Below the pieces are notes generated by a model. It saw only the letters and a program-made list of their open reading frames with translations, made no database searches and had not been told where the DNA came from. Of a stretch of DNA of 64,000 bases, positions 1 to 64,000 are shown piece by piece. Source of the DNA: Pristiophorus japonicus (lineage: Eukaryota); NCBI RefSeq assembly GCF_044704955.1, contig NW_027252026.1, positions 496,001 to 560,000 of the forward strand, written 5' to 3'. The translations under genes and the position numbers were made by a program. How positions within the stretch are numbered: position 1 is the first letter of the stretch; every line of letters starts with the position of its first letter.

Positions 1-339
1 CAGCCGGGTTCCATTTCCATAGATTGTTCCCCAAAATACCACAGATATAGACCGCGCTGTCTCTGCGCTGCATACCTCTGATGGTCAGAATGTAGCTGTT
101 ACTGGCATCATCTCTGGAGAGCTGAAACCGCTCAGAGAAACTGTGTGATCGGTCAACCCTGCCACCTACATAATGAGTAAATATTTTGTGTTTCCTATCC
201 TGTGAGAGGTACCAGTGTACAGTATATTTATCCACATTCACATTGCTGCTCTCCAGGGTACACCGAAACTTCACCATCCCACCCTCGGGCACCGTCACAA
301 CTTCTGGGGACTGGATAAGAACCGGACTTGTCTTTAGAC
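1..339 (-). pseudogene. Ig V-set exon with a joined J-like motif (non-rearranging antigen-receptor-like gene); frameshifted, runs off the window edge
   Basis: A splice acceptor (tattcacag|GT, phase 1) precedes GLKTSPVLIQSPEVVTVPEGGMVKFRC...VHWY...ERFQLSRDDASNSYILTIRGMQRRDSAVYIC, which has the canonical Cys, Trp and DxAxYxC. Removing one base from the attttgggg run gives CGIWGTIYGNGTRL, a G-x-G J motif. Not in the supplied ORF track. Confidence 0.85.
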
Positions 340-394
340 CTGTGAATAGTAAATAACTGATGATCAGAACTGATGAGGAACAACAAAAAGTAAT

Positions 395-915
395 AACTTG
401 AAATGGAAGTGGCGATGATGTCACGACGCGTGTGTGTAACCCCGCTCTACCCTTCACTTAAGGTGAGAGCATTCAGCATTCAGAAACATCGGTCCACTGG
501 GCCACCAGGGAGGGGCCAGGCCACTGACCCTGTTGCCGGCCCGGCTGAACCCGGGGCAATAATTGGCCGGCCGATCGGGAAGTCGGCCGGCAAAAATAAA
601 AACATGGTGGCCGCGGCAGTGGGCCCTCCCCTTGAAGGGCCGCCACGCTGTCATGCTGCACACAGGCAGAACAAGGTGCACCAACAGAAAAAGCTGTCGG
701 GGGCACCATGCAGCGGCTCGTGGATTTTTTAAAGTAACTTTGGGGCAGATTGCAATGGAGGTGCGGGATAGCGGCGGTGCGTGCTTTGATGACGCGCTTG
801 TGGCTGAATTTGGGTCGGGGTGGCCAATGGACTGCAACATGGCGGCCACTTGATTTCGCCATGTGACCGTCGCAAAACGGCGGTAACCGGCCTTATACGG
901 ACCCTGAATTTCAGC
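395..915. mobile_element. Probable non-autonomous Harbinger-like (MITE) fragment
   Basis: GC/CpG-rich block ending ...ggaccctgaatttcagc, which resembles a GCTGAAATTC-type terminal inverted repeat. No credible coding potential; left end uncertain. Confidence 0.4.
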
Positions 916-1317
916 TAGTTGTTTTAAACATATCCTGAGCTTAGCTCTTTAACATCACACTGTACTTGCCAACAGTGTCAGCCTAGCTTCTTGTGCTCAA
1001 GTCTCTGGAGAGGGACTTGACCTGAGCCATGGCTGACACACAGCAGGGAGGGGTCGAGGGGGTGGAACATTGGGTTGGAGGCAGGCCTGAAGGGCAAAAG
1101 GTGTGCTGGTGTTGGGTGGGTATCAACAGGGCTCCACGTGAGCGACAGGGCGAGCTCGGCCAGGAGCAGTGCAGCTTCCTCCAGTTAGAGGCCGACCACA
1201 AAGCCCCAGGCAGAAAATCATCACAGAGCAGTTTAGTCAGGGGGTGGGCCATTTTATTGGGAGGTTAAAATATTCCTGCATTTTTCTATCAGTTACGTTT
1301 TAACTTGTGTTGTTTAC

Positions 1318-1500
1318 CTGTGTGTAACCAGAGGGCTCAGGGGAACATGTTTTGCAAAAGTATTTTGAGTGGTTTGATTGGTTGACCTTCCGTTCTTTTC
1401 TGTTGCTGGATCTCGTGTCCTGTGTGCTGTAGTTATGAAGTTCTGATTGGTTGTATCTGAAAGGATTTTTAAAAAGAGGTGTGATTTGATTGCTTCAGAT
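1318..1500 (-). promoter_or_regulatory. Candidate promoter and leader exon of the Ig V-like gene
   Basis: Two CCAATCA boxes on the minus strand. ATG at 1348 is followed 31 nt later by CAG|GTAAAC (phase 1, matching the V exon). Codon 4 is TGA and the leader would be short. Confidence 0.3.
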
Positions 1501-1565
1501 TGTGTCATGTCCTGAATCACCGACCCCGATATTAACGCAGAGACGGGAACAGAGCGCGTGGGGCG

Positions 1566-3715
1566 GGAACATAAGAACATAAGAATTAGGAATAGCAGCA
1601 GGACTCAGCTCCACTTACCCGCCCGCTCCCCGTAACCCTTAATTCCCTTATTGGTTAAAAATCTATCTATCTGTGACTTGAATACATTCAGTGAGCTAGC
1701 CTCAACTGCTTCCTTGGGCAGAGAATTCCACAGATTCACAACCCTCTGGGAGAAGAAATTCCTTCTCAACTCGGTTTTAAATTGGCTCCCCCGTATTTTG
1801 AGGCTGTGCCCCCTAGTTCTAGTCTCCCCCACCAGTGGAAACAACCTCTCTGCCTCTATCTTGTCTATCCCTTTCATTATTTTAAATGTTTCGATAAGAT
1901 CACCCATCATCCTTCTGAACTCCAAGGAGTAAAGACCCAGTCCACTCAATCTATCATCATAAGGTAACTCCCTCATCTCCGAAATCAGCCAAGTGAATCA
2001 TCTCTGTACCCCCTCCAAAGCCAGTGACCAAAACTGCACGCAGTACTCCAGGTGTGGCCTTATCAATACCCTATACAGTTGCAGCAGGACCTCCCTGATT
2101 TTGTACTCCATCCCTCTCGCAATGAAGGCCAACATTCCATTCACCTTCCTGATTACCTGCTGCACATGCAAACTAACTTTTTGGGATTCATGCACAAGGA
2201 CCCCCAGGTCCCTCTGCACCTCAGCGTGTTGTAATTTCTCCCCATTCAAATAATATTCCCTTTTACTGTTTTTATTTCCCAAGGTGGATGACCTCACACT
2301 TTCCGACATTGTATTCCATCTGCCAAACCTTCGCCCATTCGCTTAACCTATCCAAATCTCTTTGCAGCCTCTCTGTGTCCTCCACCCAACCCACTTTCCC
2401 ACTAATCTTTGTGTCATCTGCAAATTTTGTTACACTACACTCTGTCCCCTCTTCCAGGTCATCTATGTATATTGTAAACAGTTGTGGTCCCAGCACCGAT
2501 CCCTGTGGCACACCACTAACCACCGATTTCCAACCCAAAAAGGACCCATTTATCCCGACTCTCTGCTTTGTGTTAGCCAGCCAATTCTATATCCATGCTA
2601 ATACATTTCCTCTGACTCCGCGTTCCTCTATCTTCTGCAGTAACCTTTTGTGTGGCACCTTATCGAATGCCTTTTGGAAATCTAAATACACCACATCCAT
2701 CGGTACACCTCTATCCAACATGCTCGTTATATCCTCAAAGAATTCCAGTAAATTAGTTAAACATGATTTCCCCTTCATGAATCCATGTTGTGTCTGCTTG
2801 ATTGCACTATTCCTATCTAGATGTCCCGCTATTTCTTCCTTAATGATAGTTTCAAGCATTTTCCCCACTACAGATGTTAAACTAACCGGCCTATAGTTAC
2901 CTGCCTTTTGTCTGCCCCCTTTTTTAAACAGAGGCGTTACATTAGCTGCTTTCCAATTCGCTGGTACCTCCCCAGAGTCCAGAGAATTTTGGTAGATTAT
3001 AACGAATGTATCTGCTATAATTCCGCCATCTCTTTTAATACCCTGGGATGCATTTCATCAGGACCAGGGGACTTGTCTACCTTGAGTCCCATTAGCCTGT
3101 CCAGCACTACCCCCCTAGTGATCATGATTGTCTCAAGGTCCTCCCTTCCCACATTCCTGTGACCAGCAATTTTTGGCATTGTTTTTGTGTCTTCCACTGT
3201 GAAGACCGAAGCAAAATAATTGTTTAAGGTCTCAGCCATTTCCACATTTCCCATTATTAAATCCCCCTTCTCATCTTCTAAGGGACCAACATTTACTTTA
3301 GTCACTCTTTTCCGTTTTATATATCTGTAAAAGCTTTTACTGTCTGTTTTTATGTTTTGCACAAGTTTACCTTCATAATCTATCTTTCCTTTCTTTATTG
3401 TTTTTTAGTCATGCTTTGCTGTTGTTAAAAATTTTCCCAATCTTCTAGTTTCCCACTAACCTTGGCCACCTTATACGCATTGGTCTTTGATTTGATACTC
3501 TCCTTTATTTCTTCGGTTATCCATGGCTTGTTATCCCTTCTCTTACCGCCCTTCTTTTTCACTGGAATATATTTTTGTTGCGCACTATGAAAGAGCTCCT
3601 TAAAAGTCCTCCACTGTTCCTCAATTGTGCCACCGTTTAGTCTGTGTTTCCAGTCTACTTTAGCCAACTCTGCCCTCATCCCACTGTAGTCCCCTTTGTT
3701 GAAGCATAGTACGCT
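1566..3715 (-). mobile_element. CR1/HER1-type LINE, 5'-truncated, decayed ORF2 (RT)
   Basis: ORF fragments with QHGFMKGKSCLTNL, DFQKAFDKV, GVPQGSVLGP, KFADDTK and RPHLEYC; (cataagaa)n tail; small internal deletions. Confidence 0.95.
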
Positions 3716-4968
3716 TGTATCTGGGATATAACGGGCGACGGTCCCGGAGCATCGCCAGACCAGGAAATCTGGCTGATTTTAACTGCCGGGCCTCATTTGA
3801 ATATAGCTCTCGGGTTCATCATCTTCTCTGTGCATCGGTGGAAGTGACGCAGACCCGCGTGATGCAATTTCCCGGCTCCAATTCCAAGGTTCAGCTCAGC
3901 ACGGAAATGGAGGAAGAGGTTCGCGCTTTCTACACAGAGGACTGAAGAAGAGGAACTGTGAGAGGCTGCGGAAAGTGGGAAGGTTGCCGCTATGCCCCCG
4001 TTTCACAGAAGCTTCCCCTGATGTTCTGCTGGGCGCTGTCAGAGCCAGGAGGGATGGGCTAGTTCCCACCAGCAGGAAAAGGAAAGCTGCTGTCACAGCT
4101 CAAGGTGTGAGTGGAGGCGGCAGAAGTCAGGAGCAGGAGTGTGACCAGGAGGTTGTGGATTCAGTGCTGTTAACGGTTCAATGACTTGACTAGGTCAGGG
4201 AAGGTCAGTCGATGGCTATCTGCACCCGAATCCTCCAATGCACCCTCGCACACCTCCTCTCATCCTCACTCCCTTCACAAGTTCATCACCCTCTTCCTCA
4301 CTCCACCACTGTCAGTAACCGCAATTCTCATCTCATCTGACCTAAATCACCTCCACCCACTCTCATTACACATCCTGAGGTGGCACCGTGACCATGTTCC
4401 TCAAAGGCATGCCATTCCCACTCCTTATGCATCTGCGTGATTCTCACCTTCACCATATGCAGTGCATCCATCGGATGCCACTCACAGGGCTGCAGGATGA
4501 AGAGAGCGCAGAATGCCAGGGAAAGGGCCAGGACCAGAGGAGGGCTGCAGGAAATTGTTAAGAGGAGGCGCTGGTGATCCGTGGCATCTCAAGCACTGTG
4601 AGCATTGGAGATGGAGAGGTTGGCGGAGCAGGGCGACTGCTTTAATCTTTCATACCTGCACCTCCCACAAAGCAACATCACCCACAGTGGGCTTCACAAC
4701 ATCATCACCTGATCAAGTGCTTCATGGGCATATCAACAATTACAAAGTACCATCTCCAAATATTATCTCTTCCTTCTCGCCCCAGTGCCATCACATGAAG
4801 AACCCGAGCCACTGCCCAGGGAAGATGAAGATTCCTCGAGGACTTTATACCTGCGGAGGATGTACCATCACAGGTTACATGCATTGCAGGCACCAGTGCA
4901 GATACCAGCACCTCGGTGATTCTCACTGCACAAATCAACATGAGCAGAGTGGTGGTGAGAATGCATAC
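3716..4968 (+). mobile_element. Harbinger-type transposon remnant: Myb/SANT-like DNA-binding gene, decayed
   Basis: PRFTEASPDVLLGAVRARRDGL...RLWIQCC*RFNDLTRSGK followed by donor AG|GTCAGT matches the Myb/SANT (NAIF1/MSANTD-like) ORF of Harbinger elements. Confidence 0.7.
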
Positions 4969-5534
4969 TGAACATGGATATTAAATGTATACAGACATTT
5001 AAGTCGAGAAGTTGAGAACGTGGGAATTATATATGGACAGTATAAGCTAACAAAGAATTCATGGAGGAATAGCCATGACATCTCAGACTCGAGACTGCGA
5101 AATGTTACAACACTAACACATATTGAAACAAAACCCACAGCTTGCAGAAAAACCTCAAGGTCTTATTAAATCATGTTATTAACCTGAAACATTTACAGAA
5201 GGCCTTTGTTTAAAATCAGACCATACTTAGGTCGGCTTATGAGTGGACAAAGGGAAAGAGGGATCAAAAGGGATAGGCTGAACTAGGATGTCACTCTAGC
5301 CCTATCTTGTTATCTTTTACCGAAAATGTATAACCGTCGTCCCTTTACAATGTAACGTCACTTTGTCCATAGGAAGTGAGTGCGTTCTATCAGAGTTGCA
5401 TTCCTTCTGTCTGATAAGGTCCCCAATCGGGATTTGCTTTTTAAATAAAAGCTTGCTCTGTTTAAAGCACAATCGGTATTCGACTCAGTGATTTCACTGA
5501 ACCAGATTGAGGGAAAAGAATCCAAAAATCAACA
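4969..5534 (+). repeat. 5' LTR of ERV
   Basis: TG...CA; near-identical to 12971-13533 except the first ~30 nt; AATAAA at 5444-5449. Confidence 0.92.
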
Positions 5535-5536
5535 TT

Positions 5537-5554
5537 TGGTGTCAGAAGTGGGAT
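5537..5554 (+). promoter_or_regulatory. Primer binding site, tRNA-Leu(CAA)
   Basis: TGGTGTCAGAAGTGGGAT lies 2 nt after the LTR and is complementary to the tRNA-Leu(CAA) 3' end ...AUCCCACUUCUGACACCA. Confidence 0.9.
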
Positions 5555-5837
5555 CTCAACGGACGACTGCTGAAAACTTGCGAATTAAGAGCCAGACTAG
5601 CCTTGGACGAGACGAGGGGAAAGTGGCCAGTGGAGTAAGTATACTTTCAATACTGCTCCAGTTTCCCCCGGTTTCAAAAGTCTGAGGAAAGTTTAGCCAC
5701 TCGCTGGTTCTCAGGTAGTGTCTGAACGAGATCCAGGACAATCTGGTGAATACCTTTCAAACTTAGAATAGGGATAGAGATAGGGAAATTGCGCGGTGAC
5801 GCAAACCAAGCGGCGACTCGGAAAGATAGGTTAGAAT

Positions 5838-5845
5838 AGGTAAGT
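5838..5845 (+). promoter_or_regulatory. Major splice donor of ERV
   Basis: AG|GTAAGT perfect consensus in the leader. Confidence 0.6.
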
Positions 5846-6179
5846 CTGCCTGGGTTCGAGGCTCAGAGCCTGCCTGGGTTCGAGGCCCAGTGTCTGTGTG
5901 GGTTCGAGGCCCAAGTAAAACCGCGCGGCAACGCGGAGAGAGAGAGAGAATCGCGCGAACCGCGTAGGGAAACGCGGAGGTTAGGGAATTACGTAAAATT
6001 AAGCCGCGGGACTGCGCGGGACTGTGTAAATTTTAAATTGTACTTACGCCAGGTACGGCGTCAATCTTGTACATCACTTGGTCCACCTAGACTCTGGGTA
6101 AGATAACTGAAACCACCACGGGGCGACGTGGAGACAATCAGGACTAATTAGGACCCTGATCCAACGTGCGGTGACCAGA

Positions 6180-8466
6180 ATGGGTAATTTAGATAAAACT
6201 ACGAATTCCCTGAAAGGTCATGGATCCAAAAATAGAGCCGGCCAAAACAATTAATAGGAAAGAAGAGAGACTCTTGTGAACGTCTGTTTTAAATGAGAAA
6301 TGCTTGTGTGATTTTTACTGTGGAAAAGAAAGCCGGGGAGTTGTGGTTTGTTTTAGCTCCACCCACTTTTTCAAACAGAATGAAAGTTGTTTAACCCTTC
6401 GTAGTGTTGTCCTGTATGTGGGAAGTTTAAGAGTGTGAGCCTTATTGAATTACGTATATTCGGATGATAAGTTACAGAGCCAGGAAATGCACAAAGGATA
6501 GGTTTGTTGAGTAAAAAAAGAAAAAATACATGGTCCCGGTGGTTAAAAAAGGATTTGACATGCTCACTTACTTGTCGAAAGAAAACATGCAATGATTGAT
6601 TACATTACAAATTTTGAATCGGGATTTTGAGATATTCAGAGAAGGCACAGCAAAACAACTGAGATGGATTCAAAAGGATTCAAAAAAAATATATTATATT
6701 AAATCTGCAGTTTAGAAGAAATAGTATAACACGACCTTGAGGCTGGAACAATTGAGATAACGAAAAGCAGTCCACAGCCTACGTGCCAGACTTCCCTCTA
6801 GTTATGGAAAAGACGAAAAAAAAGATGTAACGTACTAAATAGGTGCTGAAAAAAAAAATGTTCTGAGATTTTAAATTATGAGAAAAGTTCCATTGCAGTC
6901 TAAAAAAATATGCATCACTCCTGTCGAGTTGGCAGAAAAACTCCATTAAATTAGGGCTTTCATTGACAGAAGGAGGACATATTAAAAACTGTAGATGTCT
7001 TAAAGATAGAGTGCACGCACGAGAAATGTACTCAGAGTTCCACTGGGACCTCTGAGAAAGGTATCGATAGACTACGTAGTTAAAATGGTTGGCTTTGCAT
7101 TGACTGAGGCTGATGACGAAATTGAATTTCAGTAAACAAATAGCTATTAAAAATGTGTGGTCTCGTTTTAAATCAATTAAAAATATCTTTGGTGAGTACT
7201 TGAATAAGAAGTTAAAAAATATTGGAGTTTAATCAAATGCTGCCTTTCCTGATGAAAAGATTTTTTTTTCAGATGGTTACGCGAAGTCACGTAATGACAT
7301 CGGGTCTTCTTACAAACCTGTAAAGGAGTTAACCCTTTCCATTGACAGCCGTTTCACACTGAACATTATCAATTTGGATTTCTGAATAGAAAAAAGACTC
7401 ACCTAACAGAGGAATGGTGCAATAGTCAGAATAAAAATAAAAACAGAACTAGCTTATGTAATAATACTTGCCTGATACAATAAAGAAATAGATACTCAAA
7501 CAAAACAAATTGAAGAGTTAAAAGGCTAAGATAAATAAGCTGAAAGGGATCCACAAACCCAACTTAACCCTGATCTCCGATTTCACGGAGTGACCTCGAC
7601 ATGCATGGATATAATGCAGAATCAAGGGACCTGTGGGCCCTGGTAAAGCAAACCCTGAGCCCAACTGAGCAAGCCCGATTTCTAACTCACCGAGGACGTG
7701 CTACTCATGATGCATTGTTGGTTGCTCACCCTAACGATGTCCAGGATCGCCTAAACACTAATGCTCTCACCACGACCCTTCAGAAGCCCATCAGTATGGC
7801 CGCAGTATTAGAAACTAAACCCAAACGAGAAGAAACTGCCGATGAATTCATGGAAAGATTTATTGAAATATACGGAAGTCAATCAGGAGATAATGACTTC
7901 AGGGCAGGAGAGGATTCTCCTCAATTCTGCGCTATCCTACTTCAGTGCCTGCCCTATTCGGTTGCTCACGCTCTCCGGACAAATAATATGAATTGGGCAG
8001 ATAACAGTAAAGACCAGATGGAGAGGGCGGTTAAATATTATTGGCAGGAAAAGAAAGGAGAGGGGGGAGGTGCGCCCCCAACCCGGGTCAAGACTGAATA
8101 CGTGACTAGAAAGGAAGAGCCGCCTCGGGTGGAAGGACCAAAACCCGACCCAAGGGGATACCAGATGGAACCGCAGTGTTGTGTGCAGGGTTGGTGGATA
8201 AACAGGGATACGGTTATATCAAACACCCAAATGGCCCGAGCCCTGCTAATTACGGACTGCCCTACGGGGCCTGGTATGGAAAGAGGTTGGGGCTGGGAGA
8301 TGGATGCTTTATTTGTGGGCAAGAAGGACATTGGAATAGAAATTGTCCCTCCCGTCAGCACGAAAAAGGAAGAGGAGTGGGGCAAGGGGGGAGAGGACGG
8401 GGATCTTGCACTAACTTCTCCCAGAACAACCCCTTTGGCCAACCATCCCCCGATTATTCGTATTGA
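6180..8466 (+). pseudogene. gag: ERV gag (decayed N-terminal half; capsid and nucleocapsid readable)
   Basis: Candidate start MGNLDKT at 6180. Capsid-like ORF from 7601 (ETADEFMERF, MHR-like). After a frameshift, zinc knuckle CFICGQEGHWNRNC and stop TGA at 8464-8466. Confidence 0.85.
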
Positions 8467-11266
8467 CTACGTAGCTTGGTTGTGCAGGGACCCTCCCCGG
8501 ATGATGAACCGATGATATTGTTAAAAATTCGGAATGAGTGGCAACCCTTCTTGATAGATACGGGAGCCTTCATTTCTTCTGTACAATCAAAGCTGAAACT
8601 CCCCGCCTTCACTGAAACACAGGGACTGTCAGGATTCCTGGGACAAGTCTCTCCATTCCCGATGTCAGAACCGGTTAAAATGGGTTACCAGGAAGAATCG
8701 GTGGAACATCGATTTGTTATCACAACCAATCTGGACTGTAACTTGATGGCTCGAGACCTCCTCTGCAAATTCCAGTTGCATTTGGAGTGTGGAGATGATG
8801 GGATTATTGTAAAACAAGGAACCCTTAAGCGGCAGTATTATACCACTAGAGCCCCTCAGTGGTGGTCTCTGGACCTGCCGCAGGCACCCTATCACGTGAC
8901 CCTAGCATACGATCCCAGTGGAAAGAATCAGGACCTGCAGAACTTTTATCAGGATCACGAAGGGGAAGTGAAGGAAATTCTATTAAGGGCTAGAGTGACT
9001 GGACCGGAAGGGAAGGCAGATTTTGTGGAAATGGACAGCCCCCAACGGTGGCACCACATATTACTCGTGAAGTATTACCTCCCCACCACGCGAAAGATTT
9101 GGGAGTTATGGTGCGCCAGGCTATAGACGAGGCTGACCCTACCAGCCGGGATGTGCAAACTGTAAAACATGGCCAAACAGTCCAATTCCACGGGGACCCC
9201 GAGAAGGTCTTAACGTCTCTGCAGCATCATACTGGCTCTGACATACCTGACTATGTGGATCCTCATGTGTGGGCAGAGGACCCCTCCCAAGTGGGTTATA
9301 CTCCCATTGATCCGATTGAGATCCCAGTGCAGGGCAATGTGGACTGGCCCTCTATCCGACAGTACCCACTGAAATCACAGGCAATACCGAGTATCCACCG
9401 AGCTCTGGAGGCTAGCCGAGTCGAACCAATTTGCCAGTTTCCAGTCCCTAGCACGGCTAAACAAATGCGCCAGTGGTTGGGGATGATCAATTACTGCAGA
9501 TCCTGGATCCCTAATGTTGCCCTGATGACTAAGCACCTCATCCCGTATACAAATAAGGAAGGCAGCTTTGAAATAGAAACCGCAGACGTCCAAGCCTTTA
9601 AGGAACTAAAGACAGCCCTGCTGCAAGCTCCGGCTTTGGTCTGGCCCCTCTATGACCTTTCAACTGTATTGTACAATCCTGAAAGACTGTGCTACCGTTG
9701 TCTTAACACCTCTCACTCCGTAGCTGCCCTCCTGGGCCAGCTGCAGACTCAACACCTTAACATGGCCAGGCAAAGCAGATATGAGATCTACCTACTAAAC
9801 AACCCAAGCTGACCTTTCGGCACTGTACTGCAATTAATCCGGCCTGTTTTCTTACTGAGCCGCCCCAAGATGAGGAAGAACCCAGTCATGATTGTTTATC
9901 TTTAATTCAAGAGGCCACATCAGTCAGGGGAGATTTAGTTGATGTACCAATGGAAGATCCAGACTGTATTATGTATGTTGACGGAAGTTCTTCTATTAAT
10001 CCAGAAGGTACACGAATCTCAGGATACGCCATAGTAAACCAGGAGAATCAGGTCTTGGAATCTGCCGCCTTTGAAACCGCCTATTCTGCCCAACAAGCTG
10101 AACTATTCACCCTCACCCGAGCCTGTATCTTGGCCAAAGACCTCAAAGTCAATATCTATACCGACTCTAGGTATGCCTTTGGGGTGGCCCATGATTTCGG
10201 ACAATTATGGAAAAATAGGGGATTCCTAACCTCACAGGGGAATGAGATATTCCATAAGCAACTAGTATCTGATTTGTTGCAAGCCCTCATGCTCACCAAG
10301 CACATTGCCGTTGTTAAATGTACCGCCCACACCACCGGAAAATCCCCGGTTGATATCGGGAACCACTGTGCTGACAAAGAAGCTAAACAGGCCTCTAGTG
10401 TCCAAAATGATGAGTCAGACTAAAAAATCCTGCGAAGGATAAGTTAGCCTCGGAAAAACCAATGCCAACCATCCAAGATGTTATTAAAGCACAGGAGGAC
10501 GCTCCTGAAAAAGAAAAACTGTTGTGGAAAAATTATGGATGTACTTATGACAATGTTTCTAAACTCTGGACCACTCCCGCGGAACAGACTTGCATGTCTG
10601 ATGAGTTGGCTCTATGGGTTATTGAATGTATGCATTTTTGCTACTCATTGTGGAGCAAGGACCACGAGTGACACACTTTTGGCTACTTGGTGGCATCCTA
10701 GACTCCAGGCGCTCGCCCAGAACATCAGTAGTCGTTGCCTGGTTTGCCAGCAACATAATCCAGGGAAGGGAGTCCCCTGTGATTGGGGTAAAATGCCCCT
10801 ACCCGAAGGTCCCTTTGAGACATTTCAGTTGGACTACATTGAGTTGCAAAAAGTTCAGTGTTACAAATATGTGTTAGTAATAGTAGATGTGTTTAGCAGG
10901 TGGATTGAAGCCTACCCTACCCTGGACAATAAGGCTCAAACTGTTGTTAAGGTGTTAATGAGGGAAATTGTTCCTAGATATGGTATCTCAGCTCGACTGA
11001 TGACCACCTATGTTCTTTCTCTGACTCAGGCTCTGCGACTAGCTCACAACCAGGTTCGAGAGGCTCACCTCGATCTCCCAGTTTTACCCAAATCGTCCCT
11101 CATGGTACCTGGGAAGTATGTCCTGATTAAGAGGTGGATTCGGAAGGGATTGGAGCCACAATGGGAGGGGCCTTTTCAGGTGTTATTCACTACCCCCACT
11201 GCAGCCAAGGTTGAGGGGAGAAGTGCCTGGGTTTACCTGCACCACTGCAAGCTCACCACCCCCTAA
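8467..11266 (+). pseudogene. pol: ERV pro-pol: protease, 2H-like insert, RT with core deleted, RNase H, integrase with partial deletion
   Basis: FLIDTGA and NLMARDLL (protease); IRQYPL jumps directly to thumb WLGMINYCRSWIP with no YxDD; YVDGSS/SAQQAEL/YTDSRY (RNase H); H...CLVC, LDY, GPF (integrase) with the D-35-E segment missing; several frameshifts. Confidence 0.92.
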
Positions 11267-11287
11267 CGAACCTATTTTACTGGTTAT

Positions 11288-11310
11288 TCTAACTCCTGTT
11301 TCTGTTCCAG
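11288..11310 (+). promoter_or_regulatory. env splice acceptor
   Basis: ctaac branch point, pyrimidine tract and CAG just after the integrase stop. Confidence 0.6.
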
Positions 11311-11497
11311 ACTTCCTCTTCTCCATAGCTGAACAAGGCCGTTGACATCCTAATTGTAACGTGGACCAGTTTGAACTTTTACCCGTAGTGATAGACAGCC
11401 AGCTACACCGACGGTGACCTAAGAAGAGAGACGGGAGAACCGAACTCTTTTAATCAGCAAAATAATTGGACTATTTATCTGAATCCTGAGCCATAAG

Positions 11498-12934
11498 ATG
11501 AAACTGTGTCTGTATGCCACAGTCTGTATAATATGACAGTTTCGGCGCATGGGAGGGGAGACAGAGAAGAGAGCTCCATGTAAACACCTTTTTGTACATG
11601 TTTTATGTTTATGCGCAAAATGGGAACTTTTCTTGATGCTGGGTGTGCTCACATATCCCTATACATTCCAAAGGGGGTATTACTTTACGCCCCGTTCCAC
11701 TGACCCTAACTGAGACTGTCAAGTGGCTTCTGAGCCAGACTAGCATGAGCGGAGGGGGGCCATGCAAATACGAGAGAGGAAAGGCGGGTCAAAAGAGGGA
11801 TCACAGAGATCAGGAGGCGTATTATACCGTTACCACATGAACGACCACGGGGAGGTCACCAAGTGGGAGAGTGCTGGAGACCCCATTAGTCAGATGTCCC
11901 AGGGATGGTACCAACCAATCTACGACTGTGGAAAGGAACCCCCATTCTTAGCTCTGACCAATACCTCGGGGATTGGGAGGCCAACCGGAGACATATGTCG
12001 AACCCGAAATGACACCAGTAACAAGGGACATATCATAGGGTACAGCAAATGCCCACACAATCTCAACATCACCACAGGTGCACGAGTCACCATCCTCTCT
12101 CACCTTCCGAGTAAAACAGGTGGAGGTTTGTGGGCCCAGTCCTGGGACCCGGAAGCAATATATCAGAAAGCAGCTTTTAACGGCACGTATTTCGTGTGCG
12201 GTCATAAGGCATATCCTTGGTTGCCCAGGCGATGGACAGGGTCCTGTTATCTGGGATATGTGGTGCCATTTGTGCGGCAAGTACGTACCCTGGTGGAAGC
12301 ACATGCCTCCAGCCGATACAAGCGAGCCATCACCCCCGTCGACAAGTTCTTTGGGGTCATGATGTTCCCAATCAGGATAGGACGTCTCACGGATGAAGTA
12401 CAGAACCTAGAGACGATATTGGAACGGATAGCTAACAATACTGCTGAAGCTCTGGAGGGCATCATAGCTGAAATGGTAGCAATAAGGACCGTAGCATTAC
12501 AAAACCGAATGGCCCTCGATTACCTGTTAGCTGAGAAAGGGGGAACGTGTGCCCTGATAGGATCTGAATGTTGCACTTACATTCCCGATAGTTCAGAAAA
12601 CATAACCAATCTCGCTGATCACATAAGAAGGGAGGTGAAGAAGTTATCCACACCAGCAGAAGGATCTAACTGGTTTGATGGGCTATCAGATGGATCTTGG
12701 AGATCCTATCTAATGCATGGGGCAATTATTCTCATCGTAGTAATAATTACCTGTTGTTTGATTGTTGGTTGCCTTAACCTTTGTTGTAAAGTAATGATGG
12801 CAAGGTTAGTAAACCCTCTTGTGGTCAAGGGCTCCCGAGTTATGATCCAACGAACTAAAGAACTAATCGACACTAACAACAATATGATTCAGGAAATAGA
12901 GTGTGAACGGATGAATGCAATACTCCTAGAATGA
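11498..12934 (+). pseudogene. env: Gamma-type envelope; N-terminus disrupted, 390-aa C-terminal ORF open
   Basis: Signal MKLCLYATVCII; CWVC motif near 11637; furin site RYKR; ISD LQNRMALDYLLAEKGGTC; CX6CC (CALIGSECC); TM AIILIVVIITCCLIVGC. Confidence 0.93.
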
Positions 12935-12958
12935 TCCTAAGTGTTAGCATGGAATGAT

Positions 12959-12970
12959 AAAAGGGGGAAA
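12959..12970 (+). promoter_or_regulatory. Polypurine tract
   Basis: AAAAGGGGGAAA immediately before the TG of the 3' LTR. Confidence 0.85.
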
Positions 12971-13533
12971 TGTGAATGTTTAAAAATGTATAAAGTCGAG
13001 AAGTTGATAACGTGGGAATTATATATGGACAGTATAAGCTAACAAAGAATTCATGGAGGAATAGCCATGACATCTCAGACTCGAGACTGCGAAATGTTAC
13101 AACACTAACACATATTGAAACAAAACCCACAGCTTGCAGAAAAACCTCAAGGTCTTATTAAATCATGTTATTAACCTGAAACCTGAAACATTAACAGAAG
13201 GTCTTTGTTTAAAATCAGACCATACTTAGGTCGGCTTATGAGTGGACAAAGGGAAAGAGGGATCAAAAGGGATAGGCTGAACTAGGATGTCACTCTAGCC
13301 CTATCTTGTTATCTTTTGCCGAAAATGTATAACCGTCGTCCCTTTACAATGTAACGTCACTTTGTCCGTAGGAAGTGAGTGCGTTCTATCAGAGTTGCAT
13401 TCCTTCTGTCTGATAAGGTCCCCGATCGGGATTTGCTTTTTAAATAAAAGCTTGCTCTGTTTAAAGCACAATCGGTATTTGACTCAGTGATTTCACTGAA
13501 CCAGATTGAGGGAAAAGAATCCAGAAATCAACA
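12971..13533 (+). repeat. 3' LTR of ERV
   Basis: TG...CA; about 8 substitutions (counted by eye) and a 7-bp duplication relative to the 5' LTR. Confidence 0.93.
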
Positions 13534-15365
13534 CACGTATCATACTCGAGGGCACACAGGTGGACAGGCTGTGCCTGTCCTAGTCAGGGTTTTGGTTGGG
13601 AGGGGGCAGATGGGATTTCGGTACCAATGGCGGTGGCTCCTTTCCAGGGCCATCTAACATGGCTCGGAGCGCAGTTAAAAAGGTCTCAAACGAGTGGGGA
13701 GGGACTGGCTTATCTGTCCCGGTCTTTTGGGCAGGGGCTGGAGAATTCTTTCCTGCGCTATTCTGCCAAGGATTTCTTCAATCCTTTCTCCAGTGCCCAC
13801 TCTTTCCACACCCAAAGCAGGTACGTTTTGTATCGGAGGGGTTGCCCCCTTGTGGTGCCATTCCCTCTTGTCTTGGTCAGGTCAGATTTCGTGAACCTTT
13901 CCCTTTTGTGGGGGCTCTTCTGTCCCTCTGCCGTTTCTGTAAGCTAGGGTCAGCTGCCTAAGCACTCTCTATTCTGTGGCTTGGGGGTCTCTGGGGTTGA
14001 ACCAGGCCTCAGCCTTGGTTCTTATTCTGGGTAAACTGTTAGATACTAGGCTTCGGAGCCAGTGGGCTAACTTGTCCGGGTTGAGGTCCCCTCCACAGGC
14101 CACAGTCGGTCTGCGAAAGCCTGTGGGGTTTCCCCTGTGAGCTGCACCGTTTACTCTGGAGAAGGGACTCACTTCATGCAGCCCAGAGCTTCTAAAATGT
14201 CTTTCTGGATGGCAGCAAGTGTTTTCTGTCCTCTTTTGCTCTCAGTAGAGAGGGACTGGTACAGTTTGCTGTCGAGAGATAGGAGAAGCATCTTTGCCAT
14301 CTCGGCCTCATCGCACCCATTAATATCCCCTGCCTGTTCCACCTCCACAAAGTGAACTGAGGGGTCTCCCTTTGGAGTGAGCTTTCCCAGGTGGCTTATC
14401 ATAGTCCTAAGCTGGTGGGGAGTGTGGGGGACCACAAACTGACTTTCCAGGGGCCCTGGACCCCCGGCAAGGGTGGGCGGGCCAAACCTCTGTTGCCGGA
14501 CCAGGCACATTGGCCCTGGTTCTGGCTCTCCCTGTTCTGGCTCGCCTCCCTCTCCTCCCTGCTGCCAGACCGAGCTGAAACTCGGTGCCACAGGTGCTGG
14601 TGGTTCACTATCCCTGTTCACCCTGCAACTCGTTCGCCCCTCCTGCTGCTTCACCGGTGTAGTCACCGGTGCTACAGGTAGTGGCCAGGTCGTTTCTTCC
14701 TTCTCTTCCAGGTTTACCTGGGGCGTACCCGGGCTTATTAAACATACCGTGCCTTTTGCTTTGGACAGAGCAAGGGTTAAACTCTTGATTTGCTGCTGGC
14801 AGGGACGGTGGTCTCCCGATTCAAACCCATTAGTGCTAGCTACTTTATACGCTGCTTGCACATCTTTTAAATTTTCCTGGAGCTCTTTTACTTGTAGGGT
14901 GAGGCGAGTGCTTTCCTCCCTCAGTGACTTTTCATTACTTTTGGCCTCGGTAACCTGAAATTGAAAATAGTCCTGACTGTTCTTAAACCTTTCCATTAGC
15001 TGGGTCTTTTCCTGTTTTAGCTTACGGAGTTCTTCTGCAATAGCCCTTTCCTGATAGTTCTCTGCACATTCCCATAACTCTGCCTGTAGTGTCTCATTGG
15101 TTTTATCCAGGAGTTGGACCTGTCGCTGCAGACAGACGAATCAGATTGCCTTCTCTACTGATTCTTTGTGATCCTTGCTTGCTGTCCACTGGGCTGCAGC
15201 GTCGGCTGGACGCTCAGCGCACAACAGACCAAGCACCCATTCCTTAGTGACATTCACCTTCTTGTACACATAGGAGGAAATCCTCTCTTCCATCTTGGTT
15301 CTTTCCCCCAAACCAGCACTCTCCGCATCACAGCCCTTGTACCAGAGTCCTGCCGCGGTCGCCAT
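13534..15365 (-). pseudogene. gag: gag of a second LTR element (lokiretrovirus-like), coiled-coil N-terminus, truncated at the start of protease
   Basis: MATAAGLWYKG..., a long E/K/Q-rich heptad region, capsid-like MLLLSLDSKLY, zinc knuckle CFGCGKSGHWRKD*, then TGACTAG and LCALEYDT at the ERV junction. Confidence 0.8.
15345..15364 (-). promoter_or_regulatory. Primer binding site, tRNA-Arg(TCG)
   Basis: Plus strand GAGTCCTGCCGCGGTCGCCA equals the 3' end of vertebrate tRNA-Arg(TCG) plus CCA; 3 nt from the LTR end. Confidence 0.88.
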
Positions 15366-15367
15366 TT

Positions 15368-18300
15368 TGTAAGGGGTGGTCCCGGGCTTCAGGTTCACCT
15401 CTGATCGACTTGAGTGGTTCGAATGGCTCCCACTCCCTTGGGTTCTACACTCTGGGTTTATTTGGGGAATGTGACAAAATGCAAAGTACAACTGGTTTGG
15501 TGCAAAGAACTTTGACTTTATTACAGACAAGAAAGTATAAGGTCAGCCTTATAATCACTGTAATAAAGAACAATATATTACACATTCAGAAACATAGAAA
15601 CATAGAAAATAGGTGCAGGAGCAGGCCATTCAGCCCTTCTAGCCTGCACCGCCATTCAATGAGTTCATGGCTGAACATGAAACTTCAGTACCCCCTTCCT
15701 GCTTTCTCGCCATACCCCTTGATCCCCCAAGTAGTAAGGACTTCATCTAACTCCCTTTTGAATATATTTAGTGAATTGGCCTCAACTACTTTCTGTGGTC
15801 GAGAATTCCACAGGTTCACCACTCTCTGGGTGAAGAAGTTTCTCCTCATCTCGGTCCTAAATGGCTTACCCCTTATCCTCAGACTGTGACCCCTGGTTCT
15901 GGACTTCCCCAACATTGGGAACATTCTTCCTGCATCTAACCTGTCTAAACCCGTCAGAATTTTAAACGTTTCTATGAGGTCCCCTCTCATTCTTCTGAAC
16001 TCCAGTGAATACAAGCCCAGTTGATCCAGTCTTTCTTGATAGGTCAGTCCCACCATCCCGGGAATCAGTCTGGTGAATCTTCGCTGCACTCCCTCAATAG
16101 CAAGAATGTCCTTCCTCAAGTTAGGAGACCAAAACTGTACACAATACTCCAGGTGTGGCCTCACCAAGGCCCTGTACAACTGTAGCAACACCTCCCTGCC
16201 CCTGTACTCAAATCCCCTCGCTATGAAGGCCAACATGCCATTTGCTTTCTTAACCGCCTGCTGTACCTGCATGCTAACCTTCAATGACTGATGTACCATG
16301 ACACCCAGGTCTCGTTGCACCTTCCCTTTTCCTAATCTGTCACCATTCAGATAATAGTCTGTCTCTCTGTTTTTACCACCAAAGTGGATAACCTCACATT
16401 TATCCACATTATACTTCATCTGCCATGCATTTGCCCACTCACCTAACCTATCCAAGTCACTCTGCAGCCTCATAGCATCCTCCTCGCAGCTCACACTGCC
16501 ACCCAACTTAGTGTCATCCGCAAATTTGGAGATACTACATTTAATCCCCTCGTCTAAATCATTAATGTACAATGTAAACAGCTGGGGCCCCAGCACAGAA
16601 TCTTGCGGTACCCCACTAGTCACTGCCTGCCATTCTGAAAAATACCCATTTACTCCGACTCTTTGCTTCCTGTCTGACAACCAGTTCTCAATCCATGTCA
16701 GCACACTACCCCCAATCCCATGTGCTTTAACTTTGCACATTAATCTCTTGTGTGGGACCTTGTCGAAAGCCTTCTGAAAATCCAAATATACCACATCAAC
16801 TGGTTCTCCTTTGTCCACTTTACTGGAAACATCCTCAAAAAATTCCAGAAGATTTGTCAAGCATGATTTCCCTTTCACAAATCCATGCTGACTTGGACCT
16901 ATCATGTCACCATTTTCCAAATGCGCTGCTATGACATCCTTAATAATTGATTCCATCATCTTACCCACTACTGAGGTCAGGCTGACCGGTCTATAATTCC
17001 GTTTTCTCTCTCCCTCCTTTTTTAAAAGGTGGGGTTACATTGGCTACCCTCCACTCGATAGGAACTGATCCAGAGTCAATGGAATGTTGGAAAATGACTG
17101 TCAATGCATCCGTTATTTCCAAGGCCACCTCCTTAAGTACTCTGGGATGCAGTCCATCAGGCCCTGGGGATTTATCGGCCTTCAATCCCATCAATTTCCC
17201 CAACACAATTTCCCGACTAATAAAGATTTCCCTCAGGTCCTCCTCCTTACTAGACCCTCTGATCCCTTTTATATCCGGAAGGTTGTTTGTGTCCTCCTTA
17301 GTGAATACCGAACCAAAGTACTTGTTCAATTGGTCTGCCATTTCTTTGTTCCCCGTTCCGACTTCCCCTGATTCTGACTGCAGGGGACCTACGTTTGTCT
17401 TTACTAACCTTTTCTCTTTACATACCGATAGAAACTTTTGCAATCCGCCTTAATGTTCCCTGCAAGTTTCTTCTCGTACTCAATTTTCCCTGCCCTAATC
17501 AAACCCTTTGTCCTCCTCTGCTGAGTTCTAAATTTCTCCCAGTCCCCGGGTTCACTGCTATTTCTGGCCAATTTGTATGCCACTTCCTTGGCTTTAATAC
17601 TATCCCTGATTTCCCTAGATAGCCACGGTTGAGCCACCTTCCCTTTTTTATTTTTACGCCAGACAGGAATGTACAATTGTTGTAGTTCATCCATGCGGTC
17701 TCTAAATGTCTGCCATTGCCCATCCACAGTCAACCCCTTAAGTATCATTCGCCAATCTATCCTAGCCAATTCACGCCTCATACCTTCAAAGTTACCCTTC
17801 TTTAAGTTCTGGACCATGGTCTCTGAATTAACTGTTTCATTCTCCATCCTAATGCAGAATTCCACCATATTATGGTCACTCTTCCCCAAGGGGCCTCGCA
17901 CAATGAGATTGCTAATTAATCCTCTCTCATTACACAACACCCAGTCTAAGATGGCCTCTCCCCTAGTTGGTTCCTCGACATATTGGTCTAGAAAACCATC
18001 CCTTATGCACTCCAGGAAATCCTCCTCCACCGTATTGCTTCCAGTTTGGCTCGCCCAATCTATGTGCATATTAAAGTCAACTATTATAACTGCTACACCT
18101 TTATTGCACGCACCCCTAATTTCCTGTTTGATGCCCTCCCCAACATCACTACTACTGTTTGGAGGTCTGTACACAGCTCCCACTAACGTTTTTTGCCCTT
18201 TGGTGTTCTGCAGCTCTACCCATATAGATTCCACATCATCCAAGCTAATGTCTTTCCTAACTATTGCATTAATCTCCTCTTTAACCAGCAATGCTACCCC

Positions 18301-20342
18301 ACCTCCTTTTCCTTTTATTCTATCCTTCCTGAATGTTGAATACCCCTGGATGTTGAGTTCCCAGCCCTGATCATCCTGGAGCCACGTCTCCGTAATCCCA
18401 ATCACATCATATTTGTGAACGTCTATTTGCACAGTTAATTCATCCAACTTATTGCGGATACTCCTTGCATTAAGACACAAAGCCTTCAGGCTTGTTTTTT
18501 TAACACCCTTTGTCCTTTTAGAATTTTGCTGTACAGTGGCCCTTTTTGTTCTTTGCCTTGGGTTTCTCTGCCCTCCACTTTTCCTCATCTCCTTTCTGTC
18601 TTTTGCTTTTGCCTCCTTTTTGTCTCCCTCTGTCTCCCTGCATTGGTTCCCATCCCCCTGCCATATTAGTTTAACTCCTCTCCAACAGCACTAGCAAACA
18701 CTCCCCCTAGGACATTGGTTCCGGTCCTGCCCAGGTGCAGACCATCCGGTTTGTACTGGTCCCACCTCCCCCAGAACCGGTTCTAATGCCCCAGGAATTT
18801 GAATCCCTCCCTGCTGCACCACTGCTCAAGCCACGTATTCATCGGCGCTATCCTGCGATTCCTACTCTGACTAGCACGTGGCACTGGTAGCAATCCCGAG
18901 ATTACTACTTTTGAGGTCCTACTTTTTAATTTAGCTCCTAGCTCCTTAAATTCGTTTCGTAGGACCTCATCCCTTTTTTTACCTATGTCGTTGGTACCAA
19001 TGTGCACCACGACAACTGGCTGTTCTCCCTCCCATTTCAGAATGTCCATTCAAAGATGGTTACAGTAAAAATTACACCTCCCACCTCCTAGTACCTAAGC
19101 CTAGCTAGGTTAGACTCCAGGGCAGGCAGGGACTATGCTTACCAATCCTTTCTGGTCAGTTAGCGGTAGTTCACGATTTTGGTGTTCGTTGAGTTCTGTA
19201 GGTTCTGCTTGTCATACCCCGAACATCGGAGAGGACTTCTTACTGCACAATCTTCAGTTGGGCTGAGTCCGCTGATGTGGAAAGGCACGTTTTGGATTTG
19301 TGGGGTAAGTACCCATTTTCTATCATTAGAAGTAGGTTTTTACAGTACTTTAGGTAATGTTTTATCCATTGGTAGCTCAGGAACAGCTTGTAGAGTGGAA
19401 ACTTTCGATTCTTCGGTTTCTTTCCGTTGGAGTTTTGTTTCGAGTTTGGTCGATCTCGGTGGCTTTTATTGGTACCACGTTGGCTGTGGTCAGTTGCTGC
19501 CACGATGGTGATCTTCTTCCTTCCCTTTTGGACTTCAGGACTTCGAGGCTGGAGAAGTTAGTTTTCAACTGTTGCGTTGCTCTCTCTCCCTTCTTGATGG
19601 CACAGTCGTAGTATGGTATACACGCATAGCATACTCAGTGTCTCCTGAGGTAGTAGCAACCTAGCCTCTGTTAAAACAGGGGCCAGTTATATGGTTTGAG
19701 CTGTCCTAATCTTCATGCCAAATAAGTTCAGATTTCTTTGTTTGAATTTGGCAGGCTTGACATTACTTTGTAATATTTTGGCGGGCTCGTTAAAAGTTTG
19801 CATGTCTTGGGTGGGTTGCTGTTCGAAATCTGTTTCCTGATGGAAAATATTGGCTTGGTAATCGAAATGTCCTTTTGTGCTTGGTTTTTGCATACAGGCT
19901 GTAGTGGGCCCTTTTGTTTTTATGCGTGCCGAAGATGGCTTTTCTCAATTCGGTTGGATTGCTGGCCATCTCTGAGTTAGTGTTGTAATATTAATCTCTC
20001 TTCTGGAGAAGGGTTTTCGAATATCTATTTCTCCAGACACTTTACGTTAGCCCCAACACCCAGACAGTTCCAATAATCAAGTTGGTTCCTTCAGTTCTTT
20101 GAGGCCTGCCCACAGACTTGAATTTGTCTTGTAAAAGTCCAAAATTCGATTAAAGTTCGTGGTTTCTTCCATAAGCACTTTAGGATTTCAACTTTCCGGT
20201 AGATAGTCCCAAATTAAATTTCCTTTCCAATGAGCCCAAACACTGGCCGGTGGGGGGGAAGGGGGGGGGAGTTGGGGGGAGGGGGGGTCGGGGGAGGGGG
20301 GGTGGTGGGGCGGGGCGGTTTCCAGTGAATTTTGACCTTTCA
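15368..20342 (-). repeat. Long 5' LTR (~1.5 kb) of the second element, split by a LINE
   Basis: Termini TGAAAGG (20342) and CCTTACA (15368); AATAAA near 15517-15522; pieces 15368-15588 and 19047-20342 flank the LINE. Confidence 0.7.
15589..19046 (-). mobile_element. CR1/HER1-type LINE, near full length (ORF1 3' end and ORF2 EN-RT, frameshifted)
   Basis: SGNH-like ORF1 VVVHIGTND; endonuclease CLNARS/ITETW/SDH; 427-aa RT fragment; (catagaaa)n tail; candidate TSD CATTCA at 15583-15588 and 19047-19052. Confidence 0.96.
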
Positions 20343-20520
20343 CCCCACTGGTCACTGCCTGCCATTCTAAAAAGCACCCGTTTATCCCGACTCTCTGCTT
20401 CCTGTCTGCCAACCAGTTCTCTATCCACGTCAATACATTACCCCCAATACCACGTGCTTTAATTTTGTACACCAATCTCTTGTGTGGGACCTTGTCAAAA
20501 GCCTTTTGCAAGTCCAAATA
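20343..20520 (-). mobile_element. CR1-type LINE RT fragment (insertion target of the long LTR)
   Basis: LDLQKAFDKVPHKRL...WQAVTSG ending at the LTR TG. Confidence 0.85.
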
Positions 20521-20920
20521 TTTTCTCTGAACGTAGATGTTATAACCATGCATCCATTGTGGATACAAACCGTATTAGCATGTAACATTAGAATTTGTTG
20601 TCTTTCCGTAATAGTACCTAGTCAATTAGTTTATGCCATGCAGAGGAAGATATCCACGAATCAGGCGGACCAGAGGCACACCGGAGGAGGCCCTGCTGAT
20701 ATACAGACCCTGACTGACTTGGCAGAATGTGCTGCAGCACTAGTGGGCAGTCACAGTCGCTCTGCCACCCGCGGTGGTGCAGGTCCCGTTGTTGTACAGC
20801 GTGACTAATGTGTAAAGCAGTGGTAAACCAGAGTCATTTAAAGTCATTTAATGGCATTTCATTATAATATAATAATAATGCCATGTTGTGCATGCAGCTT
20901 CTGTAGTACTCTCAGTTAAA

Positions 20921-21135
20921 GAACATAAGAACATAAGAAATAGGAGCAGGAGTGGGCCATACGGCCCCTCGAGCCTGCTCTGCCATTCAATACGATCATG
21001 GCTGATCTGATCATGGACTCAGCTCCACTTCCCTTCTCGCTCCCCATAAACCTTTACTCCCTTATCGCTCAAAAGTCTGTCTATCTCTGCCTTAAATATA
21101 TTCAATGACCCAGCCTCCACAGCTCTCTGGGGCAT
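20921..21135 (-). mobile_element. CR1-type LINE 3' tail fragment
   Basis: (gaacataa)n tail and conserved 3' UTR. Confidence 0.85.
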
Positions 21136-21699
21136 AGATGTACAACCATAATGATGTAATCATATGTAACGTCTCTCGTTCACATTTATTGCAGTAATGT
21201 TGCTCCTCGTACATATGCCAGTACAGCGCAAGCATTCTCCTGTCTACCCTTCTGTTCCAATAACCTCAATGATGATTTGCAGGTCCCGAGACTCCCGAGG
21301 TGCGAAGGGAGGCCCCTCCATGGACGCCTGTGCCATTGCAGGTGGTCATCACCACGGGTCCAGAGGAGACTACTGAGGAGGAGGAAGATGACCAATTGTC
21401 ATCTGTTGTACCTGCGGCCACGTCTTCATGGGTGGATGAAGTAGCGGGGCCAAGCGGCTTGCAGCAGGCCACTCCAAGGTGTACAGTGCCCACGCTGACC
21501 CCACGGAGGTTGATTCGGCGAGATAGGCATGCACTCAACAGGCAGATCCTACTGAGGACCTGGTGACACTGTCCAGGGACAGTGTCCATATCGGTCGACA
21601 GCTGCTCCAGGCGATTGGTGGGTTGACCGGAAACACTGCCGCAATGTCCACATGAATATCGGAGGGCATGGAGCGGATAGTTTTGGTGGTCCCATCTGC

Positions 21700-23646
21700 A
21701 ATTGTTGTCCTCTCCTGATAGCTAGGTTCTACAACATGCAGCACACCACAATAAGCTCCGCGACCTGCTCAGGGTGGTATTGTAGGTTACCTCCTGAGTG
21801 GTCCAGGCATCTGAAGCGCTGTTTAAGCACTCCAATTGTCTTTCTAACGACATTGCATGTCGCTATATGGCTTTCATTGTAGCACTTCTCGGCTTCCATC
21901 TGGGGCTTACGCAGGGGGGTCATGAGCCAGCTGGCAAGGTCATATCCTTTATCCCCCAGCATCCAACCGTGACCTTGTGGCTGACTCTTAAACAGGTCAG
22001 AGACAGTGCTCCCATGCAAGATGTGTGCATCATGGATGCTGCCTGGATAATTACATTTATTGCCAGGATTATTTGCTTGTGGTTGACAACGAGCTGCACG
22101 TTCAGGGAGTGGAATCCTTTTCGCTTCCAAAGTACCTCTACATCCTGAAAAGGTGCTCACAGGGCGATGTGCGTACAGTCTATTGCTCCCTGCACCTTGA
22201 GGAAGTTTGCTATTTGCGAGAAACCCAAAGCCCTCTCAATCTGTGCCTTCCTGGCCATAGGGAAGTTTATAAAGTCCATCCTGAGTGCGTAAAGGGCTTC
22301 AGTCACCTGTCGAATGGAGCAGTGTGTGTCGGGCGTGCTGATAGCTTCCGCAAATGTCGCCAGCTGAGGTTTGAAAGGAGCCCGATGCGTAGAAGGAAAG
22401 TGCCGCAGTAACCTTAACCTCAACAGGCAGTGCAGTCCTGATGGTGCTGGTAGACTGCAGATCTCCCTTGATGAGCTGGCATAAGTTGGGTGGCAGTGTG
22501 AGCTGCGAGGAGGATGCTGTGAGGCTGCAGAGTGACTTGGATAGGTTAGGTGAGTGGGCAAATGCATGGCAGATGAAGTATAATGTGGATAAATGTGAGG
22601 TTATCCACTTTGGTGGTAAAAACAGAGAGACAGACTATTATCTGAATGGTGACAGATTAGGAAAAGGGAAGGTGCAAAGAGACCTGGGTGTCATGGTACA
22701 TCAGTCATTGAAGGTTGGCATGCAGGTGCAGCAGGCGGTTAAGAAAGCAAATGGCATGTTGGCCTTCATAGCAAGGGGATTTGAGTACAGGGGCAGGGAG
22801 GTGTTGCTACAGTTGTACAGGGCATTGGTGAGGCCACACCTGGAGTATTGTGTACAGTTTTGGTCTCCTAACCTGAGGAAGGACATTCTTGCTATTGAGG
22901 GAGTGCTACGGAGGTTCACCAGACTGATTCCCGGGATGGCGGGACTGACCTATCAAGAAAGACTGGATCAACTGGGCTTGTATTCACTGGAGTTCAGAAG
23001 AATGAGAGGGGACCTCATAGAAACATTTAAAATTCTGACGGGGTTAGACAGGTTAGATGCAGGAAGAATGTTCCCAATGTTGGGGAAGTCCAGAACCAGA
23101 GGTCACAGTCTAAGGATAAGGGGTAAGCCATTTAGGACCGAGATGCGGAGGAACTTCTTCACCCAGAGAGTGGTGAACCTGTGGAATTCTCGACCACAGA
23201 AAGTAGTTGAGGCCAATTCACTAAATATATTCAAAAAGGAGTTAGATGAAGTCCTTACTACTCGGGGGATCAAGGGGTATGGCGAGAAAGCAGGAAGTGG
23301 GTACTGAAGTTGAATGTTCAGCCATAAACTCATTGAATGGCGGTGCAGGCTAGAAGGGCCGAATGGCCTACTCCTGCACCTATTTTCTATGTTTCTATGT
23401 TTCTATATGTTTCTATCTCACTGATGTCCTCCTTTCGGAAGCGCAGCCTCCTAACGCACATGTTATCGGACACGTTCAGCTATGATCACTTTTCCCTGTA
23501 AATGCGTTGGATGTAAGGTCTCCTCCTCTGCACCAGTCTGCCAACTCTTTGATTGGACACATAATGCTCTTCAATATACCTTCTCCCATCGTCAGTCTGC
23601 AGCATGTGATTAGTGACCAATACTGGCTGAGAAATTACAGGCCCAT
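21700..23646 (-). pseudogene. HARBI1-like DDE transposase, interrupted by a LINE
   Basis: VQGAIDCTHIAL, YPGSIHDAHIL, WMLGDKGY, YNESH...TIGVLKQRFRCLD, VVCCMLH; candidate ATG at 23646. Confidence 0.9.
22481..23416 (+). mobile_element. CR1/HER1-type LINE, 5'-truncated
   Basis: RT C-terminal ORF nearly identical to 15685-16500; (tttctatg)n tail. Confidence 0.95.
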
Positions 23647-23820
23647 CACTATCAATCACTAGAAATGCCCTTCATTTGTCCTCAACAGATACAAATGTGA
23701 TTAGATGATTGGCAAGGGTCAAAAAGGCCCTTAAAATCACTCAGAGATTGATTCTCCTCACAAACACTTGAAGCAGCCTTTCAGTACAGATCCTCCGACT
23801 GTCGAAAAGGCGTCGGTAGT

Positions 23821-25918
23821 GCCGAGTACTGCCGAGTATTGCCGAGTATTGCCGAGTATTGCCGAGTATTGCCGAGTATTGCCGAGTATTGCCGAGTACT
23901 GCCGAGTATTGCCGAGTACTGCCGAGTATTGCCGAGTGCTGCCGAGTATTGCCGAGTATTGCCGAGTACTGCCGAGTACTGCCGAGTATTGCCGAGTATT
24001 GCCGAGTATTGCCGAGTACTGCCGAGTATTGCCGAGTACTGCCGAGTATTGCCGAGTATTGCCGAGTATTGCCGAGTATTGCCGAGTATTTCCGAGTACT
24101 GCCGAGTATTGCCGAGTATTGCCGAGTATTGCCGAGTACTGCCGAGTACTGCCGAGTATTGCCGAGTATTGCCGAGTATTGCCGAGTGCTGCCGAGTATT
24201 GCCGAGTACTGCCGAGTATTGCCGAGTACTGCCGAGTATTGCCAAGTACTGCAGAGTACTGCCGAGTACTGCCGAGTATTGCCGAGTATTGCCGAGTATT
24301 GCCGAGTACTGCCGAGTATTGCCGAGTACTGCCGAGTACTGCCGAGTACTGCCGAGTATTGCCGAGTATTGCCGAGTATTGCAGAGTATTGCCGAGTATT
24401 GCCGAGTACTGCCGAGTACTGCCGAGTATTGCCGAGTATTGCCGAGTATTGCCGAGTACTGCAGAGTACTGCCGAGTACTGCCGAGTATTGCCGAGTATT
24501 GCCGAGTATTGCCGAGTATTGCCGAGTATTGCCGAGTACTGCCGAGTACTGCCGAGTATTGCCGAGTATTGCCGAGTACTGCCGAGTACTGCCGAGTATT
24601 GCCGAGTATTGCCGAGTACTGCCGAGTATTGCCGAGTACTGCCGAGTATTGCCGAGTACTGCCGAGTACTGCCGAGTACTGCCGAGTACTGCCGAGTACT
24701 GCAGAGTACTGCCGAGTATTGCCGAGTACTGCCGAGTACTGCCGAGTATTGCCGAGTACTGCCGAGTACTGCCGAGTATTGCCGAGTACTGCCGAGTATT
24801 GCCGAGTACTGCCGAGTACTGCCGAGTATTGCCGAGTACTGCCGAGTATTGCAGAGTACTGCCGAGTACTGCCGAGTATTGCCGAGTACTGCCGAGTATT
24901 GCAGAGTACTGCCGAGTACTGCCGAGTACTGCCGAGTATTGCCGAGTACTGCCGAGTACTGCCGAGTATTGCCGAGTATTGCCGAGTACTGCCGAGTATT
25001 GCCGAGTATTGCCGAGTATTGCCGAGTATTGCCGAGTACTGCCGAGTATTGCCGAGTATTGCCGAGTACTGCCGAGTACTGCCGAGTACTGCCGAGTATT
25101 GCCGAGTACTGCCGAGTATTGCCGAGTACTGCCGAGTATTGCAGAGTACTGCCGAGTATTGCCGAGTACTGCCGAGTACTGCCGAGTATTGCCGAGTACT
25201 GCCGAGTATTGCCGAGTACTGCCGAGTATTGCAGAGTACTGCCGAGTATTGCCGAGTACTGCCGAGTACTTCCGAGTATTGCCGAGTACTGCCGAGTATT
25301 GCAGAGTACTGCCGAGTACTGCCGAGTATTGCCGAGTACTGCCGAGTACTGCAGAGTACTGCCGAGTACTGCCGAGTACTGCCGAGTATTGCCGAGTACT
25401 GCCGAGTATTTCCGAGTACTGCCGAGTATTGCCGAGTACTGCCGAGTATTGCCGAGTACTGCCGACTACTGCCGAGTACTGCCGAGTATTTCCGAGTACT
25501 GCCGAGTACTGCCGAGTACTGCCGAGTATTTCCGAGTACTGCCGAGTCTTGCCGAGTACTGCCGAGTATTTCCGAGTACTGCCGAGTATTGCCGAGTACT
25601 GCCGAGTATTGCCGAGTATTGCCGAGTACTGCAGAGTACTGCCGAGTACTGCCGAGTACTGCCGAGTATTGCCGAGTACTGCCGAGTATTTCCGAGTACT
25701 GCCGAGTATTGCCGAGTACTGCCGAGTATTGCCGAGTACTGCCGACTACTGCCGAGTACTGCCGAGTATTTCCGAGTACTGCCGAGTACTGCCGAGTATT
25801 TCCGAGTACTGCCGAGTCTTGCCGAGTACTGCCGAGTATTTCCGAGTACTGCCGAGTATTGCCGAGTACTGCCGAGTATTGCCGAGTATTGCCGAGTACT
25901 GCCGAGTATTGCCGAGTA
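23821..25918 (+). repeat. Decamer satellite (GCCGAGTAYT)n, about 210 copies
   Basis: Directly visible 10-bp period with C/T variants and rare GCAG, TCCG, GACT and GTCTT variants. Confidence 0.99.
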
Positions 25919-26228
25919 GCACCGACTTAAGGTCAGGTGAGTGCAGCTTTTTTTCAGCGACTTTTTCGACCAGCGACCATTTCGGCGAAGTGTGGGCAAA
26001 ATGCCGGAAGTTGCGGTGGCGATAAATGGGCGATAATCGGGCACAAGTTTCCAGTTTCAGCACTATTCTCGGCCTGGCACGCAGATGACTTCATATATTT
26101 TTTAAACTTAAGCCGGGCGATGCAGCACATTCATGTGTGCCAAAAGTTTGGCCGGCGATAAATGGGCGATAATCGGGTGCTAGTTTCCACTTTCTGGCAA
26201 AAATGGGCAATAGCCTGTATCTCAGCAT

Positions 26229-26403
26229 TAAATGGGCGATAAATGGGTGATAAATGGGCGATAAATGGGTGATAAATGGGCGATAAATGGGCGATAAATG
26301 GGCAATAAATGGGTGATAAATGGGCGATAAATGGGTGATAAATGGGCGATCGATAGGCGTAAATGGGCTATAAGTGGGCGATAAATGGGGGATAAATTGG
26401 GCG
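26229..26403 (+). repeat. 11-mer tandem repeat (GATAAATGGGY)n, about 15 copies
   Basis: Directly visible; single copies of the motif also occur near 26021 and 26157. Confidence 0.95.
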
Positions 26404-26427
26404 ATGATGTGCCGAAAGTCTAGTCCC

Positions 26428-28197
26428 ATCGATTCTAGAACGGTTCCCTTGGACTGGAATGTTGCGAATGTTACGCCACTATTTACGAAAGGAAGGAGAG
26501 AGAAAACGGGGAACTACAGACCAGTTTGCCTGACATCAGTCGTAGGGAAAATGCTCGAATCTATTATTAAGGGCACTGAGAAAATAATAATAGGATTGGG
26601 CAGAGTCAACATCGATTTATGAAAGGGAAAACGTGTTTGACAAATCTGTTTTGAGTTTTTTGAGGTGGTAACTAGCAGAATAGATCGGGGGAATCAGTGA
26701 ATGTGGTCTAGTTTGGATATTCAGAAGGCATTCGATAAGGTGCCACACCAGAGATTATTAAACAAAGGAGGGTTGATGGGATTAGGGGTAATATACTAGC
26801 ATGGATTGAGGATTGGTTAAAGGGTTGGGAAAATGTTGTTAAAGAATCAGTAGCAGGACATTTGGAAAAACATAATGCAGTCAGGCAGAGTCAGCATGGA
26901 TTTATGAAGGGGAAGTCATGTTTGACAAATTTGCTGGAATTCTTTGAGGATCTAATGAACAGGGTGGATAAAGGGGAACCTGTGGATGTGGTGTATTTGG
27001 ATTTCGAGAAGACATTTGACAAGGTGCCACATAAAAGGTTACTGCACAAGATAAAAGTTAACGGGGTTGGGGGTGATATATTAGCATGGATAGAGGATTG
27101 GCTAACTAACAGAAAACAGAGAGTCGGAATAAATGGTTCATTCTCTGGTTGGCAATCAGTAACTAGTGGGGTGCTGCAGGGATCAGTGCTGGGACCCCAC
27201 CTATTTACAATCTATATTAATGATTGGAAGAAGGGACCGAGTGTAACGGAGCCAAGTTTGCGAGCGAAACAAAGATGGGAGGAAAAGCAATGAGTGAGGA
27301 GGACAAAAAAAATCTGCAAAAGGACATAGACAGGCTAAGTGAGTGGGCAAACATTTGGCAGATGGAGTATAATGTTGGAAAGTGTGAGGTCATGCACTTT
27401 GGCAGAAAAAAAATCAAAGAGCAAGTTATTATTTAAATGGAGAAAGATTGCAAAGTGCCGCAGTACAGTGAGACCTGGGGGTCCTGGTGCATGAAATACA
27501 AAAGGATAGTATGCAGGTACAGCAAGTGATCAGGAAGGTCAATGGAATCTTGGCCTTTATTGCAAAGGGGATGGAGTATAAAAGCAGGGAAGTCTTGCTA
27601 CAGTTATACAGGGTATTGGTGAGGCCACACCTGGAGTACTGCGTGCAGTTTTGCTTTCCATATTTACGAAAGGATGTACTTGCTTTGCAGGCAGTTCAGA
27701 GAAGGATCACTAGGTTGATTCCGGAGATGAGGGGGCTGACTTATGAGGAAAGGCTGAGGAGGTTAGGCCTCTATTCATTGGAATTCAGAAGAATGAGAGG
27801 GGATCTTATCGAAGCGTTTAAGATTATGAGGGGGCTTGACAAGGTGGATGCAGAGAGGATGTTTCTGCTGATGGGGGAGACTAGAACTAGGGGGCATGAT
27901 CTTAGAATAAGGGGCCGCCCATTTAAAAATGAGATGAGGAGGAATTTCTTCTCTCAGAGGGTTGTAAATCTTTGGAATTCACTGCCTCAGTCTGCTTTTG
28001 GATGCTGGATCATTTAATGGATTTGACAGAAAGCGACAGTTTTTAACTGATAAGGGGTTAAGGGGTTATGGGGAGTGGGCAGGGAAGTGGATCTGAGTCC
28101 ATGATCCGATCAGCCATGATCGTATTAAATAGCGGAGCAACTCGAGGGGGCTTATGGCCTACTCCTGCTCCTATTTCTTATGTTCTTATGTTCTTAT
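26428..28197 (+). mobile_element. CR1-type LINE fragments (two fused pieces)
   Basis: The QHGF...FDKVPH RT segment occurs twice; 3' tail (ttcttatg)n at 28175-28197. Confidence 0.92.
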
Positions 28198-31100
28198 GAC
28201 TGCTGCACCACCGTTGCTCTGAGCGTCCAGCACTCCAAACCCAAGAAACACAAAAGCTGTCTCAGAAGGACATTGGAGTGCTAGAGTCATCCTCCACCCA
28301 GAAATGTGGGCATGGAGAAGGCAAACAAGTTTATCATTGTCCATCGCCCGAGCAGTACATTTGGATGCGGTCAGCAATTCCATACAATACATTTGGATGC
28401 TGGGTTATAACCAAGTGTAAAGCTGTTATTGTATTCTAGTGCATCTAGTCATTTTAATCTCAAGCCCAGGGGTTTTTGACCAACACAGTTACATCAAGGT
28501 AACTGGACGGGTCAAACCGTGACATCACAGGGCAAGCCTGACCCTACCCTGTGCATCACAGTGAGATCAGGCATCACAATAGGTTTGTAACCTGGGGCTA
28601 CCTGAGACACAAGCAGTTTCAGTGAAGGAAAGCACTGACTGAGACTAACTGGCTGATATCTCTAGCAGTGAATGTGGCCGGATACAATATCTCACCATTT
28701 TTGCTTTTTGAAGAGAACACTATGAAAACATCATCAACCAGCAGATTAGAGAGAAGGTTGTGAGCTTTGAAAGGTTGGGATTAACCTATTGATCTTGTAT
28801 CATCATTTGTGAAAGTCAGAATGAGCAACATAACGAGTTTAATAGATACAGTAATACTGGTGCACAGTAGCTTGTTAGAACAGTACATTTTGTTGTTATT
28901 CGATCTTCTTTGGGGTTGTTAATAGTTAGTCTGGAGCCTGTTGCCTGCTCACAGATGGTTACTGAGTCCCACTCTCAGCTCCCTCACTAACCAGACTCTC
29001 CCAGCCCTTGCGTTTGGTGCTCACTCCATGTTCTGTAAATGTAGACAACTACTTATCATTGATAGATCTCCTGGGGCATTGCTCGGGACAGTCTGCAGGG
29101 TGAGCAACAGTCACACATGTAACTGGGCCCCACTGAGAGAAGGGGGCACGGAGAAGGCAAACAATCCCATCACTGCCCATTGCCCGCACACCCGACTCTC
29201 TGGGTCATAACCAAGTGCAAAGCGGTTATTGTATTCCAGCACATCCAACCTAAGGCCCAAGGCTTTTTGGCCAAACACCGTTGTATCAAAGTGAGGCCCT
29301 TTCACTGGACGGGTCAAACTGTGACATCACAGGGCAAGCCTGACCCTACCCTGTGCATCACGTGATCACTGACATCACGATAGGTAAACAGGGGCAACAT
29401 GAGGCAGAAGAGGTTGCACTAGCAGTTTCAGTGAAGGAAAGGGAGCTGTACTGACTGACTAACTGGCTGATTTCTCGAGGAGTGAATGTGGCCGGCTAGA
29501 AGATCTGGTGAAGGGAGCGTGAACAATGGAATCATCACTAACCAGCTGACAGTCGGAAGGGTGTTGCTATGGAAGGTTTGTTTATTCCAGCTCGAACTAG
29601 GAGGCATAATCTTAGAATAAGGGGCCGCCCATTTAAAACTGAGATGAGGAGGAATTACTTCTCTCAAAGGGTTGTAAACCTGTAGAATTCACAGACTCAG
29701 AGTGCTTTGGATGCTGGGCCATTGAATGGATTTAAGACAGAGATCGACTGTTTCTTAACTGATAAGGGGTTAAGGGGTTATGGGGAGCGGGCAGGGAAAT
29801 GGACCTGAGTCCATGATCGTATTAAATGGTGGAGCAGGCTCGAGGGGCCGAATGGCCTGCTCCTGCTCCTATTTCTTATGTTCTTATGTTCTTATGACTG
29901 CTGCACCACCATTGATCTGAGCGTCCAGCACTCCAAACCCAAGAAACACAAACGCTGTTTCAGAAGGACATTGGAGTGCTAGAGTCATCCTCCACCCAGA
30001 GATGTGGGCACGGAGAAGGCAAACAAGTTTATCATTGTCCATCGCCCGAGCACCCACATCTCTGGGTCATAACCAAGTGTAAAGCTATTATCGCATTCTA
30101 GTGCATCTAGACCTTGTAATCTAAAGCCCAGGGTTTTTTGGCCAAACGCAGTTACATCAAGGTGAAGACCTTTCACTGGACGGGTCAAACTGTGACATCA
30201 CAGGGCAAGCCTGACCCTACCTTGTGCATCACGTGATCACTGACATCACAATAGGTTTGTAAACAGGGGCAACATGAGGCAGAGAGGCTGCACAAGCAGT
30301 TTCAGTGAAGGAAAGGGAGCTGGACTGAATGTGACTAACTGGCTGATTTCTCTAGGAGTGAATGTGGCCGGCTAGAAGACCTGGTGAAGGGAGTGTGAAC
30401 AAAGGAATCATCGCTATCCAGCTGACAATCGGAAGGGTGTTGCTGTGGAAGGTTTGTTTCTTCCAGCTAGAACTAGGAGGCATAATCTTAGATTAAGGGC
30501 CGCCCATTTAAAACTGAGATGAGGAGGAATTTCTTCTTTCAGAGGGTTGTAAACTTGTGGAATTCACAGACTCAGAGTGCTTTGGATGCTGGGTCATTGG
30601 ATGGATTTAAGGCAGAGATAGAGAGTTTCTTAACTGATAAGGGAATAAGGGGTTATGGGGAGCGGGCAGGGAAGTGGACCTGATCGGATCAGCCATGATC
30701 GTATTAAATAGCGGAGCAGGCTCGAGGTGCCGAATGGCCTACTCCTGCTCCTATTTCTTATGTTCTTATGTTCTTATGACTGCTGCACCACCATTGATCT
30801 GAGTGTCCAGCACTCCAAGAAACACAAACGCTGTTTCAGAAGGACATAGGAGTGCGAGAATCATCCTCCACCCAGAGATGTGGGCACGGAGAAGGCAAAC
30901 TAGTTTATCATTGCCTATCGCCCGAGCACCCTCTTCTTGAGGTCATTTTTTTAATATTTCAAAATAGAAACATAGAAACATAGACACATGGAAAATAGGT
31001 GCAGGAGTAGGCCATTCGGCCCTTCTAGCCTACACCGCCATTCAATGAGTTCATGGCTGAACATGCAACTTCAGTACCCCATTCCTGCTTTCTTGCCATA

Positions 31101-32207
31101 CCCCTTGATCCCCCTAGTAGTAAGGACTACATCTAACTCCTTTTTGAAAATATTTAGTGAATTGGCCTCAACAACTTTCTGTGATAGAGAATTCCACAGG
31201 TTCACCACTCTCTGAGTGAAGAAGTTTCTCCTCATCTCGGTCCTAAATGGCTTACCACTTATCCTTAGACTGTGACACCTGGTTCTGGACTTCCCCAACA
31301 TTGGGAACATTCTTCCTGCATCTAACCTGTCTAAATCCGTCAGAATTTTAAACGTTTCGATGAGAACCCCTCTCATTCTTCTGAACTCCAGTGAATACAA
31401 GCCCAGTTGATCCAGTCTTTCTTGAAATGTCAGTCCCGCCAACACGGGAATCAGTCTGGTGAACTTTCGCTGCACTCCCTCAATAGCAGGAATGTCCTTC
31501 CGCAAGTTAGGGACCAAAACTATACACAATACTCCAGGTGTGGCCTCACCAAGGCCCTGTACAACTGTAGTAACACCTCGTTGTCCCTGTACTTTGAGGA
31601 TATAACGTGCATGGTGGATAGAGGTATACCGATGGATGTGGTGTATTTAGATTTCCAAATGGCATTCGATAAGGTGCCACACAAAAGGTTACTGCAGAAG
31701 ATAAAGGTACGCGGAGTCACAGGAAATGTATTAGCATGGATAGAGATTTGGCTGGCTAACAGAAAGCAGAGAGTCGGGATAAATGGGTCCTTTTCGGGTT
31801 GGAAATCGGTGGTTAGTGGTGTGCCACAGGGATCGGTGCTGGGACCACAACTGTTTACAATATACATAGATGACCTAGAAGAGGGGACAGAGTGTAGTGT
31901 AACAAAATTTGCAGATGACACAAAGACTAGTGGGAAAGCGGGTTGTGTAGAGGACACAGAGAGGCTGCAAAGAGATTTAGATAGGTTAAGCGAATGGGCT
32001 AAGGTTTGGCAGATGGAATACAATGTCGGAATATGTGAGGTCATCCACCTTGGAATAAAAAACAGTAAAAGGGAATATTATTTGAATGGGGAGAAATTAC
32101 AACATGCTGCGGTGCAGAGGGACCCTGAGGGTCCTTGTGCATGAAACTCTCTTTGGGTAAACAATTAGTTCAAGTGCCCTCTGAATACAGGGGTGGGATA
32201 GAGCCTC

Positions 32208-32300
32208 CAGTCTTCCATCCAAGTACTAACAAGGCCTGACTTTGCTTAGCTTTCAAGATCAGATGAGAGCAGGCATTTTCAGACTAGTGTGGTCGTAGGC
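32208..32300 (-). pseudogene. 5S rRNA-derived sequence (first ~92 nt, diverged)
   Basis: GCCTACGACCACACT...TCTGATCTTGAAAGCTAAGC...GTTAGTACTTGGATGGAAGAC aligns to vertebrate 5S rRNA including boxes A and C. Confidence 0.9.
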
Positions 32301-32306
32301 CTAAAT

Positions 32307-32393
32307 CTGCCTTTGGTGGCATTCGAACTCTCAACTTTTGAATGTTTTACAAACATCCTGATTCGAAGTCCAATGCGCTATCCATTGCGCCAC
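32307..32393 (-). pseudogene. Intron-containing tRNA-Arg(TCT)-derived pseudogene; anticodon reads TCG
   Basis: GTGGCGCAATGGATAGCGCATTGGACTTCGA-[~20 nt intron]-ATTCAAAAGTTGAGAGTTCGAATGCCACCA; T stem and acceptor stem mismatched. Confidence 0.85.
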
Positions 32394-35300
32394 GAGAGGG
32401 ATGGAGTACAAAAGCAGGGAGGTCCTTCTGCAACTGTACAGGGTATTGGTGAGGCCGCACCTGGAGTACTGCGTGCAGTTTTGGTCACCTTACTTAAGGA
32501 AGGATATACTAGCTTTGGAGGGGGTACAGAGATGATTCACTAGGCTGATTCCGGAGATGAGGGGGTTACCTGATGATGATAGATTGAGTCAACTGGGTCT
32601 TTACTCATTGGAGTTCAGAAGGATGAGGGGTGATCTTATGGAAACATTTAAAATAATGAAAGGGATAGACAAGATAGAGGCAGAGAGGTTGTTTCCACTG
32701 GTCGGGGAGACTAGAACTAGGGGGCACAGCCTCAAAATACAGGGGAGCCAATTTAAAACCAAGTTGAGAAGGAATTTCTTCTCCCAGAGGGTTGTGAATC
32801 TGTGGAATTCTCTGCCCAAGGAAGCAATTGAGGCTAGCTCATTGAATGTATTCAAAGCACAGATAGATAGATTTTTAGCCAATAAGGGAATTAAGGGTTA
32901 CGGGGAGCGGGCGGGTAAGTGGAGCTGAGTCCACGGCCAGATCAGCCATGATCTTGTTTAATGGCGGAGCAGGCTCGAGGGGCTAGATGGCCTACTCCTG
33001 TTCCTAATTCTTATGTTCTTATGTACTCAAATCCCCTCGCTATGAAGGCCAACATGCCATTTGCTTTCTCAACCGCCTGCTGTACCTGCATGCCAACCTT
33101 CAATGACTGATGTACCATGACACCCAGGTCTCGTTGCACCTCCCCTTTTCCGAATCTGTCACCATTCAGATAATAGTCTGTCTCTCTGTTTTTACCACCA
33201 AAGTGGATAACCTCATATTTCTATACTTTATTCATATAAAAATTTGCACGGTACATTGGAAGGCATTTCTGTACATTTGGATGCAGTCAGCAATTCCATA
33301 CAATACATTTGGATGCTGACGACAGTTCCGTCAATACATTTGCTTGCTGGGTCATAATCAGGTGTAAAGCTGTTGTTGAATTCTCGTGCATCCAGTCATT
33401 TTAATCTCAAGCCCAGGAGTTTTTGACCAACACAGTTACATCAAGGTAACTGGACGGGTCAAACTGTGACATCACAGGGCAAGCCTGACCCTACCCTGTG
33501 CATCACAGTGAGATGAGGCATCACAATAGGTTTGTCACCTGGGGCTACCTGAGACACAAGCAGTTTCAGTGAAGGAAAGCACTGACTGAGACTAACTGGC
33601 TGATCTCTCTAGCAGTGAATGTGGCCGGATACAATATCTCACCATTTTAATTTTATGAAGAGAACACGATGAAAACATCATCAACCAGCAGATTAGAGAG
33701 AAGGTTGTGAGCTTTGAAAGGTTGGGATTAACCTATTGATCTTGTATTATCATTTGTGAAAGTCAGAATGAGCAACATAACGAGTTTAATAGATACAGTA
33801 ATACTGGTGCACAGTAGCTTGTTGGAATAGTTCATTTTGTTGTGATTCGATCTTCTTTGGGGTTGTTAATAGTTAGTCTGGGGCCTGTAGCCTGCTCACA
33901 GATGGTTACTGAGTCCCACTCTCAGCTCCCTCACTGACCAGCCCCTCCCAGCCCTTGCGTTTGGTGCTCACTCCGTGTTCTGTAAATGTAGACAACTACT
34001 TATCATTGGTAGACCTCCCGGGACATTGCTCGGGACGGTCTGCAGGGTGAGCAACAGTCACACATGTAACTGGGCCCCACTGAGAGAAGGGGGCACGGAG
34101 AAGGCAAACAATCCCATCACTGCCCATTGCCCGCACACCCGACTCTCTGGGTCATAACCAAGTGCAAAGCGGTTATTGTATTCCAGCACATCCAACCTAA
34201 GGCCCAAGGCTTTTTGGCCAAACACCGTTGTATCAAAGTGAGGCCCTTTCACTGGACGGGTCAAACTGTGACATCACAGGGCAAGCCTGACCCTACCCTG
34301 TGCATCACGTGATCACTGACATCACGATAGGTTTGTAAACAGGGGCAACATGCGGCAGAAGAGGCTGCACAATCAGTTTCAGGAAAGAAAAGGGAGCTGT
34401 ACTGACTGTGACTAACTGGATGATCTCTCTAGGAGTGAATGTGGCCGGCTAGAAGACCTGGTGAAGGGAGTGTGAACAATGGAATCATCACTAACCAGCT
34501 GACAATCGGAAGGGTGTTGCTGTGGAAGGTTTGTTTATTCCAGCTAGAACTGGGAGGCATAATCTTAGAATAAGGGCCGCCCATTTAAAACTGAGATGAG
34601 GAGGAATTTCTTCTCTCAGAGGGTTGTAAACCTGTGGAATTCACTGCCTCAGAGTGCTTTGGATGCTGGGTCATTGAATGGATTTAAGGCAGAGATAGAG
34701 AATTTCTTAACTGGTAAGGGATTAAGGGGTTATGGGGAGCGGGCAGGGAAGTGGACCTGAGTCCATGATCGGATCAGCCATGATCGTATTAAATAGTGGA
34801 GCAGGCTCGAGGGGCCGAATGGCCTACTCCTGCTCCTATTTCTTATGTTCTTATGATCTTATGTTCTTATGACTGCTGCACCACCATTGATCTGAGCGTC
34901 CAGCACTCCAAACCCAAGAAACACAAACGCTGTTTCAGAAGGACATTGGAGTGCTAGAGTCATCCTCCACCCAGAGATGTGGGCACGGAGAAGGCAAACA
35001 AGTTTATCATTGTCCATCGCCCGAGCACCCTTATCTCTGGGACATAACCAAGTGTAAAGCTGTTATTGCATTCTAGCGCATCTTGTCCTTGTAATCTAAA
35101 TCCCAGGGGATTCTGGCCAAACGCAGTTACATCAAGGTGAGGCCCTTTCACTGGACGGGTCAAACTGTGACATCACAGGGCAAGCCTGACTCTACCCGGT
35201 GCATCATGTGATCACTGACATCACGATAGGTTTGTAAACAGGGGCAACATGAGGCAGAAGAGGCTGCACAAGCAGTTTCAGTGAAGGAAAGGGAGCTGTA

Positions 35301-38300
35301 CTGACTGTGACTAACTGGCTGATTTCTCTAGGAGTGAATGTGGCCGGCTAGAAGACCTGGTGAAGGGAGTGTGAACAATGGAATCATCACTAACCAGCTG
35401 ACAGTCGGAAGGGTGTTGCTGTGGAAGGTTTGTTTATTCCAGCTCGAACTGGGAGGCATAATCTTAGAATAAGGGCCGCCCACTTAAAACTGAGATGAGA
35501 AGGAATTTCTTCTCTCAGAGGGTTGTAAATCTGTGGAATTCACAGACTCAGAGTGCTTTGGATGCTGGGACAGTGAATGGATTTAAGACAGAGATAGACT
35601 GTTTCTTAACTGATAAGGGATTAAGGGGTTATGGGGAGCGGGCAGGGAAATGGACCTGAGTCCATGATCGTATTAAATGGCAGAGCAGGCTCGAGGGGCT
35701 GAATGGTCTACTCCTGCTCCTATTTCCTATGTTCTTATGTTCTTATGACTGCTGCACCATCATTGATCTGAGCGTCCAGCACGCCAAACCCAAGAAACAC
35801 AAAAGCTGTTTCAGAAGGACATTGGAGTGCTAGAGTCATCCTCCACCCAGAGATGTGGGCACGGAGAAGGCAAACTAGTTTATCATTGTCCATCGCCCGA
35901 GCACCCACTTCTCCGGGTCATAACCAAGTGTAAAGCTGTTATTGCATTCTAGCGCATCTAGTCCTTGTAATCTAAAGCCCAGTGGATTCTGGCCAAACGC
36001 AGTTACATCAAGGTGAGGTTCTTTGACTGGATGGGTCAAACTGTGACATCACAGGGCAAGCCTGACCCTACCCTGTGCATCACGTGATCACTGACATCAC
36101 GATAGGTTTGTAAACAGGAGCAACATGACGCAGAAGAGGTTGCACAAGCAGTTTCAGTGAAGGAAAGGGAGCTGTACTGACTGTGACTAACTGGCTGATC
36201 TCTCTAGGAGTGAATGTGGCCGGCTAGAAGACCTGGTGAAGGGAGTGTGAACAATGGAATCATCACTAACCAGCTGACAGTCGGAAGGGTGTTGCTGTAG
36301 AAGGTTTGTTTATTCCAGCTAGAACTGGGAGGCATTATCTTAGATTAAGGGGCCGCCCATTTAAATCTGAGATGAGGAGGAATTTCTTCTCTCAGAGGGT
36401 TGTAAACCTGTGGAATTCACTGCCTCAGAGTGCTTTGGATACTGGGTCATTGAATGGATTTAAGGCAGAGATAGAGAATTTCTTAACTGGTAAGGGATTA
36501 AGGGGTTATGGGGAGCGGGCAGGGAAGTGGACCTGAGTCCATGATCGGATCAGCCATGATCATATTAAATAATGGAGCAGGCTCGAGGGGCCGAATGGCC
36601 TACTCCTGCTCCTATTTCTTATGTTCTTATGACTGCTGCACCAACGTTGATCTGAGCGTCCAGCACTCCAAACCCAAGAAACACAAAAGCTGTTTCAGAA
36701 GGACATTGGAGTGCTAGAGTCATCCTCCACCCAGAGATGTGGGCACGGAGAAGGCAAACAAGTTTATCATTGTCCATCGCCCGAGCACCCTCTTCTCTGG
36801 GACATAACCAAGTGTAAAGCTGTTATTGCATTCTAGCGCATCTTGTCCTTGTAATCTAAAGCCCAGGGGATTCTGGCCAAACACAGTTACATCAAGGTGA
36901 GGCCCTTTCACTGGACGGGTCAAACTGTGACATCACAGGGCAAGCCTGACTCTACCCGGTACATCACGTGATCACTGACATCACGATAGGTTTGTAAACA
37001 TGGGCAACATGAGGCAGAAGAGGTTGCACAAGCAGTTTCAGTGAAGGAAAGGGAGCTGTACTGACTGTGACTAACTGGCTGATCTCTCTAGGAGTGAATG
37101 TGGCCGGCTAGAAGACCTGGTGAAGGGAGTGTGAACAATGGAATCATCACTAACCAGCTGACAGTCAGAAGGGTGTTGCTGTAGAAGGTTTGTTTAATCC
37201 AGCTTGTATAATTCCCTGTGAAAGTCAGAGTGTGTAACAGTATAACCCACTGCAGTGACCATGCAGACATCAATGTTCAAACCCTGGGAACTGAAACCAG
37301 ATCAGTACTCGCTCGTTGTTCTGATCAACTGGGATAATCTGTGGGACAAGGAGTCGATGGGAAACTCTTGTCCCAGCTGTTACTGGTGCCCTCTGACCTT
37401 GTCAATCCCTGGGTCCTTGTCAAGGACTTGCTCCCAGGTCAGTTGGCTCAGGTACTGCCACCAATAGCCCTCCGATTGTCAGAGAAGTTCCTTGTCCCAA
37501 TGATCCTGGTTCACCTGATGGCATTGCCGCCATTCTGGACCATCTCTCGGATTCTGAAGAAGGTGTAAATTCCCCAACTCCACAACCTTTAATACTCAGG
37601 TGGCAGCAGAATCTGTGGCCAGTGACATTACATGGAAAGAAACACGTTGATAGTTTTGCCCCCAGAATCTGCATTAAACATTTACAGCTTCAATGGTTTA
37701 CTGTACAATGCTCGTTCTAAAGTACCTGTCATTGTCTTGTTGTGATCCAGTGATTTAAAAACAAATCTGTCATTTGTTCTTCTGCTAGAGGTACACGGTT
37801 GGCGTCAGGATGAGAGAGAGAAAATGGGCGGTTTCATCAAAGTACCTCCAGACTAAAGTTGTGAGTAACAAAACCACAAAGACAAGTGGATCAGACACAC
37901 AAGAGAGAGCACATCGTGACAGAAATCAAATCAATGCCAGCAGAGAAACCACAGGAGCGGGCGGTGTAACTGAAATTATCCCGATGCCCTCCCTCTGTGT
38001 CCCATCCATTTCTCAGTACCAACTCCACACCTTTCAATTTGTGTTTCATTTAACGGCCAGTATCCCCCCTTCCCCAGAGACCCATCTAGTCCTCATGTCC
38101 CTGCACCGGCAACAAGCACCAACCCTGCTCCAACTCCAGGCTCAGTTCGGCAATGCTTGGGGTGAACTGCACTGGCACTGGGTAAAGCCCAGTCTGTGCC
38201 ATCATCTCCAACCAGTGCCATCCAGGGGTCCACCTCGGGACTTAACAGGAAAGTCTCAAGCATGGACGCTCTGGTTGTTGCCCCGAGACTTCCCAGAATT

Positions 38301-38778
38301 CAGAGGGAGCCCTCCCCTGGCACCAGCTGGCTCGGAGGAGTCCGTGACTGCTGGTACCAGGATCTCTCCCAATTCCTATGGGGCATCGAGGTTCCAAGGG
38401 CTCTCACTCCAAGGGAGGATATGTGTGCCCCAGTGGTACCTCCCCCACGAGGCGGGGGCTCATGTCTGCAGGGTCTAACTCAATCGGCCTTTGTATTCAT
38501 GAGCCTGTAACTAATCGCTTCCGAAGGCAGGAAGCCTCCAGGTAGCTTCCTCGGGCTGAACCGGCAGGAAGGCTGATCGTGAGGCCCTCATCTCTGTTCC
38601 CAGAGCCTCACTATCAACCTTCCCTGTCTCTTCAGCCCGAGGCAGCTTCCCAGAGCCATCCCACCTTCGGATGCCAAGCTGGGAGCCTGAGTCGGACCAG
38701 CACCTCCAGTCTTTTGGGCTTTTTCATGTATTTAACACAAGGGTGACGAATCTGAAACTGTGGGTTCCAGAAGTCCCT

Positions 38779-39150
38779 TCACTTGGGGGTTTGTGTCTTT
38801 ACTTGGGGTTTACTCAGGCTGTTGCTGTATTCATCCGACCAATTTCCAGGGCACTTCGGGTGGACTGCTGCAGCAGAACCTTCATCGTTCCCAGAATTGA
38901 TGGCATGAATCGCAGAATTGATGGAACGAATCCCAAAACTGCTCACCCTCAAGCAGCAGGTTTTAAAAATGCCAATGCGCAGACCCCACACCCATTCACG
39001 GAGCGGAGCGAGCTCTGCCCACACCAGGTGGTGCTCCGAGCATGGCTCCAGCTGTATGGAAGCTGCCAGAATGTGGGTGACGTAAGCCCGGGAAATGTAA
39101 AGATACTTGTTTCTAAACCTTCCTCCTCTCGATGTTGTAGCCCACCCCAT
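38779..39150 (-). mobile_element. L1/Tx1-clade LINE endonuclease relic
   Basis: LYISRAYV...PCSEHHLVWAEL followed by AYWHFKN in another frame (the SDH and W-x-x-N motifs of Tx1 ORF2). Confidence 0.65.
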
Positions 39151-39189
39151 CTATAGGCCCCTTCCACTCACCATCACCAATCCTTTCTT

Positions 39190-40812
39190 ATATTTAAGGA
39201 GGGAGATGAAACATGTCCAGGGAACTATAGATCAGTCAGCTTAACATTGGTCGTAGGAAAAATAATGCAATCCCTACTAAAGGAGAAAATAAAAGCACAT
39301 CTAGAAACCAAAAATATAATAATGGATAGCAGCCTGGATTTCAAAAGGAAATGTCTTGCTTGACCAGCCTCATTGAAAAGGTAACAGAGAGAGTAGATAA
39401 GGGCAATGTAGTCGATGTCATTTATCTAGATTTTCAAAAAGCCTTCAATAAGGTACCACAAAATAGACTAAAATATAAGGTCAGAGAAGGTGGAGTCAGG
39501 AGACAAGTAACAGAATGGATAGCTAGCTGGCCTCAAGACAGAAAGCAGAGAGGAGGGGTAAAGGGTAGCTATTGACAGTGGCAGAATGTGGGGAGTGGTG
39601 TTCTACAAGGATCAGTGCTGGGACCAATGTTGTTCACAATTTATATTAATGATTTAGACTTTGGAATCAAAGACACAATTTCTAAATTTGCCGATGACAC
39701 TAAATTGGAGGGTAGTCAATACTGAGGAGGACCGCAACAAATTATAAAGGAGGACATTAATAAACTTGCAGAATGGGCATCTACTTGGCAAATTAATTTC
39801 AAACAGAAAAATGTGAGGTGGGAAGAATAAGGAGGTCACTTATTGTTTGGATCGTGCGAGTCTGGGTGGGGTCGAGGAACAAAGGGATCTCGGAGTACAA
39901 ATACACCAATTGATGAAAGTAGTGACACAGACTAACAAGGCCATAAAATAAGCAAACCAGGCACTGGGGTTTATTTCTAGAGGGACAGAATTGAAAAGTA
40001 GCGAAGCTATGCTAAACTTGTATCAAACCTTGGTTAGACCACACTTGGAGCACTGCGTACAATTCTGGTCACCATATTACAGATAAGATATAGAGGCACT
40101 GGAGCGGGTGCAGAGAAGACTTACAAGGATGATATTGAAATGCGAGGGTAAACCTATCAGAAAGTGATGAACAGGCTGGGTCTCTTTTTGCTTGATAAAA
40201 GAAGGCTGAGGGGTAACCAATAGATGATGAAAGGTTTTGATCGAGTAGTTACAGAGAGAATGTTTTCACTCGAGGACATCAATATAAGATAGTCACCCAC
40301 AAATCAATTAGGAATTCAGAAGAAACTTCTTTACCCAGAGAATGGTGAGATGTGGAGTAGTTGAGGCAAATAGTATCGATGTGTTTAAGGGGAGGCTAGA
40401 TGAGATATGTGTACACACTAGGTCCATGCAGCAGAGCTGGTTTCTAATCGTCTTGGTCAACCCTTGCCATTGGACCAAGACCTCGCTCTGTCAAGCCCAT
40501 GTGGTGGCTGGTGTGCAACGGCCACCAGATTTTAAAAACATCCAAGCACAGGCATCTTCCAACCTTGAGGATGTAGTTCGGGGTCTTCATTGAAACACCT
40601 GTGAACTCATCCTTTTTTAGCATGGAAGCAAGTCATCCTCATTTCGAGGGACTGCCTATGATGATTGATTGAGAAGTATAGAAGGGAGAAGTGAATCGAG
40701 GGTTATCCTGATAGTTAGATGAGTGGAGACAGGGGGAGGCTCGAGTGGAGTATAAACGCCAGCATGGACTGGTTTAGCCGAATGGCCTGTTTCTGTGCTG
40801 TATTCCTATGTA
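39190..40812 (+). mobile_element. Old decayed CR1-type LINE
   Basis: DVIYLDFQKAF, KFADDT and RPHLE motifs with many stops; 3' UTR ...gccgaatggcctgtttctgtgctgt. Confidence 0.85.
40411..40665 (+). mobile_element. Bipartite non-autonomous RTE derivative (5' UTR plus 3' tail)
   Basis: The 5' part matches the RTE 5' UTR at 52680-52820(-); the 3' part is the RTE tail ggaagcaagtcatcctc...gagggactgcctatgatgat. Confidence 0.75.
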
Positions 40813-41182
40813 ATCATTCACCTCCATTAGCCTTTACAAGGCTTTATCCGGACCGCAATGTCCTTTGCACCATGATCGCCTATCATTCCAGATTAGGACC
40901 TGGAATGCAGGGAGGTAACCTTGGATACCCGTTCCAGCTCCACCTCCCCAAGCAGTGATCAGCAGCCTCGGGTGTGAATGGTACAATAGGACATTGTAGA
41001 CTTTCAGACTCGGTGAGGGGCAAGTCAGCATGTCTACACTCAGACTGTATGACAGTAGTCCGGTATTTCTCCAATCTGGGACCCACTCCTGGGTCCCTCT
41101 GTCAAGTTGACGTGTTGCTTCCCATTGGTGCTTGAATGACGGGGTGACACTCTTGCTGCCACATTTGTCCTGGGTGGAGGTC

Positions 41183-42170
41183 ATCATCATAGGCAGTCCC
41201 TCGGAATAGAGGAAGACTTGCTTCCACTCCTCAAGTGAGTTATTTGGTGGCTGAATAGTCCAATACGAGAGCCACAGACTCTGTCACAGGTGGGACAGAT
41301 AGTCGTTGAGGGTAAGGGAGGGTGGGACTGGTTTGCCGCATGCTCTTTCCGCCGTCTGTGCTTGATTTCCGCACGCTCTCGGCGTTGAGACTCGAAGTGT
41401 TCAACACCCTCCCGATGCACTTTCTCCACTTAGGACGGACTTTGGCCAGGGACTCCGAGGTGTCAGTGATGATGTCGCACTTTATCAGTGAGGCTATGAG
41501 GGTGTCCTTGCAATGGTTCCGCTGCCCACCTTTGGCTCATTTGCCGTGAAGGAGCTCAGCATCGATCACTTGCCTTGGGAGTCTCGTGTCTGACATGCGA
41601 ACTTTGTGGCCTGCCCAGCCAAGCTGACCGAGTGTGGTCAGTGCTTCAATGCTGGGGATGTTAGCCTGGATGAGGACGCTAATGTTGGTGTGCCTGTCCT
41701 CCGAGGGGATTTGTAGGATCTTGCGGAGACATCGTTGGTGATATTTCTCCAGCGAATTGAGGTGTCTTCTGTACATCGTCCATGCCCCTAAGCCATACAG
41801 GAGGTTGGGTATTACTACAGCCCTGTAGACCTTGAGCTTGGTGCTAGATTTGAGGGCCTGGTCTTTGAACAGTTTTTTTCTCAGGCAGCCGAGGGTTGCA
41901 CTGGCTCACTGGAGGGAGTGTTGTATCTCTGCATCACTGTCTGCTTTTGTTGACAAGAGGCTCTCGAGGTATGGGAAATGATGCACGTTGTTGAGGGCTG
42001 TGGATCTTGATGACTGGGGGGCAGTGCTGTGCGGTGAGGACAGGCTGGTGGAGGAACTTTATCTTACGGATGTTTAGCGTAAGGCCCATGCTTTCGTATG
42101 CCTCAGTAAATACGTCGACTCTATTCTGGAGTTCAGCCTCAGAATGTGCGCAGACACAGGAGGCCAGGCT
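41183..42170 (-). mobile_element. RTE-clade LINE 3' fragment
   Basis: YESMGLTLN, WAGH, CPTCDRVCGSRIGLFSH zinc finger; (atg)n tail. Confidence 0.9.
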
Positions 42171-45100
42171 CCACCTCACAGTCAACAAGCTCCCCGCTGG
42201 AGTGGAACTAAACTACAGAACCAGTGGGAAGCTGTTTAACCCACGCTGCCTCCAGGCCAGGACCAAGTTCACCCAACCTCTGTCGTTGAGCTACAGTACG
42301 CGGATGCCGCCTGCATCTGCACACATTCTGAGGCTGAACTTCAGGTTACAGTCGATGTATTTACTGAGGCATACGAAAGCATGGGCCCTACGCTAAATAT
42401 CCATAAGACAAAGGTCCTCCACCAGCCTGTCCTTGCCACAAAGCACTGCCCCGAGTCATCAAGATCCACGGCGCGGCCCTCAACAACGTGGACCATGTCC
42501 CTTACCTCAGGAACCTCTTATCAACAAAAGCAGACAGTGATGCGGAGATTCAACACCGCCTCCAATGCGCCAGTGCAGCCTTCGGCCACCTGAGGAAAAG
42601 AGTGTTTGAAGACCAGGCCCTCAAATCTATCAGTAAGCTCATGGTCTACAGGGCTGTAGTAATACCCGCCCTCCTGTATGGCTTAGGGGCATGGACGATG
42701 TACAGAAGAGACCTCAATTCGCTGGAGATATATCATCAATGATGTCTCCGCAAGATCCTTCATATCCCGTGGGAGGACAGACGCACCAACATCAGTGTCC
42801 TTGCCTAGGTTAACATCCCCAGCTTGGGCAGGTCACTTAGTTCGCATGCCAGACACGATGCTCCCAAAGCAAGCGCTCTATGCGGCACACCTTCATGGCA
42901 AACGAGCCAAAGGTGGGCAGTGGAGACGTTACAAGGACACCCTCAAAGCCTCCCTGGTGAAGTGTGACATCACCACCGACACCTGGGAGACCCTGTCCGA
43001 AGACCGTCCTAGGTGGCGAAAGTGCATTCAGGAGGGTGTTGAGTTCTTCGAATCTCAACGCTGCGAGTGTGAAGAGGTCAGGTGCAGGCAGCGGAAGGGG
43101 CGTGTGGTAAATCAGTGCCACCCCACCCTTTCCACGACGAATGTCTGTCCCACCTGTGACAGGGTCTGTGGTTCTCGTGTTGGACTGTTCAGCCACTAAA
43201 GAACTCACTTTAGTAGTGGAAGCAAGTCTTCCTCAATTCCGAGAGACTGCCTCTGATGATTGATTGAGATAAGCATTTCAGGGAGAAGTGAACAGAGAGT
43301 TATCCTGATCGTTAGATGAGGGGAGACAGTGGGGAGGCTCGAGTGGACCATAAACGCTAGCATGGACTGGTTGAGCCGAATGGCCTGTTTCTGTGCTGTA
43401 ATCGATGTAATCATTTACCTCCATAAGACTTTACAATGCTTTATCCAGACCGTAATGTCCTTTGTACCATCTAGTCCATCATTCCCGATTCGGACCTGGA
43501 ATGCAGGGCAGTAACCTTCGAAACCCGTTCCAGCTCCACGTCCCCAAACAGTGATCAGCAGCCTCGGGATGTGAATGGTCCAATAGGACAGTGTAGACTT
43601 TCAGTCTCAGTGCCGGGCAAGTCAGCATGTCTGCGGACAGACTGTATGACAGTAGTCCGGTATTTCTACAGTCTGGGACCCCCTCCTGGGTCCCTTTGTC
43701 AAGTTGACGTGTTACTTCCCATTGGTGCTTGAACGACGGGGTGACATTCTTGCTGCCACATTTGGCCGGTTGGACATCATCATCATAGGCAGTCCCTCGG
43801 AATAGAGGAAGACTTGCTTCCACTCCTGAAATGAGTACTTTGGTGGCTGAGTAGTCCAATAAGAGAGCCTTTGACTCTGTCACAGGTGGGACAGATCGTC
43901 GTTGAGGGGAAGGCTGGGTGGGACTGGTTTGCCACATGCTCTTTCTGCTGTCTGCGCTTGATTTCCGCACGCTCTTGGCGTTGAGACTCGAGGTGCTCAT
44001 CACTCTCCCGATGCACTTTCTTCACTTAGGGCGGTCTTTGGCCAGGGACTCTCGGTGTCAGTGATGGTGTCGCAGTCTATCAGGGAGGCTTTGAGGGTGT
44101 CATTGCACTGTTTCCGCTGCTCACCTTTGGCTCATTTGCCGTGAAGGAGCTCTGCATAGTTCACTTGCTGAAGGAATCTCGTGTCTGACATGCGAACTAT
44201 GTGGCCTGCCCAGCGAAGCTGACCGAGTGTGGTCAGTGCTTCAGTGCTGGGAATGATAGCCTGGACGTGGTCGCTAATGTTGGTGCGCCTGTCCTCCGAG
44301 GGGATTTGTAGGATCTTACAAAGACATCGTTGGTGCTATATTTCCAGCGAATTGAAGTGCCTTCTGTACATCGTCCATGCCCCTGAGCCATACAGGAGGG
44401 TATTACTACAGCCCTATAGAGCATGAGCTTGGTGGTAGATAAAGGTCCTCCACAAGCCTGTCCTTTCCGCAAAGCACTGTCCCCCAGTCATCAAGTTCCA
44501 TGGCGTGGCCCCCGACAACCTGGACCATTTCCTTTACCTCAGGAGCCTCTTATCAACAAAAGCAGATGTTGATGCGGAGATTCAACACCGCCTCCAGTGC
44601 GCCAGTGCAGCCTTCGGCCACCTGAGGAAAAGAGTGTTCAAAGTCCAGGCCTTGAAATCTACCACTAAGCTCATGGTCTACAGGGCTGTAGTAATACCCG
44701 CCCTCCTGTATGGGTCAGGGGCATCGACGATGTAGAGAAGACACCTCAAGTCGCTGGAGATATATCATCAATGATGTCTCCGCAAGATTCTTCGTATCCC
44801 GTGGGAGGACAGACGCACCAACATCAGTGTCCTTGCCTAGGCTAACATCCCCAGCTTGGGCAGGTCACTTAGTTCGCATGCCAGACACGATGCTCCCAAA
44901 GCAAGCGCTCTATGCAGCACACCTTCATGGCAAACGAGCCAAAGGTGGGCAGTGGAGACGTTACAAGGACACCCTCAAAGCCTCCCTGGTGAGTGTGACA
45001 TCATCACCGACACCTGGGAGACCCTGGCCGAAGACCGTCCTAGGTGGAGAAAGTGCATTCGGGAGGGTGTTGAGTTCTTCGAATCTCAACGCTGCGAGTG

Positions 45101-48100
45101 TGAAGAGGTCAGGTGCAGGCAGCGGAAGGAACGTGTGGTAAATCAGTGCCACCCCACCCTTTCCACGACGAATGTCTGTCCCACCTGTGACAGGGTCTGT
45201 GGTTCTCGTGTTGGACTGTTCAGCCACTAAAGAACTCACTTTAGTAGTGGAAGCAAGTCTTCCTCGATTCCGAGAGACTGCCTCTGATGATTGATTGGTC
45301 ACTTTTCCCTGAAATGCTTATCTCAGAGGGTTATCCTGATAGTTAAATGAGGGGAGACAGGGGGGAGGCTCGAGTGGACCATAAACGCTAGCATGGACTG
45401 GTTGAGCCGAATGGCCTGTTTCTGTGCTGTAATCGATGTAATCATTCACCTCCATAAGACTTTACAATGCTTTATCCAGACCGTAATGTCCTTTGTACCA
45501 TCTAGTCCATCATTCCCGATTCGGACCTGGAATGCAGGGCAGTAACCTTCGAAACCCGTTCCAGCTCCACGTCCCCAAACAGTGATCAGCAGCCTCGGGA
45601 TGTGAATGGTCCAATAGGACAGTGTAGACTTTCAGTCTCAGTGCCGGGCAAGTCAGCATGTCTACAGACAGACTGTATGACAATAGTCTGGTATTTCTAC
45701 AGTCTGGGACTCCCTTCTGGGTCCCTCTGTCAAGTTGACGTCTTACTTCCCATTGGTGCTTGAACAACGGGGTGACACTCTTGCTGCCACATTTGGCCAG
45801 GGTGGACATCATCATCATAGGCAGTCCCTCGGAATAGAGGAAGACTTGCTTCCACTCCTGAAGTGAGTACTTTGGTGGCTGAGTAGTCCAATAAGAGAGC
45901 CTTTGACTCTGTCACAGGTGGGACAGATAGTCGTTGAGGGGAAGGCTGGGTGGGACTGGTTTGCCACATGCTCTTTCCGCTGTCTGCGCTTGATTTCCGC
46001 ACGCTCTTGGCGTTGAGACTCGAGGTGCTCATCACCCTCCCGATGCACTTTCTTCACTTAGGGCGGTCTTTGGCCAGGGACTCTCGGTGTCAGTGATGGT
46101 GTCGCACTCTATCAGGGAGGCTTTGAGGGTGTCATTGCACCGTTTCCGCTGCTCACCTTTGGCTCATTTGCCGTGAAGGAGCTCCGCATAGTTCACTTGC
46201 TGAAGGAATCTCGTGTCTGACATGCGAACTATGTGGCCTGCCCAGCGAAGCTGACCGAGTGTGGTCGGTGCTTCAGTGCTGGGAATGATAGCCTGGACGT
46301 GGTCGCTAATGTTGGTGCGCCTGTCCTCCGAGGGGATTTGTAGGATCTTACAAAGACATCGTTGGTGCTATATTTCCAGCGAATTGAAGTGCCTTCTGTA
46401 CATCGTCCATGCCCCTGAGCCATACAGGAGGGTATTACTACAGCCCTATAGAGCATGAGCTTGGTGGTAGAAAAAGGTCCTCCACCAGCCTGTCCTTGCC
46501 GCAAAACACTGTCCCCCAGTCATCAAGTTCCATGGCGTGGCCCCCGACAACCTGGACCATTTCCCTTACCTCAGGAGCCTCTTATCAACAAAAGCAGACG
46601 TTGATGCGGAGATTCAACACCGCCTCCAGTGCGCCAGTGCAGCCTTCGGCCACCTGAGGAAAAGAGTGTTCGAAGTCCAGGCCCTGAAATCTACCACTAA
46701 GCTCATGGTCTACATGGCTGTAGTAATACCCGCCCTCCTGTATGGCTCAGGGGCATCGACGATGTAGAGAAGACACCTCAAGTCACTGGAGATATATCAT
46801 CAATGATGTCTCCGCAAGATTCTTCATATCCTGTGGGAGGACAGACGCACCAACATCAGTGTCCTTGCCTAGGCTAACATCCCCAGCTTGGGCAGGTCAC
46901 TTAGTTCGCATGCCAGACACGATGCTCCCAAAGCAAGCGCTCTATGCGGCACACCTTCATGGCAAACGAGCCAAAGGTGGGCAGTGGAGACGTTACAAGG
47001 ACACCCTCAAAGCCTCCCTGGTGAAGTGTGACATCATCACCACTGACACCTGGGAGACCCTGGCCGAAGACGGCCTTAGGTGGAGAAAGTGCATTCGGGA
47101 GGGTGTTGAGTTCTTCGAATCTCAACGCTGCGAGTGTGAAGAGGTCAGGTGCAGGCAGCGGAAGGGGCGTGTGGTAAATCAGTGCCACCCCACCCTTTCC
47201 ACGACGAATGTCTGTCCCACCTGTGACAGGGTCTGTGGTTCTCGTGTTGGACTGTTCAGCCACTAAAGAACTCACTTTAGTAGTGGAAGCAAGTCTTCCT
47301 CGATTCCGAGAGACTGCCTCTGATGATTGATTGAGATAAGCATTTCAGGGAGAAGTGACCAGAGAGTTATCCTGATAGTTAAATGAGGGGAGACAGGGGG
47401 GAGGCTCGAGTGGACCATAAACGCTAGCATGGACTGGTTGAGCCGAATGGCCTGTTTCTGTGCTGTAATCGATGTAATCATTCACCTCCATAAGACTTTA
47501 CAATGCTTTATCCAGACCGTAACGTCCTTTGTACCATCTAGTCCATCATTCCCGATTAGGACCTGGAATGCAGGGCAGTAACCTTCGAAACCCGTTCCAG
47601 CTCCACGTCCCCAAACAGTGATCAGCAGCCTCAGGATGTGAATGGTCCAATAGGACAGTGTAGACTTTCAGTCTCAGTGCCAGGCAAGTCAGCATGTCTA
47701 CAGACAGACTGTATGACAGTGGTCCGGTATTTCTACAGTCTGGGACCCCCTCCTGGGTCCCTCTGTCAAGTTGACGTGTTACTTCCCATTGGTGCTTGAA
47801 CGACGGGGTGACATTCTTGCTGCCACATTTGGCCGGGGTGGACATCATCATCATAGGCAGTCCCTCGGAATAGAGGAAGACTTGCTTCCACTCCTGAAGT
47901 GAGTACTTTGGTGGCTGAGTAGTCCAATAAGAGAGCCTTTGACTCTGTCACAGGTGGGACAGATAGTCGTTGAGGGGAAGGCTGGGTGGGACTGGTTTGC
48001 CACATGCTCTTTCTGCTGTCTGCGCTTGATTTCCGCACGCTCTTGGCGTTGAGACTCGAGGTGCTCATCACTCTCCCGATGCACTTTCTTCACTTAGGGC

Positions 48101-51100
48101 GGTCTTTGGCCAGGGACTCTCGGTGTCAGTGATGGTGTCGCACTCTATCAGGGAGGCTTTGAGGGTGTCATTGCACCATTTCCGCTGCTCACCTTTGGCT
48201 CATTTGCCGTGAAGGAGCTCCGCATAGTTCACTTGCTGTAGGAATCTCGTGTCTGACATGCGAACTATGTGGCCTGCCCAGCGAAGCTGACCGTGTGTGG
48301 TCAGTGCTTCAGTGCTGGGAATGATAGCCTGGACGTGGTCGCTAATGTTGGTGCGCCTGTCCTCCGAGGGGATTAGTAGGATCTTGCGAAGACATCGTTG
48401 GTGCTATATTTCCAGCGAATTGAGGTGTCTTCTGTACATCGTCCATGCCCCTGAGCCATACAGGAGGGTATTACTACAGCCCTATAGAGCATGAGCTTGG
48501 TGGTAGATAAAGGTCCTCCACCAGCCTGTCCTTGCCGCAAAGCACTGTCCCCCAGTCATCAAGTTCCATGGCGTGGCCCCCGACAACCTGGACCATTTCC
48601 CTTACCTCAGGAGCCTCTTATCAACAAAAGCAGATGTTGATGCGGAGATTCAACACCGCCTCCAGTGCGCCAGTGCAGCCTTCGGCCACCTGAGGAAAAG
48701 AGTGTTCGAAGTCCAGGCCCTGAAATCTACCACTAAGCTCATGGTCTACAGGGCTGTAGTAATACCCGCCCGCCTGTATGGGTCAGGGGCATCGACGATG
48801 TAGAGAAGACACCTCAAGTCGCTGGAGATATATCATCAATGATGTCTCCGCAAGATTCTTCGTATCCCGTGGAAGGACAGACGCACCAACATCAGTGTCC
48901 TTGCCTAGGCTAACATCCCCAGCTTGGGCAGGTCACTTAGTTCGCATGCCAGACACGATGCTCCCAAAGCAAGCGCTCTATGCAGCACACCTTCATGGCA
49001 AACGAGCCAAAGGTGGGCAGTGGAGACGTTGCAAGGACACCCTCAAAGCCTCCCTGGTGAAGTGAGACATCACCACCGACACCTGGGAGACCCTGGCCGA
49101 AGACCGCCTTAGGTGGAGAAAGTGCATTCGGGAGGGTGTTGAGTTCTTCGAATCTCAACGCTGCGAGTGTGAAGAGGTCAGGTGCAGGCAGCGGAAGGAA
49201 CGTGTGGTAAATCAGTGCCACCCCACCCTTTCCACGACGAATGTCTGTCCCACCTGTGACAGGGTCTGTGGTTCTCGTGTTGGACTGTTCAGCCACTAAA
49301 GAACTCACTTTAGTAGTGGAAGCAAGTCTTCCTCGATTCCGAGAGACTGCCTCTGATGATTGATTGGTCACTTTTCCCTGAAATGCTTATCTCAGAGGGT
49401 TATCCTGATAGTTAAATGAGGGGAGACAGGGGGGAGGCTCGAGTGGACCATAAACGCTAGCATGGACTGGTTGAGCCGAATGGCCTGTTTCTGTGCTGTA
49501 ATCGATGTAATCATTCACCTCCATAAGACTTTACAATGCTTTATCCAGACCGTAATGTCCTTTGTACCATCTAGTCCATCATTCCCGATTAGGACCTGGA
49601 ATGCAGGTCAGTAACCTTCGAAACCCGTTCCTGCTCCACGTCCCCAAACAGTGATCAGCAGCCTCGGGATGTGAATGGTCCAATAGGACAGTGTACACTT
49701 TCAGTCTCAGTGCCGGGCAAGTCAGCATGTCTACAGACAGACTGTATGACAGTAGTCCGGTATTTCTACAGTCTGGGACCCCCTCCTGGGTCCCTCTGTC
49801 AAGTTGACGTGTTACTTCCCATTGGTGCTTGAACAACGGGGTGACACTCTTGCTGCCACATTTGACCAGGGTGGACATCATCATCATAGGCAGTCCCTCG
49901 GAATAGAGGAAGACGTTCGTCCACTCCTGAAATGAGTACTTTGCTGGCTGAGTAGTCCAATAAGAGAGCCACTGCCTCTGTCACAGGTGGGACAGATAGT
50001 CGTTGAGGGGAAGGCTGGGTGGGACTGGTTTGCCACATGCTCTTTCCGCTGTCTGCGCTTGATTTCCGCACGCTCTTGGCGTTGAGACTCGAGGTGCTCA
50101 TCACCCTCCCGATGCACTTTCTTCACTTAGGGCGGTCTTTGGCCAGGGACTCTCGGTGTCAGTGATGATGTCGCACTCTATCAGGGAGGCTTTGAGGGTG
50201 TCATTGCACCGTTTCCGCTGCTCACCTTTGGCTCATTTGTCGTGAAGGAGCTCCGCATAGTTCACTTGCTGAAGGAATCTCGTGTCTGACATACGAACTA
50301 TGTGGCCTGCCCAGCGAAGCTGACCGAGTGTGGTCAGTGCTTCAGTGCTGGGAATGATAGCCTGGACGTGGTCGCTAATGTTGGTGCGCCTGTCCTCCGA
50401 GGGGATTAGTAGGATCTTGCGAAGACATCGTTGGTGCTATATTTCCAGCGAATTGAAGTGCTTTCTGTACATCGTCCATGCCCCTGAGCCATACAGGAGG
50501 GTATCACTACAGCCCTATAGAGCATGAGCTTGGTGGTAGATAAAGGTCCTCCACCAGCCTGTCCTTGCTGCAAAGCACTGTCCCCCAGTCATCAAGTTCC
50601 ATGCCGTGGCCCCCGACAACCTGGACCATTTCCCTTACCTCAGGAGCCTCTTATCAACAAAAGCAGATGTTGATGCGGAGATTCAACACCGCCTCCAGTG
50701 CGCCAGTGCAGCCTTCGGCCACCTGAGGAAAAGAGTGTTCGAAGTCCAGGCCTTGAAATCTACCACTAAGCTCATGGTCTACATGGCTGTAGTAATACCC
50801 GCCCTCCTGTATGGGTCAGGGGCATGGACGATGTACAGAAGACACCTCAAGTCGCTGGAGATATATCACCAACAATGTCTCCGCAAGATCCTTCATATCC
50901 CGTGGGAGGACAGACGCACCAACATCAGTGTCCTTGCCCAGGCCAACATCCCCAGCATTGAAGCACTGACCACACTCGATCAGCTTCGCTGGGCAGGCCA
51001 CTTAGTTTGCATGGCAGACACGAGACTCCCAAAGCAAGCGCTCTATGCGGCGCTCCTTCATGGTAAACGAGCCAAAGGTGGGCAGCGGAAACGTTACAAA

Positions 51101-51425
51101 GACACCCTCAAAGCCTCCCTGGTGAAGTGTGACATCACCACTGACACCTGGGAGATCCTGGCTGAAGGCCACCTTAGGTGGAGAAAGTGCATTCGGGTGG
51201 GTGTTGAGCTCTTCGAGTCTCAACGCTGCGAGTGTGAAGAGGTCAGGTGCAGGCAGCGGAAGGGGCGTGTGGTAAATCAGTGCCACCCCCCTTCCCTCAA
51301 CGAATGTCTGTCCCACCTGTGACAGGGTCTGTGGCTCTCGTGTTGGACTGTTCAGCCACTAAAGAACTCACTTTAGTCGTGGAAGCAAGTCTTCCTCGAT
51401 TCCGAGGGACTACCTATGATGATGA
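42171..51425. repeat. Tandem array of ~2033-bp units (RTE+ / CR1 tail / unassigned segment / RTE-), 4 full units plus a terminal RTE+
   Basis: The junction aaggtcctcc recurs near 42411, 44442, 46474, 48510 and 50543; recurring ORF fragments in the track. Confidence 0.95.
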
Positions 51426-52880
51426 TTATGGGGCCTTGGAAGTTTGGAATGTAGTTGGTCTTGACTGCGATGAAGAATCCTCGCATATCGTGACTATCGG
51501 CCAGCTGCTGTATCTCCTGTGCTTTCTCCATCCACCACCTTTTTGTTAGGTCCCGGGTTTTTTGTTGGACCTCAGCCTTGAGCCGTCTGTAATGTTACTT
51601 TGCTGCTCCCATGTTGGGTTGTTGTTTGAGGCTCAGAAATGCTCTGCTCTTGCGATCTATTAGTTCTTGGATCACCTGATCATTCTCATCAAACCAGTCC
51701 TGGTGTTTTCTGGTTGAGTGACCAAGTGGTCACAGGCACTGGTTATGGAGGCCTGGAGGGCAGACCAAGCACTGTGGGCATTCAGTATCTCAGGGTTATC
51801 AAGGCATGCCAGGTTAGCTGTGAGGTGCTGGCTGTATAGGTCCATCTTTGCTGGGTCTTCAAGTGCCCCTGCATTGACTTTTTTGTGGCACTGCTTCTGC
51901 TGTCCCCTTCGCTTTGGGGCTTTTAAATGTCGATGATGGATCGGATTAGGCGCTGGTCCGTCCAGCAGTCGTCAGCTCCTGTCATGGCGCGGGTGATGTG
52001 CACATACTTGCAATCCCTGGCTCGGGTGATGACAGTCGAGCAGGTGCCAGTGTTTGGAGCGAGGGTGTTGCCACGATACCTTGTATTTGTCCCTCTGGCG
52101 GAAGAGGATGTTGGTGATGAGAAGTTCATGTTCTGGACATTTTGTCAGGAGTAGGGTACCGCTGGCTTTCTCTATCCCCTCGCTGCCAATCCCAGAGGGC
52201 TGTGTCTTTGCTGACCCTGGCGTGAAGTCACCTCGGAGGATCAGTTTGTCGCCCGCGGGGACACGGGACAGGGATGTTTCGAGGTTGGAATAAAAACCCT
52301 CTTTGGTCTCATCCGTTGCATCGAGTGTAGGGGCCTGCGCAATGATGACCGTGGTGCATCGGTTCCGGGATAGGGTGAGTCGAAGAGTCATGAGGCGTCC
52401 GTTAACCCCACAGGGGGAGTCTTTGAGGTGGCCGACCAGCTCACTTTTGATGGCGAAACCGACTCTGTGAAGGCAGCGTTCTTCCTCTGGCTTTCCGTTC
52501 CAGAAAAAGGTGTAACCTCCACCTTGTTCCTTGAGCTGGGCTTCCTCTGCCCGCCGGGTCTCGCTTAGGATGGCTATGTCGATGTCAAAGCGCCTAAGTT
52601 CCCGGGCGACTATGGCGGTGAGGCGTTCTGGCCTGTCGCTGTTGGAGTTCTCCATGAGGGTCCTGACGTTTCAGGTCCCGAACTTCATGTTAACAAAGTG
52701 AAAGATGGCTGTGTGTGAGTTCTTTTAATGTGGGTTGGTCGTTGCACACGGGCTTAGCTGAGCAAGGTCTTGGTCCAGTGGCAAAGGGGTCCAAGACGAC
52801 TGGAGACCAGGCACTGCTGTATGAGCCGAATTGCCGACAGCGAGATGTTGGCGGCAAGCTCGGTGCTGAGTAGTGCCCTT
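51426..52880 (-). mobile_element. RTE-clade LINE 5' part (5' UTR and AP endonuclease)
   Basis: MKFGT*NVRTL...IAILSETR...GVGFAI...APT...GDF...HPRSKHWHLLD...TDQRL. Confidence 0.9.
52745..52878 (-). ncRNA. HDV-like ribozyme fold in the RTE 5' UTR (partly decayed)
   Basis: P1 GGGCACT/AGTGCCT with leading G.U, then GG, P4 (TCTTGG/CCAAGA), J4/2 CTAA and P2' GCCCGTGTG. Confidence 0.55.
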
Positions 52881-53399
52881 GATTGTAGGTGTCCCGAGGC
52901 TTGGTTGGGGCAGGCATTAGGAAGGTCAGTTGTCCGCTGGAGTTCCGAGGGATGTTTTAAAAAGTTTCTTCCAAAGTTTAAAAAATAAGTTTTCCAAAAT
53001 TATGTAACACTTTCTCCAGAGGTTTTAAACTAATTTCTCCAAGTTGTTTAAAAGTTTAAAAGTTTTCCCAAATTGTTTTAAAAGTTTCTCAAGTTGATTA
53101 AAAGTTTAAAAGTTTATTAAAAGCTTCTTAAAAGTTTAAGATGTAAGTCAGTAGTAGGTTACTCCCTTGGCACTGCTCCATGGGCACTGCCAGCCCTCTG
53201 CAGCTGCACAAAGCCCTGGGCAGACCACACCCGGAGTACTGCGGGGAAGTAGCGGCCCAGTCGTCCCCAAAGGGGGCCCGAATGCCCGGACTCCACCGGG
53301 GACAGGCCCAGACGTCACTGGGGAGAGGCCTGGATGCCACTGGGGGCCCGAGCGCAAGCTGGGTGTATTGAGCAGTAGTTTTGGGTAGTTCCAGCCCTG

Positions 53400-54100
53400 G
53401 AGTCCCTTCGGTCGGGGTCGACAATACTACAGTCAGCACAGTCAGCCGCTCTGTGATTCACCCTGACAAGTGGATGATCCACACTGAGATAGTCCAGAAT
53501 ATCTTCAGCACTTTGAGGCTTACCAGATCGATGGACTTGCTCGTATCACCGGACAATCGGCAATCTGCTCGAGGACCTCAGGCAGTCAGGCGGAGGCTGG
53601 ACAGTCTTTCGTTCTTTAGTTTCTAGATTCTGTTGCTCAGGGGTTGCCTGATCTCCAGGATGCTACAGAAAATTGCAGCAGATGGTGATTCTGGTTAACC
53701 CTTTCCTTGCCTCACAAACCGTGTTTCTCATACACCCGCGTGTTGAATATTGCCGGTCTGACTTCAGAAGCTCACAGGAGTCATTTACAGATTAAAGACA
53801 AGCCTACTTTTTTTTAGGGAATCGTTATTTTTCATTCCAACATGCTCCACATACTGTTGGACACTGACCAACTGGTAGTCAGGGTGAGAAGGGTGGGCCC
53901 TGTAAGGGAACAGACTCTCCAACTCCCAGGACAAATTGATCAAAGTCAGTGTTATTCAGGGACACCAGCGCCAGATCGAAACAGCAAACTGCATCAGCAG
54001 GATCTGGATTTGGATCTTGCCAGCTTCTGATTGGTAGCCTGGCTGTTGAGATGGCATGCCCATCAGAGTAGGGTGTACCCATGGGTAATAATCACTTTAT
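53400..54100 (+). mobile_element. DIRS-type retrotransposon relic (RNase H and methyltransferase-like region)
   Basis: VDNTT; KWMIHTEIVQNIF...MDLLVSPDNRQ; MVILV.P; LVAWLL, in DIRS order. Confidence 0.6.
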
Positions 54101-54865
54101 CACGTCTGTCTGGTCACTTAAGCCTCCTTTCTCATCCTCCTCGTCTATTTGGATGGTTGCCAGCAGTGCGTGGAGAATGCCCAAATGAAGATCAGCTCCT
54201 TTGTAAGCTGTTCCCTTGTAAGCTCCTCTTCATTCTTCAAGTGACGGCATTTTCAAGCTACCTGGTTGTCTCTTGTGTCTTTTGGGGAGGGAAGTGAATG
54301 GATTCTCCTCATTCTGGGTTGTCTTTGGGTGTCAACAAACTGAGTTCTGGAGTGTGCTAAAGTTAACACAGCATGGGAGCCGCGTAAATTGTGCCGATGC
54401 ACCCCGATAATTAGGTCCCCATCCCCAACCGCCTCACCCCCCTTGAACCCTCCCATTTGGCCCATTAATGTTTAGGAGCTGATGTTTCATCCATTCATTG
54501 CTGCTGGCTCTGTAACTCAATTCCAATCCACTGAGCATGGCAGGGCCCAAAGGAATGGCAAATGAAAGGGGTCACAGTTAGCGCTTTCAAAAACAGATTG
54601 GCGACAGTGTTTGTGCAAGCCGGAATGACATCAAAGTGAAAACTCGGGACAAGCCGCTGACGGGTTTCAAGTCATCATCGAATGTTGTCTGCTGGTACAG
54701 AGCATCTCAGTTGTGTGGGACAGACTGGATGGAGCAACGGGTCTTTTCCTGTCCTCATTTATGTTTCAAGTCACGTTATTTCAACAACTAAAATGTGAGA
54801 AGTTTAACATCGGGAAATAAAGGTGCAATGAAGATTAACGAACTTACTCTGTGTTTCCTGATTTA

Positions 54866-56762
54866 CATAAGAACATAAGAACATAAGAATTAGGAACAGG
54901 AGTAGGCCATCTAGCCCCTCGAGCCTGCTCCCCCATTCAACAAGATCATGGCTGATCTGGCCGTGGACTCAGCTCCACTTACCCGCCCGCTCCCCGTAAC
55001 CCTTAATTCCCTTATTGGTTAAAAATCTATCTCTCTGTGATTTGAATACATTCAATGAGCTAGCCTCAACTGCTTCCTTGGGCAGAGAATTCCAAGATTC
55101 ACAACCCTCTGGGAGAAGAAATTCCTTCTCAAATCGGTTTTAAATTGGCTCCCCAATATTTTGAGGCTGTGCCCCCTAGTTCTAGTCTCCCCGACCAGTG
55201 GAAACAACCTCTCTGCCTCTATCTTATCTATCCCTTTCATTATTTTAAATGTTTCCATAAGATCACCCCTCGTCCTTCTGAACTCCAACGAGTAAAGACC
55301 CAGTCTACTCAATCTATCTTCATAAGGTAACCCCCTCATCTCCGGAATCAGCCTAGTGAATCGTCTCTGTACCCACTCCAAAGCTAGTATATCCTTCCTT
55401 AAGTAAGATGACCAAAACTGAACACATTACTCCAGGTGCGGCCTCACCAATACCCTATAGAGTTGCAGCAGGACCTCCCTGCTTTTGTACTCCATCCCTC
55501 TCGCAATGAAGGCCAACATTCCATTCGCCTTCCTGATTACCTGCTGCACCTGCAAATTAACTTTTTGGGATTCATGCACAAGGACCCCCAGGTCCCTCTG
55601 CACCGCAGCATGTTGCAATTTCTCCCCATTCAAATAATTTTTTCCAAGGTGGATGACCTCACACTTTCCTACATTGTATTCCATCTGCCAAACCTTAGCC
55701 CATTCGCTTAACCTATCTAAATCTCTTTGCAGCCTCTCTGTGTCCTCTACACAACCCACTTTCCCACTAATCTTTGTGTCATCTGCAAATTTTGTTACAC
55801 TGCACTCTGTCCCCTCTTCCAGGTCATCTATGTATATTGTAAACAGTTGTTGTCCCAGCACCGATCCCTGTGGCACACCACTAACCACCGATTTCCAACC
55901 CAAAAAGGACCCATTTATCCCGATTCTCTGCTTTCTGTTAACCAGCCAATTCTCTCTCCATGCTAATACATTTCCTCTGACTCCGCGTACCTTTATCTTC
56001 TCCAGTAAGCTTTTGTGTGGCAACTTATCAAATGCCTTTTGGAAATCTAAATACACCACATCCATCGGTACACCTTTATCCACCATGCTCGTTATATCCT
56101 CAAAGAATTCCAGTAAATTAGTTAAACATGATTTCCCCTTCATGAATCCATGTTGCGTCTGTTTGATTGCACTATTTCTATCTAGATGTCCCGCTATTTC
56201 TTTCTTAATGATAGCTTCAAGCATTTTCCCCACTACAGATGTTAAACTAACTGGCCTATAGTTACCTGCCTTTTGTCTGCCCCCTTTTTTAATAAGAGGC
56301 GTTACATTAGCTGCTCTCCAATCCGCTGGTACCTCCCCAGAGTCCAGAGAATTTGGGGAGATTATAACGAATGCATCTGCTATAACTTCCGCCATCTCTT
56401 TTAATACCCTGAGATGCATTTCATCAGGACATGGGGACTTGCCTACCTTGAGTCCCATTAGCCTGTCCAGCACTAACCCCTAGTGTTAGTGATTGTCTCG
56501 AGGTGCTCCCTTCCCACATTCCCATGACCAGCAATTTTTGGCATGGTTTTTGTGTCTTCCACTGTGAAGACCAAAGCAAAATAATTGTTTAAGGTCTCAG
56601 CCATTTCCACATTTCCCATTATTAAATCCCCCTTCTCATCTTCTAAGGGACTAACATTTACTTTAGTCACTCTTTTCCGTTTTATATATCGGTAAAAGCT
56701 TTTACTATCTGTTTTTATGTTTTGCACAAGTTTACTTTTGTAATCTATCTTTCCTTTCTTTA
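54866..56762 (-). mobile_element. CR1/HER1-type LINE, 5'-truncated
   Basis: 348-aa RT fragment; same subfamily as 1566-3715; (cataagaa)n tail. Confidence 0.95.
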
Positions 56763-57504
56763 CACCTTTGTGCACAGATCATAGCAAGGAACAAAGGGGG
56801 AGGGTTGAGTTCTTCGATGGGGAGTTTGCAGACTGTGGATTGTCCTTGGGCTGAGCTACTGACTGGGTGAACTCTCTGAGCCACACACCAGGCAGGGCCC
56901 AGAGACAATCCTCAGTCTGCACATACAAACCTACAAAAGGACCATCAGTAGATAAAGACTCTCAGACAGCATAACCTCGCCTGCTCCTGTCCCACCTCCA
57001 GTAACGCTATCTCTTGGAACAAACAAAGGAATGTGGCCAATTCAGGAAAAAAACCTCTGGGCAATTGCTCTACAACTCCCTGAGGCTCCAGGGAGAGCAT
57101 TGCTGCTCCAGTAACATCACAATCTAAAGTGGCCTCTCACTCCCCGTAACTGCCAGTGTCCGCTCAGAAACTTTTCAACTTCCCCTGTAAAATAAATGAG
57201 TGTAGTGCCCCAACACTCACCCTCTGTTACTCACCACATGCTGCACACGTTTGCTCCAGAGGGTGATGACTCTGTGACAAGCCATGGACTCATACAGCAC
57301 GGAAGGAGGCTATTCAGCCCATTATGTCTATGCTGGACCTTTGCACGAGCCACACAAAAGTCCCATTCCCCTGCTCCCTCCCCACAGTCCCACAAATGGC
57401 TCCCAACCACCCGCTGCCCTCCCAGCACACATCTAATTCTCTCCTTGTTCCCTTCCCACAGCCCTGTAAGTGTCTCCCACACCCCCTGCCCTCTCAGCTG
57501 GAAG

Positions 57505-58541
57505 TGGTTTCCCTTCGGTGTTTTCGAAGCATCCCCACTTTACAATAGTTCTAACGCTGGGAATTATTACTGTACCGAACAGATGGATGAGTCAGGGATG
57601 GGTACCTTGGTCCGAGTACTGGCAATGCTTTTATTAAAGTTAAAACACACACTTGCACCCAGTACAAACACACCCTGGTAGTGTAATAAAAACAAACGCA
57701 GTACAACACACAGTCTGGCCTGTCTAAACCTACTGCGAAGTACCCACGTCTAAAACACCTCCCCTGAAAATCCCTAAGATATTGGTTGGGAGAACGCACG
57801 ATACCCCCTCACACCGTGACTGTGATCTTAAAAGATGTGTGTGCAGAAATGATGCTCACCGATTCGCTGGCTTCCTCACTGCTTCTTCCGATGAAAAGGT
57901 GTCTCTTCTGGTTTCTTCTCTCCATCCCACATGGAGGGTTGGATTCTTGTCGAGGCGAAACAGCGATGCAAGAGAGAGAGAGAGTGACCACACGGCCTCT
58001 TTTATATCCCAGTACTGTCTGTCCTTTCAGGCTGAATAAAGTTTGTTTCAAGGCAAGACTTCCTGTGGGTGTGTCTTCTGCTTTTAGCTCAATAAAGTTT
58101 CTCCCTTTGTTTCGAGGTTTCCTGTTTTTCCAGTGATGGGTTTTGCTTCCGAGCAGTCTGGGGCTTAATGGCTTTCTATTGTTCTGGTATCTCATCCAGG
58201 TAATGGCTCCATCACGGATCAGTTCACTTGACCAGTTCACATTGCTGAACAAAACACAGTCCATTTGCTCATCACCTGCAATAAATTGCCTTAGCGTGGC
58301 CATTGTCTTCCCAGAACCCCTGCCCATCATTCTAAGTCCATCATAGCCGCACCTGGGCCCCTTCCAGCTTTTTCTGCGGTGAGAAAAACATTAAAACGCA
58401 AATCCTTGGGGATTAAAACGCAATGTCCAGATCCTTGGGGATTCGTTGCTTACAGTCCTTACAGTCTCCCCTATGATATTTCAAGAGTCTTCGAGAACAT
58501 ATCAACGTCCGCTGGTGACCAAGCCTCGTGGTTCCCAACCA
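57505..58541 (-). repeat. 3' LTR (~1.04 kb) of a lokiretrovirus-like element
   Basis: Inverted termini TGGTT...AACCA; preceded by TTTTAAAAGTAAAAAGGGATAGGA (PPT-like); TATAAAA near 58000-58006; AATAAA near 57630. Confidence 0.7.
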
Positions 58542-58637
58542 ATCCTATCCCTTTTTACTTTTAAAACACCCCGAATATACATCCCTGAAATACAACCGTG
58601 CATCGCACTGTTACCATGGAGATACAGAACGTTACAT

Positions 58638-59539
58638 TCACGGTTCGTTAACTGCAGCCTCCCATCGACTCCGGAGCATCTGACTTCTCTTTTTACAAGA
58701 AATACACAACAGGTATATCACAATCAAACACTGTACAATGACGAGAGCATGTGAGCATATCTGGATCCACGGAGGAACCTCCACACTTATACCAAGGTCC
58801 CACCAGGACGGGGCATTTATCCCTTTAATTCTTTCCCCTGTGTTCCGGTTCGTCTGTTCCAGCGTGAAATAATGTTTTTGGGGTTAGCTCGATGGCCTTT
58901 AATAACGTTGTTAGGTGTCCCGGCTCAAAAGGAATCTGATACCTGAACTGGGTAATGTACTGTTGCAGGTTCGGGATCGTGTTGTTTACCGTAATGTGTA
59001 CCGTGGATGGTTCTGGGATCGGAATAATACCTTCCTGTGCCACTTGAACTTCGGCGTGGGGTTTGAAGCAGAAAGTGCTGTCATTGCCGGACACCAAGTG
59101 TCCCGGTGCATTCGATACCGGTCCACACTCGTGGTTACACAGTATGTCCCGTCGCCCACATGTGCTACCTGAGGTGGGACGTGGCTCTAGGCCCTCACCT
59201 CCATGGGGCAATTGATGAGCTCGTGCCTCTTGGATTCAAACCCACACTCTGGCCGATCGAATGCGTTCAAATGCTGGGGACACAATATGACGTGTGCACC
59301 CCTGCTCTGGCACCCCTTGAATCAGAGTATTTCGTTGAAGTCGACCCCAGCCACCCTGGCCTCCTTCCCTCGTGGAAGTAGGCTGTCATCCCATCCGTGT
59401 CCCCTGTCCGACCCCCCTGTGTGAGGGTGGGTCTGTTCCCCCCAGTACATCCGTAGAGGAAGGACAACTCGGTGTCCCCCCTCCTGCTGTACCCTGTTCC
59501 GGCCAAGCTCCAAAGAACGATTACCAGGGTTGTCTCCAT
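58638..59539 (-). pseudogene. env: Non-gamma, Cys-rich envelope glycoprotein (lokiretrovirus/F-protein-like), internally deleted
   Basis: Acceptor tcttcacag| before the signal peptide METTLVIVLWSLAGTG; GCQSRGAHVILCPQH...ECGF...NCPMEV...TYCVTT...FCFKP; SWWD followed by TM ALVIVQCLIVIYLLCISC and KKR; no ISD or CX6CC. Confidence 0.75.
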
Positions 59540-59701
59540 CTTTCTCTCGGCTTCCTGTGAAGATACAAAGAAACAACAACCTTTTTGTGAGAGGGTATAC
59601 CTCCACAGGTCTGGCTTCATCAAAAGACACTTTGTAAAACAGGAAACTGAGAGGGACACTATATACACCGCCACCCGTCTCTGGGTGGCCCCGCTAGGTC
59701 T

Positions 59702-61830
59702 CTACGACCCGGGCCTTTTATGGTTCCTTGGTGGTGTGTAAGGAGGCGACCACAGCGTTCTCTGCCGTGGGATCTTGCTATTCCTCCTAACCACCACCAC
59801 CACGGGCTCTTCACTGTCCCAAACTATGGGAGGAAGGCCTGCGTCCACCATGCTGTTTATAGCGCCTTGGTGCTTCTTTCTGTTTCTCGCTCTTTCCCCC
59901 GGGTTAAACAACTTGCACTGGTTCACATGGAACCACTTTGTGCGCTTCGGAAGCTTAACCGCGTACACCATGGGACTGGCCTTATCTACGATGCTGTAGG
60001 GTCCCATGTACAAAGGCTCACACGTGTCCACCTGAACGTAATTGTGGACCATGACCTGATCCCCGACCTTCCATCGTGGGTTCTCCGGGACTCGAGCACC
60101 AACTGATTGTCCAGTGCTGCTTCCCCATGTTGCTAGCAGCTTGACAATGAATCTGTTTCAAGTGTTCGAACAGATCCTTGACAAACTTGTCCCGGTTTAG
60201 CTCTCTCACCTGCCCCGCTGTGAGAACCAGCGCCAGAACATGGGTGGGGGGGCACATGACCCGACCAGTCATCAGCTCATATGGGGAATACCCTGTGCTT
60301 CTGGAGAGGCTGGCTCGGACCCCCATCAGGTCAAACGGCAGGACTTCAAACCACTTTTTCGGGGACTGTCCTGTTTCCTTCTGCAGCCTTTCTTTGGTGG
60401 TCCGATTAAGTCGCTCCACAACCCCCGATGACTGTGGGTTGTGAGCCACATGCCATTTCCCTTCTATCCCGAGCCATTTCAAGATAGCCTGCATGACCTG
60501 CCCTGTGAAGTGGCTCCCTTGGTCGGACTCCACGATCTGTGGCAGTCCACACCTAGAGAACACTTCCCTCACCAAGATCCTTGCCGGCGCCAACGCCGTG
60601 GCTGATCAGCTAGGGAAGACTTCAACCCACTTCGAGAAAACTTCCACTAGGACCAAACAGTACTTGTAACCACCCTTTGTGGTGGGCAATGGTCCGATGT
60701 AATCGACCTGTACTGACTGCCGTGGTCTCTCTGCCCTTCTCGTGTGTCCCATGGGAACCTTTCCTTTCTGGGGATCGAGGTTGTTTGCTGAGCACACCAC
60801 CAGTCTGCGCAAAAATCGCTGACATCCTCCCTCAGTTGTGGCCACCACCCTGCCTGTTCTACCCTCTGCCAGGTAGTCTCCAGCCCTGGGTGTCCCGCTC
60901 TTGGGCCCCCGTGGGCTATCTGGAGGAATTCCCTCTGGTGCTGTTCTGGAACCACCCACTGATCTCCCCTGAAAAGCATTCCCTCCTTTAAAGTAATGGC
61001 CACTACCCCGAACGGGCCTTCTACCTTTTCTCCCCTAGCCAGCTGCTCCAGGACAACTTTGAGGACGGGATCCTGTGTCTGGACTTTCCTCAAGTCCGGA
61101 TCCAATGCTACCCCTTCACTCCCTTGTGTTCCCCCTTTGTCCTGGATCGCTGCTACTGGGCTGGACCCATATGGGTCCCAAAACTCTCCTGTTTTGGCTC
61201 CCTCCTTGGCTAACCCGTCAGCCTTTTGCTTGCCTTCCCCTCTGGGCTCTGTCTTGGAATGGGCCTTTACTTTATGAGTGTTCTCGAAGATCCTTTGTAA
61301 CAGTGGTTTGGTTGCTAAGAGCTTCCCGTCTGCGGATGTGAAACCGCGACGAGACCAGATGGCCAAGTGTTCGGTGCACGAATTGCATGTGAACGTGGAA
61401 TCCGAGCAGATGGTGTATGGGGTCGGGAACTCGCCGGCGTGGGTAACGACAGACACCACTGCCGACAGTTCGACGTGCTGGGCTCTCAGGGTGCTCGGGA
61501 GTTTAATGGCCCTTGCAATGCCTGCCGTCAGGTCATAAATCCCACACCCGGTGAAACACTCCCCTGCTACCACCGAACTGGATCTGTCGACATATATTTC
61601 ACGGCCCGTGGGGTGTAACCCGGCCTGAAATCCTATGTCTACGTCCCATATTCCCTCTACCATACACTTATGGGCCGCCCCTGCATCGATCATGTTAGCT
61701 GCCAGCTTGGGCTCACACAGGCCTTACACTCTCAGATGCATTTGTGAGAGCGATAAAATCCAGCGAGCAATGTGAGCACTGCTCACCGTGCCGTCCTTTA
61801 TCCTCCCATCTAATAACGTCTGAGTCGGGG
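59702..61830 (-). pseudogene. pol: Retroviral-type pol 3' half: tether, RNase H, integrase
   Basis: IARWILSL (tether); IYVD/AQHVEL/CSDS/KVKAH (RNase H); H..H..C, VDYIGPLP, ESDQGSHF, PQSSGVVERLN, GPY (integrase). Confidence 0.9.
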
Positions 61831-62395
61831 GTACCTGCCCTGGGAGTGTTTGATGGGACAGTGTAGAGGGAGCTTTACTCTGTATCTAATCCTGTGCTGT
61901 ACCTGCCCTGGGAGTGTTTGATGGGACAGTGTAGAGGGAGCTTTACTCTGTATCTAACCCCCTGTACCTGCCCTGGGAGTGTTTGATGGGACAGTGTAGA
62001 GGGAGCTTTACTCTGTATCTAACCCCCTGTACCTGCCCTGGGAGTGTTTAATGGGACAGTGTAGAGGGAGCTTTACTCTGTATCTAACCCCCTGTACCTG
62101 CCCTGGGAGTGTTTAATGGGACAGTGTAGAGGGAGCTTTACTCTGTATCTAACCCGTGCTGTACCTGCCCTGGGAGTGTTTGATGGGACAGTGTAGAGGG
62201 AGCTTTACTCTGTATCTAACCCCGTGCTGTACCTGCCCTGGGAGTGTTTGATGGGACAGTGTAGAGGGAGCTTTACTCTGTATCTAATCCGTGCTGTACC
62301 TGCCCTGGGTCTGTTTGATGGGACAGTGTCGAAGTAGCTTTTCTCTGTATCTAAACCCCTGTACATGCCCTGGGAGTGTTTCATGGGACAGAGTA
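61831..62395 (+). repeat. ~60-bp minisatellite, about 9 copies
   Basis: Unit gtacctgccctgggagtgtttgatgggacagtgtagagggagctttactctgtatctaaccc(gtgct). Confidence 0.97.
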
Positions 62396-63293
62396 CATGG
62401 GATGCCATTGAGGAGCACTTTCATCATTATCGATGGCATTCTGGTATATGAACTGTATATGTGCTCCTCAATGGCATCACATGTACTTCAGCTTCCAGCG
62501 ATTTACCCCAGTATTCATTTGGCCTCGTAGGGCTTACATCGGGCCCGTCCTCCTCGTACTTCAACCTGGCTGCAGGCTTCCTGCACATACGCACCAAGTG
62601 ACCGCTGACGTTGCAGTTTCTGCAGGTGTATTGCTGATACCTGCAAGCTCTGGCTGGGTGTTTGCCTCCACACCTCCAGCATGAGCTGGAGGCCCCGTTG
62701 TTGGAAACAAAAGGTCCATTACCAGTCGATCGTCTCTGGCTGTCTTTGTAAATGTCCTTAAGCGCACCATTAACAGGTGTTAATGGCCCCATTACTGCCA
62801 CATTGTCCATTGCGATGGAATCGCCGTTCAGCTAGTCATTGTCTCTGTTGAATTCCCCCTTTGAGTTCGACTACATGCTGGGGCATGTCCAATTGCCCCT
62901 GCCTGCCTGGAGAACTGTGTGCCGCGTTAACAATGTTGACTCCCTGGTCGTTTGCCACAATTGAGCCAAGATTTTTGCCATAAATCATTCTGGTCTCTTC
63001 CTCCCCTGAGATAATTGTCTGGGCTATCAGAGCTGCCGCTTCCAAGGTCAAGTCTTTGGTGTCAATCAGTTTCCTGAAAATCCCAGCGTGCCCGATGCCC
63101 TCAATAAAAAAGTCTCGCAGCATCTCCGCTCTGCATACATCTGGGAACTTACATAGGCTCGCCAGTCGCCAGAGATCTGCCACGAAGTCTGGAACGTTTT
63201 GCCATTCTCGCCACCGGTGTGTGTAAAACCAGTGTCTCGCCATGTGCATGCTGCTCGCCGGTTTAAGGTGTTCCCTGATCAACTTACTGAGCT
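62396..63293 (-). mobile_element. gag: Ty3/Gypsy gag fragment
   Basis: HLKPASS...ARHWFY...DFVADL.RLA..CKF...LRDFFIEGI; double knuckle CWRCGGKH...C and CRNCNVSGHLVRMC. Confidence 0.85.
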
Positions 63294-63766
63294 CTACATG
63301 ACATAGAGTTTACTCCACCACAGGTGACCGAACACCGGAACCAAGTGGAGGAGAGCCCAGTCACTGTGGGCAGTCCGGACAGGCCTGAGGCACCACAAAC
63401 AGCAGACACTCAAGCCAGCGCCCAACAACCGGAGCCCCAACTCAGGCGCTCTACAAGGGAATGTAAACCACCAGAGAGACTTAACCTGTGATCCCAATAA
63501 GACTTTGCTGGGGAGGTGATGTCATGTATTCAACTATCATTGTAACCCATGTACAAGTTGACCTAAGTTGTACACCTTGAGAACATTGGCCACAAGGGGG
63601 TGAACTTATGGGAGACACTCCTAACCTGGACTTTCAGGTATAAAAGGGGAAGCTCCACCCACCTTCCTCACTCGAGGTCTTGGTAATAAAGGTAACTGGT
63701 CACAGAGTGACCTTCTCTCAAGTATGGGCCTCGTGTGCATTTATACTGTATAGTAAGGACATATCA
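63294..63766 (+). mobile_element. Ty3/Gypsy 3' end: integrase tail, PPT and 250-bp LTR (63517-63766)
   Basis: LRRSTRECKPPERLNL*; GGGGAGG; TGATGTC...GACATATCA with TATAAAA and AATAAA. Confidence 0.85.
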
Positions 63767-64000
63767 CATACTGTGCAGAAAGAGACCATGTAGGGTGCCC
63801 CAGATGTCTATATCGATGGGTCCTCATATTACATTGAAGGATCCCCCACACCGGGTATGCTGTGGTATTGCCAGAAAGAACCATCCAGCGAAGATGCAAT
63901 AAACAGTCCTCACAATATGCAGAAATCGCTGCACTTCTAACCGCTGTGAAGGAAACCACAGATAGACCCGTGACTATTTGGTCTGATATGCCTATTTATA
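63767..64000 (+). pseudogene. pol: Retroviral-type RNase H fragment (a further element, runs off the window)
   Basis: VYIDGSS...TGYAVV...SSQYAEIAAL...VTIWSD with one frameshift. Confidence 0.8.

What the first reader, a model, noticed from the sequence alone, without database searches (positions are those of the whole stretch)
8850..9230. 2H-phosphoesterase-like domain inserted between protease and RT
Seen: about 120 extra codons after protease contain two HxT motifs, PYHVTLAY (His at 8893) and APHITREV (His at 9057), separated by a frameshift. Known: paired Hx[T/S] motifs define the 2H phosphoesterase fold. Such domains have been noted in some fish retroviral polyproteins, and coronavirus ns2 and rotavirus VP3 2H domains cleave 2'-5' oligoadenylates to block OAS-RNase L. 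Inference: this ERV lineage carried a nucleotide-processing enzyme, possibly an innate-immune antagonist or a tRNA/RNA end-processing activity.
Basis: partly seen in the sequence, partly recalled or inferred. Interest (0 to 1): 0.72.

Follow-up and report, generated by a model that had tools for sequence, protein, structure and literature searches.

The report
CNPase-like domain in fish retrovirus relic
A dead retrovirus copy, likely in a shark or ray genome, carries between its protease and reverse transcriptase a broken domain that in unbroken sister copies is predicted to fold like the host enzyme CNPase and likely opens 2',3'-cyclic phosphates; such domains were already noted in fish retroviruses.

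Summary
Both His motifs sit at 8893 and 9057, in different frames. The break is inherited: 257 copies in the genome share it, and this copy also lacks its RT core. Other natural copies carry protease and both motifs in one frame, 60 residues apart (13 of 18). Both His are invariant in shark, skate, ray and teleost relatives. dN/dS is about 0.08-0.11, like the protease. An AlphaFold model of an unbroken copy (pLDDT 94.5) matches CNPase (Z 14.6) and fungal Trl1 (11.8) far better than rotavirus VP3 (7.0), ns2 (5.6) or AKAP18 (5.0). Its best viral matches include walleye retrovirus polyproteins. So the 2H reading holds, but the likely chemistry is 2',3'-cyclic-phosphate opening, not 2-5A cleavage. 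One young lineage, including copies with full open pol frames, reads HxA at motif 2. That change inactivates mouse CNPase, so the activity is likely accessory. The kind is known (Mazumder 2002, Basta 2009, seen only as cited), and this scan noted it on other DNA (5 notes). I found no functional test in print.

The parts
4983..5534 (+). 5' LTR (start approximate)
   Evidence: Matches the 3' LTR at 97.2% over 541 nt, 8 mismatches and 1 gap; ends in CA
5537..5554 (+). Primer binding site; tRNA-Leu type (label recalled, not tested)
   Evidence: TGG-starting 18-mer two bases after the LTR end
7574..8466 (+). gag remnant: capsid-like frame and CCHC nucleocapsid; ends in TAG in frame with pro (read-through inferred)
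   Evidence: ORFs; zf-CCHC E 2.8e-6
8503..8784 (+). Retroviral aspartic protease (DTG)
   Evidence: Pfam RVP E 3.2e-6
8842..9039 (+). 2H domain, first half, in frame with the protease; His1 codon 8893-8895 (HVT)
   Evidence: model of an unbroken copy
9033..9045 (+). Frame break between the two motifs (short out-of-frame deletion), inherited by a large subfamily
9042..9245 (+). 2H domain, second half; His2 codon 9057-9059 (HIT), then the alpha7-like helix start AKDLG
9250..9812 (+). RT remnant: N-terminus, then thumb/connection; polymerase core (LPQG, YxDD) absent at about 9400
9962..10396 (+). RNase H
   Evidence: Pfam E 1.6e-23
10448..11266 (+). Integrase, core partly deleted near 11000
   Evidence: Pfam rve, H2C2, MLVIN_C; gap against sister copies
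11744..12934 (+). env remnant, gamma-type (CX6CC)
   Evidence: Pfam TLV_coat E 7e-14
12959..13533 (+). Polypurine tract (12959-12970) and 3' LTR (TG...CA, 12971-13533)

Best explanation
This is a broken, inherited copy of a compact two-histidine domain that this fish-type retrovirus family encodes in Pol between protease and RT; it is predicted to fold like CNPase and likely opens 2',3'-cyclic phosphates on nucleotides or RNA ends. Shown: position, open frame in sister copies, invariant His pair, purifying selection. Predicted: the fold. Inferred chemistry, by analogy with CNPase: His2 activates a water, His1 protonates the leaving 3'-O, and a 2'-phosphate with a free 3'-OH results. Inferred delivery: as part of Gag-Pol read-through it would be packed into virions and arrive with RT. 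Inferred role: an accessory enzyme that removes cyclic-phosphate ends left by host RNases on viral RNA, primer tRNA or signalling fragments. It would help infection but is not needed for copying in the germ line. The window copy is a non-autonomous passenger that lost the domain's frame and its RT core.
For: AF2 with 26-row alignment: pLDDT 94.5, pTM 0.87. Foldseek PDB: all listed top hits are CNPase (best E 1.5e-6), then RICH and fungal Trl1. VIA over 48,161 chains: CNPase Z 13.9, rmsd 2.9, 137 aligned; next Z 7.5. Second look: CNPase 14.6, RICH 11.8, Trl1 11.8, VP3 7.0. BFVD: WEHV-1 polyprotein E 2.2e-7, WDSV E 3.6e-6. CNPase ligand positions map in register: aromatic at His1+5 (F235; Tyr in 23 of 23), Gly at His2+15 (G324; 24 of 24), helix from His2+11 (CNPase numbering from PDB titles and PMC4643303). 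dN/dS of the domain between deep subfamilies 0.08, 0.09, 0.11, against protease 0.08, 0.07, 0.10. Accessory role: an HxA clade (support 96/89) has RT dN/dS 0.20 and IN 0.12. All 3 of 20 fetched stretches with every Pol motif in one frame read HxA. T311A leaves mouse CNPase with no measurable activity (PMC4643303 Table 1).
Against: No activity was measured; a shared fold shows no substrate. Sequence-level support is weak: no Pfam hit for the query, best member E 0.006 and below cut-off, hhalign to the host's CNP last exon probability 0.9%. The single-sequence fold failed (pLDDT 39.6). Identity to CNPase is about 15%, and the R307 position is not Arg (0 of 24). The alpha7 match rests on register and DSSP; I could not inspect coordinates. 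In the HxA clade the domain is still constrained (dN/dS 0.32, interval 0.18-0.57), which a purely catalytic role does not fully explain. Nothing here identifies the physiological substrate.
Confidence: 0.6

Rival explanations
1. It is a 2-5A phosphodiesterase that blocks OAS-RNase L, like coronavirus ns2 and rotavirus VP3.
For: Same superfamily; VP3 Z 6.4-7.0, ns2 Z 5.6. The host genome has an OAS cluster: 16 exon matches, 15 on one contig.
Against: Those enzymes are the eukaryotic-viral LigT group (PMC8406329, passages) and score half the CNPase Z. The alpha7-like helix is predicted to block that side (PMC5283653, passages). The Ribonuc_2-5A search found 3 matches at two loci, whose best exons both match IRE1; this exon-wise search cannot prove RNase L absent. 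Teleost retroviruses keep the domain although teleosts are recalled to lack OAS-RNase L (not confirmed).
Confidence: 0.1
2. It degrades cGAMP or another cyclic oligonucleotide, to mute cGAS-STING sensing of reverse-transcribed DNA.
For: Retroviral cDNA is a cGAS ligand (established knowledge). 2H enzymes of phages and avian poxviruses do this (bioRxiv 2024.01.22.576744, passages). The only PDB sequence hit of profile A2 was Acb1, E 1.3.
Against: Acb1 Z 6.1 and penguinpox PDE Z 5.2 against CNPase 13.9; the Acb1 sequence hit is not significant.
Confidence: 0.12
3. Catalysis is secondary: the domain serves mainly as an RNA- or tRNA-binding module, or as a folded spacer needed for Pol processing.
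For: The HxA clade replicated with RT and IN under selection, and its 2H domain stayed below dN/dS 1.
Against: Both His, the first Thr and the base-stacking aromatic are kept from sharks to teleosts. MLV and foamy Pol run without such an insert (one search shows no match there; architecture recalled).
Confidence: 0.13
4. The motifs are chance matches in junk spacer DNA.
For: No Pfam family above cut-off; two word-indexed protein searches found nothing.
Against: 27 hits in the HMMER search, 26 of them plausible relatives; confident fold; purifying selection.
Confidence: 0.01

Closest known systems
2H domains of fish retroviruses: WDSV and WEHV (Mazumder et al. 2002, as cited in PMC9503650 section 3.4.5); CNPase-encoding epsilon-like ERVs of ray-finned fish (Basta et al. 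2009, as cited in PMC4977317)
   Same: 2H domain in a fish retroviral polyprotein; best viral fold matches are WEHV-1 (Q9WHI8, TMq 0.78) and WDSV (A4GTG3); teleost ERV Pol proteins carry it at the same place.
   Different: Host is likely a cartilaginous fish (top named homologs: Scyliorhinus, Leucoraja, Amblyraja, Mobula). His spacing is 60-61 against 63-64 in teleost-type rows, and the N-terminal part is shorter. Neither primary paper was held, so the overlap with their alignments is unchecked.
Vertebrate CNPase / fish RICH catalytic domain (PDB 2xmi, 1woj, 2i3e; Pfam PF05881)
   Same: Best structural match (Z 13.9-14.6, 137 of 140 residues aligned); HxT pair, aromatic at +5, Gly at +15, helix after motif 2.
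   Different: About 135 against 210-216 residues; His spacing 60 against 79; about 15% identity; no R307; PF05881 finds only the host gene in this genome, not the ERVs.
Fungal tRNA ligase Trl1 cyclic phosphodiesterase domain (PDB 6u05; PF08302)
   Same: Z 11.8, rmsd 3.3, 130 aligned; weak Atlas lead 0.81; same 2',3'>p to 2'-phosphate chemistry (established knowledge).
   Different: No kinase or ligase partner domain here; fused to protease and RT.
Viral 2',5'-phosphodiesterases (MHV ns2 4z5v, rotavirus VP3 4ye2/5af2) and AKAP7/AKAP18 (2vfk)
   Same: 2H superfamily; captured by an RNA virus.
   Different: Z only 5.0-7.0; a different 2H subgroup; they lack the CNPase-type helix (PMC5283653).

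Membership tests
2H phosphoesterase superfamily | Two conserved Hx[T/S] motifs | tested here: met
   His 23/23 and 24/24; Thr/Ser 22/23 and 22/24. One lineage in this genome reads HxA.
2H phosphoesterase superfamily | Two-lobed 2H fold with motifs at strand starts | tested here: met
   Model of an unbroken copy, pLDDT 94.5; strands begin at His18 and His78; top 14 VIA rows are all 2H proteins by title or recall
2H phosphoesterase superfamily | Metal-independent phosphoesterase activity | not testable with these tools
   Needs an assay
CNPase/RICH/Trl1-CPD subgroup | Closest fold is CNPase, well above other 2H groups | tested here: met
   Z 13.9 against next 7.5; 14.6, 11.8, 11.8 against 7.5
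CNPase/RICH/Trl1-CPD subgroup | Helix alpha7 after motif 2 | tested here: inconclusive
   Helix 89-102 starts at His2+11 and aligns without gaps to the host CNP exon, but hhalign probability is 0.9% and coordinates were not inspected
Vertebrate CNPase family proper (PF05881) | Match to the family profile | tested here: not met
   No PF05881 hit for any of 26 rows; genome search finds only the host gene
Viral 2',5'-PDEs (eukaryotic-viral LigT group) | Closest fold among ns2, VP3, AKAP7 | tested here: not met
   All three are listed, at Z 5.0-7.0, against 13.9-14.6 for CNPase
Viral 2',5'-PDEs (eukaryotic-viral LigT group) | Cleaves 2-5A | not testable with these tools
   Needs an assay
Fish retroviral Pol-embedded 2H domain | In frame in Pol between protease and RT | tested here: met
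   13 of 18 natural copies; skate and cichlid Pol proteins
Fish retroviral Pol-embedded 2H domain | Similarity to walleye retrovirus polyproteins | tested here: met
   BFVD ranks 1 and 3; the matched range in those proteins is not printed
Epsilon-like (class I) retrovirus | RT phylogeny with WDSV/WEHV | not tested
   No named epsilon RT was at hand; the label rests on in-frame gag TAG, gamma-type env and MLVIN_C

The most novel reading that the evidence does not exclude
Fish retroviruses pack a minimal CNPase into the virion to erase 2',3'-cyclic-phosphate ends, either as immune-stimulating RNase products or on the primer tRNA. This would be a retroviral counter-defence aimed at RNase products rather than at 2-5A or cGAMP. 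The natural HxT and HxA lineages in this one genome record its loss as the virus settled into the germ line.
Probability: 0.22. Interest if true: 0.72.

Novelty: new member of a known kind. Interest (0 to 1): 0.33.

Why it matters
The domain has been known by name in fish retroviruses since 2002, but my 10 literature searches found no test of its function. It has stayed under purifying selection from sharks to teleosts, so it does something. The fold narrows the likely substrate to 2',3'-cyclic phosphates and argues against the popular 2-5A reading. At about 135 residues it is a compact enzyme, easy to assay. The natural HxT and HxA variants give a built-in comparison of whether catalysis matters. 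The window copy itself is dead and ordinary.

Tried and rejected
Word-indexed protein searches found nothing for the window half or the unbroken domain. The third, with alignment A1, was swamped by RT columns and gave 3 cichlid-type Pol proteins; the A1 PDB search likewise hit only RTs. The single-sequence AF2 fold failed. Pfam gave no hit for the unbroken domain in 4 copies. The phmmer PDB search gave one chance hit. P0013, an RTX-repeat protein among the 27 HMMER hits, was dropped as chance. P0019 (motif 1 missing) and near-duplicate rows were left out of A2. The viral-contig search could not run on A1. I first read the 298 HxA matches as autonomous spread. That was wrong: 17 of 20 sampled lack the RT core (hand-picked from the first 100 listed), so only the RT-bearing members bear on the argument. 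The idea that HxA goes with env loss was not supported: one sampled RT-bearing HxA copy keeps both env parts. RNase L was not found in the host, which is inconclusive. Mazumder 2002, Basta 2009 and a Cell 2024 paper on viral 2H enzymes were not held. No supplements were read; those of the bioRxiv preprint could list retroviral 2H domains.

Full report
1. Observation. They lie in a provirus that runs from about 4983 to 13533. Its LTRs are 97.2% identical. It has a primer site, a gag remnant ending in an in-frame TAG, protease, RT remnant, RNase H, integrase and a gamma-type env. The genome is 5.9 Gb. The closest named proteins come from a catshark, skates and a devil ray, so the host is likely a cartilaginous fish (inference).

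2. The break is inherited. All 30 closest copies have the two motifs in different frames, and none shows an LPQG or YxDD motif within 1.5 kb. An exact two-anchor pattern finds 257 copies with the window's short spacing and 18 with longer spacing. Of those 18, 13 hold both motifs in one open frame, His 60 residues apart. Against such copies the window has a short out-of-frame deletion near 9033-9045 and lacks the RT core near 9400. Of 18 sampled broken-type copies, 16 lack the RT core. The window copy therefore belongs to a non-autonomous subfamily, copied in trans (inference). A protein search with the unbroken domain scored the best 150 of 2783 candidates; 138 have no stop inside (counted by eye).

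3. Relatives. HMMER over 1.84 billion representatives gave 27 hits, best E 3e-29. One, an RTX-repeat protein, was dropped as chance. The long hits are retroviral Pol proteins with the domain between RVP and RVT_1. In the domain-only alignment A2 (26 rows, 6 from this genome) both His are invariant, as are Tyr at His1+5 and Gly at His2+15. His spacing is 60-61 in elasmobranch-type rows and 63-64 in teleost-type rows. Pairwise Nei-Gojobori dN/dS between deep subfamilies is 0.08-0.11 for the domain, equal to the protease. The copies were chosen by similarity and open frame, which biases within-group values downward.

4. Fold. All folds used one natural unbroken copy. Alone it folded poorly (pLDDT 39.6); with A2 it reached 94.5. 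Foldseek ranks CNPase first (E 1.5e-6). VIA-align over 48,161 chains gives CNPase Z 13.9 (rmsd 2.9, 137 aligned). Next come a Deinococcus-type CPDase at 7.5, VP3 6.7, Acb1 6.1, Usb1 6.1, ns2 5.6, penguinpox cGAMP PDE 5.2 and AKAP18 5.0. The second look adds RICH and fungal Trl1 at 11.8. Among viral models, ranks 1 and 3 are WEHV-1 and WDSV polyproteins; rank 2 is unnamed. Sequence methods barely see this: the best Pfam E among 26 rows is 0.006, and the four best families are all 2H types. hhalign to the host's CNP last exon puts motif 2 and the following helix in gap-free register, at probability 0.9%.

5. Mechanism. In mouse CNPase, His309 activates water, His230 protonates the leaving group, F235 stacks the base, and helix alpha7 lines the site (PMC4643303, passages and Table 1). 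PMC5283653 (passages) says alpha7 is unique to CNPases and blocks the side that 2-5A enzymes use. The model has a helix from His2+11 and keeps the aromatic and Gly positions. The likely reaction is therefore 2',3'-cyclic phosphate to 2'-phosphate (inferred). As part of Gag-Pol it would be packaged (established retroviral biology). Cyclic-phosphate RNAs made by RNase L or RNase T2 stimulate RIG-I, NLRP3 and TLR8 (PMC8406329, passages), which gives a motive without 2-5A cleavage. Healing of a primer tRNA end is an equal-standing variant that I cannot separate from it.

6. A natural loss of function. 298 copies read HxA at motif 2. The sampled HxA copies form a derived clade nested in HxT copies (support 96/89; one unrelated copy also reads HVA). 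Of 20 sampled, 17 are RT-less passengers and say nothing. But of 20 stretches picked for long frames, the 3 with protease, both His, RT, RNase H and integrase motifs in one frame all read HxA. Within the clade RT and IN are under selection (0.20, 0.12). T311A abolishes measurable CNPase activity. If that carries over, the enzyme was dispensable for recent replication in this host, as accessory genes are. Against this reading, the domain in that clade is still constrained (0.32, 0.18-0.57), and env is not uniformly lost.

7. Rivals. 2-5A antagonism: the host has OAS genes, but the fold group is wrong, and the RNase-domain search found only IRE1-like loci (inconclusive). cGAMP degradation: a good motive but a weak fold match. 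A non-catalytic module: favoured only by the HxA clade.

8. Known or new. PMC9503650 (passages) lists 2H domains in fish retroviruses and WDSV, citing Mazumder 2002. PMC4977317 (passages) reports CNPase-encoding epsilon-like ERVs in ray-finned fish, citing Basta 2009. Neither primary paper was held. PMC4422223 on shark ERVs has no 'phospho' word. PMC10835031, PMC8406329 and bioRxiv 2024.01.22.576744 have no 'retrovir' word. PMC3185748, PMC6307210 and PMC7471995 were seen as passages only and added little. Ten searches showed no functional test and no report for cartilaginous fish; most subscription papers are outside the library. This scan noted the same domain on other DNA five times (AI notes, seen after my own fold result). 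Verdict: a real domain, a new member of a known kind, dead in this copy. The subgroup assignment and the HxA lineage are the useful additions. Interest 0.33.

Noticed in passing
G000, loci L031-L099: The protease-2H block and RT have different histories: between two subfamilies dS is 0.78 (PR) and 1.23 (2H) but 0.12-0.27 in RT, RNase H and IN, which suggests recombination swapped the block.
   Followed up: partly
G000, 298 pattern matches: A derived clade reads HxA at motif 2; most sampled copies are RT-less passengers, and LTR pairs are closer (median mismatch 0.005, 8 of 20 measurable) than in HxT (0.016, 11 of 13) or broken-type copies (0.015, 10 of 18).
   Followed up: yes
L049, L096, L097: A second ERV family in this genome carries the same domain at about 47% identity, with HxT at both motifs.
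   Followed up: partly
G000:C8:218.42-218.60 Mb: Cluster of about five OAS-like genes; no RNase L found by profile.
   Followed up: partly
window 5826-5898: ARAGORN calls a tRNA-Ser(CGA) inside the ERV leader, over three short repeats holding GGTTCGAG; probably a false call.
   Followed up: no
G000:C19:5.12-5.88 Mb: At least ten HxA-score copies, several spaced about 39 kb apart, which points to segmental duplication rather than insertion.
   Followed up: no
window 14169-15542 (-) and 15685-18690 (-): A coiled-coil, gag-like ORF without a Pfam name, and a LINE with endonuclease- and RT-like frames, lie just downstream of the provirus (labels from motif reading).
   Followed up: no
window from 23656: Long tandem array with a 10-nt period.
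   Followed up: no
P0010, P0021: Two teleost Pol homologs carry misleading database names (neuronal calcium sensor 1; RAD9B). No Pfam model covers this retroviral domain.
   Followed up: no

Follow-up and report, generated by a model that had tools for sequence, protein, structure and literature searches.

A 3' provirus remnant in Pristiophorus japonicus from a retrovirus family with a predicted paramyxovirus-F-type envelope

F-type envelope proteins (Env) have already been published for lokiretroviruses, foamy viruses and invertebrate errantiviruses (PMC7947760, PMC11468914, bioRxiv 2023.10.26.564294), and the accessible part of the errantivirus paper defers its vertebrate analysis to another report. 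Wang & Han (PMC7947760, PMC9040795) set out four scenarios for the origin of the retroviral Env and, in the available text, later preferred the view that lokiretroviruses and canonical retroviruses each gained Env independently, one reason being that the two Envs showed no similarity. Foamy Env has since been proved to be F-like, as reported in the accessible part of PMC11468914. In the sections available of PMC7947760, lokiretroviruses were found in none of six chondrichthyan genomes, and the reverse transcriptase (RT) alignment reads PFG[YL]xNSPA and [RCV][CT]PFG in the lokiretrovirus (Loki) rows and LPQGFH in SnRV. Shark members of the SnRV-like/class III endogenous retroviruses (ERVs) are known as CmiERV lineage I (Han 2015, PMC4422223), and the accessible part of that paper holds no Env fold. 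Foamy viruses are described in the available portion of PMC5210030 as having a Gag without Cys-His box, a primer-binding site (PBS) for tRNA-Lys (or Asn/Thr) and GGGTG at the border of polypurine tract (PPT) and LTR. Our literature search found no paper describing an F-type Env in vertebrate ERVs that are neither foamy nor Loki, and an earlier description may exist.

We analysed a window of 64,000 nucleotides from P. japonicus, located on contig C1414 of the genome (5.92 Gb, 4318 contigs). It is likely that the 3' half of a dead provirus is preserved in the window and that this provirus belongs to a multi-copy ERV family, the RT of which lies deep within the canonical Retroviridae and outside the lokiretroviruses, and the Env of which is predicted to be of the paramyxovirus-F type and not of the gamma or beta type. 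The proviral half runs on the minus strand from 61829 to 57499 and comprises the tether end, RNase H, integrase with GPY, an env remnant, the PPT and the 3' LTR. A reading of the sequence alone (below, the sequence-only reading) had described tether, RNase H and integrase-GPY followed by a spliced, signal-peptide-bearing glycoprotein with a Cys cluster, SWWD and a transmembrane (TM) helix. All of these were seen on the minus strand, the splicing being predicted from the acceptor only, and the element reaches past the interval 58638-61830 first assigned to it, as the PPT and the 3' LTR (58463-57499) also belong.

Of the tether, the window retains the C-terminal end, a degenerate first RNase H of about 35 codons (61724-61829, minus strand like all features of the element), all sequence further 5' being missing. 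The second, retroviral-type RNase H follows at 61196-61600 (PF00075, E 1.5e-10). The integrase (59705-60952), read in three frames with matches to PF17921, PF00665 and PF24626, has an HHCC zinc finger (PF17921, E 1.3e-11), a DDE core (rve, in pieces) and a GPY/SH3-type C-terminal domain with MGPYS. It is interrupted by frameshifts and one stop, and Pol as a whole carries stops and frameshifts. A non-viral flank, an unstranded 65-bp satellite in 8.5 copies (61831-62395), adjoins the truncated 5' end and takes the place of all sequence 5' of 61829; at this junction sister copies run on into the tether (PF17919, E 1.7e-21) and RT (PF00078, E 7.6e-29).

The predicted env splice acceptor, a pyrimidine tract plus CAG known from the sequence only, lies at 59555-59586, with the CAG ending at 59555, 15 nt before the env ATG. 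The exact 20-nt pattern across it was found at 16 loci, several of which overlap or are duplicates. The env 5' remnant (59325-59539) starts with the ATG at 59539 and a hydrophobic N-terminus, and covers the signal peptide and the start of an N-terminal Trp/Cys-rich head, with 84% identity to the open head frame of L014 and 43% to the skate protein P0011. The junction of an internal env deletion of about 1.41 kb, measured against sister copies, lies at 59319-59325. Beyond it the frameshifted env 3' remnant (58638-59321) holds Cys-rich beta domains, a membrane-proximal helix, WWD, a TM helix and a short tail; it reads APSWWD and then the TM helix (Kyte-Doolittle 19-mer mean 2.44), which ends at 58638. 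This remnant aligns to the shark/frog homologues P0017 and P0031 and to residues 371-566 of the sister frame L033:3751-5454. The PPT (58464-58474) is a purine run right before the TG of the LTR, likewise in L032, and the 965-bp TG...CA LTR (57499-58463) matches both LTRs of paired copies (L031/L032 94%, L035/L036 95%); a second LTR copy was not found within the 64-kb window. With about 300 env codons left, the window copy is a doubly truncated fossil, and no working fusogen or Pol can be encoded by it.

Searching the genome with the env-remnant DNA, we scored 40 of 2590 candidates; three align over the full length of the query, the other 37 over no more than the 720 bases at its 3' end. Among the first 12 stretches, five contain an extra 1.4 kb or so between window positions 59325 and 59319, one (L019) has the deletion in common with the window and six have no upstream match. 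At nine of ten further dispersed places both sides of the junction are matched, with a gap of 1.37-1.43 kb in seven and a longer one in two. The sequence-only reading had suspected an internally deleted env and had proposed to look for copies with the lost segment. Such copies were found (12 with a gap of 1.37-1.43 kb, two with a longer one), and the deletion is real and recent because sister copies keep the segment that is missing from the window. As read in the sister copies, this segment holds most of the head, the F2-like part, the furin site RQRR, a fusion-peptide-like stretch and a long helix. The window remnant corresponds to residues 371-566 of the Env model described below, and therefore the Cys-rich domains, membrane-proximal helix and TM have been kept, and the cleavage site and fusion peptide, also reported as not visible by the earlier reading, have been lost.

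The copies L014, L015, L017 and L020, the last of which keeps the RT, have the window's flank beyond the LTR in common and are therefore duplicates of one insertion. The satellite junction of the window recurs in L017 and L019, and L017 still holds the env segment. The shared 3' flank shows a single integration that was copied many times together with its flank; the 5' half would then have been lost beside the satellite, and the 1.41-kb env deletion would have followed in the sub-lineage that contains the window. We infer this order because L017 combines the satellite junction with an intact env segment. LTR pairs of independent insertions differ by a K2P of 0.062 and 0.040, corresponding to about 9-14 My at a mammalian rate and to 91-140 My with the rate that the available text of PMC4422223 assumes for sharks. 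The env tail repeats at a spacing of about 260-270 kb on the small contigs C1414, C3782, C3248, C2932 and C2277, and occurs on C3 in clusters at about 40-50-kb spacing; from this regularity it follows that many of the copies arose when a few insertions were duplicated segmentally or in tandem.

The furin site and the small-residue hydrophobic stretch that follows it are present in L014, L015, L017, L018 and L020, and R-X-K/R-R stands at the equivalent place in the homologues P0001, P0011, P0016, P0017 and P0031. Neither CX6CC nor an ISD-like motif was found in the family's frames, in agreement with what had been noted for the window, and both were found in the positive control, the gamma-type env of the window at 11744-12931. 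In the homologue P0045 the CX6CC pattern is matched at residue 643, in the region of the TM end. Comparison of the family Env with the window gamma env by hhalign gave a probability of 4%.

The fold check against F proteins that had been proposed was done on a natural, unaltered sister frame of 568 codons (L033:3751-5454), modelled by AlphaFold with a 36-row alignment. The model has a pLDDT of 65.6 and a pTM of 0.49, with 70-95 in the core and less than 50 in the fusion-peptide region; the folded frame reads RQSR, which is not the canonical furin motif. Foldseek against the PDB ranked hPIV3 F (1ztm, E 2.8e-10) on top, then RSV F (E 8.3e-9) and the F proteins of Langya virus and NDV, with 224 matches at E<=0.001 and TM-scores of 0.3-0.4; foamy Env (8rm1) took rank 36 with an E of 5.6e-6. 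VIA-align gave a Z of 12.8 to 1ztm (rmsd 16.9, 334 residues aligned) and of 11.6 to 1g5g (rmsd 5.6, 322 residues), and the best 50 matches listed were all paramyxo- or pneumovirus F. A BFVD search with the Env model returned glycoproteins of invertebrate RNA viruses as the best matches (E 8e-13), and also baculovirus F. At the sequence level, an F signal (PF00523, E 0.0051) was seen in one of the 36 aligned members, no F protein was found in the PDB by phmmer or by a profile search with the family Env, and the window env pieces had no match in Pfam. The model predicts that the family Env is a paramyxovirus-F-type fusion protein with an F domain I-III core. In the same BFVD search the Env of walleye epidermal hyperplasia virus 1 (WEHV1) matches the F-like model at rank 23 (E 1.3e-6), which hints that the Env of fish epsilonretroviruses may also be F-type.

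A phmmer search with the Env among 1.84 billion proteins gave 37 matches, in which no recognisable Loki Env and no SnRV Env was present. Thirty of them were looked up; of the 25 with a species name, 22 come from sharks or a skate, three from frogs and none from a teleost or lamprey. The nearest relatives are from sharks (74% and 67% identity to Pristiophorus proteins), distant ones have 18-36% identity, and several are full length (677-749 aa). The P0045 cluster from Mantella aurantiaca has 16 members, most of those listed being 677 aa long; it represents a frog family that expanded recently and whose F-type Env is full length. The N-terminal head of about 200 residues, modelled on its own, gave no fold (nine rows, pLDDT 32.5). 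Ig-like signs on the heads come down to a V-set match at E 0.045 (P0034) and a database label (P0017), and an Atlas look-up with P0017 returned one uninformative cluster at 0.82. The heads of P0016, P0017, P0029, P0031 and P0034 vary in length and make-up in front of a conserved core, and this comparison suggests that N-terminal heads may be exchangeable.

The sequence-only reading had called the provirus lokiretrovirus-like, and this did not hold; that lineage is defined by its RT. For the RT tree, 70 rows were taken from 125 Pols after thinning of near-duplicates, P0069 being excluded as too short. Eleven rows were labelled Loki and P0072 SnRV by motifs matching the Wang & Han alignment, and the gamma and Gypsy labels are also motif-based and not database names. 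The family row came from L020, the duplicate of the window insertion, and all trees were built without foamy, class II or named ERV-L rows; a scan of viral contigs for reference RTs had none confirmed. The family fell inside the canonical Retroviridae clade (100/99), with the Loki rows separate (100/100), and a tree constrained to unite the two is worse by 44.4 log units and is rejected (AU p 1.1e-4). A 41-row tree of RT plus tether under a mixture model agrees, with P0067 placed differently between the two. The family was grouped with coelacanth and frog ERVs in the RT tree (82/94), a grouping that is unsettled in the RT+tether tree, and the SnRV row joins class I rows (97/97, 99/99) and is not sister to the family.

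The RNase H and integrase trees that had been proposed placed the window domains outside the Loki clade as well. The window RNase H (48/51 rows) lies outside a 100/100 Loki clade, and the window integrase (54/60 rows) outside the Loki clade, Gypsy (92/97) and gamma-like rows (98/93), deep nodes being poorly supported in both trees. The expectation that the integrase is neither Gypsy nor gamma was thus borne out; integrase alone is poorly resolved, and therefore this comparison could not expose a wrong Loki call. The family RT reads LPQGFH. The best solved structures for RT and integrase by phmmer are foamy proteins, with 128 bits for the RT against 113 for the MLV type.

The Gag of family copies has a coiled coil, a capsid and a CCHC knuckle (PF00098, E 2e-5), and protease, RT and tether were also seen. 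For L047 the PBS was matched, as its complement, to a tRNA-Arg(TCG) gene in the genome, and three other primer sites seen differ from that of L047. SnRV is likewise primed by tRNA-Arg. The PPT/LTR border reads GGGGAGAC followed by TG and has no GGGTG. RT and integrase lie outside the Metaviridae, and the family has a second RNase H where Ty3/Gypsy elements have a single one, which argues against Ty3/Gypsy membership; the RT clade together with the order LTR-gag-pro-pol-env-LTR, a PBS and a PPT places the family in the canonical Retroviridae. It is probably best filed, on these sequence features, as a deep-branching class III-like retrovirus similar to clade Huo as that clade is outlined in the accessible part of PMC6001957.

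Related and unrelated elements were also observed. A sibling family found at ten places (L050-L059) has 72% Pol DNA identity to the window element, is younger, and carries open Pol frames of 777-1305 codons and 1.5-kb LTRs that are 93-98% identical in all four pairs examined. No env was found between pol and the 3' LTR in these copies and F-type Env was matched in none of the ten, so that the family looks like an env-less offshoot spreading intracellularly. A gamma-type env beside the sibling Pol of L057 was considered as an env swap and rejected, as it sits outside the 3' LTR of that element. The gag-bearing element at 13500-20300 (minus strand; 13.5-20.3 kb), which the sequence-only reading had set apart, is indeed a separate element, yet a relative. 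Its Gag has an N-terminal coiled coil and is broken up by LINE pieces; with 40-56% identity to the family Gag in the main matches and 69-72% DNA identity to sibling gag and LTR, it is by sequence a third related subfamily. The gamma-type env of the window (11744-12934, plus strand; TLV_coat, E 7e-14, with ISD and CX6CC) belongs to another ERV on the opposite strand and is accompanied by an RNase H-like stretch at 9971-10396. At 23656-26000 there is a long array of a 10-bp unit with at least 211 overlapping copies.

Several other readings of the element were weighed. Were it a lokiretrovirus, that lineage would be extended to cartilaginous fish. Tether and second RNase H, the F-like Env with an RXXR site and the coiled coil ahead of the Gag capsid would fit; tether and second RNase H are common to all retroviruses and are therefore not diagnostic. 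The window integrase scores against six Loki rows (102-119 bits) close to its scores against several frog and coelacanth rows (105-131 bits), and the top RT matches are annotated 'NYNRIN-like', Loki integrase being reported near CGIN1 in the available part of PMC7947760. Kinship drawn from these names was rejected, as the RT tree puts the rows in question on the canonical-retrovirus side. With RT (by the AU test) and RNase H outside the Loki clade, an RT motif unlike the Loki rows in the published part of the Wang & Han alignment and no teleost or lamprey among the named Env homologues, we regard a lokiretrovirus as very improbable. A very deep foamy-like (clade Tu) virus, for which an F-type Env would be expected, is unlikely in our estimate. 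It draws on the foamy proteins that best match RT and integrase in the PDB, on a foamy Env that is itself F-like (PMC11468914, as far as accessible) and is matched by the model, and on trees that had no foamy rows. Paramyxovirus F nevertheless outranks foamy Env (rank 1 against 36), the RT motifs are nearer to SnRV than to foamy rows, and the Cys-His box in Gag, the tRNA-Arg PBS and the missing GGGTG are opposite to what the accessible text of PMC5210030 gives for foamy viruses and fish foamy-like ERVs.

The same anatomy could have another origin if a class III-like Pol lineage acquired an F-type env late, with a lokiretrovirus or negative-strand RNA virus as the donor, and env would then be uninformative on the retroviral ancestor. 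Env/Pol swapping is frequent in anamniote ERVs according to the available part of bioRxiv 10.1101/2021.11.23.469661, the heads differ among homologues, and the best BFVD matches are the invertebrate RNA-virus glycoproteins. Against this, the Env homologues across sharks, a skate and frogs have diverged deeply, with 18-36% identity among the distant ones, and this points to an old association, and no protein of a Loki host is among the named matches; we see late recombination as a serious candidate that stays well short of an even chance. That the downstream frame comes from the host, or is a chance sequence, and was taken up by an LTR element is barely conceivable: the missing Pfam match of the window remnant would agree with it, but the position between integrase and PPT/LTR is fixed in independent insertions, and signal peptide, furin site, TM, F-like fold and intact homologues of 677-749 aa speak for a viral env.

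If, as we prefer, the family is canonical and deep-branching and its Env is of the F type, its ancestral genome would have been LTR-gag(CCHC)-pro-RT-tether-RNase H-IN ahead of env, with reverse transcription primed by tRNA-Arg and an env mRNA likely spliced at the acceptor at 59555. The Env of about 770 codons would comprise a signal peptide, the N-terminal head of about 200 residues, which is likely receptor-binding, an F2-like part and a C-terminal TM anchor. By analogy with paramyxovirus F, it would be cleaved by furin at RQRR, expose an N-terminal fusion peptide and refold through heptad repeats. We tentatively propose, with a chance we put only somewhat below even, that the F-type Env is the ancestral retroviral Env and that, beside lokiretroviruses and foamy viruses, a third, orthoretrovirus-like lineage with CCHC Gag, spliced env and Arg primer kept it in sharks, skates and frogs, with exchangeable heads in front. 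If true, the gamma- and beta-type Envs would be later replacements, which runs against the view favoured in print that Env was gained independently. The present family would add to the retroviruses with a known F-type Env, an F-like env would be no marker for lokiretroviruses, and surveys baited only with gamma or beta Env would miss the F-type class. With an F-type Env on a deep Pol that is neither foamy nor Loki, and with full-length homologues in sharks and frogs, Env-Pol congruence at the base of the Retroviridae would also become directly testable.

Compared with known systems, the family is like the lokiretroviruses in its dual RNase H and in an Env that is related to F and has a signal peptide, a site of the RXKR type, a fusion peptide, a coiled coil and a TM, as these are given in the accessible part of Wang & Han 2021 (PMC7947760), and differs in that its RT, RNase H and integrase lie outside the Loki clade and its Env has the additional head. 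With clade Huo and class III ERVs it shares the position of a deep-branching canonical retrovirus (Xu et al. 2018, PMC6001957, in the text available). Its RT motifs (LDISNGFWSI, LPQGFH) are closest to those of SnRV among named viruses, while family and SnRV row are not sisters in the trees. Foamy viruses resemble it in the F-like fusion core (Fernandez et al. 2024, PMC11468914, in the portion available) and in the best PDB matches of RT and integrase; judged against the accessible description in PMC5210030, the family differs by its Cys-His box, Arg primer, PPT/LTR junction without GGGTG and N-terminal signal peptide. Its receptor-binding candidate would stand in front of the F core and not be inserted in it as in foamy viruses. 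With paramyxo- and pneumovirus F, baculovirus F and the F-type errantivirus Env (PMC13524379 / bioRxiv 2023.10.26.564294, as accessible) the family has in common the predicted fold of residues 74-477 and a furin site followed by a hydrophobic N-terminus; it differs from those F proteins in sequence, at 8-15% identity, and in its carrier, a vertebrate retrovirus with tether and RNase H and not a member of the Mononegavirales or Gypsy.
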